Positions 1 through 39,689 of a stretch of DNA of 39,689 nt are shown here, piece after piece. Numbering within the stretch: position 1 is the first letter of the stretch; each line of letters opens with the position of its first letter. The stretch is from IMG/VR virus record IMGVR_UViG_3300046490_000025. One strand, 5' to 3'. This stretch comes from a virus. Both the position numbers and the translations under genes were made by a program. Below the pieces are notes generated by a model, which searched no databases, was not told the DNA's origin, and saw only the letters and a program-made list of their open reading frames with translations.

Positions 1-127
1 AAAGCCGTCTTCGCCATCCTGGCAATGGTCCACGCTGTCGCCTTTGGATAGTATAGGGTTAATCATTTGTATACTCCTGAATAATTGCATCGGCTGGTGC
101 GTATTCGTAAAACACCATTTCCCTCAC
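1..127. repeat. Terminal overlap, copy 1; identical to 39563..39689 (circular or terminally redundant genome signature)
   Basis: Direct comparison: aaagccgtcttcgccatcctgg...caccatttccctcac is present at both window ends, 127 nt, no mismatch seen. Confidence 0.9.
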
Positions 128-283
128 TTGTTCAATAGTAAACTGCATTTGAAAATTCGTCTTTACATATTCTATCTGAACAAGTGCCTCAATCAGTGGT
201 TTTGTCTTTTTTTCGTAATCAACTCTAAGCCTATTAAGTTCTTCTTCAAAATACCGTTTATGTAATTCTATCTGGTCGATCAT
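59..283 (-). CDS. Hypothetical small protein (74 aa, helical/coiled-coil composition)
   Basis: ORF track; AGAGGG SD-like sequence upstream of the ATG at 283; same strand and tight packing with neighbours. Confidence 0.55.
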   Translation of the reverse strand: MIDQIELHKRYFEEELNRLRVDYEKKTKPLIEALVQIEYVKTNFQMQFTIEQVREMVFYEYAPADAIIQEYTND

Positions 284-326
284 CTTGATACCCTCTTTTG
301 TTGTTTATACAAGTTGTTTTTAAATC

Positions 327-466
327 GACTCAAGGGTTCGGGCCGGACGCTAACCCGGCAAGCTTGCTGGCCTTACCTGGTATAAGGCCCAACCTTTCGG
401 TTTGCCGCAAGCCCCGCGCTGGTACCGCGGGCGTTCTGCGATTCCACGCCGCCGAACCCTTCAATC
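327..466. other. GC-rich structured element bounded by a 10-bp perfect (15-bp imperfect) inverted repeat; candidate ncRNA or MITE-like insert
   Basis: aagggttcgg (332..341) and ccgaaccctt (452..461) are perfect complements. Internal hairpins are gccgg/ccggc, ggcctta/taaggcc and cccgcg/cgcggg. Two 7-nt loops share CTGGTA (UACCAG on the minus strand), and there is an AACC-GAAA-GGUU tetraloop hairpin. GC content is far above both flanks. Confidence 0.5.
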
Positions 467-781
467 AATCGGTGCAATCCAACGGCGTTTGGGAAAAACG
501 AACTGCCTGTAAAGTTCATCTGTTTTGTCCCTATGCACTTCGTATTTGTCGGCAATCTCGCCGCGTTCTACCTTAGTTTTAAACTCCTTTTCCTGCCTGT
601 ATTTGTTGCACTTCAGGCAGACTACCACGCCGCCTTTTTTGGATGATGCGTACCTTTCCGCCGCTTCCACCATGCCATCCGAGAATGCCGAACGTGGAAG
701 GTAAACCGACTCACCGGCCATTACGCTGCACATCCCGCAGCGCACAAGGCCGGTTTCGTTGATGTAGGTTACTTTTTTCAT
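461..781 (-). CDS. Hypothetical protein with CxxC...CxxC zinc-ribbon-like motif (106 aa)
   Basis: ORF track; RCGMC and CLKC pairs in the translation; 4-nt overlap with the upstream gene stop. Confidence 0.55.
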   Translation of the reverse strand: MKKVTYINETGLVRCGMCSVMAGESVYLPRSAFSDGMVEAAERYASSKKGGVVVCLKCNKYRQEKEFKTKVERGEIADKYEVHRDKTDELYRQFVFPKRRWIAPID

Positions 782-1548
782 ATCCGGTCATGGGTTTGAT
801 CGTAGTCGCATGATGTTGACATCCTCCGCACTATCTCATCCCGGTACTTGATCGCCATTTCCAGCCTGGATATGAGTTTGGCTATGTCTTCGGAGTTCGC
901 TTCTATAAGGGCTATGTGTAGCCGGTGCGCGGGGTTTTTGAAGCGGTCGTCCCATGAGACAAAATGCCAATGCGGTGCGCCGGTTATCAGGCACAAGGAT
1001 TGGACTTGCCAGTAGTAGTCTGGCGCAATGGACTTCAAACTTTCCGCATCGTAAATACCCATATAATCAACATGAGTAGCAGAATTTGGAGCCTTCACTT
1101 CCACACCTGAATTTTCGGATGGTATCAGGCAATCCGGCGACCCGCCAAAGTCCGGCCCAAGCTCTAGGAATTTCTGGTTTAACCCGTAGTCAGTGCATAC
1201 CAGACCTGTCCTTTCCATGAACGCATCCAATGCCGGTACTTCCTGCTCCAATCCACGCGACATGGCTGGGCTTGTATACCCTTCGTCTGTTTGCGGTAGG
1301 CAAAGCCGCTGGATTGCAACATCTTTGATGTAGGTCTTCGCCCCCGCGCTAAGTTCACCGACCACCTTGCCGTTGGTCATCAGCTTGTGGGCATTACTGG
1401 CAGTAAAGTGCGCCCACCTGGCCCTTAGCCAAGAATTTCTTATTTCCTCAGAAGTTTGTATTTTCTCCCCAACTGTTGCAGTATAAAGAGCCGGTGTTTC
1501 CGATTCTATGTTGAATGTGTCAAAAAGGTTTTTTGTTAAATCGTTCAT
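778..1548 (-). CDS. YqaJ-like (lambda Exo-type, PD-(D/E)XK) recombination exonuclease
   Basis: Translation has WLRARWAHFTASNAHKLM, SRGLEQE, GGSPDCL and GVEVKAP motifs typical of YqaJ viral recombinase exonucleases. A strong AAGGAG SD lies 8 nt upstream of the ATG at 1548. Confidence 0.8.
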   Translation of the reverse strand: MNDLTKNLFDTFNIESETPALYTATVGEKIQTSEEIRNSWLRARWAHFTASNAHKLMTNGKVVGELSAGAKTYIKDVAIQRLCLPQTDEGYTSPAMSRGLEQEVPALDAFMERTGLVCTDYGLNQKFLELGPDFGGSPDCLIPSENSGVEVKAPNSATHVDYMGIYDAESLKSIAPDYYWQVQSLCLITGAPHWHFVSWDDRFKNPAHRLHIALIEANSEDIAKLISRLEMAIKYRDEIVRRMSTSCDYDQTHDRI

Positions 1549-2255
1549 TCGCTGTCTCCTTTGAAGATGTCTAGTTGGTTTTTGTGTAGTTCTTGTTTTT
1601 TAGATACAAAATAATTATTATGTGAAATTTTCATTTTATTTCTAAATTCATTATCATTCCATAAATCCTTAGTTATTTGTTTTCTTCTTTCTAATAGAAT
1701 AGGATTAGACTGTGCTATTTTGTGGGCACAATTCATTCTTTTTCTCATTTCAGTGTCTTTCATTGCTTCCTTAGTAGACTCTCCAACTTTCTTCTTTAAT
1801 TCAGGATTGGAATATGCTTTTTTTATTGAATCTATAACCTTAGATTTATAATCAATATTACCCCATCTTTCTTTTGAAGATAAAGATACTTTACCCTTTG
1901 TAATTGGATTGTTAAGAGATTTTTTAAGTCTTTCAACTTGTTCATTAGTATATTTATATCCGCTAGTACCTTCACCGCCATTTGTCAAGTTAGCCAGTTT
2001 TACACCCATCCTCCTTAACACTTCTATCATTTCAACTTCAAGCATAAGAGCGTGACTTTCATCTTTGCATGGTAAAACCCTGATTATGATATTTTCCGCA
2101 CCATACTTTTTTATTATATTTAAGTGATAATGTTTTCTTTGGCTTTGTGATAAGTTATATGCCCTATCATATTTACCCTTACCGACATAGAAAATACCAT
2201 GCACGTCTGTAGTGCCGGGTCTTGCATGGGTGTAAACGTAGAATTGTGTTGCCAT
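1545..2255 (-). CDS. GIY-YIG homing endonuclease with NUMOD3-like C-terminal DNA-binding repeats
   Basis: FYVYTH...GIFYVGKGKYDR...NLTNGGEG (GIY-YIG core), then repeated NPxxxxK(V/I)xxSxKExW-type modules. Strongly AT-rich compared with its neighbours. I place the start at the ATG at 2255; the track start at 2267 is TTG. Confidence 0.8.
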   Translation of the reverse strand: MATQFYVYTHARPGTTDVHGIFYVGKGKYDRAYNLSQSQRKHYHLNIIKKYGAENIIIRVLPCKDESHALMLEVEMIEVLRRMGVKLANLTNGGEGTSGYKYTNEQVERLKKSLNNPITKGKVSLSSKERWGNIDYKSKVIDSIKKAYSNPELKKKVGESTKEAMKDTEMRKRMNCAHKIAQSNPILLERRKQITKDLWNDNEFRNKMKISHNNYFVSKKQELHKNQLDIFKGDSE

Positions 2256-2364
2256 TTGAGTATCCAAGTAGTGTTATTTATCCATGGAAAGGTGATGCGA
2301 ACACTGGGCTGGATAAGACCCACCAAGATCATGACTCTTGGATTGTGTTCGCATGTACATTATA

Positions 2365-2517
2365 TCACATTTTCAATCTCAACTCGGCCCGCACATCCGC
2401 CGCCGTAGGTATCTTCGGACCGACCTCGGCCATATAGAGTGCTGGCATCTCGCTGTTGACCATGCCCGCCATAAATGACTCGCTCAAGTTGGTTGTTTCT
2501 TGTGTTGGTTTGTCCAT
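2365..2517 (-). pseudogene. Orphaned 5-prime fragment (50 codons) of the resident exonuclease gene, cut off by the GIY-YIG cassette
   Basis: My translation is MDKPTQETTNLSESFMAGMVNSEMPALYMAEVGPKIPTAADVRAELRLKM. Residues SEMPALYMAEVGPKIPTAADVR align with SETPALYTATVGEKIQTSEEIR of the 778..1548 ORF (14 of 22 identical). It starts directly after the stop of the upstream gene (TAGATG). Confidence 0.6.
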
Positions 2518-2724
2518 CTATAATCTCCGAGCTTTCAGACCTAGCAAAATCAAAGTATCGACAAGTACATCCGCAGGGTGTTTTTCGTTGAAATTGAATG
2601 CTTCATCAGAATCATCATTTCCGTCGATATAGGCATATACCTGGTCGTTGTCAACCCATACAGTACCAACAAACTCGCCAGAGTTTGCGGCTTGCACAAT
2701 TTCTTCAATAGATTTGTAAAGCAT
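2518..2724 (-). CDS. Hypothetical protein (68 aa, acidic)
   Basis: ORF track; same strand and tightly packed. Confidence 0.55.
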   Translation of the reverse strand: MLYKSIEEIVQAANSGEFVGTVWVDNDQVYAYIDGNDDSDEAFNFNEKHPADVLVDTLILLGLKARRL

Positions 2725-2829
2725 ATTGATTGAATCCCGTTTTTTGAGTTAATCCCGTGGTGGACTCTCGGGCTGGCTGGGATTAGGCCACAGGGTTTAT
2801 AACGTCCTGCTTGTCCGAGAGTGGTTGGT

Positions 2830-2838
2830 ATTATACCA
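2830..2838 (-). promoter_or_regulatory. Extended -10 element (TGGTATAAT) directly after the stop of 2839..3321
   Basis: The reverse complement of ...attatacca reads TGGTATAAT. No good -35. It is followed by an 8-bp closed stem (2764..2771 / 2815..2822). Confidence 0.25.
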
Positions 2839-3321
2839 TTACTGGCTTGATACTATCAAAGGCAATATGTCGAAGACCTTGCTTTTAAAGGCGTTCGTGC
2901 TGTTCTTCTTTTCGCCCCTGTAGATTATGACAACAGGTGTCAACCTGCTTGCGGGTATTATCTCGCCGCGCTGGATTGCATCCTTGACGTTTGCCACCAG
3001 TATCCGGCTGGCATTAAACAGCCGCCTTATTGCCCCGTCTTCTGTCTGAGCGACAAACAAGACGGATTCCAAATCCTTCAATTCGCCGCTCTCCATATCG
3101 GGCATGGTGACAAACCCGATACCCAAAACCCAACCGCGTATGGACTCGCCAACCTCAAGCGGTTGCCAATAGGTTATGTTCATCGGTATCGGAGCCGACT
3201 TAGCCACTGCCAGCGATGGGAGTTCAGCCCCGCCGTGGAGTGCGCTCCCCGCTATCTGCTCGGGGGTGAACCTTGCGGCCTGTGCCGTTGGTGCCTCTGT
3301 TTTTGCTATTTCGTTTTTCAT
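2839..3321 (-). CDS. Hypothetical protein (160 aa)
   Basis: ORF track; sits in the recombination/early block. Confidence 0.6.
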   Translation of the reverse strand: MKNEIAKTEAPTAQAARFTPEQIAGSALHGGAELPSLAVAKSAPIPMNITYWQPLEVGESIRGWVLGIGFVTMPDMESGELKDLESVLFVAQTEDGAIRRLFNASRILVANVKDAIQRGEIIPASRLTPVVIIYRGEKKNSTNAFKSKVFDILPLIVSSQ

Positions 3322-3366
3322 CTTCGTTGTTTCCCATGTGAAAGGGCATCCCTGCCCGTGGTTGGT

Positions 3367-4452
3367 TTATTTGTTAATTTTAAGTTCAAGTTCAACAGCA
3401 AGGTCGCCCCTGCCCATATGGTATGCAAGCATGAGTTTGTTTTCGATGGGAGTGTCCTTTGCCTGAATCTCTGCCAGACGTTGCCTTAAATTCGCCATCC
3501 GTTGCCTTAAATTCTCGTTCCGCTCGGCTTGCGCCTTGGCATCGGCTTTCGCCTTGGCCTCGGATTCCTGCCTTGCCTGGAGGTTCTCGGCTTCAATCCG
3601 TGCGGCCTCGTCACGTTGGGCCTTGAGTTCGTTTTTGTACTTTTCACAATCCAGCCTCATGCGCTCGGCATCTGCTTCCCGTTGCGCTTGGAGTTCAGCG
3701 TCCTGCTTTGCCCGCTCTGCCTGTAGCCGTTCGCGCTCGGCCCGCGCTTCATCTTCGGCCTTGGCGCGTTCCGCCTGTTCGGCTTGCAGCTTGGCGAGTT
3801 CGGCCCGGTCGGCTTCAATTTGCGCCTGTTGCTCGGCTTGGATTCGCGCCAGCTCCACGCGCTCTGCCTCAAGCCGCGCCTGTTCCTGTTCGTGCGCGAT
3901 TGCCTTGCCGAGCATGGTTTCCATCGTCGCCACGCACTCTGCTTGCGCCTGTTTCGCCATGCCCGCGTAAAGGCCGAAACTTTCAATATCATCAATGTCG
4001 AACGCCATGGTTTCAAGTTCCTCGCTGATTCTAGCCGACGAACACCCGATGAACCGGGAAGGCCAATTCCTGATTTCCGCTATCCGCTTCTGTATTTCAT
4101 CCGCCGCCGCCCGCTCGGCTTCCTCCTTCGCCTTGCGCTCGGCTTCCTTGCGGGCTTCCTCCGCTTTGATCTGCGAGTCGATGGGGTCTTCCAGTTCCTC
4201 AAGCGCAAGGGTGATGCGCTTTGCCTCTCCGTCAATCAAACGGCCCTTTTCCAGCACATCGGCCTTGAGTTCCTTCCTCAACTTTTCAAGATCGGTGCGG
4301 TATCCCCTGATTTCGGCCCGCGCTGCCTTGGCATCAGCCATGCCCTTGGTATTGTCCACCTGGAAGACCACGCCCTTGTAACGCCCGCCAAGTTCCGCCA
4401 ATGCCGCCGCCGTTGGCCTGTATTCGATTATCTGTAGTTCGTTTTTGACCAT
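3367..4452 (-). CDS. Coiled-coil protein (361 aa), possibly DUF1351-like
   Basis: The N-terminal region is globular. The centre and C-terminal part are a long E/A/R/K/Q-rich heptad-like tract (AERAKAEDEARAERERLQAERAKQDAELQAQREADAER). The family call is recognition only. Confidence 0.6.
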   Translation of the reverse strand: MVKNELQIIEYRPTAAALAELGGRYKGVVFQVDNTKGMADAKAARAEIRGYRTDLEKLRKELKADVLEKGRLIDGEAKRITLALEELEDPIDSQIKAEEARKEAERKAKEEAERAAADEIQKRIAEIRNWPSRFIGCSSARISEELETMAFDIDDIESFGLYAGMAKQAQAECVATMETMLGKAIAHEQEQARLEAERVELARIQAEQQAQIEADRAELAKLQAEQAERAKAEDEARAERERLQAERAKQDAELQAQREADAERMRLDCEKYKNELKAQRDEAARIEAENLQARQESEAKAKADAKAQAERNENLRQRMANLRQRLAEIQAKDTPIENKLMLAYHMGRGDLAVELELKINK

Positions 4453-4474
4453 TTTGATTGTTTCCTATGTTGAT

Positions 4475-4681
4475 TTATGAAAAATAAGCCATTGACCTAA
4501 CTTCCCATAGTGCGCCAGGTATTTCCGGCCCGGTGCTTTTACAATGTGCAAAGTCCCCTATGTCTGTCAAAACAGAATTAAGCCGTTCGACTTCATCCGC
4601 CAAGTCAATCCCGCATTTTTGCATTTTGCACTTTGCCGCAAGCTGCTTTTCTTTGGCTTGCCGGATGGTTTTGGACCTCAT
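4475..4681 (-). CDS. Hypothetical protein (68 aa)
   Basis: ORF track; abuts 4682..4873. Confidence 0.45.
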   Translation of the reverse strand: MRSKTIRQAKEKQLAAKCKMQKCGIDLADEVERLNSVLTDIGDFAHCKSTGPEIPGALWEVRSMAYFS

Positions 4682-4873
4682 CTAAAGTCCCCTGTTGTGC
4701 GCGGTTTCCCGCGCTTCGAGTTCGCCCCATTGGCGTTCGATGTACCAGTCCTCCATCTGCCTGGTTTCTTTGGCCTCGTCTTCTAGGTAGTCTGTTTCGA
4801 GGCTTATTAGCCTGGGATGGATGAACCCTTGCGGGTTTTTCTTGGTCTTGACTGTCTTTCGCTGTGCGATCAT
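4682..4873 (-). CDS. Hypothetical protein (63 aa)
   Basis: ORF track; competes with the overlapping ORF 4605..4901, but this frame packs end to end with its neighbours. Confidence 0.45.
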   Translation of the reverse strand: MIAQRKTVKTKKNPQGFIHPRLISLETDYLEDEAKETRQMEDWYIERQWGELEARETAHNRGL

Positions 4874-4946
4874 AATCGTTTCTCTGTTGATGTTCGGTCA
4901 TACGGAACAGGCAAGGGGGTCGATTCCACCCGCCCCCCGAGCCACC

Positions 4947-5318
4947 TTATTTGGGCATCGTTTCCCGCTTCAACTCCTTTTCCGCCCATGCATGGGCCGC
5001 TTTCTCCATGATCTTGGTCATCACCTTCCCGGCATAGAAGTCATATTCACGAGGCCGCGCCATGTTGCGCACCTCGTTAATGCGCTCCCATGCCCCGTCC
5101 AATTCCGCGTAATCCTCGGTATCCTCAAGTGCGACCGAGAAGGGAGTCTGTTTAAAATATTGCTCCTTAAGTTCCCCCAGCCTATCCTCCGCCCATGCCT
5201 CATATTCAGCCGTCTGGTCAAGCTCGGAATAGTGCCGTGCCGTGTCAGCTAGAACCGGGCATTTCTTCATCGGCCTTAAAATCCCGTCACGCGCCATGCT
5301 GTCAAATAACTCTTTCAT
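4947..5318 (-). CDS. Hypothetical protein (123 aa, acidic)
   Basis: ORF track. Confidence 0.6.
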   Translation of the reverse strand: MKELFDSMARDGILRPMKKCPVLADTARHYSELDQTAEYEAWAEDRLGELKEQYFKQTPFSVALEDTEDYAELDGAWERINEVRNMARPREYDFYAGKVMTKIMEKAAHAWAEKELKRETMPK

Positions 5319-5327
5319 TTCGCCACC

Positions 5328-5429
5328 TCATTTTATGTAGTTTAAAATTTGCACGGCAAGGTAAAATTCCCATGCCCATGCGCCTAGGATAATCAACCCA
5401 ACGGCAATCAATGCCGCGTTTTTAGCCAT
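5328..5429 (-). CDS. Possible small single-pass membrane peptide (33 aa)
   Basis: My translation is MAKNAALIAVGLIILGAWAWEFYLAVQILNYIK. It is below the track cut-off. It lies just downstream of the 5453..5481 promoter. Confidence 0.3.
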   Translation of the reverse strand: MAKNAALIAVGLIILGAWAWEFYLAVQILNYIK

Positions 5430-5452
5430 GTCAATTACCCATTTTTGTGTCA

Positions 5453-5481
5453 ATTTTATATCATATTGATATATCAGTCAA
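5453..5481 (-). promoter_or_regulatory. Sigma70-type promoter with a palindromic operator in the spacer
   Basis: The minus strand reads TTGACT - 17 nt - TAAAAT. The spacer contains the 7+7 palindrome TATATCA-nnn-TGATATA. Confidence 0.45.
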
Positions 5482-5662
5482 CAGAAAAAGTTAAATCTTT
5501 CGGCAGGTTCACGCCAAACCCGGAATTGATTATCCCGAGTCCCTCGACGTTTTCAAGGGTGACTTGCCTTATCCGGTTGGCGGTAATCCAAAGGATAACC
5601 CTGTCGGCCTCGACGTTGGTCAGCGTCGCCATAAAGTCTTTAAATGCTGTTTGTGCTTTCAT
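5474..5662 (-). CDS. Hypothetical protein (62 aa)
   Basis: ORF track; 4-nt overlap with the upstream gene. Confidence 0.5.
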   Translation of the reverse strand: MKAQTAFKDFMATLTNVEADRVILWITANRIRQVTLENVEGLGIINSGFGVNLPKDLTFSVD

Positions 5663-6057
5663 AATATTTCATTCTCCATTTCAGGGAACCCATGAAAAGT
5701 TTCAACACTCCTTCCATTATCTATCAAGCCCATGACAAAAGACTTTAACCCGTTTAACACGTAGCCATCCATTAAATCATAGTTAAATCGTTCCTTCGTT
5801 TCATCTTCTAAAATGACGAAGGTTTTTACCGCGTCATCCTGCCCGCCGCCTCCGAACAATCCGGGTGCGTAGTCCGATTGGTATGAACTACCAGCTATCA
5901 ATACTGGTATGCTGTACGATTCAACTGACTCTCCTAGATAGTCGGTTTTTTCAAGTGACTTAAAATCCCACTTGTAGGTGTTGGTCCATCCACTACCAGT
6001 ATAGAGTCTGCCAGTTTTCGTTCTTGTAGCTAGTATTTTTTTCATAGTATTATCCAT
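5659..6057 (-). CDS. Hypothetical protein (132 aa), AT-rich accessory gene
   Basis: ORF track; lower GC than the surrounding genome. Confidence 0.6.
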   Translation of the reverse strand: MDNTMKKILATRTKTGRLYTGSGWTNTYKWDFKSLEKTDYLGESVESYSIPVLIAGSSYQSDYAPGLFGGGGQDDAVKTFVILEDETKERFNYDLMDGYVLNGLKSFVMGLIDNGRSVETFHGFPEMENEIL

Positions 6058-6334
6058 TCACCATTTTAGTTACAAAACTTCTTATTTCCTCTCCTGAGCA
6101 TAGTTTTACATATCCTAACTTAAAAGAGTTGTCAGCCCATTTTCTTCCCTCATCCCTTTGTGAAACCATATTCACATCTCTAGTTTGTTCCAAAATATAA
6201 TCGCTCCATTTTCCCTTGAATAGTCCATTTACCTCTTCTACCAGTTCATCCATATTTATTGGGCGTAATAGAGGCGCTGACAATGCCTTTTTTTCCTGCG
6301 ATTTTATAAATCTATTTCTTTTTGCTGCGTTCAT
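6050..6334 (-). CDS. Hypothetical protein (94 aa), AT-rich accessory gene
   Basis: ORF track; its ATG at 6334 is preceded by the conserved leader GGAGATAGCGAAA. Confidence 0.6.
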   Translation of the reverse strand: MNAAKRNRFIKSQEKKALSAPLLRPINMDELVEEVNGLFKGKWSDYILEQTRDVNMVSQRDEGRKWADNSFKLGYVKLCSGEEIRSFVTKMVNG

Positions 6335-6530
6335 TTTCGCTATCTCCGGTTGGTTGCTGGTTCCCTTGTTCCCTCTCCCTATCCTTGGCCCGGTCTATCC
6401 TCTTGCGAACCCAAGCCGAGCCGCCGAGTAATCGAAGCTTGTCGGCTTGCCCCTGCGTGAGCCGTATCTGCTCGGTCACGTTCCACTCGACATGGGGTCT
6501 GCCGCGTGGATTGCCTGTTGGTTTGGTCAT
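6312..6530 (-). CDS. Small basic protein, ribbon-helix-helix-like (72 aa)
   Basis: GRPHVEWNVTEQIRLTQGQADKLRLLGGSAWVRKRIDRA resembles the strand-helix-helix pattern of RHH/CopG-type regulators. Recognition only. Confidence 0.45.
   Translation of the reverse strand: MTKPTGNPRGRPHVEWNVTEQIRLTQGQADKLRLLGGSAWVRKRIDRAKDREREQGNQQPTGDSENERSKKK
6327..6370. repeat. 44-bp direct repeat, copy 1 (translation-initiation leader)
   Basis: gcgttcattttcgctatctccggttggttgctggttcccttgtt versus copy 2 at 6736..6779: 2 mismatches. Confidence 0.85.
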
Positions 6531-6533
6531 GTT

Positions 6534-6743
6534 TCAATCCATCCACGATGGCTTCAATGCCAAGCCCTGAATAACCAGTCCGTGCATTGCTATTGCCTCT
6601 GCTTCAACTTCGGAATCGCTGATAAATCCGTTAATCCTGTATTTGTTTACCCATCCACCGGCAGTTGAACTATGTTTATAACCGGCCTGTCTGTAGGTCT
6701 GGTTTGCGTATGCTTGAATTTCTTTTTTTGTAATTGCGTTCAT
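6534..6743 (-). CDS. Hypothetical protein (69 aa from the internal ATG)
   Basis: The ATG at 6743 is preceded by GGAGACAGCGAAG, the same leader as at 6334. The longer track ORF (to 6830) would begin inside AT-rich non-coding sequence. Confidence 0.5.
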   Translation of the reverse strand: MNAITKKEIQAYANQTYRQAGYKHSSTAGGWVNKYRINGFISDSEVEAEAIAMHGLVIQGLALKPSWMD

Positions 6744-6779
6744 CTTCGCTGTCTCCGGTTGGTTGCTGGTTCCCTTGTT
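6736..6779. repeat. 44-bp direct repeat, copy 2
   Basis: See copy 1. Confidence 0.85.
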
Positions 6780-6859
6780 TGATTTATCTTCCATGGTTAA
6801 TATTGTATTATAAAACAGGGCAGAAGTCAAGCATTATTTTAATAATTTATTAAAATAGT

Positions 6860-6888
6860 TTAATATTTTATTGGGAGTTGACTGACAA
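6860..6888 (-). promoter_or_regulatory. Candidate early-left promoter
   Basis: The minus strand reads TTGTCA - 17 nt - TATTAA in an AT-rich non-coding region upstream of the first early-left gene. Confidence 0.4.
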
Positions 6889-6980
6889 ACCGGAATAACA
6901 CAAGTCATTGATTTTATTTATTATTGTGTATTGAATCTGCCAGAAACCGCCTTAAAACGGCCTTTTTTGACGAGTGAATT

Positions 6981-7009
6981 TTGACCATTAAAAGTTATTG
7001 ATTTATATG
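6981..7009 (+). promoter_or_regulatory. Weak plus-strand promoter candidate
   Basis: TTGACC - 17 nt - TATATG. Confidence 0.25.
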
Positions 7010-7100
7010 ATGTTTTAGGCCAGAAAAACGCCCGAAAACGCCAATTTTGCCTAAGTCTGATTTAATGGCTATGGTTGCCCGCAAAAGCATTCTACACGCG

Positions 7101-7129
7101 CACACGACGCGCCTTGAATTTGCTATAAT
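7101..7129 (+). promoter_or_regulatory. Plus-strand extended -10 promoter candidate (TGCTATAAT)
   Basis: tgctataat at 7121..7129 fits TGnTATAAT exactly; the -35 is poor. Confidence 0.4.
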
Positions 7130-7135
7130 GGAATC

Positions 7136-7262
7136 AATGCAAAAGCCCCATGTTTGGCGTTTGGCGTTAAAAGGCTGTTCCAATCCTCTGCCAAGATTCG
7201 TGGAACTGCCGCTTGTTTAATGAAAGAGCCGGGTTGTTTCGCGACTTCCCGGCTTTTCTTTG
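7136..7262 (+). ncRNA. Candidate small plus-strand transcript (sRNA or leader of a 51-codon ORF at 7065..7220)
   Basis: It is bounded by the extended -10 promoter and a plus-strand intrinsic terminator. It contains the tandem gtttggc gtttggc. It is the only plus-strand unit in the genome. Confidence 0.35.
7227..7262 (+). terminator. Rho-independent terminator (plus strand)
   Basis: Stem agccggg (7227..7233) / cccggct (7248..7254), followed by tttctttg. Confidence 0.55.
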
Positions 7263-7277
7263 CCCAAAATTTCAGGC

Positions 7278-7308
7278 AAAAAAAAAGCCCGCTCAAGGGG
7301 AAGCGGGC
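7278..7308 (-). terminator. Rho-independent terminator ending the late (tail/lysis) transcript
   Basis: Stem gcccgct (7287..7293) / agcgggc (7302..7308). On the minus strand it is followed by nine U (A9 at 7278..7286). Confidence 0.75.
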
Positions 7309-7377
7309 AAATTGGAAACAACGAAATGAGAAGGTAGGCAAAAAATTAACCTACATCATGCGCCATCCATGACGAAA

Positions 7378-7470
7378 TTACAACATAAAAAACACGGTCG
7401 CCACGAGTGCTATCATTGCGGCTAAAAACAGCAACAGACATCCTAGGTCGCGGTTTTCGTTTTTAAGCAT
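7378..7470 (-). CDS. Possible 30-aa membrane peptide at the end of the lysis cluster
   Basis: My translation is MLKNENRDLGCLLLFLAAMIALVATVFFML: a polar N-terminus followed by one hydrophobic helix. Confidence 0.3.
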   Translation of the reverse strand: MLKNENRDLGCLLLFLAAMIALVATVFFML

Positions 7471-7502
7471 CAGTTTTAGTCTATTGTCTAGTTCCCGGTC
7501 AT

Positions 7503-7778
7503 TCAACTGTCATTCTCCAGAATTATACTGTATTGCCTCCTGTGCCGCCGCCTGTCAAATATTATGCATATTGCTATTGATGCTATTATAAGCGATGTGC
7601 TTATATCCGGTATTCTTCCATTTAATACCTCTAAAAAACCAAACATGCTGGCATTTGATACTGCGGTAATTCCAAGCGAGTAGGGTATGTTTACAAATAT
7701 CTTTATTTTATCTAATGATACCATGGCCCATACTAGGACTATGATAGAACCCCATAGGTATAACAATACTGAGAACAT
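7503..7778 (-). CDS. Membrane protein, holin-like (91 aa, about 3 TM segments, basic C-terminus)
   Basis: Hydrophobic segments are followed by RRRHRRQ. It sits at the end of the late operon. AT-rich. Confidence 0.5.
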   Translation of the reverse strand: MFSVLLYLWGSIIVLVWAMVSLDKIKIFVNIPYSLGITAVSNASMFGFLEVLNGRIPDISTSLIIASIAICIIFDRRRHRRQYSIILENDS

Positions 7779-7779
7779 T

Positions 7780-8100
7780 TCATTTACCCCTGTATTTTTT
7801 TATTGTTGCCAAAGGATCTGAACTTGCCTTTGATGCTGATTTTAGCAGTCCCGGTACTATTGCCATTGTGGTCAATCCGATAATGAACGCAACTCCGACC
7901 TCAAGTCGGACGTTTAGTTTCATGAACTCCGCCACCAAAGGGGAGACATATACGGCGCATAACATGCTTGCGCCGACAGATGTAAACATGCGAAAAGCCC
8001 CAAGCCGTTGGACAGAAACAAGATACACTGAAGACCCGCAGAACCCGGCCCACAGTGAAGAAAGCTTTATCCCGAGCAATTCCAGCATACCGTATTCCAT
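7780..8100 (-). CDS. Membrane protein, holin-like (106 aa, about 3 TM segments)
   Basis: Hydrophobic segments, charged C-terminus KSASKASSDPLATIKKYRGK. It lies directly after the tail fibre gene. Confidence 0.5.
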   Translation of the reverse strand: MEYGMLELLGIKLSSLWAGFCGSSVYLVSVQRLGAFRMFTSVGASMLCAVYVSPLVAEFMKLNVRLEVGVAFIIGLTTMAIVPGLLKSASKASSDPLATIKKYRGK

Positions 8101-8135
8101 AAAAAAAATCAGTGATTTATTACCGAATAATTGAA

Positions 8136-10556
8136 TTAAATTACGCCCACGGGCATGATGTTGTCGGCATTGTTGGTGAGCATGTGGATGTCGCCGTTGG
8201 TGATGATCATTCCTTTTGTGTACACTGTTATATAGGATGTATTTGTATAGTAGTCATAAATACAGAAAAGAACATTATTATCAATATCCTCTAATACCTG
8301 ATAAGGATATTCTTCTCTAGGGTAACCGCCATATCCTGAATAAATAGAAAGGAATTCAGTAGTATGTCCTGGAGCATAAATGTCTCCGCTTTGTTGATTA
8401 TCACCTGATATTATTATATTCCATTTATAGTACATATTGCAAATTGAAACGCTATTGATAACATCCCATCCAGAAGTAACGCAAGCCCCTATTTTTGGAT
8501 TTAAAAATAATGGTCTTATTGAATATAACGGTTGCGGCATTGGAGACATGTCATAACCGAAAAACCTTATACCGTCATATTCCATTGACTCACTTTTTTC
8601 AGCATCGTTTCCCTCGCCTTGAAAAGTGCTTATATGATTTACATATTTTATACTGTCTCCGCTATACCCTACCCATAAGGTTCTTTTTGTTGAATTTCCA
8701 TAAACAGGATTTATATACTCTATATAAAGATTTGAATACCCAATTATTATGCCAGTTAGCTGGCCAGTAGGGTACATTCCTCTTTCATAATAAGCGAAAA
8801 ATACAGCCGCTATTTCTGTGCAGCTTTCATTAAATTCCCAAATTGACAATTGCCCTGTTCCGAATGTTGGATTCCACGCCGGGTTGTTTGAGACATATTG
8901 CGTAAATCCAACAGGGTCATAATCGCCGTATTTTCCCAACAATATCCAGTCTATTGTTGTTTTCTTACCGTCAGGGAATTTGCCCTTGTAAACGCTTGAA
9001 TCAGCAACCATGTAAATGTAGGGAATTCCTGCCTCGTCTTTTAGCCGAACCCCGAAAACATCCCCTTGGCATTGGTATGCCTTGCCGTTGCAGTAGACAA
9101 ATTGTCCGGAGTGAGTGTGGATTCCATAAGGGCAAAAAGCCCCCTCAAACGGCCCAATCCATGAAACGACATACCATTTAACTCCGATCTTCAACTTATC
9201 AAACAAGCTACCAAAATTCAAAGACGATCTTTCTGTTAGCTTGTAAACCCCGGCCTTTTTTTGGATTATCTTTTTGTTATTATCGACGGTAATCCCAAAC
9301 CCGTGCGGGTTGCACTCGCGCGGGTTTTCGACAAAGCCGATAACCTTTGGCTTTGCCGGGTCACGGTCGGTGAACTCGACTACCACAAAATCCCCAACCT
9401 CGAATGCCGCCGAGTGGCAATCCATGTAGGCGAACGGCACCTTGGTTAATGCCGTCTTTCCCACCGCCGCCACGTTTGCGCCGGTCCCTTCGTAGTGCAT
9501 GACTTTAGTCACGTCAATCGTAGGCGTGAATTTGGTGTAAATCGCCTTAAGTTCCACGTCGCAGAGGTCGCCATTGATCGCAGTGATATGCGCCCGCCTG
9601 AAGCGCGGTTTAAATTCGTTTAGATAGGGAAGTATGGAAAGATTGAACCAAGCCTGTTCGGGAGACATCAATTCCAAGTTGACTAGCCCGCCGTCCTTGG
9701 TTTTGTCGTAGGGTTCCGGCGTGAACCCAGCCCCTAGCAAAGTCGGTATCGCCCCCACTTCGCCCGGTATGTCGATTGTCGCCACTTCGCCCACTAGGTC
9801 TGTTGTGTAGTCCGCGCACCATGCCGTGATTTCCTTTTTATCAGGCAAAGTCTCAAGTGCCTTTTTTTGCAGTTGCGCCGATTGGATGTCCATTGCGGTT
9901 TGCGCCAAGTCGGTGCGGTAAAGCGATTCGAGATACCGGCTGTCGTTTACCGCCTTTATCGCCGACGCCATTTTGTCCTGCAACGCCTTGGGAATTTCAG
10001 ATTTCATCCCGTCAATTTGGGATTTTATGCCGTCGCGGGTTTTGACCGCCGCCGCAAGTTCCGCCTTTCGATCGGTAAAGTCCTGATCGTCTGAAATGAT
10101 GTTGGCTTGGGATTGTGCTATAGCGGACATAAGGTCGCTGCCAGGCACGTTACCCGGTGCTGGAAATGCGATAATACGGGCTTTTTCCGCTTCCATCGCC
10201 GCAAGTTCAGCCCGGTCTGATGAAAGGATGTAGTCGGCATCCTCAACCTCAACCTCAGCCCCGGCCACCACATAATCCGCATCGGAAAGGCTTGCCGTGA
10301 GCGTCGCCTTGGTGCTTTGGTAGGTTTCTTGGAAAACGATTATTTCGTCAACAACCAAGCCGCTCGCCGTTACAAGCTTGCCGGTTTCGATTATTTGCTT
10401 GTCTAGTATTTCCTGCGTCGTTGCCGTGTGGTCGTTTTTCTGCTTGATGATCGCATCAATCTTGTCTATCGCCGGTTGCCTAAGCCCGGTATTCAAGGCC
10501 AGATCGACTAGGTACTTGCCCTCCCCGATGTTGGTTTTGATCGTGGCCTTTCCCAT
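8136..10556 (-). CDS. Tail fibre / host-specificity protein (806 aa), chimeric
   Basis: It is the last large gene of the tail module. The N-terminal half is coiled-coil plus a conserved region (AWCADYTTDLVGEVATIDIPGE). The C-terminal half is Y/G/N/W-rich and beta-type, with a clear drop in GC. Confidence 0.7.
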   Translation of the reverse strand: MGKATIKTNIGEGKYLVDLALNTGLRQPAIDKIDAIIKQKNDHTATTQEILDKQIIETGKLVTASGLVVDEIIVFQETYQSTKATLTASLSDADYVVAGAEVEVEDADYILSSDRAELAAMEAEKARIIAFPAPGNVPGSDLMSAIAQSQANIISDDQDFTDRKAELAAAVKTRDGIKSQIDGMKSEIPKALQDKMASAIKAVNDSRYLESLYRTDLAQTAMDIQSAQLQKKALETLPDKKEITAWCADYTTDLVGEVATIDIPGEVGAIPTLLGAGFTPEPYDKTKDGGLVNLELMSPEQAWFNLSILPYLNEFKPRFRRAHITAINGDLCDVELKAIYTKFTPTIDVTKVMHYEGTGANVAAVGKTALTKVPFAYMDCHSAAFEVGDFVVVEFTDRDPAKPKVIGFVENPRECNPHGFGITVDNNKKIIQKKAGVYKLTERSSLNFGSLFDKLKIGVKWYVVSWIGPFEGAFCPYGIHTHSGQFVYCNGKAYQCQGDVFGVRLKDEAGIPYIYMVADSSVYKGKFPDGKKTTIDWILLGKYGDYDPVGFTQYVSNNPAWNPTFGTGQLSIWEFNESCTEIAAVFFAYYERGMYPTGQLTGIIIGYSNLYIEYINPVYGNSTKRTLWVGYSGDSIKYVNHISTFQGEGNDAEKSESMEYDGIRFFGYDMSPMPQPLYSIRPLFLNPKIGACVTSGWDVINSVSICNMYYKWNIIISGDNQQSGDIYAPGHTTEFLSIYSGYGGYPREEYPYQVLEDIDNNVLFCIYDYYTNTSYITVYTKGMIITNGDIHMLTNNADNIMPVGVI

Positions 10557-10559
10557 GAC

Positions 10560-10793
10560 TCAACTTCGCGCCCGTGTGCGCCTGTCTCGCCTGACTGTCA
10601 GCCTACGACTGGAAAGCGGGGTGATGGCAAGCTGCCCGTAGTCGCCTTTATCTCCGTCATCCCCGGCAACAATCACGTCCATGCCACTCCCCTCAATTCG
10701 TATATTAAAAAGCCACTCGCCTTCATCCGTGCAAACCCCGACTTCATTGGCTATGCATACGATTTCCTGCTTTTCAGTGTCGATTATTTTCAT
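10560..10793 (-). CDS. Hypothetical tail-module protein (77 aa)
   Basis: ORF track; 4-nt overlap with the upstream gene. Confidence 0.5.
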   Translation of the reverse strand: MKIIDTEKQEIVCIANEVGVCTDEGEWLFNIRIEGSGMDVIVAGDDGDKGDYGQLAITPLSSRRLTVRRDRRTRARS

Positions 10794-12412
10794 TCGTAGA
10801 TTTCCATGGTTTCCATTGACGAGGTTACGTTCAGTTGGATGTTGTTGGCAACTAGCACATGCCCTCCGATTGATACCGTGTCGCCCACAGTCAGATCGTT
10901 TGAGGGAGTGCAGCGAACCCGCTTCTTGCCGTTGACGGTAGCGACATAAGAAAGTTCGTTTAGCTCAATCAACTTTGCCACACGGTTGGTTTTGGTCGAT
11001 TTCCCGGTTAGGATGATGCTGGCATTTTTCGGCCCGATGTCGATTTGCAATCCTGTCAAGTCTCCGTGTTCAATCAAAGAATCATCGCTTGTTCCGTCCG
11101 AATAATCCTGAATCCTATTTATGTAAAGCGTGGCATTGGAAAGGCTGTTTACCTTATCGACATATTCGACGGTGAATGGAATTACCGCATTTATGCTTGA
11201 CGGTGTTCCGCTCCTGCTTGAAACAGATAGGCTTGATATTGGCAGTATGTGGATAGGCCCGATAATTGTATATGCGAATTTGAAACTATAAATTTCAAGG
11301 TGGCAATCGCTATTATCATAGCCATAATCTTCCCATGTTGCCGAAAAATAGATATATGATATATCTGAATTATAACTTGGAATGATAACTTCTATTTCGT
11401 TTCTTTCAAATACTATGCTAGTTTGATATTCAAGTATTGGCGATAAATTAGAATCATATAAAATTACAAGTATTTTACTTCTATCCGCAAAAACAAACTT
11501 GCTATCGTCATGGACAAAATTAAAATCGACTATTATGCTTGTGCGCCTATATCCTATATTCCATCCGTTTGTAGGTATAAGCATAATTCCATTGCCATGT
11601 CCAGAAACAGTCCTCCAATAATTATTTTCATAGTATCCATTATATAAAGGATTTCCTTCTTGTACTACAGGAGTTGCCTGTAGCGTCCTATCCTCTATTA
11701 TTTTCTCATAGCCCTGATAGCCGAGTATGTACTTTGTCCCGATCAACTGCTTGGCGATGGTCGGCGGTAAAGCCGTTATATTGGCTATCGCCTCAACTTC
11801 TATTTCAGCCGTGCCGGTTACTGGCAGGAGCACCCCGCCGATGCACTCTACTTCAATCTCCGCAACGCCGTCCCTTGCTATCGTGCCTATGCCTATGCCG
11901 TCTCCTATGCACTCGGCTTCAATCTCTGCAACGCCATAGACTGGCTCCGTCAAAGCAACGCCGTCTCCGATGCACTCGGCTTCAATCTCAATTATCCCGT
12001 GCGGAGTAGATGCGTCCTCGGAAAATTCTATGCCGGTGACTTTTAAAGTAGTCGCGGCTATGCTGGTGTGGTAGACATAAAAAATAACAATGTCTCCAGT
12101 CTGCCCTGAAATGTCCAGAAGATACTCATGCGAACCGGAAAACCCGGTAAATGTCGCATTGTTTATCAGCGAAAACCCGGCTTCAAACAATGCCGGTGAG
12201 ACATCAAAAACAGAGTCGGTCGTGGTTATGTCAACAGTAACCCGCATCTGCGTGGGCCGGTATCCATCCGCCCATGTATGCCCGGTAGAATCGAGGAATA
12301 CCTCACCCATGGCGGAATAATCCGCCGTCAACTCCCAAGACGTTCCGTTCCAATGCCCGTTAAGCGGGTCATTGTATGCATTCCAATCGGCAAGTCGGGA
12401 AACCCAAGCCAC
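10790..12412 (-). CDS. Distal tail / baseplate-like protein with internal tandem repeats (about 540 aa; start uncertain)
   Basis: The track ORF runs to 12607, but its first 65 codons are R/G-rich and overlap 12415..12843. A GTG at 12412 follows that gene's stop. The translation contains 4 AEIE(A/V)ECIGDG-type repeats. Confidence 0.6.
   Translation of the reverse strand: MAWVSRLADWNAYNDPLNGHWNGTSWELTADYSAMGEVFLDSTGHTWADGYRPTQMRVTVDITTTDSVFDVSPALFEAGFSLINNATFTGFSGSHEYLLDISGQTGDIVIFYVYHTSIAATTLKVTGIEFSEDASTPHGIIEIEAECIGDGVALTEPVYGVAEIEAECIGDGIGIGTIARDGVAEIEVECIGGVLLPVTGTAEIEVEAIANITALPPTIAKQLIGTKYILGYQGYEKIIEDRTLQATPVVQEGNPLYNGYYENNYWRTVSGHGNGIMLIPTNGWNIGYRRTSIIVDFNFVHDDSKFVFADRSKILVILYDSNLSPILEYQTSIVFERNEIEVIIPSYNSDISYIYFSATWEDYGYDNSDCHLEIYSFKFAYTIIGPIHILPISSLSVSSRSGTPSSINAVIPFTVEYVDKVNSLSNATLYINRIQDYSDGTSDDSLIEHGDLTGLQIDIGPKNASIILTGKSTKTNRVAKLIELNELSYVATVNGKKRVRCTPSNDLTVGDTVSIGGHVLVANNIQLNVTSSMETMEIYE
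11785..12005. repeat. Imperfect tandem repeat, period about 63-66 nt, 3-4 units, inside the tail gene
   Basis: (g/t)atgcactc(g/t)(g/a)cttcaatctc units start at 11840, 11906 and 11969, with a degenerate unit near 11790. Confidence 0.7.
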
Positions 12413-12414
12413 GG

Positions 12415-12843
12415 TTATAAAATCCTGATTACCGTACTGGTAGTCAACTGCGGAGTCACGCCGGTGGCGATGGAAATTGGCGCACTCAACTCTCCGAAAA
12501 AGTCCAAAGTCCCCGCCCCGCTTGCGCTTCGACCTATGCCCCAATGCGTCGCCGTGTTGGCCCCGCCCGTGCAAGGCCCGCCGTTGACCGCCGCCGCCGG
12601 TTTGCATTCGTTGTTAGTCACAGTCCAGTCCGTGTCGTTGCGGTTGAGTTCCACGCGGGCATGGCCCGTATAGTCAACTTCGTTGGTCGCCTGGGTTCCG
12701 GCGATTCCGGGTGAGTCAGTATGGAATGAGAGGTATATTTTCGTGGCGGGTGTGGCCAAGGTGTCGTCGGCAATGTTAGCAATGTCAACGGCTTGGAAGT
12801 AAAGTTTTAAAAGGCTGTTCGCCATTTGCGTGGTGGTTGACAT
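12415..12843 (-). CDS. Hypothetical virion/tail protein (142 aa)
   Basis: ORF track; beta-rich composition; tail module. Confidence 0.55.
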   Translation of the reverse strand: MSTTTQMANSLLKLYFQAVDIANIADDTLATPATKIYLSFHTDSPGIAGTQATNEVDYTGHARVELNRNDTDWTVTNNECKPAAAVNGGPCTGGANTATHWGIGRSASGAGTLDFFGELSAPISIATGVTPQLTTSTVIRIL

Positions 12844-12846
12844 GGC

Positions 12847-13194
12847 TTAACTCATGGTCGATTTGATTAAAAAAGAGACAGTCCCGGTGTTGCCGTCCAC
12901 GCGGTAGTAATCCACAGCCCCGATGAAACAGCCGAGCCGGTTGGTTAGGACGAGCAACGGGTTGTTGCGGACGATGGCCCGTATAGCGTCGTCAATAGTT
13001 TGTGTCAGCGGGATTCTAAGGAATACCGTGGTGTCGGAATTGGTAACGCCAAAATCAGTTATCACGGAATTTCCGTCAAGCGTGGCAGTACGCGAAACCC
13101 GCCTGGACACGCCGCCGATGTTGGACGACTCAAGGCATTTCAGCAAGATCGCGCCCGCAGGGTCGTAGTTGGGTGTGCTGAGTCCGATAATCAT
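12847..13194 (-). CDS. Hypothetical minor tail protein (115 aa)
   Basis: ORF track; its position downstream of the tape measure is where distal tail proteins are usually found. Confidence 0.55.
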   Translation of the reverse strand: MIIGLSTPNYDPAGAILLKCLESSNIGGVSRRVSRTATLDGNSVITDFGVTNSDTTVFLRIPLTQTIDDAIRAIVRNNPLLVLTNRLGCFIGAVDYYRVDGNTGTVSFLIKSTMS

Positions 13195-13946
13195 TGCCCA
13201 TGCTCTGTTAAAAACATATTGGCAACAATTTCCGACTTGTCATAAACAGCAGCAAATTGCATTACGCTGGATTTTGCCATCTGAAATATGTCTTTGTAAA
13301 ACATCTTTTTTTCCATGCCTTCCCTCAATGCCTTCTTTACTATGTTATCGCCTATCGAAATGGTAATGAGTTGGTCCTTTGTCATCACGTCGCGCAAGTT
13401 TTTGAACTTACCGGAAACGATGAACAACAGGGAATTTTCCATTGTGCTGATGTTCATAAAATACTTATCCGGCGACTTTGAACCCTGTTCCCTGGCATAG
13501 TCAACGAACTTCTGTATCCAGTCGGTTTCATCAATCCTGTTGGACTTCCCGTCTTTCCTTGATTCTATCCATTCCGCATCGGTCCTTTGCTCGGTTGTCT
13601 TGGCTAAAACATTTCGAATCCTGTAGTAGTCCCTTACCAGCATTTTTTTAAAAGGGACAGACTTTTCACTGTTCCTCATCAATGTCCCTAGGAAAGTAGC
13701 CTGTTCCTCATTTAAAAAAAGGATGGTTTCCTGTCTCTTTCCGCCATCGTAGATAGCATTTGAAATGCTATCTAGCTTGATTGATTTCTTTCCTGAAGTA
13801 CCTGGAATATTGCCAAATTCTATAAAGTCGCTTAGATATGTTTGAACCAATTTTATGACTGATCTATGCTCAACTCCGAATCCCTCCGCTATCAGCTTAG
13901 TGCTTGCCCTTGGCTCCCCGTTGTATGGGACTACTAAATCTTTCAT
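13191..13946 (-). CDS. Rha-family phage regulatory protein (moron inside the tail module)
   Basis: STKLIAEGFGVEHRSVIKLVQTYLSDFIEFG resembles the Rha N-terminal domain and the paralog at 32003..32749. AT-rich. I place the start at the ATG at 13946. Confidence 0.65.
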   Translation of the reverse strand: MKDLVVPYNGEPRASTKLIAEGFGVEHRSVIKLVQTYLSDFIEFGNIPGTSGKKSIKLDSISNAIYDGGKRQETILFLNEEQATFLGTLMRNSEKSVPFKKMLVRDYYRIRNVLAKTTEQRTDAEWIESRKDGKSNRIDETDWIQKFVDYAREQGSKSPDKYFMNISTMENSLLFIVSGKFKNLRDVMTKDQLITISIGDNIVKKALREGMEKKMFYKDIFQMAKSSVMQFAAVYDKSEIVANMFLTEHGQ

Positions 13947-13991
13947 GATGTTGCTCTTTTGTGAAAAGCATATCATAGCATATTTATGCTG

Positions 13992-16913
13992 TTAAGGCGA
14001 AAACCCCAACAATAACTGCAAGCCCTGTTCGCTGGCTTTTACCTGGGTTTCCTTGAGTATTTCCCCGAAGATCAATTCCAAGTGCGATTTCAAGCCGTTG
14101 GCGTTTACCGTGATTACCGCGTCGCCCCGGTTAAGCGAGTCGGCCCGAGCTTTTACCAATGCAATTTGAGCGTCCAGCAGTTCGTTTTGCTTACCTGCCG
14201 CGTCAAGCTGGATTTTTTCCTGCTGCCGGATTGAATCAAGCAAGCCGCTCTGGTCGAACCCGTCTATCTTTGTGAACAGCCCCCAGAGGTCGGTTATGCC
14301 CTTGCCCGTGGTCGTGATGGTGTTGTCGATGGACTTGAAAGCCGCCTCGACTTGCTTGGTGTCTGCTTCGATCTGCGCCATGTTGATCTTGCCCCATGTT
14401 TCCATGCCCGATATTTTGATCTTGTTCCCTGCCTCCAACAATTTAAGAGCGTAATCATCCGCAGCCTTTTGCGCCTTTGCAAGTTCCGCCGCCGTTCCTT
14501 TGACCGCCTCGCTTGCCTTGGCCTGTGTGGGAATCCAGATATGGTCGATTACATTTCCCGCCCCGTCCTTTATCGTGTCAAAATACCCCTCAGCCGTCTT
14601 GCGGGTGTAGTCGAATTTGATTGAAGTATCGCCTAGGGAGTCCGTTATTTTTATCATCCCGTCTGGCAGGGTGACTTTCGAGACTTCGGCGGAATATGCG
14701 GATGTTGATTTTGTCGCGTCTACCGTCCTGCCCCATAGTGCGACTATTGTTTTTTCGTATTCTTCCCCGGCAATTTTTGCACCATCAAACCCCATTCCCT
14801 CGGCAATCAGGCTATCGACATAGGCATTAACCTCGTCTTGTGTCGAGTGTGTCGCAAGCCCCATGCGCTCCATTGCAGCTCCGACATAATCAAGACTTTG
14901 GATTTCATTGTCGAATTCTGACGTGTCTATGGGTTTGAACTTTCCCGCGCTGCTTCCAATCGTAGTGTTAAGTTCGTCCGTTGCCGTTTTGACTTTTGAA
15001 ACACTGACAACCGCCTGGTCGGAGTTACCCATTACCGCATTGCCGAATTTATCCCATCCTGAAACCGCCCCCTCCCATCCCGCGTCTATTTTAAGATTCA
15101 ACGCGGCTATTTTTTCCTCGGCTTGTTTTATCTGTTGCGCCGTATTTTCCGCGCTATCCCCAAACGGGTTGAATAAATTGGTTTTAAGTTCGATAAGGTT
15201 TATTTCTGAAACGAATAATTTAATATAATCAATCGTGACTCCCAACGCCTCAATAAAGCTTTTCGAGAATCCTATGGAACCTGTAAAAAACCTGTTTATG
15301 CTGTTTTTGTCGTCGCCTAGTACGTTTCCCAATAATGTTATGGATATACCAAGGTTTTCTATCGCCTTGGCGAAACCAAGAATTTTTCCGACTTGATCAT
15401 TAGAATCCGTGCCCATCCCCTCGGTGCGCTTGATGATGTCGCCCAACATCAGAAGGTAGGGCTTGAATGATTCAACAATCCCCGTGGTGATTTCGGTCAG
15501 GGTTTGAATGCCGTTGATAACGTCTTGGATAACCGCCTGAACCCCCTCCGGCGTACTCAAGTCCACTTTTCCGAACACTGCCTCAAACGCTGATTTAAGA
15601 GAATCGCCAAGCCCCGAGAACGAACCCAACAGCCCGGAAAAGTCTACATTCGATAATGCCTCTGGCAAATTCTTGGCAATGTCCGCCGCCGTGGCGTTTA
15701 TCTCCACGGCGATTTCATTCAGGTATCGGAATACCGGGTCGAAAGCCCCGGCGTTTATGGACACGGTGAAGGCATTGAAGATTTTTGCAATGCCGTCCAA
15801 GCCCTTGCCCGCCTCTCCCCCAATCTCCTGCCCGAACGTGACGAATACGACATAAGCGGAATTTTTCAAACGCTGGCTTGCGTTCTCCCATGATACCGCC
15901 ATGGTTTCCGCCGACCTTGCAGCGGTGCCGGACTTATCGGCCATCATATTCAAAGTGTCTGAGAAAATACCAGTCTTGTCGGCTGCTAAAATAAGCACCG
16001 ATTTAAGGGCTTCGACATTGCCGAAAAGCAGCGATAGTTTTTCCACGCTGCCGCCCGTGGCGGTTTGTAGGTTACGCATGAAAGTCGGAAAGCCCTGGTC
16101 TTTCAGGCTTTCCGCGTCGAATGCAATGCCCAGCGCGGTCGCCTCCTTTGCCGCCTCAGAACTAGGTTTTATGATGCTTGATAAAGCCTGGTTTATGCTA
16201 GTGACGGCCTGTGCCGCCGGTACTCCACTGGCAGTTACCGCCGCAATCGCTGCAAGCAGGGTGTCGAAACTTACCCCGCTCGCCGACGCCGTGCTGGTCA
16301 CGTCGCCAAGCTGTTGGCTCAATTCCGGTATCGTGACAACGCCTTTTTGCACGGCGATAAACATAGCATCGGCATAGTCCCCGGCTATTTTGATCTGTGC
16401 GCCCGCGTCTTTGTTCGACACGCCATAGGCATTCATGCTGCCTATGAGGGAGTTTGTCACGTCCGAAAGCTGCCCGCGCCCGCCTACCGCCAAGTCCTCG
16501 GCAACCTTTAAAAACTCAAGACTGTGCGAGTAGTCTATGCCCGCCGAGATGGCCTGGTAGACAGATTCGTTGATGTCTGATATAGACTTGCTGGATACCG
16601 TGCCGTACTGGAGAATTTGGCCTGAAAACTTAGCCATGTTTTCGTCGGTCGTGCCTGCAACCGTGGAAATTTCCTTTATCTTGTTCCCGAACTCGCCCGC
16701 GCTTGCCAGTGATGTCCCGATGAAAGCGGCCCCAAGCGCGACAACCGCCGTCTCTGTCTTTAAAATCATGTCGGCAAGTGAAGCGAATGGCGCGGCAATG
16801 CCTTGGATGGAAGCATCAAGCGAAGTCAGTTTCCCGCCTATGCCGGAAAACGCACCGCCCGTGTTGTCGGTGGCATTGAAGAGTATCTCGATGGTTTGCG
16901 CCAGACTAGCCAT
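13992..16913 (-). CDS. Tail tape measure protein (973 aa)
   Basis: Supported by size, by the A/G/S/I-rich helical composition, by the core IKEISTVAGTTDENMAKFSGQILQYG...AISAGIDY, and by position after the chaperone pair. Confidence 0.9.
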   Translation of the reverse strand: MASLAQTIEILFNATDNTGGAFSGIGGKLTSLDASIQGIAAPFASLADMILKTETAVVALGAAFIGTSLASAGEFGNKIKEISTVAGTTDENMAKFSGQILQYGTVSSKSISDINESVYQAISAGIDYSHSLEFLKVAEDLAVGGRGQLSDVTNSLIGSMNAYGVSNKDAGAQIKIAGDYADAMFIAVQKGVVTIPELSQQLGDVTSTASASGVSFDTLLAAIAAVTASGVPAAQAVTSINQALSSIIKPSSEAAKEATALGIAFDAESLKDQGFPTFMRNLQTATGGSVEKLSLLFGNVEALKSVLILAADKTGIFSDTLNMMADKSGTAARSAETMAVSWENASQRLKNSAYVVFVTFGQEIGGEAGKGLDGIAKIFNAFTVSINAGAFDPVFRYLNEIAVEINATAADIAKNLPEALSNVDFSGLLGSFSGLGDSLKSAFEAVFGKVDLSTPEGVQAVIQDVINGIQTLTEITTGIVESFKPYLLMLGDIIKRTEGMGTDSNDQVGKILGFAKAIENLGISITLLGNVLGDDKNSINRFFTGSIGFSKSFIEALGVTIDYIKLFVSEINLIELKTNLFNPFGDSAENTAQQIKQAEEKIAALNLKIDAGWEGAVSGWDKFGNAVMGNSDQAVVSVSKVKTATDELNTTIGSSAGKFKPIDTSEFDNEIQSLDYVGAAMERMGLATHSTQDEVNAYVDSLIAEGMGFDGAKIAGEEYEKTIVALWGRTVDATKSTSAYSAEVSKVTLPDGMIKITDSLGDTSIKFDYTRKTAEGYFDTIKDGAGNVIDHIWIPTQAKASEAVKGTAAELAKAQKAADDYALKLLEAGNKIKISGMETWGKINMAQIEADTKQVEAAFKSIDNTITTTGKGITDLWGLFTKIDGFDQSGLLDSIRQQEKIQLDAAGKQNELLDAQIALVKARADSLNRGDAVITVNANGLKSHLELIFGEILKETQVKASEQGLQLLLGFSP

Positions 16914-17136
16914 TTTCAGCCGCCTTTGATTCGTAGTATTTTGACCATAGCTGGATTTCCAGAGTGCTTAAATGGCCGAATGGCATGAATTGCGGGACTA
17001 GATCAAACAGCGGCTTGCCCCACATGTCTCCGAGTTTCAAGGCTGTCTGAATCGCTGGCAATTCAAACAGCCGCATCATTCCCCCTCTATTTCGGCCCCC
17101 TCGCCGGACAGTTTCATGACTGAATTTGTCAGCCAC
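16906..17136 (-). CDS. T-part of the tail assembly chaperone (-1 frame relative to 17076..17516; probably expressed as a G-T fusion)
   Basis: The ORF overlaps the 3-prime end of the G-like gene in the -1 frame and ends 8 nt inside the tape measure gene. Confidence 0.5.
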   Translation of the reverse strand: MADKFSHETVRRGGRNRGGMMRLFELPAIQTALKLGDMWGKPLFDLVPQFMPFGHLSTLEIQLWSKYYESKAAENG

Positions 17137-17516
17137 ATGAATTCGATAGGGGCGATTGCCGCAATTTTGACGACAGACTCCCGGTCAAGCCCTGCCGGTT
17201 CCACGCAGCCGATTATCAAAAATTCAATGCGCCGTGCATAGTCTTCCGGCAGGTCGCCGCCAAGCCCGAGGGATTTCCGTATCGCTTCGACTTTATCCGC
17301 CGCCGCCCCGGAAAGTATCCCCGCCACGATCTGCTCAATTTGGCTGTAGCCTTTTGCCGCCTGGATGCAGTGAGCGTATTCCTCCCCGGTCAAGCCCCGG
17401 ACGATAAACTCCGGTTTTTCCCCATCCCCAAAAAGTTTGGCGAGTGGTGTAACCGGAATCGTCTCGGTGCGGGCTTTGAACCCGCACCGCTTGAGCCTGT
17501 CCGCGTCGAACGCCAT
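17076..17516 (-). CDS. Tail assembly chaperone (G-like, 146 aa)
   Basis: It lies between the tube and tape measure genes. Its ATG at 17516 overlaps the upstream stop (TGATG). Confidence 0.6.
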   Translation of the reverse strand: MAFDADRLKRCGFKARTETIPVTPLAKLFGDGEKPEFIVRGLTGEEYAHCIQAAKGYSQIEQIVAGILSGAAADKVEAIRKSLGLGGDLPEDYARRIEFLIIGCVEPAGLDRESVVKIAAIAPIEFMWLTNSVMKLSGEGAEIEGE

Positions 17517-18505
17517 CAGCTTGCGAAGTCCACGGTCGGCAATTCGGCAGATATGGTGCAAGCCGCCACCATGGACCCGCCCGCCGGGTAAGACCGCTTC
17601 GTTGCAATCCGCCCTTGGGTCAGCGAGAAGGGAAGTTTGTTGCGGTCTGCCTGGAACTTTACGAGGATAACCTCATTGTCCTTAGCCAGCCCGATCACGG
17701 TATCAAGATGACCGCTCGACATGTGGGCGTTAAAGCTGCATTGCCCCAAGCTTGACGACTCCGAACCAACTACGCCGCCGTAGACCTGGGTAGATGAAAC
17801 CGAGTTGGTGACTTCGGCTGGCACGAACGAATCGGCATATTCCAATTTCTGATAAAGCGGTGTGTAGACCTTTCCGAATGTGCGCTTGGTGACTGCGCCA
17901 GTGTGGGACAAAGGCAACGCCGCCGAGAATTCGATGGTCCCAGCGATATGGTCAATGCTCCACGTCGGATAGTCGTACCGTTCCATGTGCTGCCCGGCAA
18001 CCGCGAATATCTCATCGGTAGTGACTTTATCCGCAGTGTTTGAAGCCATGCGGATTTGGGCAATTTCGATTGAGCCAACAGGAATCAAAGGCGGACCGCC
18101 CGCCGCGTCTCGGACTTCGGAGAACGCTGTAGAGTCTGTGCCTGGAATGATGGCAACGGCCCCCGCGCTGGTGATCGTGACCGAGTTAATCATATGCGTG
18201 TCGGTCGTAACCGCTCTGGTTACAGTCTCATCCGCCGCCGCATTGACCGTGGTCAGAACACCGGCGAGGTAGCAAGTCAACGCCGCAACGTCGATTTTGT
18301 TGTTCGTGCCGGATACCCCAACAGTAACCGCCCCGCCAGTGGCGAGTCCGTTGGGCAGGATTACGGCCTCTTTCCCTGAAAACCTCGACCACGGCTTGCT
18401 TGCCGATGAAAAAATTTGATGGTCGCCCGAGTCGGTAAGCTGGTGCGTGGCGACTAGGGTCTGCCCGGTTTCGATGCTGATTTCAGCAAGTTTAGCGATT
18501 GCCAT
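17516..18505 (-). CDS. Major tail (tube) protein candidate (329 aa)
   Basis: It lies immediately upstream of the chaperone pair. T/S/A/G/V-rich beta-type composition. No sheath gene is present. Confidence 0.6.
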   Translation of the reverse strand: MAIAKLAEISIETGQTLVATHQLTDSGDHQIFSSASKPWSRFSGKEAVILPNGLATGGAVTVGVSGTNNKIDVAALTCYLAGVLTTVNAAADETVTRAVTTDTHMINSVTITSAGAVAIIPGTDSTAFSEVRDAAGGPPLIPVGSIEIAQIRMASNTADKVTTDEIFAVAGQHMERYDYPTWSIDHIAGTIEFSAALPLSHTGAVTKRTFGKVYTPLYQKLEYADSFVPAEVTNSVSSTQVYGGVVGSESSSLGQCSFNAHMSSGHLDTVIGLAKDNEVILVKFQADRNKLPFSLTQGRIATKRSYPAGGSMVAACTISAELPTVDFAS

Positions 18506-18532
18506 TATGTTTGTCCTGTGTTTAAAGTGTTT

Positions 18533-18868
18533 TCAGCCGTTGGCTGGTTTCATCAAAACTCTAATATTTCCCCATAATATCCCATCAGTATTATCGGAAT
18601 CGTATGTTATAAGGTTAAAAGAATAACTTCCATCGGCAAGACTTGATTCTCCCAAAAGTAGCATTAACGCCTTGCTGCCCTTGTTTTTTCCAGCCGGTAT
18701 AGTGGCATTCCAATCAAATAACCCTGGATATTCTGCCGAGTCGATTATTACCGTTTTAGAAACAAGTACAACACGGGTAATGCTGGCAACGTCAACGGCA
18801 TCGCTTCCCTCTGATAATGTCAAAAATTCCACATTATCACGCCCACGGTAAAAAATTAACTGCGTCAT
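18533..18868 (-). CDS. Hypothetical virion protein (111 aa), AT-rich
   Basis: ORF track. Confidence 0.5.
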   Translation of the reverse strand: MTQLIFYRGRDNVEFLTLSEGSDAVDVASITRVVLVSKTVIIDSAEYPGLFDWNATIPAGKNKGSKALMLLLGESSLADGSYSFNLITYDSDNTDGILWGNIRVLMKPANG

Positions 18869-19275
18869 GTCGGCTGCTGGTAGGTTATGGTTTGCGCTGG
18901 GACGTTTCTTACTTCCCCGGTCACTATGACCGAATCGCCGGTTTCATCCCAAATAGCCAGCACTTTGCTATCGGTTGTGTTGACGAGTGCCACATGGGTA
19001 TCCGGTGTCGCGCCTGTGTCTGCCGAGAATATAACTCCCTTGGTTAATACCGTAACCATGCGGTTGTTCGTGCCGCCCGGTGTGGTGATGGCAAAATCCC
19101 CCGCCACCAAATTAACCGCATGGGCCGCGACTTTGTTTACCGTAACTGTAGAGTAAGAGTCAGCCACGGCATAGGCTTTCGTAACCCAAAGTTGCAGGGT
19201 TTTGGTCGCGCACAAAGTCGCCAAGCTGCCTAAGCCGTTGTCGAACAAATCCGGGTGAATCCATTTATTTGCCAT
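18865..19275 (-). CDS. Hypothetical virion protein (136 aa)
   Basis: ORF track. Confidence 0.55.
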   Translation of the reverse strand: MANKWIHPDLFDNGLGSLATLCATKTLQLWVTKAYAVADSYSTVTVNKVAAHAVNLVAGDFAITTPGGTNNRMVTVLTKGVIFSADTGATPDTHVALVNTTDSKVLAIWDETGDSVIVTGEVRNVPAQTITYQQPT

Positions 19276-19278
19276 GAT

Positions 19279-20670
19279 CTACACTCTCTTGATTATGTGC
19301 GTGGGGGTTGCCGAATGCAGCGAAAGCGGCACGGTGGCAATTTTAATATTTGGGTTGATGAGTTTTCCTATTCCGATCAACGCCGCGCCGAGTTCGACGT
19401 TATTTAGATAAGACCGCCCGGTGATGGGTTCCAAGGCTAGCATTACCGCCCGCGTCATTTCAACATCGTCGCTGTACGAGGTCGCGGTGCATTGCGCCAA
19501 TGCCAGTGTTAAGCTGGTTGCCAAACTGGCGGGAGGCAATGATGGAACCATCCCAGCGCTTTCGATCAACAGCCAGAGTGCCTGGGCTATTGCGGTTACT
19601 GGGGAGTTTGGCAACATGCGGTTGATTGCCGTGGACAGGCTGGCAGGGTCGTCAATCGGCAATGAAAAAGCCGATTGCGACCTGATAGAAAGCGCAAGGG
19701 AGGTTAAATCGTCCGGCTGTGACAATGCCGAGTTGCTGGCATGGCTGGCACAGAATATTTCAACGCACACCAACGCCACGGCTTGCTGAATTGTGCAGGT
19801 CGATAAGCCGGGGTGCGCGGCAATGTCTTCGATCAGCAGTTGCAGAGCGGTGGTGAGTTCCGCCGTGCTGGTGATGGGGGCCATGGCCAGACTGGCAAGG
19901 GTCATTAACGCCGATGTTGTCAATGCAAGATTAGGCGCGGAAACCGGGCAAGTGTTCGCCGCTATGGTAAGCCAAGGGGCTTCGTAGACTAGCGGGCAAT
20001 GCGATGGGGTTTGCCAAATTGCTTGTGGATTAACATATAAATTTATAACTTCCATAGCGGTTAAAGCCCTGTTATAAACCCTGGCGTCCCAATACGTCGT
20101 CGTGCTGAAATGTGCGCCCCAAGCAGACCCTATGTCAGTCCTGTTTTCGTATGCATTCGTGCCCGAAAAAGTAGTTACAGCAGAAGCTACTAGTGCGCCG
20201 TCCACATATAGCGAGAGGACAGACCCGCTGCAAGTACAGGTCAACAAATGAGGCAGTCCATCGCACACGCTGACACTTCCAGTAGCTGAAACATTACCGG
20301 AACCGCCAATTCCATAGTTATAAGCGGCTGGATACCCTGTCGTACTGTTGGCAAATAGATACCAACCAGAGTGCCCGTTCGCCCCTGATACAAATGTGTT
20401 TGTCAGGAGATAATTGGCGCTAGCTACATCAGTCGATTGAATCCGGCACGACAGACTATATGCGGCGCCATAGCACACTGCACTACTTATGGCCACAGTT
20501 TGCGAACTCGCAGCTACAGTATGCAGAGCCTTCCCGCGCGAGGTAGTTACCCTACTCGGGGAATTTATAATCGCCCCGTTATTTTTATATATAGAGTAGT
20601 CAATCGCAGTATCACCAACAGGCTCGTCTAGCGGCCAGAACCCAACCAGCCCCCGCGCTTGTTGGGACAT
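19279..20670 (-). CDS. LamG/concanavalin-A-like lectin domain protein with a C-terminal A/L/S/T-rich repeat region (463 aa)
   Basis: GLVGFWPLDE...YSL(S)CRI...GWYLF...LSLYVDG...ARVYNRALTAMEV is the typical LamG (Laminin_G_3) pattern. I place the start at the ATG at 20670. Confidence 0.7.
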   Translation of the reverse strand: MSQQARGLVGFWPLDEPVGDTAIDYSIYKNNGAIINSPSRVTTSRGKALHTVAASSQTVAISSAVCYGAAYSLSCRIQSTDVASANYLLTNTFVSGANGHSGWYLFANSTTGYPAAYNYGIGGSGNVSATGSVSVCDGLPHLLTCTCSGSVLSLYVDGALVASAVTTFSGTNAYENRTDIGSAWGAHFSTTTYWDARVYNRALTAMEVINLYVNPQAIWQTPSHCPLVYEAPWLTIAANTCPVSAPNLALTTSALMTLASLAMAPITSTAELTTALQLLIEDIAAHPGLSTCTIQQAVALVCVEIFCASHASNSALSQPDDLTSLALSIRSQSAFSLPIDDPASLSTAINRMLPNSPVTAIAQALWLLIESAGMVPSLPPASLATSLTLALAQCTATSYSDDVEMTRAVMLALEPITGRSYLNNVELGAALIGIGKLINPNIKIATVPLSLHSATPTHIIKRV

Positions 20671-20702
20671 TCGGTTTATTAGTCTGCGTTGCGTGGTGAT
20701 TA

Positions 20703-21092
20703 TCACGCGAAACTCGTCTTTTCTGATAGATAGGATTCGCAAGTGACGGCTTGCCCGGTGTTTCCTGTTAATTCAACCTCAAGTTGCATTATGCCGCCGG
20801 GTATATCAAACGCCCACTCTCCAATAGTCCCAGAAACCGTGCCATTTCCAACCTGGTAGAGCGTTTTCCAGTCCGTACCCGCGCTGCCCGCCGAGGGCGT
20901 ACTGGCATTGTGCGCCACCAGAACATTCGCCACGGCTTGCAGCGTCGGCCCGGTCCCGCCGTTGGTGATTTTGACCGTCAATAGCCCGCCGTCCGCCGTG
21001 GTCAATGCCAGTGTGCCACGGGTCGTGCTGCCCGCCGCGTTGGAGGTCGCCGCCGCTATGACCGTGCGGGCAGTCTTGGTCCAGGTTGCCAT
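20703..21092 (-). CDS. Hypothetical virion protein (129 aa)
   Basis: ORF track; T/G/A-rich beta-type composition. Confidence 0.55.
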   Translation of the reverse strand: MATWTKTARTVIAAATSNAAGSTTRGTLALTTADGGLLTVKITNGGTGPTLQAVANVLVAHNASTPSAGSAGTDWKTLYQVGNGTVSGTIGEWAFDIPGGIMQLEVELTGNTGQAVTCESYLSEKTSFA

Positions 21093-21093
21093 G

Positions 21094-21594
21094 TCAGATT
21101 AGCCGTTCGCCGGTATCGTTGAACAGCACGGCTGAGACTTCATCCATTGCCGGAATACGACCGATCGCATTTTCCGCCAAGGATACTCGAATCGTGGTGA
21201 ACGCCGCCATGCGATCTGCCGACAATAAGTTATGCTCGGTCAAAAATGCCAGAAACGCCGCCCAGCCTTCATCGACTAGCTTGACTGTCACCAGACCGGA
21301 CAGGTTGGATACAACCTGGTTGTAAACGGCTTTGACATCTGCATCTTTGGAGTTAATTACCATGTCGCTGGCAACAAGCATGGTGCGCATATCTTCAATG
21401 CTTAGACTTGATCGCGGGATTTCCGCAGCTCCTGGGTTTTCCGGGTCGATGATGTAAGCGCGGACCGGGCCGACCGCATCGGTTGCGGCAGGGTCTAGCG
21501 CAAGCAAGGTGCGCAACGTACCGCCGTGGGTTTGATCGACTTTAAGATTCTGAATCGCTTCGGTGAGTGCGTTTTTTTCGGCGTTTGTAAGCAT
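21094..21594 (-). CDS. Hypothetical head-tail region protein (166 aa from the internal ATG)
   Basis: The ATG at 21594 avoids a 68-nt overlap with the upstream gene. Confidence 0.5.
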   Translation of the reverse strand: MLTNAEKNALTEAIQNLKVDQTHGGTLRTLLALDPAATDAVGPVRAYIIDPENPGAAEIPRSSLSIEDMRTMLVASDMVINSKDADVKAVYNQVVSNLSGLVTVKLVDEGWAAFLAFLTEHNLLSADRMAAFTTIRVSLAENAIGRIPAMDEVSAVLFNDTGERLI

Positions 21595-21631
21595 TTGGTT
21601 TTTCCCGATAAGTGAGATTTGTTTGTTAAAT

Positions 21632-22069
21632 TTACTCAACCCCTGGAATCGTGACTTCACAGTTATACGCCAGCGGGTAGTATCCAAGCCCGTCCGCAAA
21701 AACCGGCAAGGGCGGCGATTCGCTCATCATCGGCCCGTGGTCTTCCGATGGTTCCCAGTTATTCAAAGCCGCCGAAACCGCCAGCACAATCGGGTCGGCC
21801 TGTTGACGCGCCGCCAGACCGCGCTGGTCGGTGGCGTTCCTGATCGCTATGATTACCAGCCATCTTTGCTTTACCGTGTGTGCGCTTCCATAAGTATTAT
21901 CGTCATGAAGTTCGCCATTCATGACTACATGAATTGCCGGTGTGATTTCAGAATTGGCAACCATGTCCGCCAGCGTATACTCAGCAAATACAGCCATGCC
22001 CGGAAACGTTTCAATTAACTTTTCGACGATGAAGTCCTGGGCGACATAGTAGCCAGCGAGTGCCATCAA
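21632..22069 (-). CDS. Hypothetical head-tail joining protein (145 aa)
   Basis: Position only. Confidence 0.5.
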   Translation of the reverse strand: MMALAGYYVAQDFIVEKLIETFPGMAVFAEYTLADMVANSEITPAIHVVMNGELHDDNTYGSAHTVKQRWLVIIAIRNATDQRGLAARQQADPIVLAVSAALNNWEPSEDHGPMMSESPPLPVFADGLGYYPLAYNCEVTIPGVE

Positions 22070-22491
22070 TAAAAATCCTTTTTGTTATTGCCGAAAACAT
22101 TGGCATTGCTGGATATTAAAATTGGGTTTGCTGCCAGCACAGGATCGCCGCTTGGGTCAAGTCCGAGAGTCTCTTTCCCATCCCGCACCGCGTCAAGTTG
22201 CTTGACCGCATCCTCATACCTGAGCCGGACATGCTCGGTCGGTTGAACGCCGTAGAGTTCGTACCGCGCCAAGTCGCAGCAGATGTCCACCAGCCGCGCC
22301 GGGTAAGGCGCAGCCATGGATAAATCAATCCGGCCCGCAAGCTTGGAGTCGATTACCGCGCAAGCCCACGCCAGAGCGGAATCCACCACACCAACATCCT
22401 CTTCGCCGTCGCGGTCTCGGTCGGCAAGTTGGGCGATTTCAACCGCCCACTGCTTTTTGTCAAGGTCGGAGCGGGTCGCGTATGCCGGCAT
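22066..22491 (-). CDS. DUF1320 / Mu gp36-like head-tail connector protein
   Basis: The N-terminal YATRSDL, then ...LARYELY...RYEDA pattern and the position directly after the capsid gene match Mu-like phages. Confidence 0.65.
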   Translation of the reverse strand: MPAYATRSDLDKKQWAVEIAQLADRDRDGEEDVGVVDSALAWACAVIDSKLAGRIDLSMAAPYPARLVDICCDLARYELYGVQPTEHVRLRYEDAVKQLDAVRDGKETLGLDPSGDPVLAANPILISSNANVFGNNKKDFY

Positions 22492-22492
22492 T

Positions 22493-23419
22493 TTAGGCTA
22501 TTGCGTCTTTGAACAGGAACCCGAAACTGGTTTCTGCCGGAACCTCAACCACCGACTCGCCCGCACGAACACGTACCCCGCCGAACAATCCGATGTCAGG
22601 GTCTATAATCGTACCGGCAACACGTTGGCCAAATTGAGCGGTGTAACCCCATGTATTTCCAGAGTCCGGCCCTCCCGATTGGCCTAAATAAATACCGGCT
22701 AAAACCTTCGGCCAAATCCTCGTTTGGTTTGGTGTCTGCCCCTTTTCCGCCGAGTTGTACCAGCCGCCGCCGATGACGATTTGGTCCACTTCCAGCAATG
22801 CCGCAAGTTGCTCGCGGGTGGCAAGCCCGTTGGTTTTCAATGCGCCAAAAATCGCCATCAGAACCTTGGCGTGTGCGCGAACCTTCGCCCATACCTCATA
22901 ACTCATGATAAGAATGTTCGGACGCATAAAACAGGCATCTAGTTCGGCCATAATCTGAGCGACCGGGTCCGAGCTGGAATTGGAGAATTGACCCGAACCC
23001 GTCAGCGTATCACCCCCGGCAAAGTTTGCCGAGGTGTTGAAAATGTTGGCTACCCTGATCTCGCGGGAGATTTCAATTTTCCCCATGACGTGCTGTGTGG
23101 CCCGCCCCATAGCCGACTCGTTCGGCCCGTTCATCTGGTCCTGGTTCGGAACGCCCTCGTCAAGCCCTTGGTTTTGGGTCGCCATCGTGACCGAGTCTTG
23201 GAGTGCCGGACTGATGTTGTGCGGCCTTGAAGCGCGGCCCACGAGTGTGGATGTCGGGCTTATCCAGTCCTGCAAGCGGTCTTTTAGGTGGATAAATTCC
23301 ATTTTATCTACCTGCATTCTCGGCATGACGGTGTCGGCGATAAAGCCCTTTTGGCGGAACTTGATCGCGACGGCGGTTAGGACCGGGTTTATGTAAAGCG
23401 GTGAATTGTTGTCTGCCAT
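22493..23419 (-). CDS. Major capsid protein (308 aa)
   Basis: Supported by size, by position after the protease/scaffold and decoration-like genes, and by a composition typical of Mu gpT / lambda gpE-like capsid proteins. Confidence 0.75.
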   Translation of the reverse strand: MADNNSPLYINPVLTAVAIKFRQKGFIADTVMPRMQVDKMEFIHLKDRLQDWISPTSTLVGRASRPHNISPALQDSVTMATQNQGLDEGVPNQDQMNGPNESAMGRATQHVMGKIEISREIRVANIFNTSANFAGGDTLTGSGQFSNSSSDPVAQIMAELDACFMRPNILIMSYEVWAKVRAHAKVLMAIFGALKTNGLATREQLAALLEVDQIVIGGGWYNSAEKGQTPNQTRIWPKVLAGIYLGQSGGPDSGNTWGYTAQFGQRVAGTIIDPDIGLFGGVRVRAGESVVEVPAETSFGFLFKDAIA

Positions 23420-23431
23420 TTTCGTATCCTA

Positions 23432-24211
23432 TTAGAGTACCGTGTCGATGATCTTGTACTCGACCTTGTACTTGATCGGCGAGTCTCCCGTGGCGATATT
23501 TCCGCTTGCCAAATCAATGACAACCGGCGCATTCGCAACAGGGACAATCGCCGCCGCCGTGGTCGGTGCGCAATAGATGATTGCGTCCGCCGCGCTGGTT
23601 AAAAACGGGTCGGTTTCGATGGTCATAATCAACGCCCCGGATTTTCCGGTATAGCGGATCTCAATATTCTCGCCAGCCGCCACGCCGTCATAGGCCACGG
23701 TTGCAAAGTCCAACATGAGTGTAATTCCGATTACGACAATCGCCTTGTTCGCACCCGGTGCGGCAACGATGACCTGCTCGGTTGTGTACAATGCCAAAAG
23801 CTGCCCGGTGGTTATAGTCCCGGCCGCAACAGACGAAGCCGAGTCGGTGACTTGACCGGAAGGCCCGAGCAAAACAGGGATTATGTCTCCCGTGCTTGCC
23901 GACTTCAAAGCCACGCCGATAACCCGGTTATCTTCGGAAGCGGTAACTGCCCGCCCGATAGTGTCTGAAGTAATCAACGCCCCGCGTGTGATGCTGCCCC
24001 CGGCTTCCACCTCGGCAATTCCGCCCATCACGATGTCAAGCGAAACGCCGGAAGCGGTAGCGGAAAGTTCGTTGTTGACCCCTATCAGCGCATCCGCCGC
24101 CGCCGCGCCTTGGATTACCGTGGTGTCGCTGGCAAGCTTTACAATGCGATTAGCCGCAACCGCCGCGCCGGAAGTGTAATTGACGGTAATGTCTGGAATA
24201 GACCAACTCAT
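23432..24211 (-). CDS. Head decoration-like protein (DUF2190-like N-terminal domain plus extra domain)
   Basis: GAAVAANRIVKL...VIQGAAAADALIGV...GIAEVEAGGSITRGALITSD...GRAV resembles DUF2190. Confidence 0.55.
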   Translation of the reverse strand: MSWSIPDITVNYTSGAAVAANRIVKLASDTTVIQGAAAADALIGVNNELSATASGVSLDIVMGGIAEVEAGGSITRGALITSDTIGRAVTASEDNRVIGVALKSASTGDIIPVLLGPSGQVTDSASSVAAGTITTGQLLALYTTEQVIVAAPGANKAIVVIGITLMLDFATVAYDGVAAGENIEIRYTGKSGALIMTIETDPFLTSAADAIIYCAPTTAAAIVPVANAPVVIDLASGNIATGDSPIKYKVEYKIIDTVL

Positions 24212-25281
24212 GACTGCTCCCCCTTCGATACGTGCTGAATAGCGGTAATGTCGTCCACGTAAATACCTACGGCCTTTTGCTCGGCCTGGTACTTTGCCGC
24301 CAGTTCAACCAATTTGTTCGGGTCGTCTTTGGCCTTTCGGTCTCCCGCGGGTGAACGCCCGCGCGTCTGCGTCCCCAGCAAAGCGGGAATCGGTTGCGCC
24401 ATGGCTACAAAATCCTGTAAAGCCTTTAAGTTGGTTGCGCCGAGTTCCCGCGCCCACTTTTCATGCGCCGACATCAGCCGACCGTCGGCGAGTGCCGGTG
24501 TAATGATTCCGTCGATGGTGCGCGCCTGTTCGCTGGCCCGCAGAGCCGATAGCTCCGTCTGCATGGCGGTCAATGCGTCAACAGGGGCGTACTTCGCCGG
24601 GTCTGGTTGAGCCGCCGAAAGTTCGACGATCTTGGCGGATAGTTCCGCCGCTTTCGCTTCGCTCTCCGCGAGTTTGGTTTTTAAATCGTCAATTTCGGGC
24701 ATGGTTTCGGCCTTTGTTGGTGGTGTGTGAGTGATTCGCGGGATGTCCGCGCTGAGAATGGTTGCGCTGGTTTTGTTGTCCGCGCCGATTGCCAGCACGG
24801 ACACTTCGCGTATTCGCGCATTTCTGAAAATAGTTAGCGGCCCTTGGAAAACCGTGCCGTTTAGCAGGATGTTCGCATCGGGAAGTATTTCTTCGATGGA
24901 TTGTGGGAATATTCCAACGCTTAGTTGCCATGGAAAACCCTTGTCGGCCTTGGCCGCAATCTCCGCCGCGTCGTCGTCGATGTCTGCGAACAGCCGGGCG
25001 GATATTGAGAGTTGATTACCAACAGTGGATGCGTCGGTGACAATCCCAATCGAGTCGTCCTGGTCGTGGCATGAAAGTAGCGGGATGGGCGTGTCGATGG
25101 TCATTGACGCAAGGTCGAGAACCAGATTATCCCACCAGCCATGGTCGGTTACTTTGCCGCCGCCGTAGGCTATGCCGGTAAGCGTCCGCTCGGTTTTTGA
25201 CAGGGTGTCCCCGCCGCTTGGCTGGATTGCGGCACGGGCAAGGAATTGGAATGCTGAGACGGGTATGGTTTCTTTATTCAT
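24208..25281 (-). CDS. Head maturation protease fused to a scaffold-like coiled coil (Mu gpI-like)
   Basis: The N-terminal domain is globular. The C-terminal part is an A/E/K-rich coil (DDLKTKLAESEAKAAELSAKIVELSAA). It sits between the gpG-like and capsid genes. Confidence 0.65.
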   Translation of the reverse strand: MNKETIPVSAFQFLARAAIQPSGGDTLSKTERTLTGIAYGGGKVTDHGWWDNLVLDLASMTIDTPIPLLSCHDQDDSIGIVTDASTVGNQLSISARLFADIDDDAAEIAAKADKGFPWQLSVGIFPQSIEEILPDANILLNGTVFQGPLTIFRNARIREVSVLAIGADNKTSATILSADIPRITHTPPTKAETMPEIDDLKTKLAESEAKAAELSAKIVELSAAQPDPAKYAPVDALTAMQTELSALRASEQARTIDGIITPALADGRLMSAHEKWARELGATNLKALQDFVAMAQPIPALLGTQTRGRSPAGDRKAKDDPNKLVELAAKYQAEQKAVGIYVDDITAIQHVSKGEQS

Positions 25282-25305
25282 GCGCCATTATTGCGCATGA
25301 ATAAA
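25273..25305 (-). promoter_or_regulatory. 13-bp perfect hairpin/palindrome covering the protease start codon
   Basis: tttattcatgcgc (25273..25285) and gcgcatgaataaa (25293..25305) are complements with a 7-nt loop. The ATG at 25281 lies in one arm. Confidence 0.6.
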
Positions 25306-25336
25306 CCATATTTTGTTGGATTTATCCTGATATGGA

Positions 25337-25368
25337 CAAAAAAGGCCGGTAGGGAAACCTACCGGCCT
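25337..25368 (-). terminator. Rho-independent terminator inside the head gene cluster
   Basis: An 11-bp stem aggccggtagg / cctaccggcct with a GAAA loop. On the minus strand it is followed by UUUUUU. Confidence 0.7.
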
Positions 25369-25395
25369 TGTCTTTGCCGATTATGGTTAAGTTGG

Positions 25396-25707
25396 CTATA
25401 CCGGTGTGTCAGGGACTAGCTCGTCAATGCTGGCAACGCCCGCTTTGATTTCCGCCACTAGGTCGGTGACTTCCGGCGGAACTTCGGTGTTTGCAATCAA
25501 TTCTTCTAACGCAACGACCTTTGCCAATGTCGCCGAACTTTCGGCTTTGATTTTGCTAACAACGCCCTTAATCTCTGTTAGGTCCGCAATCAACTTGTCT
25601 TGTGATTCGCTCATTTTTTCCACTCTGTAAAGTATCTGCATCAAAATCCCGGTGATGAATTCATTATCATCGTCCGGGGGTTGGTTTTCATAGATGTTAA
25701 TCACCAT
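25396..25707 (-). CDS. Hypothetical coiled-coil protein (103 aa)
   Basis: ORF track. Confidence 0.5.
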   Translation of the reverse strand: MVINIYENQPPDDDNEFITGILMQILYRVEKMSESQDKLIADLTEIKGVVSKIKAESSATLAKVVALEELIANTEVPPEVTDLVAEIKAGVASIDELVPDTPV

Positions 25708-25720
25708 GAATCTTTTTACC

Positions 25721-26305
25721 TCATTTGTCGGTTAGATGTTTGCGCATGGTTTCCAAAACCTGGTCCATCCAATCGGTTGGAAGGTCGGCAACTTCGTTGC
25801 GGATGGGCATGAATGGCCTTGCGGGAATGGTTACCGAGTGCGCCGGAATGGTCACGTCCTGCTGGAAGTTTGCCTTTTTCAATTTTGAAAACCTGGATTT
25901 TCCGGTCTTTGCATTGACCTTGAAATTGATTGTGCGCCTGTGTTCCGGTATGTCTATGACCGCTCCAAATTGATGAACCTGCCCGATCTTAGCCGTTGCG
26001 CTGTCCAACATGCCCACGCTCAAAGAAGTAGTGTCGGCCCTGTAGGTAATGCGCTGGTAAATGTGCATCCGGGTATCGTTGAGCGGAATGCCCTCTCCGA
26101 ATTTGGTGGCATGTTTGCGCTTGTACCTGAGCGGTTTCATCGCCTCGCCCCAAGGTGTCATGCCGATTCCCAGTTTGTCATGAATCAGTGAAACGAGGTT
26201 TGCCCCGATGTCCACCATCGCGGGTCTGAGGTTTGTCACCCTGGATTTCATCGTTTCCAGCAAAGCCAAAAACTCAGCGTCGTTGACGGTTACGGTCGCG
26301 GTCAT
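25721..26305 (-). CDS. Mu gpG-like virion morphogenesis protein (194 aa)
   Basis: It lies after MuF. The ATG at 26305 overlaps the upstream stop (ATGA). Family recognition is moderate. Confidence 0.6.
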   Translation of the reverse strand: MTATVTVNDAEFLALLETMKSRVTNLRPAMVDIGANLVSLIHDKLGIGMTPWGEAMKPLRYKRKHATKFGEGIPLNDTRMHIYQRITYRADTTSLSVGMLDSATAKIGQVHQFGAVIDIPEHRRTINFKVNAKTGKSRFSKLKKANFQQDVTIPAHSVTIPARPFMPIRNEVADLPTDWMDQVLETMRKHLTDK

Positions 26306-26532
26306 CCCTTCGGCACCTTGCAAGCAACGGCCCGCGCCAGCAATGCCGGGTCGTTTTCCATATTTACCCAATTTGCCGAGGTGATTGCATCCTCAATCCT
26401 TAGCCGTGGTGTCGCAGTCATTTTGTCCAAGTTGCAGACACGGCAAAACCCTTCCTCGTCGCTCAAGACGAGTAGGACTTTTTCCGAGTCTTCGCGGTGT
26501 CCGATAATCCTAGGCATTGCTTTATCCCTCAA
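26302..26532 (-). CDS. Hypothetical protein (76 aa)
   Basis: ORF track. Confidence 0.45.
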   Translation of the reverse strand: MRDKAMPRIIGHREDSEKVLLVLSDEEGFCRVCNLDKMTATPRLRIEDAITSANWVNMENDPALLARAVACKVPKG

Positions 26533-27956
26533 AATTCGATGATGTCGTCAAGCTCGGTTTCAATCCGGTTTCCCAAACGCCAGTCAATCCCGGCTTTTTT
26601 GAGCTGTTTTTGCAGCACTTTCGGCGGTTTCACACTGAATAGTATAGTGTCAATGTCGGATGTCTTTACCCCGTCGAAAACATGCGCTTGCCAGAAATTA
26701 ACCTGGTTTGAAGTGTCGGCTATGGAGTCCGGTCGCTGGCTTTTGCCATAGGCGTACAGGTGGATTGTCCCCTCGTCCATGTCGTCCAACGGCCTTGGGA
26801 TTACGACCGGGCTTGAGTCTGAAATTACCGCCGTGGTGTCGGAGTACATCGCTGAGGTGCGCACCTTGACCGACGATTTCAGCTTGATGGCAATGTCGCC
26901 TGACTTGTCCAGCGAGTAATTGCCCATTGCCAGATCGTCCGACTCGCTCAAGTACCCGATTATCGGCGGGTTGCTCTTGGCGTTAAGGGCATAATCCACG
27001 AACTTTTCTTGATAAAGATCGGCCCACCCCTGCCACTCCTTGGTGGCAATCTCCCCCGTGTGAGAATCAGCCGCCCCGGATTTAAGCATCCTGTCCAGCG
27101 ATTCCCGGTTTGCCCGAAGATAGACTTCGCTCCTGTCGGCCACGCCCTGAGCGTTTGCCCGCATGGTATCGCGCATGACCGAGACATCGGCATTGAGGTA
27201 ATCGGCCCATCTGACGAGTCGCCGGTTAAACTCCTTCTTCGCCAGCGCGTCATAGTCAACTCTGGCTTCAGGCGTTCTAGGGACTATGTGGTCGGGTGTC
27301 ACCTCTATTTTTTGCATCTCCATATAAGGGTTGTAGCTCCATCCCTTATCGGGTGTTGCCGGGTAGAACATGCCATCGGCCCCCTTTACCATCGGTATCT
27401 TGTTCAATCCCGCGCCTTGCCCGCTTCGGGACTTGGCTTGGTCTGAGGTCAAGGTTATTAGGCTGCATCGGCATCTGTACCCATTGGGAGGTGAACTTGT
27501 CGCCCAAAACTGGTCATCTATCGCCCTTATAGTCCCATCCATGGCAAGGTGGGAAGGTCGTACCCTGTTATCGTTGATCGCGTCGTACATCAAATATGGG
27601 CGGTTAGCTTTGTTCTCCATAAACTGCTCCCATTTCCCCCTCATATAATTCCCTTGAAGATTAGTCCGAAAAATATTCTCCTTCCGGTAATCAGGCAGGT
27701 CAAGGCTCCACGCTGCCGGGGTTGCCAGCCACTCATCATAACTCAAGCCGTTTTTCATGGCATAATCAAGCGAGTCCTTAACCCCCTGCAACTGGCTTAT
27801 GGCCGCCTTTGTCGCAATGGAAAACGACAATTGACGTGCCAGCCCCTTTAATTCGTGGTAATACACATCTGGCAAAACCACGTTTCTGGCAACCGCCGCC
27901 GCTATGGCCTCGTCAAAAGGCACGTCGAATCCGATGGTAAGTGGTTCACTTGCCAT
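26529..27956 (-). CDS. MuF / SPP1 gp7-family head morphogenesis protein with a roughly 300-aa C-terminal extension
   Basis: YDAINDNRVRPSHLAMDGTIRAIDDQFW...PPNGYRCRCSL is the Phage_Mu_F core. I place the start at the ATG at 27956. Confidence 0.85.
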   Translation of the reverse strand: MASEPLTIGFDVPFDEAIAAAVARNVVLPDVYYHELKGLARQLSFSIATKAAISQLQGVKDSLDYAMKNGLSYDEWLATPAAWSLDLPDYRKENIFRTNLQGNYMRGKWEQFMENKANRPYLMYDAINDNRVRPSHLAMDGTIRAIDDQFWATSSPPNGYRCRCSLITLTSDQAKSRSGQGAGLNKIPMVKGADGMFYPATPDKGWSYNPYMEMQKIEVTPDHIVPRTPEARVDYDALAKKEFNRRLVRWADYLNADVSVMRDTMRANAQGVADRSEVYLRANRESLDRMLKSGAADSHTGEIATKEWQGWADLYQEKFVDYALNAKSNPPIIGYLSESDDLAMGNYSLDKSGDIAIKLKSSVKVRTSAMYSDTTAVISDSSPVVIPRPLDDMDEGTIHLYAYGKSQRPDSIADTSNQVNFWQAHVFDGVKTSDIDTILFSVKPPKVLQKQLKKAGIDWRLGNRIETELDDIIEF

Positions 27957-28134
27957 CGTCTTTGTCGGCCTTGTCCAACGCCTCATGCTCCCGGATGTAG
28001 GCAATCGCGCACTCGATAGTTATTCCTACGTCCCCCGGTTTTGGCGAATCTTCAAAGTCCCTGGCCCCTCGCCGGTATTCGTTCAATCGGGTAAGGTTTA
28101 CGATGATCTTTTCAGGTGTCATCGGAGTGTTCAT
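27946..28134 (-). CDS. Hypothetical protein (62 aa)
   Basis: ORF track. Confidence 0.5.
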   Translation of the reverse strand: MNTPMTPEKIIVNLTRLNEYRRGARDFEDSPKPGDVGITIECAIAYIREHEALDKADKDDGK

Positions 28135-29666
28135 TGCCAGCCCGCGTGGGAATAGCCCATGATGTCAGCGGCAAACAATGCTTTCTCAAGTGCCGATTGA
28201 AAGGCAGTGGTGTCCGCTTTTTCCAACACAACGGCAAGCCGCGCCTCCAAATCTTCCGGGCTTTTAGCCGCCAACACAGCCGACTTGATCGCCGCCGATT
28301 CTATCGGGCTTTTCATGTGCAAAAGCATCTCGTCGGCCAGTTTCTCGATTGCCATTTGTTCCGGCGTGAACTTGGTTTTATCGCCAGCGGAAAGGCAGAC
28401 ATGGCCAGCGCTTAACCCTGTTGGCTGTCCTGGTTGAGTCGTTGCCGGTGCGCTTGGATCCGATTGCGCCGCTTTCAAAACCGCCTCGCCCGCCTCGGCT
28501 TGCGGTATCTTCAGCTTGTCATGCACCCATTTTTCCGGTATCTGCATTCCAGCGGAAACCAGCAACGGGAGTGCCGTTGAAAACCGGGTGATGTCCTCGC
28601 CCACGTCCGTGTCAAAGACAAAGCGCGGTAGCCGCATTGCCAGCCCGTTGACTTGGATGATGGCCCCGAAAAGCTGGCTTGTCAGTGTCGCGGCGATCTG
28701 CTTCGCATCGTGGTCGCGGATAAGCATACGGCTATCGTCATGCACCTTGCCGAGCGCATTGGTAGAAGTCGCCCCGTCCGCCTGGCTTGTCAAAGTGCCG
28801 CCGAGTATCGCTTTCGACATAGACTTTTCGGCCCATGTCACTAAAGCCTCGAACCCCTGCCCTTCGCCAGCGGTCAGCGGTATCGTCCGTAAATCCTCCC
28901 CGCTTGCCCCATCAAATAAAGCCGCCCCGCTTGCGCCCAAGTCTTTCAATGCTTGCAACAATTCCCGCCGCATCGATTCGTCTTTCTCGGTGTGGAACAA
29001 TGCCCTCATCGGTACGCCGTAAAGTTCGCAGAACCTGAGCCAGTTCCGCACGGCAAAATTCTTAAAAAGATAGGGCAAGGCCAAAATACGGTAAATTCCG
29101 TTGGTAGCCGGGTAGCCAGTTTTGCTGGAATGCTCGTGCACTATCCATCCAAACTGCTGCAACTCCTGCCCGTTTACATCGTCTGGAACCCGCAAGCGAA
29201 TATTAAGCCTGGTCTCCCTGTCCACGGTGAACCAACGATGCGGCCTTGGGTAGAGTTTTCGAGGTAGCCACAAGGTTCCGTCTTTGGCCCATTCGATTTC
29301 CTGGCAACCGAAACCATGCCCGATACTGTCTCCCATGTCGAAGATGACGGTACTCATGTCCACCATGTCGGCAACCAACTTGCCCAAATCGCCCGCCGCC
29401 TTGCGCTCCCGTGCGCCCGCGTCGCCGGACGGAACCAACGCCCAGTCAAGTTTGGATACCGCCATCCGCCGCTTTTGCATCTCGGCGAAAATATGCGAGT
29501 CGCGTTCCTCCATGTCAGTGAACAGTTCGGCTTGTGCGGTCAACTGCCCGAACTCGGCTTGACGCAGCAAGTCCAGAACCTCCTTTACCCCGCTCATGGG
29601 GTGGTGGACTTGAAACTCCCTCTCAAGCATGTTGGTCGTTTCGGTTTGGAGCGATATGGGTTTCAA
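28131..29666 (-). CDS. Portal protein (DUF935 / Mu gp29-like)
   Basis: Supported by size, by position after TerL, and by the motif FTDMEERDSHIFAEMQKRRMAV. The track start is TTG at 29666; an ATG at 29630 is an alternative. Confidence 0.8.
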   Translation of the reverse strand: MKPISLQTETTNMLEREFQVHHPMSGVKEVLDLLRQAEFGQLTAQAELFTDMEERDSHIFAEMQKRRMAVSKLDWALVPSGDAGARERKAAGDLGKLVADMVDMSTVIFDMGDSIGHGFGCQEIEWAKDGTLWLPRKLYPRPHRWFTVDRETRLNIRLRVPDDVNGQELQQFGWIVHEHSSKTGYPATNGIYRILALPYLFKNFAVRNWLRFCELYGVPMRALFHTEKDESMRRELLQALKDLGASGAALFDGASGEDLRTIPLTAGEGQGFEALVTWAEKSMSKAILGGTLTSQADGATSTNALGKVHDDSRMLIRDHDAKQIAATLTSQLFGAIIQVNGLAMRLPRFVFDTDVGEDITRFSTALPLLVSAGMQIPEKWVHDKLKIPQAEAGEAVLKAAQSDPSAPATTQPGQPTGLSAGHVCLSAGDKTKFTPEQMAIEKLADEMLLHMKSPIESAAIKSAVLAAKSPEDLEARLAVVLEKADTTAFQSALEKALFAADIMGYSHAGWQ

Positions 29667-29817
29667 AGCAGTCTGCCTTTTTTAAGGTCAAGGTAAATAG
29701 TTCGTGCGGTGCGCTTCCCGTGCCTCAACACAAGCCCGTTTTGCTCGGCGGATAGCACGGTGTGAAGGGCTAATTGTTCGGCTTTGCGTCGTAGTTTCTT
29801 TGCGGTTTTAAGGTTCA
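29665..29817 (-). CDS. Possible small basic protein (50 aa) between TerL and the portal
   Basis: My translation is MNLKTAKKLRRKAEQLALHTVLSAEQNGLVLRHGKRTARTIYLDLKKGRLL. It fills the TerL-portal gap exactly. Confidence 0.35.
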
Positions 29818-29820
29818 TAT

Positions 29821-32073
29821 TCACCACGCAATTTGTTGAGACGGCAAAGGGGTTATCGACTGCCTAGCAGTGCCGCCGCGCTTCATGATGGGAGACAATG
29901 CGTACCGGCAATTATGCACAAGAATCCCACCAGCCACGAACTCATGAACCCCTTCAATAGCCAAGTCATAAACCGGAGACTTTTCTGTTATTGCGCAAAC
30001 TGACTCCACACGAACGGGAACAAGTTTTGGCCCTTGAGTATTTGTTGATGATAAAGTTGACCCCGCAAATAGGGCATGGTCTGTTTTCATCATCGACACC
30101 TGATGCTCTTCTCCAAGCAGATTTACAGGAATTGCTGCAAAATCTATCTGTATGCCCTGATTGCCTTGTAAGGAATACATCTCCGCATTGATCGCATTTC
30201 CGTGCGATTGGGATAAATGATTGTCTACCAAGCGGCCCAATTTTCCGATGAAACTCCAAACCTTCCGGGCTTGAATGCCATTCCTTTGTAAGCGGTCTAA
30301 TCCTTTCGCAGTGTTCCCTCTGTTTTTGTGCGCGTTCATCATTCCAATGTTTGTGAATATGTTGCTTTGCTGTGATGCACTCAAGGTTGATTGGGTCGTT
30401 GTTTGAAGCGTCTCCGTCCTTGTGGTGGACATGATGGCCCTTTGGAATTTCTCCAAAATTGTCCTTGTAAATCTCACGGTGAAGGAATAAAGGATTCCCT
30501 TTTGTTTTTGATCTCCTAAAATAAATCCTTGTAGAACGTTCATGATGTTCTGGATAGCGTCTGTAAATAAATCCTTTGTATTCAACTGTTTCAACTTGCA
30601 TAGTTCATCCCCGGTATAAGTTAGAATCCAATCATTATACCGTATAGCATCCATTCTTACAAAGCCTTTCCCGACAACAAAAACTTCATGATCGCCCGTG
30701 GCTTTCAATGATTTGTCTCCTGCCTTTATCTCCCATAAACCCCTGCTTGGTGATGTCTGGCATGATTTTAAAACCTTGTTCCATCCATCTCGGGTTAAAA
30801 CCATGTCGCCTACAATCACTGACTCTATCGGAATATTCCCGCGTTTTGTTGTAACCAATGACCCCTCGGCAATGCAAGCGTCTATAGTGTGGTTATTCCG
30901 GTCGTCAATTTTGTTGGTCACTTCCCCGCTCTGCCTGTCCACTTTGTAAGAGTAAAGCCTTGCCTCTTCCGCCATGTGTACGCACCTCGGGTGAATCACG
31001 ATATTTTCAAAGCTCCGCAAAAACGCTATTCCCTCTTCCACCGAACCATGCCCCTTTTCCGCCGCCCGTATTTTAAAGCCCTGCCGCTTGATGTAGCTTA
31101 TCGTCTCCGGCCTTGCCGAGTCTGCCAGTATTAGGTGTTCCCGAACGCCCGGAACCTTATCGAACAAAGCCGGTGTGTGGTCAAGTTCCACGCCCACGCC
31201 CCAAGCCTCATGCTCCACATAAAGCCTCCGCTCGAATATCCAGCACTTTACCAGCGCGGTAGGGTCTTGCGAGAACCCCCAATCGGCACCGAAGTAAGGC
31301 CCGTCCCAAAGGTCGCCCGGTTCAAACCATTCTATGCTGGTTTTCCCGTGCAATATTTGCGCGTCCGAATGTGTCCTGCACTCCCCAAGCCACACATGCG
31401 CGTATGCGTCCGGGTCTGTCTTGCGCATCCATTCCATTTCCTCACGGAGCGAAGTCTCTCCAAACCACGGATTTTCCCGGTAGTTCACCCGCCTGATAAT
31501 CGCATTCGGTGGAGGGTTTGAAACTAGTTTGTACAGCGGGTCGTCTGCCAAGTTCGGGTTCATCGTTGCCCAAATCTCCGCGCCAGCTTTGCGCATGGTC
31601 GGTGTCAAAGTCTGCCAGCTTTTAAACCCCACCATCTGCCCTTCCTCAATCCAGCAAACATCCACGCCCTCAAGGCTTTTCAAGCCAGCCGCGTCGCCGC
31701 TCAATCCCCGCAATCCTTTGAACAGAAACTCGCTCCCAACTTTAGACCTTATTTTCTGCTCCTGCACGATAAAGGCATGACTCAAACCCATGTCCTTTAC
31801 TTGGTCTGATAGCAGTTGGTGAACGCTGTCTTGAATGCTGTTTTGAAGTTCCCTTGCGCACAGTATCCGCAATGGCCTTGCCGCCGCTTTCAAAAGCAGC
31901 ATCCTGGCGAATGTCCAAGACTTCGACGAACCACGGCCTCCCCATGCGATCTTGTACCGCGCCGGTTGCAGGAAGTCCCGCGCCCATTCCGGCAGTTGGG
32001 CTTTATTGGGCAAGCCCTGCCCCGGCTCTTTGAACGGCAATGCCCTTGCCTGGTATCTTGATAAACAACTCAC
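29821..32073 (-). CDS. terL: Terminase large subunit precursor containing an intein
   Basis: Walker A is GGRGSSKS and Walker B is VDVCWIEE. Nuclease motifs are GADWGFSQD, ILADSARP and DDRNNHTIDA-[intein]-CRYAL. The start is GTG. Confidence 0.9.
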   Translation of the reverse strand: MSCLSRYQARALPFKEPGQGLPNKAQLPEWARDFLQPARYKIAWGGRGSSKSWTFARMLLLKAAARPLRILCARELQNSIQDSVHQLLSDQVKDMGLSHAFIVQEQKIRSKVGSEFLFKGLRGLSGDAAGLKSLEGVDVCWIEEGQMVGFKSWQTLTPTMRKAGAEIWATMNPNLADDPLYKLVSNPPPNAIIRRVNYRENPWFGETSLREEMEWMRKTDPDAYAHVWLGECRTHSDAQILHGKTSIEWFEPGDLWDGPYFGADWGFSQDPTALVKCWIFERRLYVEHEAWGVGVELDHTPALFDKVPGVREHLILADSARPETISYIKRQGFKIRAAEKGHGSVEEGIAFLRSFENIVIHPRCVHMAEEARLYSYKVDRQSGEVTNKIDDRNNHTIDACIAEGSLVTTKRGNIPIESVIVGDMVLTRDGWNKVLKSCQTSPSRGLWEIKAGDKSLKATGDHEVFVVGKGFVRMDAIRYNDWILTYTGDELCKLKQLNTKDLFTDAIQNIMNVLQGFILGDQKQKGILYSFTVRFTRTILEKFQRAIMSTTRTETLQTTTQSTLSASQQSNIFTNIGMMNAHKNRGNTAKGLDRLQRNGIQARKVWSFIGKLGRLVDNHLSQSHGNAINAEMYSLQGNQGIQIDFAAIPVNLLGEEHQVSMMKTDHALFAGSTLSSTNTQGPKLVPVRVESVCAITEKSPVYDLAIEGVHEFVAGGILVHNCRYALSPIMKRGGTARQSITPLPSQQIAW
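29911..30876 (-). mobile_element. Intein (322 codons) inserted in the TerL nuclease DA-xRY motif
   Basis: The first residue is Cys (CIAEGSLV). Block B is KATGDHEVF. Blocks F/G are VYDLAIEGVHEFVAGGILVHN, followed by Cys+1. Codons were checked at 30874..30876 (TGC), 29911..29913 (AAT) and 29908..29910 (TGC). Confidence 0.85.
29966..30601 (-). CDS. HNH homing endonuclease (211 aa) encoded in an alternative frame inside the intein
   Basis: LHREIYKDNFGEIPKGHHVHHKDGDASNNDPINLECITAKQHIHKH is an HNH_3-type core. There are two CxxCG...FCSxxC / CSRSC zinc-ribbon modules. The ATG is preceded by GGGGA and by an in-frame TGA one codon upstream. The frame is offset 2 nt from TerL. Confidence 0.85.
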   Translation of the reverse strand: MQVETVEYKGFIYRRYPEHHERSTRIYFRRSKTKGNPLFLHREIYKDNFGEIPKGHHVHHKDGDASNNDPINLECITAKQHIHKHWNDERAQKQREHCERIRPLTKEWHSSPEGLEFHRKIGPLGRQSFIPIARKCDQCGDVFLTRQSGHTDRFCSNSCKSAWRRASGVDDENRPCPICGVNFIINKYSRAKTCSRSCGVSLRNNRKVSGL

Positions 32074-32749
32074 CCTCTCGGAACAAGTGCCTTATGGTTT
32101 CGTATCCTTTGGCGGTAATGACAGGCACGGAAAACTGCTTGCCGTTGACAATCTCGGCCCGCTGCCTCATGTACCCACGGTCCACCGCCCATGCCGTGGC
32201 CTCGTTGGACACCTTCATCATCCATCGGTTGTCCTGTAGCCACTTCCTGAACTCGGCAAGCTTGATAGACCTGTTGAACAATTCCTTATGCACCGTTCCT
32301 ATGTGCCTTTCGCATTCGTGGGTTGCAACCTCTTCCATGAATTGCAATGCCGGTTGGGCCGCATCAAGTTCCGCCTCTGCCCGGTCGGCCCTATCGGCCT
32401 CGGCTATCACCATCAAAGCCAGTTGGCGATTATCGGGAAGGGCGGATTGCCTTGCCCTTGCCATGTCAAAGAACTCTTTGACAAGCCGCTTTTTGAATGA
32501 CCGTACAATATCACTATTGCGCATGTAGGTCATAATCAACGTGGCTTGCTCTTGGTTCATCAATGCATACTCGGTAGGTCTTCCCCCTGTACTTTCGGAT
32601 TTTAAATCCAGAAGTCCAAACTCTTCCAAATCTGTTTGATAAGTACGAACCAGCTTAATAACGCTAGCATGGTCATTATCTGTGCCATTGGCTATGGCGA
32701 TTGAAGTTGTTACAAGTGTATTGTTTTGGATTGTTACGATGCTCATCAT
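32003..32749 (-). CDS. Rha-family regulator with a KilAC/antirepressor-type C-terminal domain
   Basis: The N-terminal part is TSIAIANGTDNDHASVIKLVRTYQTDLEEFG...GGRPTEYALMNQEQATLIM. The C-terminal part is WAVDRGYMRQRAEIVNGKQFSVPVITAKGYETI. Confidence 0.75.
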   Translation of the reverse strand: MMSIVTIQNNTLVTTSIAIANGTDNDHASVIKLVRTYQTDLEEFGLLDLKSESTGGRPTEYALMNQEQATLIMTYMRNSDIVRSFKKRLVKEFFDMARARQSALPDNRQLALMVIAEADRADRAEAELDAAQPALQFMEEVATHECERHIGTVHKELFNRSIKLAEFRKWLQDNRWMMKVSNEATAWAVDRGYMRQRAEIVNGKQFSVPVITAKGYETIRHLFREGELFIKIPGKGIAVQRAGAGLAQ

Positions 32750-32770
32750 TTTTCCCCGATTTAAAAAGGT

Positions 32771-32805
32771 TTAAAAAGTGCCGCGCTTCGCCCACACTGC
32801 GCGGC
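32771..32805 (-). terminator. Intrinsic terminator-like hairpin between TerS and the Rha/KilAC gene
   Basis: Stem gccgcgc (32780..32786) / gcgcggc (32799..32805). On the minus strand it is followed by ACUUUUUAA. Confidence 0.45.
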
Positions 32806-32836
32806 GAGTGCTAAATCCCGCTTTCGCGGTTGGGCC

Positions 32837-33214
32837 TTATTCGCCATCCTTTTCCGGCTTAACAAACTCCACTTTAATCACGCCGTCGCCTCCCTGGTTG
32901 ATGTCCAGATGGTTCCGCTCGCTCCACTCCCCCGGCGCACGGCAATTAAGCCAGTATTTTCCCGCATTGAAAGCGTGCTTCCCGTCGCCCGTCGCCATTT
33001 TGAACATGTTGGAAGACACCTTGTAATTCGCCTTTAGCCCGCCTGAGTCCAGTTCCTCCCTGAAAAACTTCCTCAAGGTCTTGGGAGTTATCGGCTTTCC
33101 CGTGGCCGGATTTATCATCAGCATGACTATTTGGGCCTCGGTCATTCCAACCGCCGTGAACTGGCTTACCATTTTCCGATGTTCTTCGGTCGGTTCAAAA
33201 GGTGTTTGAGCCAT
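32837..33214 (-). CDS. terS: Terminase small subunit candidate (125 aa)
   Basis: PTEEHRKMVSQFTAVGMTEAQIVMLM (HTH-like), then ...TLRKFFREELDSG...NAGKYWLNCRAPGEWSE is a pattern I recognise from small terminases. It lies upstream of TerL. Confidence 0.6.
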   Translation of the reverse strand: MAQTPFEPTEEHRKMVSQFTAVGMTEAQIVMLMINPATGKPITPKTLRKFFREELDSGGLKANYKVSSNMFKMATGDGKHAFNAGKYWLNCRAPGEWSERNHLDINQGGDGVIKVEFVKPEKDGE

Positions 33215-33226
33215 AATTATCCGGCT

Positions 33227-33276
33227 ATTTTACCCTTTATATTCCATGGAATGGATTGGGTAAAATGATAAAGGGT
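33227..33276. promoter_or_regulatory. Palindrome and alternative-pairing repeats directly upstream of TerS
   Basis: attccatggaat (33241..33252) is a 12-bp perfect palindrome. attttaccc (33227..33235) pairs with gggtaaaat (33258..33266). accctttat (33232..33240) pairs with ataaagggt (33268..33276). The two pairings are mutually exclusive. Confidence 0.45.
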
Positions 33277-33278
33277 TT

Positions 33279-34475
33279 TCATGCCGGTTCACATTCAATC
33301 AAGATAGGCGTTTTTCCCGTATGGTCTGCCCATCTTTGCAACGCCACCGCGACATAACCGGGGCTTATCTCGATGGCCCTGCACTTCCTGCCTAGGTTCT
33401 CGCAAGCGATTATCGTGGTTCCGCTGCCTGAGAATGGTTCATAAATAAGTTGGGCTTTACTTGATATTCTGCTTAACAAATCCGATACGACAGACATTGG
33501 CTTTACGCTTCCATGCCATCCAATATCGCCTTTTAATTCGTTGCTTACCTCAGATAGATAATAACAATCATGTGAAAATGGGTGTATTTCTTGCCAGTTT
33601 GCATTTCCCTTGCTGCATACGGGGATGGATTCTGACTTCAGAATCCATCCCCGCCAAGGAAAAGTGCATTGTGCAGCTTTATACATCCATAACATTCTTT
33701 CAAAATTAAACCCTTCTTTGCGCATTGCGTCTGTCCATGCGTGAAATGTCCGTGGTGACTGAAAAGCAATGACAACGCCATTTTCAATGGGCATCTGCTT
33801 GACTGCATCACCCATCAATTTAGTATGCCTGTCATGTTCGTCGCCATTAACCCCCTCTTGGTTTTGACCATACGGCGGGTCGGTCAAAACCGCATCAGCC
33901 TTCCCCCCCCCCATCACCCTATCAACATCCTCTGCATTGGTCGAATCCCCGCACAGAATCCTATGCTCCCCCAATTGCCATAGATGCCCAGTTTCAACGC
34001 CCCATTGTTCCCGCAATTCTTCGGCCCGGTCTATCTGAGGCTCCGTGTCGCCTTCGGTTTCCGGCTTATCCGGCATCATCAACTCCAAATCCCCCAGCGT
34101 GAACCCGGTAAGTTCTATGTCGAAGTCCAACGCCGCAAGGTCGCAGAGTTCCAATGCGAGGAGTTCGTTGTCCCACCCGGCAAGTTCTGCCGTGCGGTTG
34201 TCGGTGATGATGTAGGCCCGCTTCTGGTTTTCGCTCATGCCCGCCAGTTCGATCACGGGAACCATTGACATGCCCAATTTACGCGCCGCCGCTATCCTGC
34301 CATGCCCCGCTATGACCCCGTTCTCGCCGTCCACGAGGATGGGGTTTGTCCAGCCAAAGGCTTTGATACTGCCAGCGATTTTCAAAACCTGTTCATCGCT
34401 GTGCGTCCTGGCGTTTTTTGCATAGGGTATCAGCGAATCCAGTTCCCGGTATTCAATCTGCAATTCATTTTGCAT
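33279..34475 (-). CDS. ParB-like nuclease domain fused to a DNA methyltransferase (N6A/N4C, beta class)
   Basis: The ParBc region is IPYAKNARTHSDEQV...GWTNPILVD...VIAGHGRIAAA. DPPY (VLTDPPYG) precedes the AdoMet motif EPFSGSGTT. Confidence 0.85.
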   Translation of the reverse strand: MQNELQIEYRELDSLIPYAKNARTHSDEQVLKIAGSIKAFGWTNPILVDGENGVIAGHGRIAAARKLGMSMVPVIELAGMSENQKRAYIITDNRTAELAGWDNELLALELCDLAALDFDIELTGFTLGDLELMMPDKPETEGDTEPQIDRAEELREQWGVETGHLWQLGEHRILCGDSTNAEDVDRVMGGGKADAVLTDPPYGQNQEGVNGDEHDRHTKLMGDAVKQMPIENGVVIAFQSPRTFHAWTDAMRKEGFNFERMLWMYKAAQCTFPWRGWILKSESIPVCSKGNANWQEIHPFSHDCYYLSEVSNELKGDIGWHGSVKPMSVVSDLLSRISSKAQLIYEPFSGSGTTIIACENLGRKCRAIEISPGYVAVALQRWADHTGKTPILIECEPA

Positions 34476-34680
34476 TGAGTGCGCCTATCCAGATTTTTAT
34501 GGTTTTTCGTGAGACAGGCGATGGGATGTCCCAAATTAAAGTTTCGTCCGAAACTGGAATCGCCCTTTTTTGAAGTTCGGACTCATTCCAGTCCAGCCAC
34601 TTTTGCATATCTATGGCAAAGCCCGCGTGAATCTGTTTGCGAGTTAATTCATCCATTCGGTTTGTCCTTTGTTTTGCCAT
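34465..34680 (-). CDS. Hypothetical protein (71 aa)
   Basis: ORF track. Confidence 0.5.
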   Translation of the reverse strand: MAKQRTNRMDELTRKQIHAGFAIDMQKWLDWNESELQKRAIPVSDETLIWDIPSPVSRKTIKIWIGALNAK

Positions 34681-34837
34681 TCACAGGCTGTTTACGCGCC
34701 ATTCCCATGTCGGTGGCAACGAATAAAACCCGAGTGGTGAACCCGCATAAGCAGCGCATATACTTGAGCGTCTTCGTTTCGTCCACCCTGGACGCGCCGT
34801 ATTGGGATAAGTGCAAGCCGCATTTAGGGCAGTTCAT
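34649..34837 (-). CDS. Zinc-ribbon protein (62 aa), possibly an Ogr/Delta-like late activator
   Basis: CPKC...RCLC four-Cys arrangement. It lies upstream of the packaging genes. The functional call is speculative. Confidence 0.45.
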   Translation of the reverse strand: MNCPKCGLHLSQYGASRVDETKTLKYMRCLCGFTTRVLFVATDMGMARKQPVNGKTKDKPNG

Positions 34838-35054
34838 CTTCCAACGGCCTCACCATTTTCGCATGTGTCCCGCAGTAAAGCCCAGCAACGCCCTTGCCTT
34901 TTTTCCTCTTGCATTGGTGGAAAAGCATTGATGACTTGTCCATGACTTCGTAGGCGCAATATTCCTTAGCGTATTTATGCCCGTTTGTATTTCCTCCCCA
35001 CGAACCATACCGTAAAGTCATGGCCTGTTCCAAGTTTCTAGGAGCGTTTATCAT
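34824..35054 (-). CDS. Hypothetical Cys/His-containing protein (76 aa)
   Basis: ORF track. Confidence 0.5.
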   Translation of the reverse strand: MINAPRNLEQAMTLRYGSWGGNTNGHKYAKEYCAYEVMDKSSMLFHQCKRKKGKGVAGLYCGTHAKMVRPLEDELP

Positions 35055-35198
35055 TTTTCAATCACTTTTTTGATAAAATAAGTTCCTTGCCCTACTATCC
35101 CGTTTGTTTACCTGATAAACATCTATTGTCTTCGGTCCAAGTCCTTCATTTAAGACTTCCCCCAATGGGGAGAGTGTAATAAGCCCCCGTTCTGCCAA

Positions 35199-35303
35199 TC
35201 AATCCATTGATTGCTTAACTTTGTCGTGCCGTGATTCAACCAGCCTGGATATTTCCAAGCTGCTCATAGTCAATGCAAAAGGTATAGCCTGTAGTTCGTT
35301 CAT
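35199..35303 (-). pseudogene. Truncated Rha-family N-terminal fragment (34 codons)
   Basis: MNELQAIPFALTMSSLEISRLVESRHDKVKQSMD matches the start of Rha domains (S-x-x-I-x...RHDxV) but stops after 34 aa. It is followed by 144 nt of non-coding sequence. Confidence 0.4.
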
Positions 35304-35344
35304 CTTGTATCTCCTGTAAAGGTTGTTAAATGGTTGGCCCGTTC

Positions 35345-35614
35345 TTACGCACGGGTGGGCCGGTCCCGCTTTACAACGCACTTGGTACGCCGCGAATCCT
35401 TATGAATTTGTTCGTGACACGCATGGCAAAGGCATTGAAGCTGCCACGGCGATTCGTTGCCAAAATCCTTGTAGCTAAGGTGATGCACGTCGAAAGGCCC
35501 GCGCCTTGTGCCGCATTTTTGGCAAGCCGCCCCCGCCGCCCATATCGCCGCTATCCGCTTATACCGCCATTTTTCGCTTAGCAGGTATTGGCGGTATTCA
35601 GCCGAGCGGTTCAT
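35345..35614 (-). CDS. Small HNH-type (beta-beta-alpha-Me, zinc) nuclease (89 aa)
   Basis: CQKCG...DVHHLSY...LQCLCHACHEQIH. Confidence 0.65.
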   Translation of the reverse strand: MNRSAEYRQYLLSEKWRYKRIAAIWAAGAACQKCGTRRGPFDVHHLSYKDFGNESPWQLQCLCHACHEQIHKDSRRTKCVVKRDRPTRA

Positions 35615-35624
35615 CTTCCAACCG

Positions 35625-36113
35625 CTAAGGTAATTGTTGATTACCAGCAGAGGGCAGGGTTATCCAGTCATAATCGCCTGGATTGCCGAAATTAAGGCCA
35701 GGAGTGTAAGTCAGTTCTTGCTTGTAAGGGAAAAGAGTCCGGTCATACAAAATGCCATTCTCAACTTTAAAGTGTATGACCGGCTTGCATGTTTCGCCAA
35801 ACTCGCGTTTTCCAACTGGACGAACCATCATCTCCGTGCCATCGTCGTTAATAGCCTTACCGTCGCGTATGTTGCTTACTTCATCGCCGTACTCAATGCT
35901 TTCGCCCTTGTATAGGAAAAAGTATCGGCCCTGGACGCACACTCCAAGCTCTCCTAGGTCGTTTACCACCCATTTAACATCATCTTTACTAATCGTAATT
36001 CTTGCCATTGCATCCACTATCCAGTCGGACTCGTCAAGGTCGGAATTTGAAAATACCGCTGCGGGCTTTTCGCGGTCGGCCCGCTCTTTTGTGTCAATCG
36101 CCGCCATGTTCAA
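35625..36113 (-). CDS. Hypothetical protein (162 aa)
   Basis: ORF track. Confidence 0.6.
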
Positions 36114-36249
36114 CCCCGTTGGTAAGTTTGTAGGCCAGCAAGTCTATGTCTTCCCGGTCTAGGTACATGCTTGCAATCTCAACAATCCGGTCCCATTCAA
36201 CCTCAATAATCTTGTCAATAGCCAGTTTTTCGATGTAGGTCAGTTTCAT
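36094..36249 (-). CDS. Possible small protein (51 aa)
   Basis: My translation is [51 protein letters not shown]. Its ATG overlaps the upstream stop (ATGA). Confidence 0.35.
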
Positions 36250-36455
36250 AATTGCGCACCGTCTTCGCTGTTTATTTTCTTTTTCAAAAATTCGTCAATG
36301 TCGGACCTAAGATAGAACCTAGTCCCGCTTGCCGTCTTGTGGTGCGGCTTAAATTCGCCCACGTCGCCCCAAGAACGCAATGTGTCTTTGTGGATTCCGA
36401 GCAACGCCGCCGCCTCCCCTATCCGAATAAGTGGTTTTTCCGTTTTTTCTTTCAT
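36246..36455 (-). CDS. MerR/excisionase-type helix-turn-helix DNA-binding protein (69 aa)
   Basis: IRIGEAAALLGIHKDTLRSWGDVGEFKPHHKTASGTRFY. Confidence 0.65.
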   Translation of the reverse strand: MKEKTEKPLIRIGEAAALLGIHKDTLRSWGDVGEFKPHHKTASGTRFYLRSDIDEFLKKKINSEDGAQL

Positions 36456-36569
36456 GGCCTTAAGTTATCATAGCTTTTCATACGTTGCAACAACTTTCCA
36501 CCAATCCTGAAAAACCGTACCTAAGCCCAGCCACGGCGTTTTTCCCATCACCCCGCTGGCTTGCATTGG

Positions 36570-36848
36570 TCATTGCCTTTTATCGGCTGGCTGTTCCCAT
36601 TCCCGGCCCGTGTAGCCGTCCATCATAGAATCCGGCAATGCCCGGTCGTTGTCCCTGCAATAGGTGTCGGTCCAGATGAACCCGTCCGAGTCCTGCATGA
36701 TTGCCCATTCGTAAATCTTGGATTTCATGCCGTCCACCAGCGAGTACCATCCGTCCGGCGCACGGGTGTGGCTGAGGATTCTGGGGAACTTTACGAACCT
36801 TGCGCGGTAGGATTCCAGCGGGTCGAGAGTGGTTTCGGTTTCGGTCAT
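36570..36848 (-). CDS. Hypothetical protein (92 aa)
   Basis: ORF track; preferred over the overlapping 36580..36942, which runs into the iteron region. Confidence 0.5.
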   Translation of the reverse strand: MTETETTLDPLESYRARFVKFPRILSHTRAPDGWYSLVDGMKSKIYEWAIMQDSDGFIWTDTYCRDNDRALPDSMMDGYTGREWEQPADKRQ

Positions 36849-36883
36849 TTTTACGCCATGTTTTGATGATTAAAAAAGCCACT

Positions 36884-37186
36884 GGTTGGACATCGCGCGC
36901 GCGTGTATAGTCGGCAAATTGTCCAACCTGATGTCCAACCAATGGAACGAATGTACAACCAATATATAAATCAATAACTTATATAAAAAAAAACCCCTGT
37001 ATATTATATACATGTTTAGTTGTAACCTATTGATTTATTAGTTGGTTGGACAATTTTGCTTGGTTGGACAATGATTTTAGTTTGCAATGTCCAACCAAGA
37101 AAATAGCGTTTATACGACAAGCTATTGAAAAATATCATTTATCACTGTTTAAATCGCAATGTCCAACCTGATCGCAATGTCCAACC
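36884..37186. repeat. Iteron array flanking an AT-rich core; putative origin of replication
   Basis: TGTCCAACC occurs at 36920, 36932, 37088, 37160 and 37178. The variant TGTACAACC is at 36952. The inverted form GGTTGGACA is at 36884, 37044 and 37062. The AT-rich stretch 36961..37020 includes A9. The extended repeat GCAATGTCCAACC occurs 3 times. Confidence 0.65.
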
Positions 37187-37193
37187 AAGAGAA

Positions 37194-38420
37194 TCATTTT
37201 TTAACGTCCGCTATGCTCCACCTTGCCTTAGCCGGATAACCAACCTGCTCGGAAAATATGCCCACTTTTTTAGCGGCAAATTTAAGTTGAACCTCCGTAT
37301 AGCCCTCTTTTTTAGCCGATAGGACGATCTCATGCTTCATCATCCCCCCGTACCTCAATGTTGCATCCAGCCACTTGGCGCACTCAGTGGACAATTCACG
37401 ATCTTCCCCTGTCTGCCTGTTGTCCGTCCGCTCCATGATGTCGTCCGCGTGTCCGTTTATCGCCCCGCCCCATAGGATGTAGGTGTTTTCGATGTGTTCG
37501 TATTCCGGCCTGCCGGGTATCCCGCCAAGCCGTATCTCATACTCGAATCCCCCGGATGCTGGTCCGAGGTTGGACTTTGCCCTTGCCATAACCAGCTTTT
37601 CCTCTTCGTCCTCCCCGTCCTGCACCCTGCCCGCGACTAGCACCATCCGGGCTAGTGCGCCGAACGCAAGCGAGCCGGTCACGCGGTCGAGTGCGCTGCT
37701 GCCTTTTGAGTTTTTAGTGAAATGGGTTATGCCGAGCATGGAGCATTCGATCTTCTCAGCAATGTCAACGGTCGGTTGAAGCCCCCGCCTTACGTCGGTG
37801 TTCTTGTTGCCGTCGCCTGAGACCGTGCTGGATATGCTGTCTATGATTACAAGGGCTGGCTTTTCCGGCATCTTGTCCAACTCCTTCAAAAGCTCCTCCA
37901 TATCCTTCGACGGGTCGAACGGCCTTCGCCCGTCCTGGCATTCTTCATCCAATGCCGCCATCACAAAACGCACCATTGACATGTCCGCCCCGCAGCACAT
38001 CAGCCGTGGGACTATCGTGCTTTTCAGCGAGTCCTCCCCGGACCATATCAACACCATGCCCTTTTCCGCGTGAGTGCCGTCAGGCCACCTTCCCCCGATT
38101 GTCACAGTAGCTGCAAGCGCAAGTGTTAGCGTCGTCTTGCCGCACCCAGGTTTACCGGCCAGTATCGTCAACGCCCCGAGCGGTAGCCATCCTTCCCATA
38201 GCCAGCTTGTGTTTTCCGGTTCTATGTCGGTTCCCATGGCTATGTGTATCCCCGTCGCCGGTTTCGGCTGTTGTTGTTTTGATTTGTCCCTTGGCGGATG
38301 CAGTCGCGCATGGTTTATCCGCTCCTGCTCCTTTTCCTCCCTCCTTTTTTTGATGTCTACTACGATTATCGGCCCTTGCTCGTCGCCTTCATGCGTGGCT
38401 GTTGTTGTTGATTTTTTCAT
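37194..38420 (-). CDS. RepA/AAA_25-like P-loop ATPase (replicative helicase / initiator candidate)
   Basis: Walker A is LAGKPGCGKTT and Walker B is ALVIIDSISS. RecA-like core. The iteron array is adjacent. Confidence 0.7.
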   Translation of the reverse strand: MKKSTTTATHEGDEQGPIIVVDIKKRREEKEQERINHARLHPPRDKSKQQQPKPATGIHIAMGTDIEPENTSWLWEGWLPLGALTILAGKPGCGKTTLTLALAATVTIGGRWPDGTHAEKGMVLIWSGEDSLKSTIVPRLMCCGADMSMVRFVMAALDEECQDGRRPFDPSKDMEELLKELDKMPEKPALVIIDSISSTVSGDGNKNTDVRRGLQPTVDIAEKIECSMLGITHFTKNSKGSSALDRVTGSLAFGALARMVLVAGRVQDGEDEEEKLVMARAKSNLGPASGGFEYEIRLGGIPGRPEYEHIENTYILWGGAINGHADDIMERTDNRQTGEDRELSTECAKWLDATLRYGGMMKHEIVLSAKKEGYTEVQLKFAAKKVGIFSEQVGYPAKARWSIADVKK

Positions 38421-38826
38421 GGCGTGATTCTTTGGGTAGGTACAGCCTGGAGACTTCGGAGCCGAATCGGTAAAGGTTTCCGTCGATCATTTCCGCCTCG
38501 CCGTCGTCGAGTATGATGAATTGAGCCATCCACTGGACCAGGTCCGCGCCGTATTCCAGCAATTCAAGCGAAAGCGTTTCCAGAAACTCCAAGCGTTCTT
38601 CATTCCCGAAACCGTAGATAAGGCAATCCTTCCCATCCACGGCCCGCCAATCGAAAAGGTAGGCTGGCCTTCTGTACGGAAGCACGAGCTTGGCCAGGTC
38701 AAACCATTCGCACTCCGGCCCCGCCCGCATTCGCGCCATGCTTCCGGTCAGTATCGCTATGCTCTTTCTTTCCGGGTCGATTGCCTGGGACAACGGCGCC
38801 GGTGTGCGCTGCCTTATCGCACTCAT
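38389..38826 (-). CDS. Hypothetical replication-module protein (145 aa from the ATG at 38826)
   Basis: A GGAGGGG SD lies upstream. The ATG overlaps the XRE gene stop (ATGA). Confidence 0.5.
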   Translation of the reverse strand: MSAIRQRTPAPLSQAIDPERKSIAILTGSMARMRAGPECEWFDLAKLVLPYRRPAYLFDWRAVDGKDCLIYGFGNEERLEFLETLSLELLEYGADLVQWMAQFIILDDGEAEMIDGNLYRFGSEVSRLYLPKESRHEKINNNSHA

Positions 38827-39065
38827 TGCTTCCCCTCCTGCGCCCGCGCCTTTTTGATCGCCATGGTTTTCAACTTCCCGAGCCACGGCACAAGCAACTC
38901 GCACGGGATGTCAAATTCCTGCTCGGCAAGGAAAGCCCGCTCGGGTGGAATGGGCCGCTTTCCAGCAATGATGAAGCTAACAGTAGATTGCTTCAAACCT
39001 ACCCGCTCGGCAAATTCCTCCTGGGTAAGTTCTTTTTCCTTCAAAATCTTTTTGAGTTTTTTCAT
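38823..39065 (-). CDS. XRE/Cro-type HTH transcriptional regulator (80 aa)
   Basis: LTQEEFAERVGLKQSTVSFIIAGKRPI. It is the first gene after the 39091..39120 promoter. Confidence 0.75.
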   Translation of the reverse strand: MKKLKKILKEKELTQEEFAERVGLKQSTVSFIIAGKRPIPPERAFLAEQEFDIPCELLVPWLGKLKTMAIKKARAQEGKQ

Positions 39066-39090
39066 GTCGGTTTCCTTTGGTGGGTCTAAT

Positions 39091-39120
39091 ATAATATCAT
39101 ATTGCTATATTGCATGACAA
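39091..39120 (-). promoter_or_regulatory. Sigma70-type promoter with repeated GCAATAT in the spacer
   Basis: The minus strand reads TTGTCA - 18 nt (TGCAATATAGCAATATGA) - TATTAT. Confidence 0.5.
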
Positions 39121-39156
39121 TATAAAATCCGATAGCCCATGACTGAACTATCGGAT
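39120..39156 (-). terminator. Rho-independent terminator ending the early-left transcript
   Basis: 9-bp stem atccgatag (39127..39135) / ctatcggat (39148..39156). On the minus strand it is followed by UUUUAUA. Confidence 0.6.
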
Positions 39157-39176
39157 TGGTTTGATGCTGCCTAAAA

Positions 39177-39410
39177 CTAATCCGGCCTTTCCGCAAGAGA
39201 ATCCAGCCACGGGTATTTGACCCTTTCAGGCTGGGGGAGGATGCAGCCGAACCTGCCTTTGCCATCCCAACACCGACGCGCATGGTTTTCTATGGGGTGT
39301 CCGACATACCAATACCATTTCCCGTCATGGTCCATGGCGATGTGGGTCGCACTCGCTGGCACGTTGCGCCATAGGTCGATTAGTTCGTATTCGGTTAGTC
39401 CTTGGTTCAT
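39177..39410 (-). CDS. Hypothetical protein (77 aa, W-rich)
   Basis: ORF track. Confidence 0.5.
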   Translation of the reverse strand: MNQGLTEYELIDLWRNVPASATHIAMDHDGKWYWYVGHPIENHARRCWDGKGRFGCILPQPERVKYPWLDSLAERPD

Positions 39411-39652
39411 CTCTGATTGGCCCTCTCGGAAAGCATGGCATCGGCTTTGTCATACGCCATTTCTGAAATATCCTGATCTTCCCAAGAATATTTATCGGCT
39501 AAAAGCACTAAATTAGTCAAAGCACACCCAGCAAAGTAATCCCTCAAAGTCACATACTGCAAAAAGCCGTCTTCGCCATCCTGGCAATGGTCCACGCTGT
39601 CGCCTTTGGATAGTATAGGGTTAATCATTTGTATACTCCTGAATAATTGCAT
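39407..39652 (-). CDS. Hypothetical protein; the start lies inside the terminal overlap (alternative ATG at 39628)
   Basis: ORF track. Its 5-prime end is duplicated at 1..90 because of the 127-nt overlap. Confidence 0.5.
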   Translation of the reverse strand: MQLFRSIQMINPILSKGDSVDHCQDGEDGFLQYVTLRDYFAGCALTNLVLLADKYSWEDQDISEMAYDKADAMLSERANQR

Positions 39653-39689
39653 CGGCTGGTGCGTATTCGTAAAACACCATTTCCCTCAC
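39563..39689. repeat. Terminal overlap, copy 2
   Basis: Identical to 1..127. Confidence 0.9.

Follow-up and report, generated by a model that had tools for sequence, protein, structure and literature searches.

A Seg-like GIY-YIG endonuclease gene flanked by a chimeric exonuclease gene and the orphaned 5' end of the resident allele in a phage genome

The window, i.e., the whole 39,689-nt stretch of viral DNA analyzed here (IMG/VR record IMGVR_UViG_3300046490_000025), contains a locus whose genes are all on the minus strand (Table 1). Read in that direction, a 50-aa orphan ORF (2365..2517) is followed by a promoter-like site, a structured leader, a GIY-YIG endonuclease gene and a complete exonuclease ORF of 256 aa (778..1548). 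The orphan carries GGAG 7 nt upstream of its ATG, which stands right behind the TAG of a 68-aa ORF (2518..2724) and thus begins directly after the upstream stop, as the initial annotation had it. That annotation had also described an AT-rich stretch comprising the leader, the GIY-YIG gene and the first 37 exonuclease codons, all of which hold at their coordinates, as does the placement of the exonuclease Shine-Dalgarno sequence (AAAGGAG) within the 3' end of the endonuclease gene. There, the endonuclease stop codon (TGA, 1547-1545) overlaps the exonuclease start codon (ATG, 1548-1546) in an ATGA (1548..1545). Contigs with these proteins came from independent sources, namely assemblies from JGI and from two Logan SRA runs, and the two contigs compared as DNA (L005 and L006) were a 100% match to the window. 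An assembly artefact is ruled out, since the arrangement recurs in contigs of separate data sources. When 400-4500 was compared to a phage database by blastn, the sole match was a repetitive, Ala/Glu-rich (probably coiled-coil) coding stretch in Xanthomonas phages. Nearby, the window also shows other mosaic differences from the related locus L001: 181 nt are inserted at 306-486, and a 63-aa ORF is missing.

Table 1. Positions of features at the endonuclease-exonuclease locus, numbered on the window.
Feature	Position	Strand	Basis
Resident exonuclease 5' remnant (start codon and orphan codons 1 to ~44)	2387..2517	-	blastn, tblastn, GC
Left junction segment, origin ambiguous (final 6-7 codons of the orphan, ELRLKM, plus TGA stop)	2365..2386	-	
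Extended -10 promoter-like site TGaTATAAT, at left edge of cassette	2359..2367	-	read from sequence
Structured leader (5' UTR) of endonuclease gene	2256..2354	-	folding, L007 comparison
Seg-like GIY-YIG homing endonuclease gene (236 aa; activity predicted)	1545..2255	-	profile, fold, conserved residues
Exonuclease Shine-Dalgarno AAAGGAG, within 3' end of endonuclease gene	1556..1562	-	read from sequence
Donor-derived replacement N-terminus, codons 1-37 of current exonuclease ORF	1438..1548	-	GC3, identity
Crossover interval containing the right-hand homologous exchange	1405..1437	-	GC, identity to relatives
YqaJ-type exonuclease gene, resident part	778..1404	-	Pfam, PHROG, 88% nt identity to L001

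Base composition differed among these segments. About 950-980 nt of AT-rich DNA, of which only ~110 nt are non-coding, separate the orphan from the remaining exonuclease gene. GC content was 0.54 in the orphan, 0.41 in the leader, 0.32 in the endonuclease gene, 0.35 in the new exonuclease N-terminus and 0.52 in the remaining exonuclease gene, and the bin at 1501-2000 had the lowest GC of all bins in the 39.7-kb window. At third codon positions, the GC content (GC3) of the new N-terminus (0.30) did not differ from that of the endonuclease gene (0.25; p = 0.55), whereas it differed from those of the orphan (0.65; p = 0.002) and the exonuclease gene core (0.58; p = 0.002).

For the endonuclease, ATG 2255 (giving 236 aa) is the most likely start codon, in preference to TTG 2267. 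The protein matched PHROG 314 ("homing endonuclease"; E = 1.7e-11) and, weakly, T4 segF by tblastn (E = 4e-4); Pfam GIY-YIG models scored under their cut-offs (LEM-3_GIY-YIG, 17.7 bits vs 27), and a search of NCBIfam gave no match. The protein contains the GIY...YIG motif pair with its Tyr residues, followed by the Arg, Glu and Asn of the family: Y6-V-Y8, Y23-V-G25, R31, E73 and N89 are present and are invariant or nearly so across 41 homologues, and 14/14 family-invariant residues are retained. An AF2 model (pLDDT 91.7) showed the beta-beta-alpha-alpha-beta-alpha order of the GIY-YIG fold (E5-11, E21-27, H29-33, H42-51, E57-63, H66-82), and Foldseek against the viral library BFVD returned 138 matches at E <= 1e-3, named as GIY-YIG, Seg, NUMOD3 or intron-associated endonucleases. 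Foldseek searches of the PDB with the full model and the N-domain model gave noise (arrestins, LasR, rmsd ~12), and when the endonuclease sequence and its family profile were searched against PDB sequences, the only matches lay at E = 0.05-0.3. The C-terminal half is predicted to be all-helical, with internal repeats of period 102-108 nt, and the protein divides into a catalytic domain (~residues 1-100) and a helical repeat domain (~104-232) that is presumed to bind DNA. NUMOD3 was found in 23 of the 41 homologues; the window protein had no NUMOD3 match at E <= 0.01. These features identify it as a Seg-like GIY-YIG homing endonuclease with predicted cleavage activity.

Upstream of this gene, TGaTATAAT appears to be a promoter-like site, whose TG is overlapped by the orphan's TGA stop codon (2367-2365). 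At the equivalent place the related locus L007 has TGtTATAAT, and its homology to the cassette starts at window position 2367. The leader folds with a 10-bp closing stem (2354-2345 with 2304-2295) that encloses two hairpins and corresponds to inverted repeat I8; its minimum free energy was -29.6 kcal/mol (z = -2.3), and the leader of L007 had z = -3.4. The first ~90 nt of the leader were identical in the window and L007, with the sole two differences immediately before the ATG; the adjoining coding DNA was 75-90% identical. The fold was not shared upstream of a more distant homologue (L008). Exact-match scans for the leader in IMG/VR and JGI metagenome contigs, collections that appear to be without the source samples, gave no match.

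The exonuclease is of the YqaJ/lambda-Exo type. It matched Pfam YqaJ (PF09588; E = 9.5e-13, 49.1 bits vs a cut-off of 22, residues 40-191) and PHROG 149 ("exonuclease"), and the PD-(D/E)XK active-site residues D145, E156 and K158 (numbered on the reconstructed protein) were invariant in 12 sequences. The chimeric ORF is intact: it aligns end to end with uninterrupted homologues, its catalytic D-E-K residues and conserved N-terminal motif are preserved, and the orphan repeats residues already there. Judging from the sequence, it is plausible that the insertion is phenotypically silent, as first proposed. The two parts of the gene have different parentage. Over the new N-terminus, the protein was 47-57% identical to any sampled allele (57% aa to L001) and the DNA ~50-60% identical to each of them, and its start region (ACAGCGAATGAAC) matched the allele start regions of L004 and L007. 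Identity to L001, L004 and L007 climbs to ~88% only from 1404 onward. A right boundary at ~1438 had been suggested; GC does rise there, being back at 0.55 at ~1437, but the boundary can be placed only to between 1437 and 1405.

The orphan is the former 5' end of the resident exonuclease allele, because it was 81% identical in amino acids to the N-termini of the uninterrupted alleles of L001-L003, which are from related metagenomic phages (tblastn, E = 5e-19), and, as DNA, positions 963-1087 of L001 matched window 2511-2387 at 80% (blastn). Its similarity to the current exonuclease N-terminus exceeded chance (BLASTP E = 1e-7; 17/36 identical, 47%), which upholds the homology originally reported; the reported extent, residues 16-37, was too short, for orphan residues 8-43 align with exonuclease residues 5-37. 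At the DNA level, the two were ~47% identical (54/114 aligned nt). In a protein-level comparison, the closest parent allele of the orphan was P0006-like (AEWL...). The orphan has no frameshift and no internal stop, its ratio of nonsynonymous to synonymous differences (8/12) was not significantly raised over that of the gene core (11/51; p = 0.065), and it matched no family or domain in Pfam or PHROG.

On the left, alignment to the uninterrupted alleles ends at 2387, where GC also falls, in agreement with the earlier estimate that homology and high GC stop at ~2389. The junction segment, 2365..2386, gave no convincing alignment to the uninterrupted alleles or to L007 upstream of its position 396, and the origin of ~19 nt (2368..2386) is ambiguous; the segment may represent decayed exonuclease sequence, the 3' end of the donor's upstream gene, or filler. 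Comparison of the window's own cassette edges revealed no convincing target-site duplication or microhomology. Uninterrupted exonuclease alleles, which the initial annotation had suggested looking for, do occur in related phages (P0002, also P0003-P0007). Its in-frame reconstruction likewise proved sound, in that across 95% of its length the joined protein shared 89% identity with P0002 (uninterrupted, 251 aa), and L001 has 31 nt where the window has 982 nt, a net difference of exactly the 951 nt whose removal had been proposed.

Among related loci, the endonuclease gene was present in the window, L005, L007 and L176 and absent from the equivalent locus in L001-L004 and L171-L175. The nearest homologue, that of L007 and L176 (53% aa identity, with a near-identical leader), is free-standing between an upstream gene and an intact exonuclease gene. 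Because it lies just upstream of an intact gene, the native site of the endonuclease gene is intergenic. It follows that the window is an aberrant outcome, i.e., a one-sided acquisition of an intergenic endonuclease gene rather than a dedicated in-gene insertion, and that the interior of the exonuclease gene is not the cassette's normal site, which refines the initial annotation. Related phages thus show this locus in three conditions: without the endonuclease gene, with it cleanly in place, and with it aberrantly placed. In relatives the slot upstream of the exonuclease gene holds a methyltransferase, pRha/ANT genes or the endonuclease gene; in the window it holds the 68-aa ORF. The exonuclease alleles themselves are sharply divergent over their first 120-150 nt and 80-100% identical over the remainder, and with this hypervariable 5' end, recombination breakpoints lie within the gene, where a neighboring homing endonuclease gene would lead one to expect them. 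Searches of IMG/VR and metagenomes for related loci found distant exonuclease genes only (<=48% identity), with no neighboring endonuclease gene and no orphan. The collections searched contained no donor, i.e., the leader and endonuclease gene with a MNDLTKN-type exonuclease and no orphan, and a look-up of the 68-aa ORF found no endonuclease-free version of the window phage. When the new N-terminus was used to look for a donor allele, no shared words turned up.

These results are best read as intronless homing or recombination, one end having been resolved by a homologous crossover within the exonuclease gene and the other joined illegitimately. Taken as a whole, the locus is probably explained by an intergenic Seg-like gene that was copied in with a homologous right end and an illegitimate left end. 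The original proposal, that a donor of lower GC contributed the cassette together with its own exonuclease 5' end and that the resident 5' end was thereby orphaned, is supported by both identity and GC3. In this phage group, the normal place of the free-standing Seg-like GIY-YIG gene is the intergenic space just upstream of the recombination exonuclease gene, and the gene would have been copied into the window phage from a relative that is diverged and richer in AT. On the right side, homologous exchange would have been resolved within the exonuclease gene at about 1405-1437, and because of this the donor's first ~37 codons would have been co-converted and now form the start of the gene. On the left side, no homology would have been shared because the recipient has a different upstream gene, the 68-aa ORF, and the incoming DNA would have been joined illegitimately at ~codon 44 of the recipient's own exonuclease gene. 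The resulting order is an orphan remnant, followed by the promoter-like site and leader, the endonuclease gene and a complete, chimeric exonuclease that is translationally coupled to the endonuclease gene via the ATGA overlap. By analogy with T4 Seg enzymes, the event may have started with a double-strand break made by the endonuclease in the recipient exonuclease gene near the junction; one broken end could then have invaded the donor, and the other end could have taken up the newly copied strand by end-joining or via microhomology.

T4 free-standing Seg enzymes are encoded by intergenic genes, target the adjacent gene and cause co-conversion of flanking DNA, with known pairs being SegF/gene 56, SegG/gene 32, SegA/uvsX and SegE/uvsW (PMC2988022). 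The window endonuclease is similar in its GIY-YIG catalytic domain, followed by a tail that may be a modular DNA-binding domain, its presence or absence among relatives, its position between genes and next to a conserved gene of DNA metabolism (seen in L007 and L176), the co-conversion of flanking DNA, its weak sequence similarity to segF and its fold similarity to Seg-type proteins. In T4, however, both flanks are homologous and no target fragment is left, whereas in the window one side is illegitimate and the 5' end of the target is duplicated.

Endonuclease-independent illegitimate or modular recombination between two phages, with the endonuclease gene as passive cargo and no break made by the enzyme, is unlikely. 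Such an origin would fit the slot upstream of the exonuclease gene as a general cargo hot-spot (methyltransferases of several sizes, pRha/ANT, the 68-aa ORF, the endonuclease) and the further mosaic differences from L001 close by (the 181-nt insertion and missing 63-aa ORF). However, the junction is in the gene adjoining the endonuclease gene, which is also where cleavage by T4 Seg enzymes falls (PMC2988022), the donor tract is short, centered on the endonuclease gene and uniform with it in composition, and the endonuclease keeps all invariant catalytic residues.

It is very unlikely that the orphan peptide has been kept for a function of its own, whether as an N-terminal module that binds an exonuclease partner or as recombination homology. 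A possible role as recombination substrates has been suggested by Barth et al. for the gene fragments of HEG-islands (PMC10055350), and the orphan does retain a Shine-Dalgarno sequence, an ATG and an open frame, with no significant rise in its nonsynonymous/synonymous ratio. Yet a single haplotype was sampled (100% identical in L005), the orphan lacks family matches, its tail and stop codon look accidental, and the full-length exonuclease already has an equivalent N-terminus.

Phage group I introns often house GIY-YIG endonuclease genes, which are frequent there, and this one has a structured leader and lies in a segment whose net length of 951 nt preserves the reading frame. Nevertheless, a mobile group I (or group II) intron spliced out from ~2388 to 1438, with the downstream ATG and Shine-Dalgarno sequence being incidental, is extremely improbable. 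The intron reading was rejected on Rfam scans: no intron model was detected in 1200-2900 at E <= 10 with permissive filters, and the whole window gave no match at gathering thresholds. Group I introns have U before the 5' splice site and G at the intron 3' end; here, if the boundaries are set so as to keep the frame, the last base of the exon is G, not U, and that of the "intron" is A, not G, and neither a covariance-model ribozyme core (P3-P9) nor the canonical splice-site nucleotides were found. Moreover, ~110 nt of the segment and no more are non-coding, the 111 nt at its 3' end code for a sequence homologous to the upstream "exon" (E = 1e-7), which an intron leaves unexplained, and in L007 the leader and endonuclease gene lie outside any gene. 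In-situ tandem duplication of the exonuclease 5' end, with one copy diverging and the endonuclease gene inserted between them later, would account for two direct repeats in one common reading frame but is scarcely credible, given that the copies are ~47% identical as DNA vs 88% for the remaining gene against relatives and 80% for the orphan to L001, and that the new copy has an endonuclease-like GC3, unlike the host gene, and a start region resembling the L004 and L007 alleles.

One-sided acquisition of the Seg-like gene also bears comparison with several other systems. In vibriophage ICP1, "HEG-islands" harbor small genes consisting of pieces of essential genes (Barth et al., NAR Genom Bioinform 2023; PMC10448857 / PMC10055350); there, as in the window, endonuclease genes lie at recombination-tract boundaries with fragments of neighboring full-length genes beside them. 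The endonuclease families and phages differ, and in the window parentage can be assigned and junctions placed to near-nucleotide precision. Genes split by endonuclease genes, i.e., Aeh1 nrdA/mobE, T4 genes 39/60 with mobA, and phage 25 gene 43 (PMC2988022), likewise have an endonuclease gene between two ORFs from one ancestral gene. Those polypeptides are complementary and both needed, whereas the window has a complete downstream ORF and an upstream fragment that is redundant, so the locus does not consist of the two complementary, required fragments of a split gene or a fractured gene with a split intein. In T6, the nuclease activity of SegB has been shown experimentally to drive local duplications, with microhomology at the repeat ends (PMC13096335). 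SegB is also a GIY-YIG Seg nuclease with a duplication adjoining its own gene, but the T6 case is a tandem amplification of identical DNA in one genome under selection, and the window is a hybrid of two alleles.

Hybrid genes made by mobile ORFs are known in fungal mitochondria, including atp6, atp9, cox2 and nad3 of Glomus (PMC3630166), and the original report of the Allomyces macrogynus atp6 hybrid gene is listed as reference 48 of that paper. As in these genes, an endonuclease ORF is associated with a foreign terminus of the target gene, joined in frame, and the displaced native terminus stays adjacent and resembles the alleles of relatives more than the inserted copy does (81% aa for the orphan vs 57% aa for the new N-terminus, both to L001). 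The polarity is reversed: in the window the N-terminus is replaced and the endonuclease is upstream, whereas in fungi the C-terminus is replaced and the endonuclease is downstream; the window endonuclease is also a separate cistron, not fused in frame, and its host is a phage. We consider it improbable that the promoter, the 90-nt invariant leader, the GIY-YIG gene and the exonuclease 5' segment form a discrete, recurrent mobile unit, with the three-way-junction leader being a new cis-regulatory RNA or a lineage-specific recognition element. Among ~176 loci, the orphan, endonuclease and new N-terminus were not observed as a recurrent unit. If such a unit existed, it would be an opposite-polarity phage counterpart of the fungal mobile ORF elements and, since it would bring a replacement 5' gene end, could enter a target ORF without killing the target.

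The event is of a known kind and involves no new mechanism, and current understanding of homing endonucleases is unchanged by it. As a clean example, the locus provides a legible record of the transfer of a free-standing homing endonuclease gene between phages, in which resident and donor segments can both be assigned and the junctions narrowed to about 20-30 nt, and it shows how chimeric genes and small orphan ORFs can arise through homing in phages. The appropriate annotation for the 50-aa ORF is gene remnant instead of hypothetical protein. The predicted target of the endonuclease is the exonuclease gene around codons 40-55, e.g., CGGGCGGCATGGTTAGAATCCAGATGGGG in L001.

Every gene in window positions 1..4500 lies on the minus strand, and within this block the locus is a three-part mosaic of resident, donor and resident DNA: an orphan ORF, which is the leftover 5' end of the resident exonuclease gene, an AT-rich cassette, and the body of the exonuclease gene (see table). 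GC content is 0.54 in the orphan, 0.41 in the leader and 0.32 in the endonuclease gene; it is still 0.35 over exonuclease codons 1-37, and then 0.52-0.55 over the remaining exonuclease gene. The lowest-GC bin in the entire window is 1501-2000, at 29%. The 256-aa protein is labelled an exonuclease in PHROGs and carries a YqaJ domain at residues 40-191 (Pfam, E=9.5e-13), and its residues 5-37 are homologous to the orphan (17/36 identical, E=1e-7).

Coordinates of features at the orphan-exonuclease locus
Feature	Window position	Strand	Remark
160-aa ORF	2839..3321	-	
Strong sigma-70-like promoter	2859..2830	-	
68-aa ORF	2518..2724	-	
Orphan ORF, 50 aa	2365..2517	-	ATG immediately after the TAG of the preceding ORF
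Extended -10-like site, TGaTATAAT	2367..2359	-	
Leader, 99 nt	2354..2256	-	
Endonuclease ORF, 236 aa	1545..2255	-	
YqaJ-type exonuclease ORF, 256 aa	778..1548	-	AAAGGAG upstream; ATG overlaps endonuclease stop (ATGA)

Using as query a reconstructed protein that joins orphan residues 1-43 to exonuclease residues 38-256, we recovered uninterrupted exonucleases, two of which have an orphan-type N-terminus (P0002, MSIKPTQEIIDLSESFMAGMVNSEMPALY..., 89% overall identity; and P0006). At the DNA level, window 2511-2387 corresponds to 963-1087 of L001, a locus of a related metagenomic phage, at 80%, and window 1404-817 to L001 1119-1706 at 88%, with 982 nt of the window opposite 31 nt of L001. The initial annotation had described this order of orphan, insert and exonuclease, and its N-terminal homology, its low-GC tract and its uninterrupted counterpart in related phages were all recovered. 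Since the window's proteins are also present in contigs assembled by JGI and in those of two Logan SRA-run assemblies, and since the two contigs whose DNA was compared (L005 and L006) match it at 100%, a chimeric assembly is excluded.

The two N-termini differ in parentage. In tblastn, L001-L003 are 81% identical to the orphan and 57% identical to the N-terminus in current use, which is ~50% identical to the related loci L004 and L007. In-situ duplication of the exonuclease 5' end would also yield two copies; their DNA, however, is only ~47% identical (54/114 aligned nt), which is too low for such an origin in a gene whose body is 88% identical to relatives, and composition contradicts it as well. 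GC3 is 0.65 in the orphan, 0.58 in the exonuclease body, 0.30 in the new N-terminus and 0.25 in the endonuclease gene; on this measure the new N-terminus is set apart from both the orphan and the body (p=0.002 for each) and does not differ from the endonuclease gene (p=0.55). Considering this composition and the low identity between alleles, the new N-terminus therefore entered from another lineage, together with the AT-rich gene. The L004 and L007 alleles share its start region, ACAGCGAATGAAC, so the donor was a relative having the same gene order.

The sole Pfam match of the 236-aa protein, to LEM-3_GIY-YIG, was below threshold, and PDB searches with it gave nothing informative. It belongs to PHROG 314, 'homing endonuclease' (E=1.7e-11), and tblastn against phage records reached T4 segF (E=4e-4) plus several annotated homing endonucleases. 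We found 58 homologues and aligned 41, 23 of which contain NUMOD3. Residues Y8, H10, F22, Y23, G25, G27, E73 and N89 are invariant in this alignment and R31 is near-invariant; the window protein has them all, in the pattern GIY...YIG/Arg/Glu/Asn. Its AlphaFold model (pLDDT 91.7) has a beta-beta-alpha-alpha-beta-alpha N-domain and a helical repeat tail, and had 138 matches in BFVD at E<=1e-3, to proteins annotated as GIY-YIG, Seg, NUMOD3 or intron-associated endonucleases. From sequence and model, the protein is classed as a Seg-like GIY-YIG homing endonuclease of predicted activity. Its C-terminal half (window 1560..1950, minus strand) contains direct repeats with a period of 102-108 nt (~34-36 aa; families D1, D3 and D5), is predicted to be all-helical and, except for a shared C-terminal KNQLDIF, cannot be aligned with the L007 homologue, which together suggest a modular, rapidly swapped DNA-binding domain. 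In SRR35913982 (L177, L006) the assembly breaks within this gene, at about residue 128-129, into 32-kb and 7.5-kb contigs; internal repeats, low coverage of AT-rich DNA or polymorphism at the locus could be the cause.

The closest endonuclease homologue, P0012 (53% aa identity), is encoded in L007 and again in L176, from another sample. In both, the gene is flanked on one side by the counterpart of the 160-aa gene and on the other by an intact exonuclease gene of 247 aa, without an orphan, and homology between window and L007 begins at window 2367, at TATAAT. The element is thus a free-standing endonuclease gene that normally occupies an intergenic slot upstream of the exonuclease gene. The earlier proposal, that a cassette from a lower-GC donor brought that donor's exonuclease 5' end, is thus supported by GC3 and identity levels and is refined in that the native endonuclease site is intergenic. 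Among ~160 more distant exonuclease loci (IMG/VR and metagenomes), neither the orphan nor this endonuclease gene was found. What occupies the slot from the 160-aa gene to the exonuclease gene varies from relative to relative (window 2518..2830; L001, L004, L171, L172, L007): N6/N4 methyltransferases of 283-568 aa, pRha and ANT genes, the endonuclease gene or a 68-aa ORF. On the upstream side of this cargo gene, 37 nt of the window (2730..2766) are 97% identical to L004.

Identity between window and L007 is ~98% in the leader, ~90% in the first 100 nt of the endonuclease gene and 75-80% in the catalytic domain, and is lost in the C-terminal half save for the last 23 nt, which encode KNQLDIF. 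The leader (L007 408..506) is nearly invariant, its first ~90 nt being identical and its only two differences lying just before the ATG, unlike the first 27 endonuclease codons, which already have 6 synonymous changes. It lies just downstream of the extended -10 site and folds as a three-way junction (z-scores of -2.3 for the window and -3.4 for L007); it had no Rfam match, and the fold is absent from L008, the locus of a more distant homologue. The leader may be a cis-regulatory RNA, an operator or merely a recent conversion tract.

Composition switches at ~1437 and identity to relatives is ~88% from 1404, placing the right boundary, a homologous exchange, within 1405-1437. The left boundary cannot be homologous because nothing ahead of the cassette in an L007-type donor corresponds to the recipient's upstream DNA, i.e., the 68-aa ORF and the recipient's own exonuclease 5' end. 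Here, resident homology stops at 2387 and cassette homology begins at 2367; the intervening 19 nt, CGAGTTGAGATTGAAAATG, are of uncertain origin. T4 Seg enzymes, encoded by intergenic genes, cut an adjacent gene, with co-conversion of flanking markers (PMC2988022). By analogy, the enzyme probably made a break near codon 44 of the exonuclease gene in the recipient; the downstream break end would have invaded the donor's exonuclease gene, copying would have run leftward through the donor's 5' end, endonuclease gene and promoter, and the upstream break end would have captured the new strand without homology. Experimentally, SegB nuclease activity has been found to give local duplications with microhomology at the repeat ends (PMC13096335). 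The stretch encoding RAAWLESRWG is near-identical in L001, L004 and L007, but the allele linked to the endonuclease in the window has diverged strongly there, as would fit a target site from which the linked allele has escaped; this is only suggestive. The main residual uncertainty is illegitimate recombination without endonuclease involvement, which we consider unlikely.

Among alleles, the exonuclease gene is hypervariable over its first 120-150 nt. L004 is without the endonuclease gene and L007 is with it. Since the 5' half of their exonuclease genes (L004 1108..1848, L007 1132..1875) is 93-100% identical and the 3' half only 53-80%, a recombination breakpoint lies mid-gene, and L004 either lost the endonuclease gene or received a co-converted flank without it. 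Where an endonuclease gene delimits genetic exchange, patterns of this kind are to be expected (PMC10448857). A group I or II intron was rejected because too little of the RNA is non-coding, because the nucleotides at its boundaries would be non-canonical and because the putative intron contains homology to the exon; covariance models also gave no match, even at E<=10. A split gene or split intein was rejected since no recognisable domain is present in the orphan and the ORF downstream of it is complete.

The chimeric exonuclease is complete, retaining the D-E-K active site and the conserved PALY..VG.KI.T motif near its N-terminus, and is translationally coupled to the endonuclease gene. Since the orphan retains a Shine-Dalgarno sequence and ATG, it is probably still translated as a 50-aa peptide. 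Its nonsynonymous/synonymous ratio versus L001 (8/12) is higher than that of the exonuclease body (11/51), although not significantly (p=0.065). The two N-terminal copies are too diverged for recombination between them, so the arrangement is stabilised. The window exonuclease also has a unique C-terminal extension, STSCDYDQTHDRI (778..820, minus strand; cf. L001 1706..1897), and a 63-70-aa ORF found between the exonuclease gene and a 106-aa gene in L001-L004 is absent.

The closest formal precedent is a fungal mitochondrial mobile ORF element that carries a foreign C-terminal segment of the gene with it on insertion, displacing the native equivalent (PMC3630166, citing the original report on Allomyces macrogynus atp6). 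The window case differs in its opposite polarity, phage setting and separate endonuclease cistron. Among phages, it resembles the HEG-islands of ICP1, which contain small genes corresponding to fragments of neighbouring essential genes (Barth et al.; PMC10448857/PMC10055350). Alongside these precedents, the present locus is a well-resolved further example.

Elsewhere in the genome, compared with L001 and L004, the window has a GC-rich insertion of 181 nt (306..486, minus strand) in place of the final ~8 codons of the 106-aa gene (461..781). This insertion is predicted to fold into a multibranch structure of very high stability (-76.6 kcal/mol, z=-4.0, 0/200 shuffles as stable), and had no match in Rfam or the phage database and no exact match in IMG/VR; possible identities are a miniature mobile element and a gene for a small structured RNA. 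Finally, window 1..127 is identical to 39563..39689, and L005 and L006 span the window ends. The window is therefore a whole phage genome of ~39,562 bp, either circular or circularly permuted, and its repeated ends are an assembly overlap of k-mer size.

Follow-up and report, generated by a model that had tools for sequence, protein, structure and literature searches.

The gene for the large terminase subunit (TerL) of a phage carries an intein whose middle part encodes a separate HNH enzyme in a shifted reading frame. The nested arrangement is real and is kept in many phages, and the out-of-frame HNH enzyme probably spreads the intein insert. The locus lies on a stretch of 39,689 nucleotides from the IMG/VR virus record IMGVR_UViG_3300046490_000025 (the window), with all of its features on the minus strand. 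A sequence-only reading of this DNA had proposed the organization and knew of no intein like it. The latter point fails: the same layout was reported in 2025 for another nuclease family, in actinophage TerL inteins with an endonuclease VII-like gene in frame 3 (bioRxiv 10.1101/2025.01.02.630785), and dnaX intein cases date back to 1998. What is new is the nuclease, an HNH_3 enzyme instead of an endonuclease VII-like one, and a host range much wider than that of the actinophage inteins in the preprint.

The TerL precursor is encoded by a continuous ORF (29821..32073) of 750 codons counted from a GTG, which stays open through the intein and matches Terminase_3 (3e-35) and Terminase_3C (1e-15). 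The JGI call P0121, 'phage terminase large subunit', is 730 aa long and begins at codon 21, a TTG at 32013, which is likely the true start. The N-extein (aa 1-399; 30877..32073; GC 54%) comprises the ATPase and most of the RNase H-like nuclease domain, ends in ...NNHTIDA and is modelled by AF2 with a pLDDT of 85-95. The C-extein (aa 722-750, CRYALSPIMKRGG..., with the stop codon; 29821..29910) contains R723 and Y724, both invariant in alignment A2. Between them is a class-1 intein of 322 aa (TerL aa 400-721; 29911..30876), with the boundaries proposed earlier. Intein_splicing is matched at 1.5e-11 (44.8 bits, above the cut-off of 35.8) and Hint_2 at 1.8e-5 (25.6 bits, below its own cut-off).

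The intein reads CIAEG...TGDH...VYDLAIEGVHEFVAGGILVHN and is followed by Cys+1. Its nucleophile, Cys400 at position 1, is conserved at 90% or more in alignment A2; the TxxH motif of block B can be read directly from the translation as KATGDHEVF; and the C-terminus is His-Asn followed by Cys+1 (...GILVHN/CRYAL, the slash marking the junction). Homologous TerL genes with and without the insert were collected. Alleles that lack the intein, 64-69% identical, stop at the insertion point; one of them, P0129, reads ...HNHLIDA/ARYALEPIMQRG, with DA/ARYAL at the junction. The N-terminal splicing (Hint) region (aa 400-489; 30607..30876) has a pLDDT of 80-92 and the C-terminal splicing region with blocks F and G (aa 681-721; 29911..30033) one of 82-92, the two Hint parts together (aa 400-489 and 681-722) spanning 80-92. 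The intact splicing residues and the essential role of TerL suggest that the intein splices. The linker that joins the Hint parts in the TerL frame (aa 490-680; 30034..30606) has no stops, no Pfam match at E<=10 and no PHROG match, and its pLDDT is about 25, as against 95 for the HNH frame. As had been suspected, nothing in it resembles an endonuclease, and no fold is predicted with confidence; it is a passenger translation of the HNH gene.

The nested gene (29966..30601) encodes 211 aa and begins 1472 nt from the TerL start, which leaves a remainder of 2 on division by three and gives the 2-nt shift (+2, equivalent to -1) noted from the sequence. Profile searches were run for both frames. The HNH frame matches Pfam HNH_3 (PF13392; 6.6e-14, 51.7 bits, cut-off 24.8), with no other Pfam match at E<=0.1, and phrog_15471 (8e-34). 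The HNH core and the two Cys4 zinc ribbons that had been recognized by eye are both borne out. The HNH_3 catalytic core (aa 39-81, LHREIY...GHHVHHKDGDASNNDPINLE...H; 30359..30487) contains the invariant residues H41, H60, N68 and H81. Zinc ribbon 1 (C136-x2-C139 ... C155-x3-C159; 30125..30196) has four invariant cysteines and YacG/FCS-like fold matches. In zinc ribbon 2 (C176-x2-C179 ... C194-x3-C198; 30008..30076) C176, C179 and C198 are invariant and C194 is kept in at least 90% of the sequences. In all, 132 HNH homologues were found, and the conservation was read from an alignment of 47 of them (34-55% identity), in which H85 is invariant as well.

The best PDB fold match of the AlphaFold model of the HNH enzyme is I-HmuI (1u3e; Foldseek E 0.07, probability 0.84, TM 0.23-0.27), a likeness that is weak overall because the model is elongated and multi-domain. 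The PDB fold search found no solved counterpart in a homing enzyme for the two C-terminal Cys4 ribbons. The HNH ORF had been thought to stop three codons short of block F, which is wrong. Its stop codon, a TGA at 29966-29968, lies across the codons for Tyr and Asp in VYDL, and the ORF thus enters the start of block F. About 20 codons are dual-coding in the strict sense, and the C-terminus of the HNH enzyme overlaps the first ~22 codons of the C-terminal splicing region.

The close relatives of the locus come from a TerL protein search. Megablast, run with TerL against INPHARED phages and with a 7-kb region against complete E. coli genomes, gave no match, and neither collection has a near-identical counterpart of the window; a metagenome scan with the HNH protein gave only relatives of up to 48% identity. 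The TerL proteins nearest to that of the window come from MAGs of Gammaproteobacteria and other non-actinobacterial lineages. The HNH/intein family as a whole is found in phages of Proteobacteria, Firmicutes and Actinobacteria, Tetrasphaera phage TJE1 being one actinophage among them, and the cassette is carried by TerLs that belong to different Pfam families as well as by a portal-gene intein. Among the relatives the HNH gene occurs in three states: free-standing beside terL, out of frame within a contiguous intein, or flanked by a split intein. The last state is that of Vibrio phage relatives, in which the host gene is broken into two ORFs with one intein half each and a split intein surrounds the same HNH family.

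The figures for mobility and frame-specific selection in the window rest on one close relative, L100 (81% identical), whose sequence aligns with the window over 1.8 kb without any indel. The two differ by 9-10% within the cassette (dS 0.28 in intein-N) and by 24-25% in the flanks (dS 1.3-1.8), and identity rises in a step exactly at the intein boundary. A cassette about 9% diverged within a TerL gene about 25% diverged points to recent lateral transfer. The low dS of the overlap could partly reflect dual-coding constraint instead, but dS is also low in the non-overlapping intein-N. The GC content is 42-44% in the cassette and 53-54% in the flanks. The similarity matrices of intein-N and of the HNH enzyme are correlated (Mantel P 0.002). 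TerL-frame regional protein identities among the window, L100 and P0122, a further relative from the TerL search at 85% identity, were uninformative.

The position of the gene might have another meaning, namely that the HNH enzyme helps the terminase to cut concatemers, as in HK97-like cos phages, and that its location in terL couples it to packaging. Free-standing homologues adjoin terS or terL in BP10, PAE1, CL2 and Shemara, and zinc-ribbon HNH nickases located near terminase genes may act in packaging (PMC3592412). Free-standing homing genes, however, likewise adjoin their target gene. In many close relatives of TerL the intein and the HNH gene are both missing, so that the HNH gene is dispensable, and a packaging role accounts poorly for the portal-gene copy of the cassette and for its signature of lateral transfer. 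The packaging HNH of the HK97 gp74 type is a short PF01844 protein encoded next to terS/cos and required for terminase cutting, whereas the HNH enzyme of the window matches HNH_3 (the I-HmuI type) and not PF01844, is 211 aa long, carries zinc ribbons and is encoded inside an intein. A packaging accessory is thus improbable, and homing remains the preferred function.

Substitution patterns differ between the two frames. Between the window and L100, ω is 0.12 in the N-extein and 0.18 in intein-N; within the overlap the HNH frame has an ω of 0.36 and the TerL frame one of 1.42. Of the 61 differences in the overlap, 30 fall on HNH codon position 3. A second pair from another lineage (L003 vs L006), which bears on the selection result only, has synonymous/non-synonymous counts of 10/5 when read in the HNH frame and of 4/11 when read in that of the host. 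These patterns support the view that protein-level selection inside the overlap acts on the HNH frame. The ω of 0.36 is itself a moderate value.

The value is not very low, and the nested gene could be taken for a decaying relic: a vertically inherited mini-intein would carry a long junk linker, and the ORF would still be open since little time had elapsed. Decayed or partial relatives do exist, such as the C-terminal HNH remnant in Brochothrix phage BL3 and the extra degenerate HNH-like segment of L008 and L009. Against decay, the HNH frame is intact and modelled with high confidence, its catalytic and zinc ligands are kept across the 47 homologues, purifying selection is seen in two independent pairs, and the cassette is far younger than the gene that carries it. 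A relic is accordingly quite improbable.

The start signals described from the sequence are all present. The ATG (30599-30601) is preceded at a distance of 6 nt by a Shine-Dalgarno (SD)-like GGGGA (30608-30612), conserved in L100, and one codon before the ATG is a TGA in the HNH frame (30605-30607). SD-like motifs also precede the nested HNH start in most other lineages. A candidate promoter-like sequence, TTGTAA-17-TATAAT (30634..30662), lies within the intein-N coding sequence, its -10 element ending 32 nt before the HNH ATG; this site and the SD both fall in the 3' part of the Hint-N region. The corresponding position of L100 reads TTGTCA-17-TATAAT. Consensus matching across 14 lineages shows an excess of promoter-like sites ahead of the nested starts (mean best score 8.64 vs 6.57, P<2e-5); the window alone has one such site against a mean of 2.1 in shuffles. 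The site is absent from L021, a GC-rich locus and the closest lineage past the L100/P0122 group. Separate translation of the HNH gene, as first proposed, is plausible on these signals.

A fusion of TerL-N, intein-N and HNH, made by programmed -1 ribosomal frameshifting from TerL with no free HNH protein, would fit the fact that almost every lineage has its HNH gene in frame -1 of TerL, and published hidden-HNH cases show no visible RBS. In the window, however, the HNH frame has a stop one codon before the ATG, and from that stop to 40 codons into the ORF there is no X_XXY_YYZ slippery heptamer, nor is one conserved across lineages. SD-like motifs and ATG or GTG starts are present, and the L010 lineage has the other offset. 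Frameshifting is therefore very improbable as the source of the enzyme, and an independently started HNH gene is the reading retained here.

The host frame is the HNH frame +1 and has zero stops in more than 20 independent loci (L001, L003-L009, L011, L012, L014, L015, L017, L021, L064, L085-L097 and L100). They include Acinetobacter phage Highwayman (L012), Tetrasphaera phage TJE1 (L014) and phiCDHM19 (L015), and finished genomes with the same offset are those of phages of Acinetobacter, Tetrasphaera, Clostridioides and Rhodobacteraceae. The L010 lineage carries its nested HNH gene in the other offset. Free-standing HNH homologues contain 6-14 stops in the equivalent frame, and the third frame across the HNH region of the window contains 15. 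The chance of an open frame had been put at (61/64)^212, and the arithmetic (about 4e-5) is correct. A stricter null, in which the synonymous codons of the HNH ORF are permuted, gives a probability of no stop in the TerL frame of 0.018 for the window and of 4e-4 or less for several relatives. Under expectation HNH genes generate 1-5 stops in frame +1 but 10-35 in frame +2. The proposal that stops have been purged from the TerL frame is thus supported, and selection, rather than chance or compensating indels, keeps the frame open.

An artefact, in which two compensating assembly or sequencing indels shifted an ordinary in-frame HNH domain, has a negligible probability: such errors do occur in metagenomes, since the L101/P0158 contig has a single indel that breaks both frames, but the identical stop-free offset recurs in independent assemblies, among them finished isolate genomes of four phage groups, the alignment with L100 is free of indels, the HNH ORF comes with an ATG, an SD and an upstream stop of its own, and no relative with HNH in frame with the host gene was found. 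P0158 had itself been considered as a natural in-frame TerL-HNH fusion; it is an ordinary copy of the cassette in which a 1-nt indel disrupts both genes, on a contig whose portal gene is also fragmented. A group I or II intron is ruled out, as no Rfam family reaches the gathering threshold within the window and the ORF lies between Hint blocks that are read in the TerL frame.

The locus is most likely a composite mobile element, in which a class-1 intein with an out-of-frame HNH gene nested in it interrupts the nuclease-motif codons (IDA/CRY) of terL and would home as one cassette. Ribosomes translating TerL would pass through the cassette and produce the N-extein, Hint-N, an unstructured linker of about 190 aa, Hint-C and the C-extein; the Hint halves would then fold around the linker, excise it and restore the terminase. 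The same DNA, read in frame -1/+2, would yield an HNH_3 enzyme of 24 kDa that has two zinc ribbons. Its synthesis would start independently of TerL, at an ATG with an SD of its own, and a separate promoter within the intein-N coding sequence probably drives it. Close to the insertion site, the enzyme is expected to nick or cut the intein-less terL alleles that co-infecting phages or prophages carry, and repair would copy the entire cassette. Selection would then act at the protein level in the HNH frame and solely against stop codons in the TerL frame, and the recurrent offset may be explained as the frame in which an HNH gene makes the fewest stops. The element likely arose when a free-standing HNH gene from the terL-adjoining family invaded a mini-intein, the Vibrio phages representing an alternative outcome in which the same layout was broken into a split intein.

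Taken jointly, these features may amount to an undescribed cross-phylum intein/HNH_3 family with its own promoter and RBS in intein-N, an offset set by stop economy and a full evolutionary series, which would make it a testable system for the gain of homing endonucleases by inteins and for the rise of split inteins; this wider reading has an even chance of being right. Within it, a promoter and an RBS of its own would uncouple the expression of the nested nuclease in time from that of the late terminase.

Two old questions, how inteins gained homing endonucleases and by what route split inteins arise, have mostly been argued from a few unusual cases. Here one nuclease family occurs in three states (free-standing by terL, nested out of frame, and flanked by a split intein) across comparable, partly cultivable phages, including those of Acinetobacter, C. 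difficile, Pseudomonas and Vibrio, and models of the type 'splicing first, endonuclease invades later' are therefore open to experiment. The cassette is also a clean natural case in which one strand codes twice over a long stretch (about 630 nt), with one of the two frames under selection solely against stops. It informs how 'hidden' endonucleases are expressed, because SD and promoter-like signals are visible, unlike in the published cases. Such nested genes are missed by gene callers, and annotated TerL proteins of about 700-800 aa merit checking.

The closest known system is that of the actinophage TerL inteins (bioRxiv 10.1101/2025.01.02.630785), which likewise have a same-strand nuclease gene between the splicing blocks in frame 3 (+2), the homing endonuclease (HEN) of Keitabear being in the same frame as the HNH gene of the window. 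Their host-frame linker is also stop-free and devoid of recognizable structure, and invasion by a free-standing HEN has been proposed for their origin, while transfer shows signs of continuing. The actinophage HEN belongs to Endonuclease_7 (PF02945/IPR004211; Keitabear 8.9e-20) and occupies about 125 aa of a 265-aa intein, whereas the window has an HNH_3 enzyme of 211 aa with two zinc ribbons in a 322-aa intein. That the two are the same family is ruled out by these different domains and by tblastn against SEA-PHAGES actinophages, which found no sequence similarity. The window family further differs in its hosts across Proteobacteria, Firmicutes and Actinobacteria and in its additional portal-gene site, and the window differs in its visible SD and promoter-like signals.

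A cyanobacterial dnaX intein with an out-of-frame or antisense LAGLIDADG endonuclease is attributed to Gorbalenya 1998 and treated in bioRxiv 10.64898/2026.09.14.751524; the ORF is called antisense in bioRxiv 10.1101/2025.01.02.630785. It resembles the present case in having the endonuclease in a second reading frame, with a low ω in that frame and a relaxed one in the extein frame, and in the proposed secondary invasion of a mini-intein; it differs in its LAGLIDADG enzyme and its cellular host gene. The ShiLan domain, an out-of-frame HNH within a phage DNA methylase (Arsenault et al. 2025, PMC11855218), is similarly hidden in an alternative frame of a stop-free host ORF and shows homing-like evolution. 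It lacks the splicing domains of an intein, and its host protein therefore retains the insert as a loop; unlike the window, the ShiLan element has no detectable RBS, leaderless initiation having been proposed. I-HmuI and other free-standing or intron-encoded HNH_3 enzymes share the Pfam family and the modular build of catalytic core and DNA-binding modules, but I-HmuI is intron-encoded and its DNA-binding modules are different.

Fractured genes, in which split inteins surround a free-standing homing endonuclease gene (Dassa et al. 2009, PMC2677866), also place an independently expressed endonuclease gene between intein halves, overlapping their coding sequence, and the model put forward for them is that of a homing endonuclease gene invading an intein. 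The Vibrio phage relatives of the HNH enzyme have exactly this split form. The endonucleases of the fractured genes are GIY-YIG and Vsr-like, not HNH. In the window, unlike in the fractured genes, TerL is not split into two ORFs, and from its unbroken host frame the intein is predicted to be contiguous and cis-splicing.

The large terminase gene of the window, terL, is an open reading frame of 750 codons (29821..32073, minus strand) that matches Pfam Terminase_3 (3e-35), Terminase_3C (1e-15), Intein_splicing (1.5e-11) and Hint_2. Its intein (29911..30876, minus strand; TerL residues 400-721) begins at Cys1 (CIAEG), carries TGDH as block B and ends in GILVHN, followed by Cys+1. The nested HNH ORF of 211 codons (29966..30601, minus strand) lies between the splicing blocks, offset by 1472 nt from the TerL start (mod 3 = 2). 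It matches Pfam HNH_3 at 6.6e-14, far over the curated cut-off, and phrog_15471 ('HNH endonuclease') at 8e-34. An out-of-frame HNH gene nested inside a TerL intein, as proposed in the sequence-only reading, is confirmed. The HNH ATG (30599-30601, minus strand), the Shine-Dalgarno (SD)-like GGGGA upstream of it (30608-30612, minus strand) and the HNH-frame TGA one codon 5' of the ATG are where that reading had put them. The ORF was said to stop three codons before block F; in fact it enters this block, and its stop overlaps the Tyr-Asp codons of VYDL.

The extein junctions of the window read ...NNHTIDA before the intein and CRYALSPIMKRGG after it. An intein-less homologue has ...HNHLIDA directly followed by ARYALEPIMQRG at the same site, and in intein-less terL alleles of the P0129 type the insertion-site context is ...ATCGACGCC joined to GCGCGCTAC... 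These junctions place the insertion in a conserved motif of the nuclease domain, 29 codons before the end of terL. The JGI gene call on the same contig (P0121, 'phage terminase large subunit') is 730 aa long and starts at a TTG, codon 21. Throughout the window transcription is from the minus strand. An upstream 248-aa ORF (32003..32749, minus strand) shares 71 nt with the longest TerL ORF, or 11 nt if the TTG start at 32013 is used. A 54-aa ORF (29663..29827, minus strand) overlaps the terL stop and is followed by a Mu-type portal gene (28131..29666).

The insert could be read as an intron, a reading left without support by the lack of any Rfam family at the gathering threshold in the window. 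Production of the HNH protein by programmed frameshifting is unlikely, since the window contains no slippery heptamer and none is conserved across lineages. Compensating sequencing errors, which would have moved an in-frame HNH domain out of frame, are excluded for practical purposes, because the same offset is found in many loci and the alignment of the window with its 81%-identical relative L100 contains no indels over 1.8 kb. In a tblastn search with the HNH protein, four phages proved to carry homologues within genes annotated as TerL: Acinetobacter phage Highwayman, Tetrasphaera phage TJE1, C. difficile phage phiCDHM19 and one Rhodobacteraceae phage. In 4/4 the distance from CDS start to match start was 2 modulo 3.

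Chance was assessed by permuting synonymous codons within the HNH ORF and counting stops in the TerL frame. Zero stops were obtained in 1.8% of the trials for the window and in 0.04-0.1% or less for several relatives; the null is conservative because the codon pool has already been purged. The third frame over the window HNH ORF contains 15 stops. A scan for stop-free stretches in all fetched loci found the host frame, which is the HNH frame + 1, fully open within an ORF of 700-1184 aa in L001, L003-L009, L011, L012 (Highwayman), L014 (TJE1), L015 (phiCDHM19), L017, L021, L064, L085-L097 and the window, while the remaining frame at nested loci has 8-28 stops. The host-equivalent frame of the free-standing homologues (BP10, L002) and of a split form (L016) has 6-14 stops. 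This comparative evidence is decisive in placing the open TerL frame beyond chance or artefact, and bears out the suggestion that its stops have been purged.

In L101 (JGI 3300003178, protein P0158; 2501-4620) the HNH ORF of the same cassette of intein and nested HNH gene is interrupted after about 40 codons by an indel of 1 nt, which joins TerL-N and intein-N to the remainder of HNH and shifts intein-C and the C-extein out of frame. With its portal gene fragmented too, L101 is either an assembly error or a decaying prophage. The nested ORF of L008 and L009 (IMG/VR) is longer (271 aa; 2580-3395 in L008): 5' of the intact HNH it has an additional, degenerate HNH-like segment, possibly the product of a partial tandem duplication.

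Nei-Gojobori counts against L100, the one close relative of the window available at the DNA level, show which frame is constrained. The N-extein has diverged by 24.6% (dS 1.30, ω 0.12), intein-N by 9.2% (dS 0.28, ω 0.18), and intein-C plus C-extein by about 24%. The overlap has diverged by 9.7%, with dS 0.217 and ω 0.36 in the HNH frame versus dS 0.078 and ω 1.42 in the TerL frame; 30 of its 61 differences fall at HNH codon position 3. The comparison of substitutions in the two frames, proposed earlier as a check, thus comes out in favor of the HNH frame. The frame switch is seen again in L003/L006, an independent pair of close relatives: host-frame synonymous/non-synonymous changes number 12/7 for intein-N and 7/1 for intein-C plus C-extein, but in the overlap they are 4/11, with radical changes, versus 10/5 in the HNH frame.

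AlphaFold2 models built with homologue alignments agree with this pattern. The predicted HNH-frame product has a mean pLDDT of 95; in the model of complete TerL, pLDDT is 80-95 for the exteins and the two Hint segments and about 25 for residues 490-680. Translated in the TerL frame, the overlap gives no Pfam match at E<=10 and no PHROG match. Among PDB structures, the HNH model matches the fold of the homing endonuclease I-HmuI best, though weakly (E 0.07) because the model is elongated; the C-terminal modules of the model resemble small zinc ribbons. Across 47 homologues the catalytic His/Asn never vary, nor do seven of the eight cysteines that serve as zinc ligands; the eighth, C194, is present in at least 90%. 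As far as sequence analysis allows, these results support the proposed mechanism, in which terminase would be read through and spliced and the homing function supplied by a separately translated overlapping gene.

The particular offset may be explained by the economy of stops. Synonymous permutation of the HNH gene predicts 1-5 stops in frame +1 versus 10-35 in frame +2, so that the host frame of nearly all lineages is the one cheapest to keep open. Published endonuclease VII cases have the same offset. The exception is L010 (IMGVR_UViG_3300035561_000076; HNH ORF 3581-4090, host TerL 1984-4278), whose host frame is HNH+2 and has zero stops versus about 11 expected by synonymous permutation. 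The other offset is therefore possible but rare; it arose either by independent capture or by a frame switch through indels.

In most lineages an SD-like motif is found 5-9 nt 5' of the nested start (for example GGGGA in the window and L100; GGGAG, AGGAGA, AAGGAG, GGAGGG or AAAGGAG). A consensus scan of the window gave a single sigma-70-like site in the right orientation, TTGTAA-17-TATAAT (30662..30634, minus strand), which alone is no excess over shuffles. It lies in codons of the N-terminal splicing domain (F-V-R ... R-Y-N), and its -10 element ends 32 nt before the HNH ATG. Equivalent positions carry TTGTCA-17-TATAAT in L100, a perfect TTGACA-17-TATAAT in phiCDHM19, TTGACA-18-TACAAT in L010 and TTCACT-18-TATAAT in Highwayman. 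Over 14 lineages the 90 nt preceding the nested start have a mean best promoter score of 8.64/12, versus 6.57 in composition-matched windows of the same cassettes (permutation P<2e-5; P<5e-5 against the N-extein background in 12 lineages), the lineages not being fully independent in either test. These consensus-based matches are suggestive, not proof, of a promoter belonging to the nested start.

The cassette appears to have moved. When the window is compared with L100 in 60-nt bins, an identity of about 70% increases to 85% where the first intein codon lies and to 97% one bin further, and drops again at the intein end. The dS of the non-overlapping intein-N is four- to five-fold below that of the N-extein, so the cassette ancestor is more recent than that of the surrounding terL genes. 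The G+C content of the cassette (42-44%; terL exteins, 29821..29910 and 30877..32073, 53-54%; whole window 50%) is consistent with a foreign origin. Many TerL relatives (58-69% identity) are 412-418 aa long without the insert, and most TerL matches in genome scans end at residue 399. Nested cassettes occur in TerLs of differing Pfam types, Terminase_3 and Terminase_6N/T7-like. The only portal occurrence, in Asaia astilbis JCM 15831 (L064, NZ_BAJT01000024.1; host ORF 4047-6350, HNH ORF 5153-5902), is a distant relative (HNH 27% identical) with the offset of the window in the intein of a Phage_portal_3 gene, which suggests a switch of host gene. The similarity matrices of intein-N and HNH are correlated (Spearman 0.43-0.44, Mantel P about 0.002, lineages not fully independent), consistent with inheritance as a unit.

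Free-standing members of the HNH family directly adjoin terL: between terL and portal in PAE1 and CL2, likewise but antisense in Shemara; the BP10 copy is upstream of terS. A position beside terL is expected for an intronless homing gene targeting the terL 3' end, and suggests that a resident free-standing HNH gene may have invaded a nearby mini-intein. Brochothrix phage BL3 (NC_015254.1) retains no more of the HNH than its C-terminal zinc-ribbon part (2196-2420; 68% identity over 53 aa), which spans the terL end and gp3 and appears to be the remnant of a lost copy. One 1184-aa TerL (L001/L089, IMGVR_UViG_3300031965_000009; host ORF 1233-4787) has two inteins: an ordinary in-frame LAGLIDADG domain lies in the first of them, close to the ATPase P-loop, and the out-of-frame HNH in the second, at the nuclease motif.

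In Vibrio phages 1.245.O and 1.238 (1.238.A/B) a member of the same HNH family is flanked by two ORFs, the first for TerL-N/intein-N and the second for intein-C/C-extein. In 1.245.O (L016; NC_055736.1 3732-9331, locus 1-3491) the first ends within the HNH homologue, a protein of 236 aa with three zinc ribbons, 38 codons after its start, and the second, annotated 'hint domain protein', restarts at GGAGGAAGCT-ATG in the frame of the N-part. This fractured terL looks derived from the nested state, and resembles a natural split intein whose gap is occupied by an HNH gene, an arrangement predicted, not observed, by Dassa et al. 2009 (PMC2677866).

The organization had been thought undescribed, a view now outdated: a 2025 preprint surveying PhagesDB (bioRxiv 10.1101/2025.01.02.630785) reports the same architecture. 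The nuclease family differs, however. Frame 3 of its Keitabear intein encodes an ORF matching Pfam Endonuclease_7 at 8.9e-20, whereas HNH_3 is the only Pfam match of the window ORF; tblastn with the window HNH or the TJE1 copy matched no SEA-PHAGES actinophage. Related cases are the dnaX intein, an earlier one with a LAGLIDADG gene in a second frame, the fractured genes of Dassa et al., and ShiLan, where an out-of-frame HNH lies in an intein-less methylase. No paper in the literature searched ties inteins to the TerL genes of TJE1, phiCDHM19, phiCD119 or Highwayman. New relative to that literature are the occurrence in this architecture of a different and far wider-spread nuclease family, found in two host genes and in phages from three or more bacterial phyla, and relatives covering the free-standing, nested and split states. 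Also new are direct evidence pointing to frame-specific selection and transfer of the HNH_3 cassette, candidate expression signals, and a stop-economy explanation that may account for the offset.
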